This document shows positions 1-5,682 of a stretch of DNA of 5,682 nucleotides, in pieces. Origin of the DNA: a virus; the IMG/VR virus record IMGVR_UViG_3300045988_008026, positions 1-5,682 of that record. One strand, written 5' to 3'. The first letter of the stretch is position 1. Each line of letters starts with the position of its first letter. The position numbers and the translations under genes were made by a program. Under the pieces are notes generated by a model. That model worked only from the letters and a program-made list of their open reading frames with translations. It was not told the origin of the DNA and made no database searches.

Positions 1-119
1 GTTTTTTTTTTTTTTGGTAAAATTGACATGGAGAGCCGGCGCCAGAAAACGAAAGGAGAAAGCACTGCCTCCGGCGCCGGTGATCTGTGCTTCAACCATT
101 TATACAAATATGGAAAGAA
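1..119. repeat. Terminal direct repeat, copy 1. This is the assembly overlap of a circular genome with a 5,563-nt unit.
   Basis: Base-by-base comparison shows 1..119 (G, T14, GGTAAAATTGACATGGAGAGCC...ATATGGAAAGAA) identical to 5564..5682, an offset of 5563. The window ends inside the repeat. Confidence 0.92.
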
Positions 120-132
120 AAGAGGTGTTGTC

Positions 133-240
133 ATGATCACTTTGAAAGACGTAAAGGGTATCTTTAACCAGCTGCGCAAAATCCTTGCCATGCTGGATAA
201 GATTTACCACGCTCTGAATCTGGATAAGGAGGAAAAGTAA
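133..240 (+). CDS. Hypothetical 35-aa small protein (MITLKDVKGIFNQLRKILAMLDKIYHALNLDKEEK), predicted amphipathic helix. This is the internal-start version of track ORF 28..240.
   Basis: ATG at 133 follows the SD-like GAGGTG (122..127). The stop TAA (238..240) overlaps the next ATG as TAATG, which suggests translational coupling. The upstream part of the track ORF (28..132) lies in GC-palindrome-rich leader and has no RBS. Confidence 0.35.
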   Translation: MITLKDVKGIFNQLRKILAMLDKIYHALNLDKEEK

Positions 241-359
241 TGGCACACAGAATGACGGTCAACCCGAAAAAGGACAAAAAAGTGTTCACGAACACCGCGA
301 AGAAAACGAAGAAGATCAACGTCAACCCGAAGCCGTCGCGCGGCGGCATCCGACTGTAA
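240..359 (+). CDS. Small, highly basic DNA-binding/packaging protein (phiX174 J-like or gokushovirus ORF8-like), 39 aa: MAHRMTVNPKKDKKVFTNTAKKTKKINVNPKPSRGGIRL
   Basis: Hand translation from ATG 240 to TAA 357..359. A strong SD, AAGGAGG (226..232), lies 7 nt upstream. The protein has 9 Lys and 3 Arg against 1 Asp. It sits at the head of the VP5-VP3-VP1 module. It is absent from the ORF track only because it is short. Confidence 0.6.
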   Translation: MAHRMTVNPKKDKKVFTNTAKKTKKINVNPKPSRGGIRL

Positions 360-371
360 AGGAGCAGCACT

Positions 372-635
372 ATGGAATTTCAGGTCTACGCAATCAAGGA
401 CGAACTTGCCGGAACTTTCGGGAATTTGATGGTGGTCAACGAAAAGGTAACCGAACGAACCTTCAGATGGATAGCACAGGAGATGGAAAAGGCAGACTGC
501 GAGGATAAGCGAGTTTACCTCCTGGGAAGCTACGACAACGAAACCGGACTGATCAGACCGGAGCAGCTGCCGCGTCTGATCTACAATCTCGAGCTGATGA
601 AAAAGGAGCAAACGAATGGGAGCCAGAATCTTTAA
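372..635 (+). CDS. VP5: Gokushovirus VP5-like nonstructural protein (functional analogue of phiX174 gpC), 87 aa
   Basis: SD AAGGAG (359..364) precedes ATG 372. The N-terminal pattern MEFQVYAIKDELAGTF...VVNEKVTERTFRW...YLLGSYDNETGLI matches the remembered VP5 signature (x-V-Y-x-x-x-D-x-x-A..F..., A.R.F, L.LG.FD...G). Its position just upstream of VP3 is typical. Confidence 0.75.
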   Translation: MEFQVYAIKDELAGTFGNLMVVNEKVTERTFRWIAQEMEKADCEDKRVYLLGSYDNETGLIRPEQLPRLIYNLELMKKEQTNGSQNL

Positions 636-1113
636 GCCCTACGAAGACGAAAAACCGCCTGCACTGCCGAACGAACCGGGAAACCAGTATGAACCGGAGT
701 ACAAAGAGCGCTATGATGACCGCGGTCAGCCATACCTTGAGAAGGTCGGCGAGGTAGACACCTACGAAAAAATCCAGAGCTACAAGGACGAATGCGACGT
801 CATGGCAATCCTGAGCCGGTACGCTGCGGGAGACGAGAGCGTACTAGCAAAACCGGGCTGGTACATCGACACCAGCAAGCTGCCGAAAACCTACACGGAG
901 TACATGAACCTGATGAACGAGAAGCGAGAAGAATTTAACCAGCTGCCGCTCTCCATCCGTCAGGCGTTCGGGATGAACTTCGAAAGCTGGATGGCAACGG
1001 CGGGTGAAAAAGAGTGGCTGGACAAAATGGGCATCAAAATTCAACAAAATGCACAAGAAAAGGAAGCTGCAGCAACCGAAACCATTGTGCAGGAAGGAGA
1101 AAATAAAGAATGA
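616..1113 (+). CDS. VP3: Internal scaffolding protein VP3, 165 aa
   Basis: SD AAGGAG (602..607) precedes ATG 616. The ORF overlaps the end of VP5 by 20 nt, and its stop overlaps the VP1 start as ATGA (1110..1113). It is acidic and carries the YEKIQSYKDECDVMAILSRYAAGD block typical of gokushovirus VP3. Gene order VP5-VP3-VP1 is conserved. Confidence 0.8.
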   Translation: MGARIFKPYEDEKPPALPNEPGNQYEPEYKERYDDRGQPYLEKVGEVDTYEKIQSYKDECDVMAILSRYAAGDESVLAKPGWYIDTSKLPKTYTEYMNLMNEKREEFNQLPLSIRQAFGMNFESWMATAGEKEWLDKMGIKIQQNAQEKEAAATETIVQEGENKE

Positions 1114-2741
1114 ACCGCAATGCTGAACAACACTATTCTCAGGTGCCTCATGCAAATGTTGCGCGCGCACGTTTCAAGCGGGACTATTCTCTGCTCACCA
1201 CAATAAACGAAGGCGATCTCGTCCCGATCTACTGTGACGAGATGTTGCCGGCCGATACGGCGAAGATCGACCTTAACGCTCTGATGCGTATGAGCACTCC
1301 GCTGTATCCTGTTATGGATAACTGTTATTGTGACTTTTACTTCTTCTTCGTACCATCGCGGCTGCTCTGGGAGCACTTCGAAAACCTGATGGGGCAAAAC
1401 GACTCTACTTTCTGGGCAGAGCCCACGGAGTACACGACTCCGAAAACGACTGCACCGTCTGGCGGCTGGAACGTGGGAACACTGGCAGACTACTTCGGCA
1501 TTCCGACCGGCGTAGCAAACCTTCATGTCAACTCGCTGCCGTTCCGAGCATATGCCAAAATCTGGAACGAATGGTTCCGGGACGAAAATTTGCAGCAGCC
1601 TGTCACGATGAGCAAGACGGATGCAACGACCGAAGGAAGCAACACCGGCACGAACCTCACAGACGCGGAAGCGGGCGGTCTGCCGCTGAAAGTCTGTAAA
1701 TACAAGGACTACTTCACCAGCTGCCTACCGAGTCCGCAGAAAGGACAGGCGGTCACGCTGCCGATGAACGCAAATGCAAAGCTCAGAGTATTCAAAGATC
1801 AGGAACTTACGCAAGTAATCGACGGAACCGGAGCAAAATGGAAAGACATATGGACATGGAACAACGAACCGGAAGGAATAACCAACAAGAAAAACGGAAC
1901 GCAAATCACTTTAACACAAGTAGGTTCTGGATTAGGAACAGAAACGGATGGATGGATAGGAACAGACCTAAGCGACGTAGCAGCCACGACAATCAATGAA
2001 CTCCGTCAAGCGATCGCAGTGCAACACATCCTGGAACGCGATGCCAGAACCGGCACCAGGTACAAAGAATACCTTCAGGGAGCATGGGGGGTAACGAGTC
2101 CCGATGCACGTCTTGACCGGTCGGAGTACATCGGCGGCTACAGACTGCCTATCAACATCAATCAGGTCATCCAGACGTCGGCGACCGACACGACGAGTCC
2201 GCAGGGCAACACAGCAGCGTTCTCCATGACCACGATGAGCCAGAACATGGCTACCTACTCGGCAACAGAACATGGCTTTATCCTCGGTCTGGCAGCTGTG
2301 CGAGTTGACCACAGCTATCAGCAGGGACTGTCTCGTATGTGGACGCGCAGCACACGCTTTTCCTATTATGATCCGATGCTCGCAAACCTGGGCGAGCAAG
2401 CTGTGCTCAACCAGGAAATCTATGCACAGGGTAAGGCAGTGGACGAAGAGGTCTTTGGCTATCAGGAAGCCTGGGCCGATTACAGATACCGCACCAACAT
2501 GATCACCGGCGAAATGCGCAGCAACTACGCACAAACCTTGGACGCGTGGCACTATGCAGACAAATACACGGAGCTGCCGAAGCTCTCCAGCGACTGGATT
2601 AAAGAGGGCAGGCAGAACATCGACCGCACGATCGCGGTAGAAAGCCAAAACAGCCGTCAATTTATCTGCAACTTCTACTTCGACCAGACCTGGACGCGAG
2701 CCATGCCGATCTACAGCCTGCCGGGCCTCGATACGATCTAA
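1110..2741 (+). CDS. VP1: Major capsid protein VP1 (Microviridae F-type capsid), 543 aa
   Basis: SD GGAAGGAGA (1092..1100) precedes the start. Hallmark blocks are present: DLVPIYCDEMLPADT, TPLYPVMDN...DFYFFFVPSRLLW, LPFRAYAKIWNEWFRDENLQ, INELRQAIAVQHILERDARTGTRYKEYLQGAWGV.SPDARLDRSEYIGG. Confidence 0.97.
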   Translation: MNRNAEQHYSQVPHANVARARFKRDYSLLTTINEGDLVPIYCDEMLPADTAKIDLNALMRMSTPLYPVMDNCYCDFYFFFVPSRLLWEHFENLMGQNDSTFWAEPTEYTTPKTTAPSGGWNVGTLADYFGIPTGVANLHVNSLPFRAYAKIWNEWFRDENLQQPVTMSKTDATTEGSNTGTNLTDAEAGGLPLKVCKYKDYFTSCLPSPQKGQAVTLPMNANAKLRVFKDQELTQVIDGTGAKWKDIWTWNNEPEGITNKKNGTQITLTQVGSGLGTETDGWIGTDLSDVAATTINELRQAIAVQHILERDARTGTRYKEYLQGAWGVTSPDARLDRSEYIGGYRLPININQVIQTSATDTTSPQGNTAAFSMTTMSQNMATYSATEHGFILGLAAVRVDHSYQQGLSRMWTRSTRFSYYDPMLANLGEQAVLNQEIYAQGKAVDEEVFGYQEAWADYRYRTNMITGEMRSNYAQTLDAWHYADKYTELPKLSSDWIKEGRQNIDRTIAVESQNSRQFICNFYFDQTWTRAMPIYSLPGLDTI

Positions 2742-2753
2742 GGGGGTGCAGCA

Positions 2754-3683
2754 ATGTCACTCACCTTAATGGGTCTGATCAAAGGCGGTCTGACACTGGC
2801 AAGCACGTTATCCAGCATCTACAGCAGCATCAAAGGCAGCACTTCGAGCGCACGACAGCAAGGCACTATGCAAAACAGCGTCCAGAGCGGCACGACAACG
2901 GGGACGACCGCACAGGATACTACAAGCACAGGCGGCAGCACTCAGACCGGCAACACCGGAGCACTGGGAAATCTGTTGTCAACAGCAATCGGCACACCGA
3001 CCGGGAACAACGCCGGAGCAGCCGCAGACTTTAACGCCGGACAAGTGCAGACAGCCAACAATCTGCAAAACGGTATGTGGAGCCTGGGCAACGTCATCAA
3101 CCTGGGCAGTATGCTGGCATCCAACGCGATGAGTGCAGCAAGCCAAAGCAGCGCAATGAGGTACAACTCGAAAGAGGCAAAAGCTCAAAGAGACTGGCAA
3201 GAGCGTATGAGCAGCACCAGCTATCAGAGAGGGGTAAAAGACCTCAAAGCAGCAGGGCTCAATCCGGTACTGGCAGCATACAACGGCTTCGGAGCACAGA
3301 CGCCGTCGGGCGGTTACGGCAGTCTGGGCGGGGGTCAGACCTTCGGTCATACTCAGGCAATGGCAATACCGACAGCAAAAAATGCGACCATGCAAGCCAT
3401 GTACGATTATGGCAACAACACAGCCCAAATCGTGGAAAACTATCAAAACGCCATCAACAGCGCAAAGCAATCATCGGACTACTGGACAGCCGAACACCTT
3501 GAGCAGATGCAGCAGCAGACCGTAAGCAGCAGCGCTCAGACAGTGGGTCAGCTGGCCGAAGCGGGTAGGAGCAGCAACGCTCAGACCTCGAGCACCAGAG
3601 AGACCAGCGACAGCAAACAGACCAACGTAGCCGGTGAACTGTCCGGTGAATGGACAAACAAAAAAGACAATCGCAGAAGATAG
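2754..3683 (+). CDS. VP2: Minor capsid / DNA pilot protein VP2, 309 aa
   Basis: SD AGGGGG (2741..2746) precedes ATG 2754. The N-terminus is hydrophobic (MSLTLMGLIKGGLTLASTL), followed by a long S/T/G/Q/A-rich low-complexity region. The conserved pilot-protein block ERMSSTSYQRGVKDLKAAGLNPVLAAY is present. The gene lies immediately after VP1. Confidence 0.85.
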   Translation: MSLTLMGLIKGGLTLASTLSSIYSSIKGSTSSARQQGTMQNSVQSGTTTGTTAQDTTSTGGSTQTGNTGALGNLLSTAIGTPTGNNAGAAADFNAGQVQTANNLQNGMWSLGNVINLGSMLASNAMSAASQSSAMRYNSKEAKAQRDWQERMSSTSYQRGVKDLKAAGLNPVLAAYNGFGAQTPSGGYGSLGGGQTFGHTQAMAIPTAKNATMQAMYDYGNNTAQIVENYQNAINSAKQSSDYWTAEHLEQMQQQTVSSSAQTVGQLAEAGRSSNAQTSSTRETSDSKQTNVAGELSGEWTNKKDNRRR

Positions 3684-3712
3684 TTGACAAAAACAGAAAA
3701 GAGGTGTATATT
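3684..3712 (+). promoter_or_regulatory. Sigma70-type promoter: TTGACA (3684..3689), 17-nt spacer, TATATT (3707..3712)
   Basis: The -35 matches 6/6. The -10 matches 5/6, keeping A2 and T6. Spacing is the optimal 17 nt. It starts 1 nt after the VP2 stop and about 40 nt upstream of the RHH ORF. Confidence 0.55.
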
Positions 3713-3753
3713 ATGAGTGTACCAATCGCACACTTAGCTACAGGAGGCTAACC

Positions 3754-3966
3754 ATGAGAACACAGATCACAAAACGATTCAACGTCAATCTGACTAAGGC
3801 CGAAGAAGACGCACTCAAAAACCTGACAGAAGAGTATGCAAACCGAAACTGGAAAGCAAACACATCTGACATCATCCGGGACGCGATAGTATACTACAGC
3901 GAAAAGATGACGGACTATAAAATAGAACCAGAAATAATCAGCGAAGAGGAAGACTTGCCCTTCTAA
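3754..3966 (+). CDS. Ribbon-helix-helix (CopG/Arc/MetJ-like) DNA-binding protein, 70 aa, with an acidic C-terminal tail
   Basis: A perfect SD, AGGAGG (3742..3747), lies 6 nt before ATG 3754. The sequence fits the RHH layout: beta strand KRFNVNLT, helix A KAEEDALKNLTEEY, loop, helix B SDIIRDAIVYYSEK, then the tail EPEIISEEEDLPF. Fold is assigned by pattern only. Confidence 0.7.
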   Translation: MRTQITKRFNVNLTKAEEDALKNLTEEYANRNWKANTSDIIRDAIVYYSEKMTDYKIEPEIISEEEDLPF

Positions 3967-3972
3967 GAAACG

Positions 3973-3998
3973 ATTTTGCCGGGGAGACCCGGCCAAAT
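3973..3998 (+). other. GC-rich hairpin with a GAGA tetraloop, 12 nt after the RHH stop codon
   Basis: GCCGGG (3978..3983) pairs with CCCGGC (3988..3993) around loop GAGA. Flanking ATTTT/AAAT can extend the stem if one C is bulged. No U-run follows directly, so it is not a classical terminator. Confidence 0.4.
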
Positions 3999-4046
3999 CT
4001 GCAACATTTATCCATAGGTTTTTTTGAGAAAGAACTAAATTTTGTG

Positions 4047-4091
4047 TCAATGGGCCCCTATAACATCAAGAGGGTTATAGGGGCCCATTGA
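4047..4091. repeat. Perfect 18-bp inverted repeat with a 9-nt loop (ATCAAGAGG), in the RHH-Rep intergenic region
   Basis: TCAATGGGCCCCTATAAC (4047..4064) is the exact reverse complement of GTTATAGGGGCCCATTGA (4074..4091), verified base by base. It ends 21 nt before the Rep ATG. Confidence 0.95.
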
Positions 4092-4112
4092 GGAAAGGCG
4101 CAGCGAAACTAT

Positions 4113-5264
4113 ATGTCATGCACGAGACCGCTCGTCAGAATACCGACAAGCGACGGAGATTTCCGCGTAGTAAGCCTGAAAGGATACTTAAACCACAGCG
4201 GAAAGAACCTGGAATTTATCGCGGATAAAGAGCGTCAAGATCTAAACGAGAAAAAAATCAAAGAGCTGCTGAAAGCTCAAGAAGCGCAGCTGCTACCGTG
4301 CGGACAATGTCCGGGATGCAAAATGGCAGCAGCATCCAGCTGGGCAAACCGTATGGAGCTAGAGCTGCCATACCATCAAAACGCATGGTTCATCACGTTT
4401 ACATACGATGACGATAATGTGCCATACCGGATGACATGGGACGAAGGGACCGGCGAAGTACTAGTAGAAAATTACAGCCTACGGTATGAGGATATGCAAA
4501 AGTTCTGGAAACGCCTGAGAAGGTACATGGATTATCACAAGTTGTCAAGGTATGAAACCATCATCGACGAAGACGGAAACGAAACAAGGGTATGCACAAC
4601 AAAATACTTCCAATGTGGTGAATACGGCGGAAAAACACACAGACCACATTATCATGCAATAGTTTACGATATACCGTTCAAAAAAGACGAGTTGAAGATC
4701 TACAAAAAGAAAAACGGCGCTGTATACTACAACGTCGATTGGTTTACCGAACTATGGGGTATGGGCCATGTGGTCATCGCGGCAGCGGAGTGGAAAGCGA
4801 TGGCATACACAGCAAGATACACTACGAAAAAGGTCTACGGAAAGGAAGGAAAAGAATTTTACAAAGAACTGGGAATTTTGCCTGAAAAGTGCAACATGAG
4901 CAAAAGACCAGCAATCGGAGCAAAATATTTTAAAGAACATAGCGCAGAAATCTACAAAAAAGACAAAATACAGCTGAAGAACGGAAAAGTCTGCAAACCT
5001 CCAAGATACTTTGATAAACTATACGATGCACAGTGTCTAAGAAAACCACTCACAGAAAAAGAAGTGGAAGACATTGAGCTAGTAATAGAAAAAGCCGAGT
5101 CCGATGAACTCAAAGCGATAAAAAGAAAACGTCGTAAATTGGCAAACGACGCACTCTTCGCCAAGCTCAAACAGAACAACGGCTTAACCATGCAAGAGTA
5201 TTATAGCAAGGAAGAGCAGAAAATGCAAGACAGGTTTAGGAAGCTGATCCGGGAAGAAATCTAA
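4113..5264 (+). CDS. VP4: Replication initiation protein VP4 (HUH rolling-circle endonuclease), 383 aa
   Basis: Motifs present: Cys cluster LPCGQCPGCK, motif I FITFTYDD, HUH motif II RPHYHAIVY, and catalytic Tyr motif III AYTARYTTKKVY. No good SD lies within 5-10 nt of the ATG. The nearest, GAGGAAAGG (4090..4098), lies 14 nt upstream of the ATG. Confidence 0.95.
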   Translation: MSCTRPLVRIPTSDGDFRVVSLKGYLNHSGKNLEFIADKERQDLNEKKIKELLKAQEAQLLPCGQCPGCKMAAASSWANRMELELPYHQNAWFITFTYDDDNVPYRMTWDEGTGEVLVENYSLRYEDMQKFWKRLRRYMDYHKLSRYETIIDEDGNETRVCTTKYFQCGEYGGKTHRPHYHAIVYDIPFKKDELKIYKKKNGAVYYNVDWFTELWGMGHVVIAAAEWKAMAYTARYTTKKVYGKEGKEFYKELGILPEKCNMSKRPAIGAKYFKEHSAEIYKKDKIQLKNGKVCKPPRYFDKLYDAQCLRKPLTEKEVEDIELVIEKAESDELKAIKRKRRKLANDALFAKLKQNNGLTMQEYYSKEEQKMQDRFRKLIREEI

Positions 5265-5287
5265 AGAACGGCTAAATAAGGGAATGC

Positions 5288-5326
5288 AGACGGCGTGGCT
5301 ACGAGAAGCTACGCCGTCTTCTTCGT
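5288..5326 (+). other. Stem-loop about 25 nt after the Rep stop, followed by a pyrimidine-rich tail. Possibly a weak terminator or attenuator.
   Basis: AGACGGCGT (5288..5296) pairs with ACGCCGTCT (5311..5319). The stem extends by GGCT/AGCT (one G-U pair) around loop ACGAGA, followed by TCTTCGT. Confidence 0.35.
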
Positions 5327-5328
5327 AC

Positions 5329-5347
5329 GGCCCGGGGCGGCCGGGCC
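5329..5347 (+). other. Short all-GC hairpin
   Basis: GGCCCGG (5329..5335) pairs with CCGGGCC (5341..5347) around loop GGCGG. Confidence 0.4.
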
Positions 5348-5376
5348 TAGCAGACGGCCTTAAACTCAAAAAGTGC

Positions 5377-5405
5377 TCGACAAATGTACAATTTAGGTGT
5401 ATAAA
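5377..5405 (+). promoter_or_regulatory. Candidate promoter: TCGACA (5377..5382), 17-nt spacer, TATAAA (5400..5405)
   Basis: Both hexamers match 5/6 with a 17-nt spacer. The architecture and the AGGTGTATA box match the 3684 promoter at the same offset. The -10 lacks the conserved final T, so the call is weaker. Confidence 0.35.
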
Positions 5406-5527
5406 TGGACTACAGATATGAACATTGCAACGGCGCTTGTGAAAAATGTCCGTGCCACGATGTAAGCTATTATTGCAGCTACATCCACGACCAAGTCAGA
5501 AAAGAGCTTAACCGGCGAGGGGAATAA
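5405..5527 (+). CDS. Hypothetical 40-aa Cys/His-rich mini-protein: MDYRYEHCNGACEKCPCHDVSYYCSYIHDQVRKELNRRGE
   Basis: Hand translation from ATG 5405 to TAA 5525..5527. SD-like AGGTG (5395..5399) lies 5 nt upstream. It has 5 Cys and 3 His in 28 residues (H7-C8-x3-C12-x2-C15-x-C17-H18...C24...H28). A strong terminator begins 4 nt after the stop. This call conflicts with reading 5400..5405 as a -10 element. Confidence 0.3.
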   Translation: MDYRYEHCNGACEKCPCHDVSYYCSYIHDQVRKELNRRGE

Positions 5528-5530
5528 ACC

Positions 5531-5578
5531 AAAAAACGTGAGGTTGACGAAAAGCAGCCTTGCGTTTTTTTTTTTTTT
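5531..5578 (+). terminator. Rho-independent terminator: A6, a 10-bp stem, and T14
   Basis: CGTGAGGTTG (5537..5546) pairs with CAGCCTTGCG (5555..5564), including 3 G-U pairs, around an 8-nt loop. Fourteen consecutive T follow (5565..5578, equal to 2..15). The upstream A6 (5531..5536) can pair with the T tract. Confidence 0.75.
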
Positions 5579-5682
5579 GGTAAAATTGACATGGAGAGCC
5601 GGCGCCAGAAAACGAAAGGAGAAAGCACTGCCTCCGGCGCCGGTGATCTGTGCTTCAACCATTTATACAAATATGGAAAGAA
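5564..5682. repeat. Terminal direct repeat, copy 2 (identical to 1..119)
   Basis: See copy 1. All 119 nt are identical. Confidence 0.92.

Follow-up and report, generated by a model that had tools for sequence, protein, structure and literature searches.

Gokushoviruses of a clade abundant in the human and animal gut carry, between VP2 and Rep, a conserved gene predicted to encode a DNA-binding protein, with matching sites in two of their promoters. The gene is represented here by a 70-aa open reading frame (ORF), unannotated in GenBank, whose product is very probably a ribbon-helix-helix (RHH) DNA binder, a conclusion drawn from several lines of evidence that converge but are individually weak. 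On balance we favour a mechanism in which this protein, a dimer encoded by the first gene of an early transcription unit, represses its own synthesis through GTGTA boxes while its C-terminal tail contacts host partners of SSB. Gene expression in this clade would then be self-regulated and not purely constitutive. To our knowledge the canonical gokushovirus gene set includes no transcription factor, and the literature that we searched offered nothing relevant on RHH proteins in Microviridae. Microviruses in general have been seen as nearly devoid of accessory genes, with methyltransferases and lysis enzymes as the only ones (PMC9239249).

The window, that is, the whole stretch of 5,682 nt analysed here, represents the genome of a gokushovirus, circular and about 5,563 nt in length, with roughly 87-89% identity to Human gut gokushovirus KX513873. 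On its plus strand VP2 is followed by the promoter P1, the 70-aa RHH-like ORF, a 146-nt spacer and Rep (VP4) (Table 1). The 70-aa protein has 63 close homologues and, further off, 36 representative clusters, about 100 in total; the order VP2-RHH-Rep was kept in each genomic context examined, and pairwise dN/dS among homologues ranged from 0.05 to 0.3, one pair differing by 10 synonymous and 0 non-synonymous changes. These data identify the ORF as a genuine gene that is conserved in sequence and position and evolves under purifying selection. The first-pass annotation of this DNA, made from the letters alone, had proposed looking for just such syntenic homologues, and it had correctly placed the ORF, with its perfect AGGAGG Shine-Dalgarno sequence, downstream of the promoter, small corrections of coordinates aside. 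Its description of the gene as inserted is apt relative to gokushoviruses that lack it, but across the clade the gene is an old, conserved and syntenic component with divergent alleles; nor does it lie directly upstream of Rep, as was claimed, since the conserved 146-nt spacer with its two hairpins intervenes.

Table 1. Features discussed in the text, with coordinates along the window.
Feature	Coordinates	Strand	Basis or remark
Promoter P1: -35 TTGACA (3684-3689), 17-nt spacer, -10 TATATT (3707-3712)	3684..3712	+	11/12 match to consensus
GTGTA box A, overlapping the -10 of P1, within AGGTGTATA (3702-3710)	3704..3708	+	Position, conservation
Palindrome GTGTA-N7-CACAC (GTGTACCAATCGCACAC), candidate operator at about +1 to +15 of P1	3717..3733	.	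Conserved arms
Shine-Dalgarno sequence AGGAGG of the RHH gene	3742..3747	+	6 nt ahead of the ATG at 3754
70-aa RHH-like gene (stop codon included)	3754..3966	+	Homologues, profile matches, dN/dS, AlphaFold
Predicted DNA-reading beta-strand KRFNVNLT (residues 7-14)	3772..3795	+	Invariant alignment columns, AlphaFold extended segment
Predicted helix 1 (15-30), loop NWKANTS, helix 2 (37-53, SDIIRDAIVYY...)	3796..3912	+	AlphaFold, hhalign, Pfam RHH_1
Tail ISEEEDLPF (residues 62-70), like the SSB C-terminal tip	3937..3963	+	Comparison with SsbA, conservation
G+C-rich hairpin GCCGGG-GAGA-CCCGGC, just 3' of the RHH stop, without T-run	3978..3993	+	Folding, relatives
TGTCA flank (4045-4049) and 18-bp perfect hairpin (4047-4064 with 4074-4091), loop ATCAAGAGG (4065-4073)	4045..4091	+
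Rep (VP4), HUH rolling-circle initiator, weak ribosome-binding site	4113..5264	+	Pfam, PHROGs
Degenerate promoter P2 TCGACA-17-TATAAA, carrying AGGTGTATA (5395-5403)	5377..5405	+	Sequences of relatives
Strong intrinsic-terminator-like hairpin with T15 run; probable end of the P1/P2 unit	5531..5580	+	Terminator scan

Members of the family share the pattern K-R-[IF]-N-[IV]-N-L-T, then a helix, then [NT]-x-S-D-I-I-R-D-A-I-x-x-Y, and one of them bears the JGI name Arc/MetJ-type RHH regulator. The succession characteristic of RHH proteins, a strand of alternating polar and hydrophobic residues, a helix, an S/T/N-capped loop and a second helix, can be recognized: in two alignments (A1 and A2) the outward-facing R8 and N10 show no variation and N12, likewise facing outward, almost none, and positions 9, 11 and 13 are occupied by the hydrophobic F9, V11 and L13. 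The AlphaFold monomer has an extended segment at residues 5-13, helices at 15-30 and 37-53 and disorder over residues 54-70, with a pLDDT, from the deeper alignment, of 81 overall and about 90 over residues 11-50; an earlier model from a shallow alignment had a pLDDT of 59 and no Foldseek match. The Pfam family RHH_1 was matched by 12 of 41 family members (best E 1.1e-4), a figure that speaks for consistency across the family and is not a pass of a curated threshold. Other members matched CcdA, 56B_RHH or DUF6290, and the window protein itself matched CcdA only, below threshold (E 0.019), with no match to RHH_1. By hhalign the family aligned in register with CopG over 40 columns (E 2.8e-4, probability 41%) and did not match Arc. 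The best Foldseek match in the PDB was the RHH antitoxin ParD2, at a non-significant level (E 4.4, TM 0.42/0.54), and in a viral structure library RHH proteins were among the best matches, none of them significant, a named RHH protein standing at rank 2 (E 0.24). The best PDB profile match, TTHA0139, aligned weakly from the strand to helix 2 (E 0.25), and searches of PDB sequences with the single protein or a close-family profile returned nothing meaningful. The RHH pattern pointed out in the first-pass annotation is thus borne out in its layout of strand, helix, loop and helix and in its register with CopG, but every single fold or profile match falls below the curated threshold.

A consensus scan ranked P1 as the best promoter-like site of the window on either strand. 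Promoter-like sites overall showed no excess (5 found vs 4.6 expected from shuffles), and a match of at least 11/12 is expected about 0.07 times per 5.6 kb on both strands at uniform base composition. The P1 hexamers are kept in every relative examined, most of which have a perfect TATAAT, and their flanks diverge; the near-consensus promoter that had been noticed between VP2 and VP4 thus stands. GTGTA occurs on the plus strand of the window at only three sites (3704, 3717 and 5397), each in a promoter context. The first of these is box A and the second opens the GTGTA palindrome, the two together forming a candidate operator over P1. The sequence GGTGTATAWT was found at all RHH-positive loci but one (L022) and at 0 of 7 RHH-negative loci. 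The palindrome, as GTGTA-N7-YACAC, was present at 27 of 29 RHH-positive vs 0 of 7 RHH-negative loci, and its arms are conserved and its 7-nt spacer varies in relatives down to about 35% protein identity. Since the RHH-positive loci are related, this co-occurrence of gene and boxes is in part a matter of shared descent. GTGTA boxes and DNA-reading residues are both invariant, leaving no covariation between protein and site to be read. At one locus (L029) an extra ORF stands ahead of the RHH gene and the boxes remain with the promoter. P2, degenerate in the window, reads TTGACA-17-TATAAT in relatives; there it contains three GTGTA boxes at 13-bp intervals, and in some relatives a GTGTA-N7-CACAC palindrome as well.

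We note that the AGGTG of box A also resembles a ribosome-binding site. At P1, AGGTG-N6-ATG (3702-3715) opens a 12-codon mini-ORF (3713-3751) that ends 2 nt ahead of the RHH ATG; at P2, AGGTGTATA precedes the ATG of a 40-aa ORF at 5405; and GAGGTG serves as the ribosome-binding site of an ORF at 133 as well. Such resemblances would suit a reading in which host factors or the ribosome recognize the GTGTA boxes as promoter or leader features and the small protein is non-regulatory, a reading to which we assign a low probability. As an explanation for the conserved leader the mini-ORF was considered and then dismissed because of its pattern of substitutions, which change the first and second positions of codons (P/L/S, A/T/V); with lengths of 9 to 13 codons in addition, it is not conserved as a peptide, and its ATG lies upstream of the start site predicted for P1. 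Palindromic arms around a free 7-nt spacer typify the sites of dimeric proteins, and the RHH-like protein is the sole sequence-specific DNA-binding protein predicted in this genome from Pfam and PHROGs.

Repression by the RHH protein remains the reading that we prefer. What we infer is that the protein folds as an RHH dimer, binds the boxes and represses, that its gene is co-transcribed with Rep, and that the tail contacts partners. The early transcription unit would comprise P1, the RHH gene, the hairpins, Rep, a small ORF and the terminator, the RHH protein being made first. Its beta-strand would most likely read the GTGTA boxes through R8, N10 and N12, and occupation of the boxes over the -10 and the start site would block RNA polymerase, with negative feedback on the synthesis of both RHH protein and Rep; the RHH protein, in other words, probably shuts off its own promoter. 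Because GTGTA boxes are found in P2 too (in relatives, and weakly in the window), it is probably an early-gene repressor for the whole genome and not a controller of Rep only. A scan for terminators detected no such site on the plus strand from 3967 to 4112. The autoregulated expression of Rep suggested in the first-pass annotation may be retained as a reasonable working model because the RHH gene comes first, no recognizable terminator separates it from Rep and a candidate operator overlaps the promoter, P1 being the strongest of the genome by its sequence. With one 70-aa protein and two promoters of roughly 50 bp, this is a very small and testable system.

The likening of this arrangement to a CopG-RepB cassette holds as a functional analogy in layout and not as membership, neither homology nor the RepB family nor an antisense RNA having been found. 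As in pMV158, the gene of a small RHH-like protein, whose family is in register with CopG, immediately precedes that of an HUH initiator and probably shares its transcript; the candidate operator lies across their common promoter, and the logic would be one of autorepression limiting Rep (PMC5717011; PMC4485353). In contrast to pMV158, however, there is no significant sequence relationship to plasmid proteins; CopG has 45 aa whereas the window protein has 70, which include a linker and the SSB-like tail; the initiator is a microviral VP4 with two tyrosines (REP_ORF2-G2P / phrog_942) and not a RepB; GTGTA boxes lie over the -10 and +1 and are found again at P2; and the two genes are separated by a conserved hairpin. 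As regards an equivalent of the antisense RNA II, a simple consensus scan, which can miss weak sites, detected no minus-strand promoter-like site in 3967-4112, and no Rfam family matched in the region. P22 Arc and Mnt and the omega protein of pSM19035 are RHH repressors whose targets are short repeats present in several promoters. The window protein would resemble them in reading direct or inverted repeats through its beta-strand, with dimers side by side on the core promoter and at more than one promoter, and would differ in its 5-bp GTGTA unit, 13-bp spacing and N7 palindrome, and in belonging to a 5.6-kb ssDNA microvirus, its binding being predicted.

The spacer between RHH and Rep is predicted to fold strongly (z = -6.8). 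The first of its hairpins (3978-3993) occurs in a compensated version in one relative (L013) and was not called by the terminator scan. The second (4047-4091) shows compensatory double changes in 12 of 13 pairs with TGTCA and ATCAAG invariant, and the same TGTCA/ATCAAG hairpin was found in the RHH-less gokushoviruses L017, L019 and L020, on which ground it was rejected as an RHH-specific operator. It is instead a general gokushovirus element, candidate for an origin or for a Rep recognition element. No mapped gokushovirus origin was found in the literature, as far as searched, and a covarying hairpin with an invariant loop offers a concrete candidate for one. Rep itself matched Pfam REP_ORF2-G2P (7e-11) and phrog_942 (2e-94) and has the HUH motif HYHAI at 4647-4661 as well as YTARYTTKK; a Shine-Dalgarno sequence is absent 5-12 nt ahead of its ATG, as the first-pass annotation had remarked in calling this signal poor. 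That annotation had missed the general gokushovirus nature of the hairpin ahead of Rep, the GTGTA boxes in two promoters and the SSB-like tail.

The protein ends in ...EIISEEEDLPF immediately before the stop codon, an acidic run followed by [IL]-P-F as in the C-terminal motif of SSB. Among 3,856 reading frames it was the sole [LIVM]PF terminus. In the AlphaFold model this tail has a pLDDT of about 50 and no secondary structure, and the peptide had no match among PDB sequences. The beta-clamp-binding motif is QL[SD]LF; it was considered for the tail and rejected, Gln being absent. The likeness to the SSB tip (DDDIPF in E. coli, IDISDDDLPF in Gram-positive SsbA; PMC5531588) lies in the location at the extreme C-terminus, the acidic run, here too preceded by 'IS', the L/I-P-F and the disordered linker. 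The differences are that the acidic residues are mostly Glu and that the tip is borne by a predicted dsDNA-binding RHH domain, whereas SSB bears it on an OB-fold tetramer; searches of Pfam and PHROGs matched no SSB or OB-fold domain, the domain being RHH-like and the protein not an SSB. As many as 7 distant representatives retain the acidic-LPF ending, on linkers of about 6 to about 60 residues that are mutually dissimilar in sequence. About half of the alleles are tail-less, one of them in a virus whose backbone has about 86% DNA identity; judged from these alleles, the tail is dispensable. Since they have kept the strand, helix 2 and the boxes at the promoter, DNA binding at promoters would be the function common to all.

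The SSB-like tail is a hint of a connection with host enzymes of replication or repair. At least 12 proteins of B. subtilis are recruited by the C-terminus of SSB, which serves them as a hub (PMC3000357). In the favoured mechanism, the DNA-bound protein would contact such SSB-docking proteins through EEEDLPF-COOH on its disordered linker, candidates in B. subtilis being PriA, RecQ, RecG, RecJ, RecO, DnaE, Ung and others, although the isolated SsbA tail peptide is not bound by PriA of S. aureus (PMC5531588). More tentatively, and with some doubt, we suggest that the virus may have fused a sequence-specific, dsDNA-binding RHH domain to the docking peptide of host SSB, so that specific sites on its duplex genome would mimic the signal of SSB-coated ssDNA; displayed beside Rep and the candidate origin, this signal could recruit PriA, DnaE, RecQ, RecG or RecJ or sequester them as a decoy. 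In the searchable literature we found no account of a mimic of the SSB C-terminus on a DNA-binding protein that is site-specific and not an SSB, and the tail may represent a new phage route to join, or to jam, the host SSB interaction hub.

Alternatively, the protein could be a replication adaptor first and a repressor second or not at all. As a dsDNA-tethered protein, anchored about 330 nt upstream of the hairpin, it would recruit an SSB partner (PriA or another component of the primosome, DnaE or a helicase) to promote replication of the double-stranded replicative form; as a soluble, bivalent decoy it would keep RecJ/ExoI-type nucleases or Ung off viral ssDNA. The SSB-like form of the tail, its retention on dissimilar linkers, the size of the SSB hub and the adjacency of the gene to Rep and to the candidate origin hairpin are all suggestive of such a role. 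We nevertheless consider it unlikely, as about half of the alleles have no tail and yet keep the strand, helix 2 and the boxes, the boxes sit exactly over the -10 and +1 in the classical position of a repressor, and the hairpin is present in other gokushoviruses without the RHH gene. Unstable RHH proteins, antitoxins for example, are common, and the LPF terminus might instead be a proteolysis tag (e.g. for ClpXP) that makes the repressor short-lived, its repression then following ongoing transcription in the manner of a timer or dosage sensor. The LPF of SsbA does suffice for degradation of GFP by ClpXP in S. mutans UA159, but its recognition is strain-dependent within S. mutans and absent in E. 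coli (PMC5143411). As the acidic run ahead of LPF, which a degron would not need, is conserved as well, we regard a proteolysis tag as improbable and retain autorepression with tail-mediated contacts as the preferred reading.

RHH proteins act elsewhere as repressors of lysogeny or immunity, as antitoxins and as partition adaptors, and the weak similarities to CcdA and ParD2 could be taken in that sense, but a role of this kind is in our view very improbable. Neither an integrase nor a toxin gene nor a ParA-type ATPase was found in the genome (ORF list, Pfam and PHROGs); type II antitoxins have an adjacent toxin gene, whereas the neighbours here are VP2 and Rep and toxin families were unmatched. 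Homologues were not found in 72,556 PLSDB plasmids (tblastn, E up to 1), a scan of 185,579 GTDB species-representative genomes returned no copies with the RHH pattern used, and a VP1 scan of GTDB found only two distant loci, both without the RHH gene. One lead to a prophage, a 48-kb contig (L001) joining the virus to ABC-transporter, HTH and ALP_N genes, was set aside: this only long contig includes 5,664 nt of a viral genome of 5,756 nt, lacks the other 92 nt and ends in AGATCGGAAGAGCACACGT, an Illumina adapter, and because of this ending it is likely chimeric and was treated as such, not as evidence of integration. The temperate or carrier lifestyle that had been put forward as a possibility consequently finds no support.

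A distant parallel is offered by Microvirus-AZ-2020 (ON111452), in which a 68-aa 'putative transcription regulation protein' has been described (PMC9584320). This protein is unrelated in sequence to the family studied here, without the KRININLT strand, the SDIIRDAI helix or the LPF tail, and its genome is without GTGTA boxes. The two viruses are nevertheless alike in having a small ORF, predicted to encode a two-helix DNA-binding protein, just ahead of Rep (PMC9584320), and the same TGTCA/ATCAAG hairpin in their genomes.

The window, which is terminally redundant over 119 nt, represents a circular microvirus genome of about 5,563 nt; its gene complement is the gokushovirus set, and its nearest records, Human gut gokushovirus SH-CHD10 (KX513873) and Microviridae from pig faeces, are 87-89% identical to it. 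All of the elements listed in the first-pass annotation were found, namely the promoter (P1), the AGGAGG, the 70-aa ORF for a putative ribbon-helix-helix (RHH) protein and a Rep gene whose start at 4113 has no Shine-Dalgarno sequence at usable distance. The observation was therefore confirmed, while its interpretation as a CopG-RepB-like control cassette is only partly supported. The order of the two genes is as described, but "directly upstream" slightly overstates it, since a conserved spacer of 146 nt parts the RHH gene from Rep.

Features of the microvirus genome
Feature	Coordinates	Remarks
39-aa basic protein	240-359	
ORF5/VP5-like	372-635	
Scaffold (Chlamy_scaf)	616-1113	
Major capsid	1110-2741	
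Pilot protein VP2	2754-3683	
P1, TTGACA-17-TATATT	3684-3712	11/12 positions; best promoter-like site on either strand
Palindrome GTGTA-N7-CACAC	3717-3733	candidate operator
Shine-Dalgarno AGGAGG of RHH gene	3742-3747	6 nt ahead of ATG 3754
RHH ORF, 70 aa	3754-3966	
18-bp perfect stem, loop ATCAAGAGG	4047-4091	spacer folding z = -6.8
Rep/VP4	4113-5264	
P2, TCGACA-17-TATAAA	5377-5405	degenerate
Strong terminator-like site	5531-5580	long hairpin and T15

The 70-aa ORF is a genuine gene. A word-indexed search returned 63 proteins at 58-90% identity to its product, on contigs of mostly 5.5-5.7 kb, and an exhaustive profile search added 36 representative clusters of the family along with one spurious match. 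Synteny and purifying selection, the two checks proposed for the gene, both bore it out: the order VP2, RHH ORF, Rep was found in all contexts inspected (13 IMG/VR loci, three GenBank genomes and nine metagenomic look-ups), down to members 33-40% identical, and dN/dS was 0.05-0.3 among nine close relatives (Nei-Gojobori), one pair showing 10 synonymous changes and no non-synonymous one. The gene is unannotated in KX513873, MG945797 and MG945186, and one family member carries the JGI pipeline label 'Arc/MetJ-type ribon-helix-helix transcriptional regulator'. The gap between VP2 and Rep is only short in four fetched public RHH-less gokushovirus genomes (Dulem viruses 205 and 206, the closest of the four by DNA, bajarodmic virus 893 and MG945136); the RHH gene, earlier described as inserted, therefore counts as an addition to the canonical layout, yet one that is old within its clade. 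Between VP2 and Rep lies a hotspot for additional small ORFs, with one of 70 aa after the RHH gene in one fetched locus (L028:1279-1491) and one of 81 aa before it in another (L029:698-943). A Peptidase_M15 gene lies elsewhere in the genome of a third (L024:96-479).

That the 70-aa protein is a ribbon-helix-helix DNA binder, as proposed, appears highly probable on evidence that converges, although no single fold or profile match passes a curated threshold. The family shares the pattern M-x-x-Q-x-x-K-R-[IF]-N-[IV]-N-L-T, a variable helix and then [NT]-x-S-D-I-I-R-D-A-I-x-x-Y; in its alignment R8 and N10 are invariant and N12 nearly so, alternating with hydrophobic F9, V11 and L13 as would be expected of an RHH DNA-reading strand. 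Pfam RHH_1 was matched by 12 of 41 members (best E 1.1e-4) and CcdA, 56B_RHH or DUF6290 by others. Strand, helix 1 and helix 2 of the family profile fell in register with CopG in hhalign (E 2.8e-4, probability 41%), and the alignment to the top PDB profile match, TTHA0139 (E 0.25), spans the same three elements. AlphaFold with a deeper alignment (pLDDT 81) predicted an extended N-terminus, helices at 15-30 and 37-53 and disorder at residues 54-70. The best Foldseek match in the PDB was the RHH antitoxin ParD2, at a non-significant E of 4.4, and in a structure search of a viral library the top matches included named RHH proteins, likewise without significance.

Promoter and leader are conserved far more than the RHH protein, TTGACA-N17-TATAAT followed by ATGRGTGTA-N7-YACAC being kept in genomes whose RHH proteins are just 35-45% identical. 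On the + strand of the window GTGTA occurs at three sites only: 3704, overlapping the -10 element, 3717, and 5397, at the second promoter-like site (P2). The arms of the palindrome are constant across relatives, several having a perfect GGTGTA...TACACC, and its 7-nt spacer varies freely (ccaatcg, tcaatcg, aaaatcg, agaaaaa, aaaaaaa), a pattern that points to binding by a dimeric protein rather than to a coding region or a stable stem in RNA. It lies 14 nt past GGTGTATAWT in 27 of 29 RHH-positive loci and in 0 of 7 RHH-negative microvirus loci, a co-occurrence that is supportive, not independent, because the positive loci are related. Where an extra ORF precedes the RHH gene (L029), the boxes remain by the promoter. 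In relatives, P2 lies downstream of Rep with the consensus TTGACA-17-TATAAT and three GTGTA boxes at an exact spacing of 13 bp; some carry the GTGTA-N7-CACAC palindrome as well. As in the window, P2 is degenerate in L004, the window's closest relative. Examples of P2 are L013:5340-5400 and L005:3950-4010. Most economically, the GTGTA boxes can be read as sites where the RHH protein binds across -10 and +1 of P1 and P2, which would repress both promoters; for P1 we consider repression reasonably probable. A mini-ORF of 12 codons (3713-3751, MSVPIAHLATGG), preceded by a GAGGTG as its ribosome-binding site, stops 2 nt ahead of the RHH start codon. In relatives it remains open over 9-13 codons, but the substitutions do not follow a codon pattern; only read-through transcripts would allow its translation.

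No terminator-like site was found on the + strand from the RHH stop codon to Rep, and a strong one follows at 5531-5580, which makes co-transcription of the two genes from P1 likely on sequence grounds. Immediately after the latter site come a TTGACA and the overlap of 119 nt (1-119 / 5564-5682) through which the assembly closes into a circle. The spacer hairpin ahead of Rep shows compensatory double changes in 12 of 13 stem pairs, its TGTCA 5' flank (the element spans 4045-4091) and loop core ATCAAG being invariant among 16 distinct sequences. It was set aside as an RHH target and is a general gokushovirus element, because the same element occurs in RHH-less genomes: Microvirus-AZ-2020 and contigs of an Oscillospiraceae and a Gastranaerophilales MAG (L017:4550-4620, L019:2280-2350 and L020:5300-5370 among fetched loci). 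A rolling-circle nick site usually takes the form of an invariant loop on a variable stem next to an HUH Rep gene, and by analogy the hairpin is proposed as a candidate (+) origin or nick site, or another Rep or packaging signal. G+C-rich inverted repeats clustered at 5285-5360, just 3' of Rep (e.g. GACGGCGTGGCTACGAGAAGCTACGCCGTC; GGCCCGGGGCGGCCGGGCC), are possibly a complementary-strand origin or a terminator. A 40-aa Cys-rich ORF at 5405-5527 (HCNGACEKCPCH...C), kept in few relatives only (loci L001/L002, 82-85%; L009, 64%), might encode a small zinc-binding protein.

A feature absent from the first-pass annotation is the C-terminus of the RHH protein, ...PEIISEEEDLPF, which is similar to SSB tips (IDISDDDLPF in Gram-positive SsbA, DDDIPF in E. 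coli SSB), the docking site for partner proteins (PMC5531588); these number at least 12 in B. subtilis, including PriA, RecQ, RecG, RecJ, RecO, DnaE and Ung (PMC3000357). The acidic-run-[LI]-P-F ending is retained in the window's own group (EEEDIPF in one member) and recurs in 7 of 36 distant representatives (NEDLPF, EEDELPF, DEDKLPF, PDDLPF, DDNLPF and, twice, DDDDDLPF), on linkers of a few to about 60 residues without mutual sequence similarity. Among 3,856 stop-terminated reading frames from all fetched loci, an [LIVM]PF terminus is confined to RHH ORFs. Because other RHH alleles lack it, such as the 54-aa allele of MG945569, whose flanks are about 85-88% identical DNA and whose promoter is identical, the tail is an optional extra, and what stays constant is the DNA-binding core. 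This very divergent allele (L031:5242-5621), followed by the conserved spacer in a genome with structural genes about 86% identical, looks like an allelic replacement or rapid divergence limited to helix 1 and the C-terminus. Functional SSB-tip mimicry is a tentative proposal, to which we give somewhat less than an even chance; alternatively, the terminus may be a ClpXP degron, as C-terminal LPF is in some S. mutans strains (PMC5143411). Within the limited collection of literature searched, no site-specific binder of duplex DNA was described as carrying a mimic of the SSB tip. The whole model, in which an early-gene autorepressor would act at the GTGTA boxes over P1 (and P2) and thereby limit Rep, its SSB-tip-like tail probably contacting host SSB-partner proteins, we hold to be slightly favoured.

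In pMV158, copG and repB share one transcript, and CopG represses their operon (PMC5717011), a control supplemented by antisense RNAII (PMC4485353). The likeness to CopG-RepB extends to functional layout, a small RHH gene ahead of an HUH Rep, but not to homology: no plasmid protein matched the RHH protein, the Rep of the window is VP4-type unlike RepB, and no RNAII-like antisense element was found. Nearer in style, with two promoters controlled through short repeated boxes, are the RHH regulators omega of pSM19035 and Arc/Mnt of P22. The sole literature precedent in a gokushovirus is a small DNA-binding ORF ahead of Rep in Microvirus-AZ-2020 (PMC9584320), whose product is unrelated to the RHH protein. 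RHH control of Rep, already known in plasmids, would be new in microviruses, where it comes with a tail for which no precedent was found.

Nothing was found in support of the temperate lifestyle that had been suggested: the window genome holds no integrase, the sequence pattern used found no RHH relatives in species-representative bacterial genomes, and a 48-kb contig that had looked like a case of integration is suspect. In this metagenomic contig (L001; 6174 and 11838-11856) a microvirus is joined to ABC-transporter, HTH, DUF5720 and ALP_N genes; it was rejected as a prophage and is probably an assembly chimera, because it ends in an Illumina adapter (AGATCGGAAGAGCACACGT) and 92 nt of the viral genome are missing. 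A gokushovirus-like capsid gene (L020:5688-7349, 49% identity), in a 14.5-kb contig that is binned to an Oscillospiraceae MAG and has no RHH gene, might mark an integrated microvirus.

Follow-up and report, generated by a model that had tools for sequence, protein, structure and literature searches.

The viral-strand origin of phiX174 is a 30-nt sequence on the coding strand inside gene A, where it is cut by gpA. Origins of this type are laid out as a recognition sequence, a spacer and a 3' 'key' binding sequence ~18-27 nt after the start, and the phiX174 origin needs no hairpin. The double-strand origins of the pC194/pUB110 plasmid family are nicked at CTTG/ATA. Complementary-strand origins and host priming factors differ even between the close coliphages phiX174 and G4. 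Virion DNA of the Microviridae is of mRNA sense, and within this family the Gokushovirinae make up the most abundant group of microviruses in viromes from the gut and the environment. Cap-Rep hairpins in which the loop is conserved and changes in the stem compensate each other were described in reekeekee- and roodoodoo-microviruses (Olo Ndela et al. 2022, PMC9865509), whose authors discussed minus-strand priming, presented no Rep nick site and left the role of the hairpins open. In the full-text literature that we searched, we found no description of a gokushovirus origin or origin hairpin, although the older literature on SpV4, Chp2 and phiMH2K may mention one. Here we describe a hairpin next to the rep gene of a gokushovirus that probably marks such an origin.

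A perfect hairpin upstream of rep

The window, by which we mean the whole 5682-nt stretch of DNA analysed here, is a complete gokushovirus (Microviridae) genome. It carries an exact 119-bp terminal direct repeat (positions 1-119 and 5564-5682), which is the overlap of a circular assembly, so that the true unique circle is 5563 bp. Every recognisable gene is carried on the plus strand (Table 1), and the nearest GenBank records are the human gut gokushovirus KX513873 and three Microviridae from pig faeces, at ~87% identity. The Rep protein (VP4) has the HUH motif HRPHYHAIVY and the YxxxY motif AYTARYTTKK with two tyrosines like phiX gpA, and the Rep profile of the clade could be aligned to phiX gpA at the HUH region (hhalign, E=0.0034). 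Just before the HUH motif, the window Rep contains a 14-aa insertion (within ...SRYETIIDEDGNETRVCTTK..., residues ~150-164, window ~4560-4605) that is missing in five aligned relatives.

Table 1. Coordinates of the genes and of the hairpin-associated features in the window
Feature	Position	Strand	Remarks
VP5	372-635	+	
VP3 scaffold	616-1113	+	
VP1 capsid	1110-2741	+	
VP2 pilot	2754-3683	+	
Near-consensus sigma-70 promoter	3684-3712		TTGACA-17-TATATT, 11/12 match; drives 70-aa ORF
70-aa RHH-like ORF	3754-3966	+	
Hairpin II	4002-4044	-	Minus-strand ssDNA fold; long loop; arms CAA.ATTTA / TAAAT.TTG
Conserved flank TGACAC	4044-4049	-	GTGTCA on plus strand; overlaps stem foot
Hairpin I, arm TCAATGGGCCCCTATAAC	4047-4064	-	5' arm on plus strand; 3' arm on motif (minus) strand
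Hairpin I, loop	4065-4073	-	ATCAAGAGG on plus strand, CCTCTTGAT on minus strand; holds CTTG/AT
Predicted Rep cleavage site	4066-4067	-	Between G (opposite C4067) and A (opposite T4066)
Hairpin I, other arm GTTATAGGGGCCCATTGA	4074-4091	-	Last three bases TGA
Rep (VP4), presumed trans-acting nickase	4113-5264	+	PF23343 E=7e-11; phrog_942 E=2e-94

A reading of the sequence alone had pointed to a perfect 18-bp hairpin with a 9-nt loop immediately upstream of rep as a candidate origin or single-strand signal. An inverted-repeat search confirmed this hairpin (hairpin I) with 18/18 positions paired and 100% complementarity. Hairpin I is single-copy in the genome, and the runner-up inverted repeats in the window had arms of 14 nt at 86% and 13 nt at 92%. 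We estimated the number of such hairpins expected by chance, from ~5563 positions x 13 loop sizes x 4^-18, as roughly 1e-6 per genome, in agreement with the earlier view that the repeat is not random. The ssDNA fold of the region 3960-4130 had a z-score of -5.7, and 0/200 shuffles folded as well. Read on the minus strand, hairpin I is 5'-TCAATGGGCCCCTATAAC-CCTCTTG/AT-GTTATAGGGGCCCATTGA-CACAAAA..., followed by a second hairpin (hairpin II), and the minus-strand 45-mer spanning hairpin I is TCAATGGGCCCCTATAACCCTCTTGATGTTATAGGGGCCCATTGA.

The close placement to rep was likewise borne out, the hairpin ending 21 nt before the rep ATG. Since the in-frame stop TGA at 4089-4091 is the stem end, 4113 is the first possible start codon of rep. 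The SD-like sequence that had been noted here is a weak SD, GAGG, starting at the last stem base. As had also been stated, no T-run follows the hairpin on either strand (GAGGAAAGG on the plus strand and CACAAAATTT on the minus strand); the hairpin was also absent from a terminator scan, and an intrinsic terminator was thus ruled out. Promoter elements were searched for by eye: no sigma-70 hexamer pair with workable spacing was found in or across the stem, and a Bacteroides-type -7 motif in the 5' flank was rejected, as the A/T run was variable and TTGTGTCA alone was fixed. The TATAAC of the stem, considered as a promoter part, is not conserved in distant relatives.

The 70-aa ORF upstream of the hairpins was predicted to have a beta-alpha-alpha (ribbon-helix-helix-like, RHH-like) layout by a low-confidence single-sequence model (pLDDT 63), and a PDB sequence search with this ORF gave no match. 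Its homologues were found in most members of the window clade, were absent in some and were found in none of the other gokushoviruses; the predicted protein may be an accessory regulator. Directly 3' of this ORF is a GC-rich hairpin without a T-run (3975-3997, GCCGGG-GAGA-CCCGGC and flanking pairs), which is kept in relatives with other sequence, such as GACCGAG-TTCG-CTCGGTC in contig L059. This hairpin probably belongs to the upstream transcript, since it keeps gene orientation while the cassette described below flips.

Elsewhere in the window, a small and very basic ORF at 240-359 (MAHRMTVNPKKDKKVFTNTAKKTKKINVNPKPSRGGIRL) overlaps the stop of the 70-aa ORF that precedes it (TAATG) and looks like a candidate for the J/ORF8-type DNA-condensing protein of other Microviridae. 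Two GC-rich hairpins are located right after the rep stop (5288-5319 and 5329-5347), and the rep transcription unit ends at a strong intrinsic terminator (5531-5570) that has a run of 15 T. In the segment 5369-5527, a second promoter-like element (TCGACA-17-TATAAA, with GGTG before it) resembles the promoter of the RHH-like ORF. A Cys-rich 40-aa ORF (MDYRYEHCNGACEKCPCHDVSYYCSYIHDQVRKELNRRGE) lies 3' of this element in the same segment, and its coding status is doubtful because its ATG overlaps the -10 hexamer.

Covariation of the stem and constancy of the loop

The sequence-only reading had suggested looking for covariation or conservation of stem versus loop in related genomes, and had held that related phages lacking a structured element at this position would speak against a function. 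We gathered relatives of the window, and all of them carry the hairpin. The four GenBank relatives retain it with compensated changes from A-T to G-C at stem position 4 and from T-A to A-T at position 13. Further relatives were gathered from IMG/VR by one pattern scan and two Rep-based scans, and in all of the more than 60 additional genomes, the Rep proteins of which ranged from 97% to 45% identity, the hairpin was found 20-45 nt upstream of rep. In distant relatives, wholly different stems still pair (e.g. AGTGGGGGGAATAGAC/GTCTATTCCCCCCACT, CACTGGGGGGAAATGT/ACATTTCCCCCCAGTG and TCACCTAGCCCCWATAAC), and in one variant a 1-nt insertion is matched in both arms. As four GenBank genomes and more than 50 IMG/VR contigs carry the hairpin with compensated variants, an assembly artefact was ruled out.

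Among 31 distinct variants of the clade, 96.1% of cells were paired and 14/19 stem pairs had double-sided changes, values that were reached by 0/500 shuffles. When the partners were slid by 1-3 columns, pairing fell to 31-49%. In the same 31 variants, the loop bases T-C-A-A-G-A were invariant, the loop being a constant (A/G)TCAAGA in the clade, as was the plus-strand 5' flank T-x-T-G-T-C-A. The stem covaries and presents a constant, asymmetric loop.

A phiX174-like nick core in a two-hairpin module

The reverse complement of the loop, CCTCTTGAT, includes the sequence CTTG/AT, which is also the nick core in the phiX174 origin CAACTTG/ATATTAATAACACTATAGACCAC (annotated at 4306 in J02482, core CAACTTG/ATA). 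The window's own loop shares just CTTGAT (6-7 nt) with the phiX174 origin, and the consensus of 68 gokushovirus genomes, TACTTG/ATGTAACT, matches phiX174 AACTTG/ATATTAAT at 10/14 positions. The cleavage site in Table 1 was predicted by the register with the phiX174 cut between G4305 and A4306 together with this 68-genome consensus. The earlier picture of a nick in the hairpin loop changes as to the strand: the nick-like motif is on the strand complementary to the genes, and the plus-strand ATCAAGAGG that had been read would not be the one to be cut. The plus strand of the window contains no CTTGAT and no other CTTGAT-type candidate nick site.

We oriented 80 diverse gokushovirus contigs by Rep and searched each for its strongest perfect hairpins, with no motif as a guide. 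The same element recurred in most of these 80 genomes, for example as AGCACAGTTAC-cTTACTTGAT-GTAACTGTGCT. The strongest hairpin of the Chlamydia phage Chp2, CTAGCGTATAACAG-TCTACTTGAT-CTGTTATACGCTAG, lies between VP3 and ORF8 on the coding strand, and SpV4 has a hairpin with an ACTTG loop (TGGGGCATAT-ATTACTTGTTATA-ATATGCCCCA). The coding-strand loop in Chp2, SpV4 and most other gokushoviruses is (c/t)TACTTGAT or CTCTTGAT. The recurring module consists of a hairpin with the TACTTGAT loop, the block TGACAC ~18 nt past the cut and a second hairpin. A regular expression composed of the loop motif, a stem and TGACA matched in 70/75 genomes versus 0.032 matches per shuffled genome, with one module per genome-length contig and two copies in a few longer contigs.

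The block TGACAC starts 18-19 nt past the predicted cut, and the spacer between them is the stem arm, not an AT-rich stretch; phiX174 has GACCAC at +18 to +23 after its cut. Read in the orientation of the loop, the 3' flank is conserved whichever strand carries the module, as aGGTGACACC or CTGACACC, and as TGACACAAAA in the window clade. The latter corresponds, as reverse complement, to the '5' flank' of the plus strand in the window clade, where the fixed block TTGTGTCA is the reverse complement of the TGACAC flank. The second hairpin starts 0-2 nt past hairpin I with TGACA in its 5' arm, an arrangement also found in L103, L082, L054 and L110, and the arms of hairpin II in the window include the block CAACATTTATCCAT, which is conserved in relatives. 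The bounds 4047-4091 given by the sequence-only reading therefore delimit a real element but are too short, since TGACAC and hairpin II also belong to it.

No convincing module was found in phiMH2K (L092, AF306496), and the regular expression recognised none in L106, L133, L148, L156 and 7 of L174-L246. In these genomes, either the motif has diverged beyond the regular expression or another origin is used. The module was found twice in L103, L113, L116, L134, L140 and L157, of which L103, L113 and L140 exceed one genome length and are concatemer-like, and L134 and L157 have the second copy near the contig end. One forward and one inverted module were found in L211 (7309 nt), which may be a chimera of two phages.

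Two orientations of the module

The genomes fell into two classes. The forward class, with the motif on the coding strand, comprises Chp2, SpV4 and ~120 diverse genomes. The inverted class, with the entire module on the opposite strand, comprises the whole window clade, L054 with its relatives and 17 diverse genomes; the window accordingly has its genes on the plus strand and the nick-like motif on the minus strand. The module position is alike in both classes, with a median of ~200 nt upstream of rep (45 nt in the window), and in most gokushoviruses the module, ~200 nt from rep, is upstream of another small gene. As the 3' TGACAC and the second hairpin are kept in both orientation classes, the whole module is directional.

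The inverted genome L246 and the forward genome L214 are collinear with ~78% identity genome-wide, and they differ in orientation only over the 32 nt of the module, which occupies one and the same intergenic site in both, indicating that the cassette flipped in place. Neighbor-joining trees required 5 orientation changes for Rep and 2 for VP1, the latter suggesting few independent inversion events. The cassette behaves as a self-contained unit that would have been inverted in place several times in gokushovirus evolution.

A probable viral-strand origin and the alternatives

These observations are best explained if hairpin I is part of a ~90-nt two-hairpin cis-acting replication cassette (window 4002-4091) that is present in most gokushoviruses, once per genome. 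Within this cassette, hairpin I is probably the viral-strand origin, at which Rep would nick the minus-strand loop opposite plus-strand positions 4067/4066. Among the roles that had been proposed for the hairpin, that of an origin is the one supported by its conservation across gokushoviruses, its covarying stem and its constant loop matching the phiX174 nick core. The same loop occurs in phages of Chlamydia, Spiroplasma and gut bacteria, which favours recognition by the viral Rep over recognition by diverse host priming factors.

By analogy with gpA, the following course of events would be expected. In the supercoiled replicative form, the inverted repeat would extrude or melt so that the loop becomes single-stranded. 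Rep, as a putative two-tyrosine gpA-type HUH endonuclease, would dock on the TGACAC/hairpin II side, cut the minus strand between the G and the A and stay on the 5' A, and the 3' OH would prime rolling-circle synthesis. One turn later, Rep would cut the regenerated loop and seal the displaced circle. The cut strand would thus be displaced and encapsidated, and replication in the window clade would proceed against the direction of transcription.

The main rival is a complementary-strand (minus) origin, in which the hairpins would form on the single strand after injection and recruit host primase, PriA or RNA polymerase for conversion into double-stranded DNA, as happens in G4, phiX174 or the sso elements of plasmids, and Rep would nick elsewhere. 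The presence of two stable ssDNA hairpins side by side between genes, and the covarying stem, would suit this role, and a strand-specific signal would also explain the directional module; indeed, a strand-specific complementary-strand origin would yield the same comparative pattern as a viral-strand origin. Such a role was also proposed for the Cap-Rep hairpins of two small microvirus clades, where it was left open (PMC9865509). We nevertheless consider it unlikely here, because one loop is found across very different hosts although priming systems differ, because the plus strand of the window offers Rep no other candidate site of the CTTGAT type and because the functional single strand in the window clade would still be the non-coding one. 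Moreover, the loop matches the nick core of the phiX174 Rep, and we know of no priming signal that matches it. Both roles could also reside in the one cassette: hairpin I would be nicked, and hairpin II would bind Rep or serve priming. Such a division would explain why inversion is tolerated as a unit.

An RNA element in the rep 5' UTR, where the stem would control rep translation or mRNA stability or serve as an RNase III site, was suggested by the location of the hairpin between the strong promoter at 3684-3712 and rep, with GAGG at the last stem base and the rep ATG close by. Control of translation by an mRNA structure had been raised before and is now disfavoured, since the module can face either way with respect to transcription while its internal order is kept; the RNA would therefore contain CUUGAU in one set of phages and AUCAAG in another. 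In most gokushoviruses, moreover, the module is ~200 nt from rep with another small gene between, and no known RNA family was matched in Rfam, the best score being 26 bits vs a threshold of 82 bits. An RNA element as the main function is thus very improbable, and a secondary effect of the stem on rep expression in the window clade is possible.

We attach equally little weight to an operator at which the upstream RHH-like protein, or another dimeric dsDNA binder, would repress rep. A perfect palindrome does separate the RHH-like gene from rep, and this layout resembles the CopG-RepB arrangement of pMV158. However, the RHH-like ORF has homologues only in the window clade, and not in all of its members, whereas the module is nearly universal and present in genomes without the RHH gene, which also tells against the dsDNA binding site for an RHH protein that had been proposed earlier. 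The stem bases vary while pairing is kept, including in the compensated insertion, which suits a structure and not base-specific half-sites, and the constant part is the asymmetric loop. The least probable alternative is that the hairpin serves in recombination or integration, as a dif/XerCD-like or loxP-like site, or is an invertible switch. The repeat-spacer-repeat layout, the in-place inversion between related phages and the integration of some gokushoviruses at dif would suggest such a role. Against it, the arms of 16-19 bp and the spacer of 9-11 nt depart from the 11-6-11 layout of dif and from the arms of ~11-13 bp and spacers of 6-8 bp of tyrosine-recombinase core sites, no recombinase is encoded in the genome, copies of the hairpin had 0 matches in 185,579 bacterial and archaeal species genomes, and the inversion takes in the TGACAC flank outside the arms and hence is no flip between the arms.

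Packaged strand and codon-site composition

If hairpin I is the viral-strand origin, the nicked strand would be the displaced and packaged strand, so that the window clade would package the strand antisense to its genes, and a minus-strand nick contradicts the mRNA-sense virion DNA of the Microviridae. ssDNA phages are reported to prefer NNT codons, which was attributed to a C-to-T bias on the single strand (PMC3278643, PMC4032129). At 4-fold sites, the AT skew of the coding strand was -0.64 in phiX174, -0.35 in Chp2 and +0.41 in the window, where T accounted for only 13%. The mean 4-fold AT skews in two samples were -0.24 and -0.19 for the forward class and +0.52 and +0.61 for the inverted class, and the coding strand was T-poor at 4-fold sites in 48/49 inverted-class genomes. 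The composition of the inverted class is the predicted mirror image of the NNT preference and fits antisense packaging, a fit that is confounded by ancestry.

Counter-cases were found in both classes. Of the forward-class genomes, 12/126 were A-rich at 4-fold sites, and L246 and L214 were both A-rich despite their opposite module orientation; we accordingly downgraded composition as proof of the packaged strand. The only inverted genome with a T-rich coding strand was L110 (IMGVR_UViG_3300020043_004275, module at ~4187-4216), which had a 4-fold AT skew of -0.62 and nearest Rep relatives of at most 58% identity. L110 may have flipped recently, or it may be a case against the composition argument. 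The coding strand of phiMH2K was A-rich (+0.31).

On balance, we suggest only tentatively that the window clade packages the strand antisense to its genes, with doubts slightly outweighing the arguments from motif strand and composition. With similar reserve, gokushoviruses might be viewed as sharing an invertible cassette. In the window clade and in several further lineages, it would direct nicking, rolling-circle synthesis and encapsidation of the antisense strand, which would make these phages the first 'negative-sense' Microviridae. If this is true, replication in the window clade runs head-on into transcription.

Comparison with known origins

Our analysis yields a concrete single-copy origin candidate with a predicted cut site. 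If correct, it links the gokushovirus and phiX174 origins, places a phiX-type nick core in a hairpin as in other HUH replicons and provides a sequence marker for the encapsidated strand. Orientation flips would then imply that the polarity of the virion strand can vary within the Microviridae, which bears on strand-specific virome methods, on studies of mutation bias and codon usage, and on gokushovirus-based replicons.

Like the complementary-strand origins of G4 and phiX174, the module comprises intergenic, strand-specific ssDNA hairpins, but those origins are recognised by host proteins, whereas one loop motif here spans very different hosts. The hairpins of the reekeekee- and roodoodoo-microviruses, compared here by their published description, are also intergenic and near rep, and belong to other Microviridae clades. 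With the origins of circoviruses and geminiviruses and the hairpin I origins of pMV158, the window shares a conserved ~9-nt loop on a GC-rich covarying stem near rep and a predicted nick in the loop. It differs from these origins in that its loop is unrelated to TAGTATTAC/TAATATTAC and its Rep is of another HUH family. Neither the CRESS-type nonanucleotide NANTATTAC nor iterons were found at the hairpin, which is flanked by a single TGACAC block without iterated repeats. The double-strand origins of the pC194/pUB110 plasmids have the same CTTG/AT core as phiX174 and the window loop.

With the viral-strand origin of phiX174, likewise a member of the Microviridae, the gokushovirus module shares the nick core ACTTG/AT, a Rep with HUH and YxxxY motifs and a GAC-containing block 18-19 nt after the cut. 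In contrast to phiX174, the core here is located in an intergenic region, where a covarying stem of 16-19 bp carries it in the loop and a second hairpin follows, and in the window clade it is on the non-coding strand.
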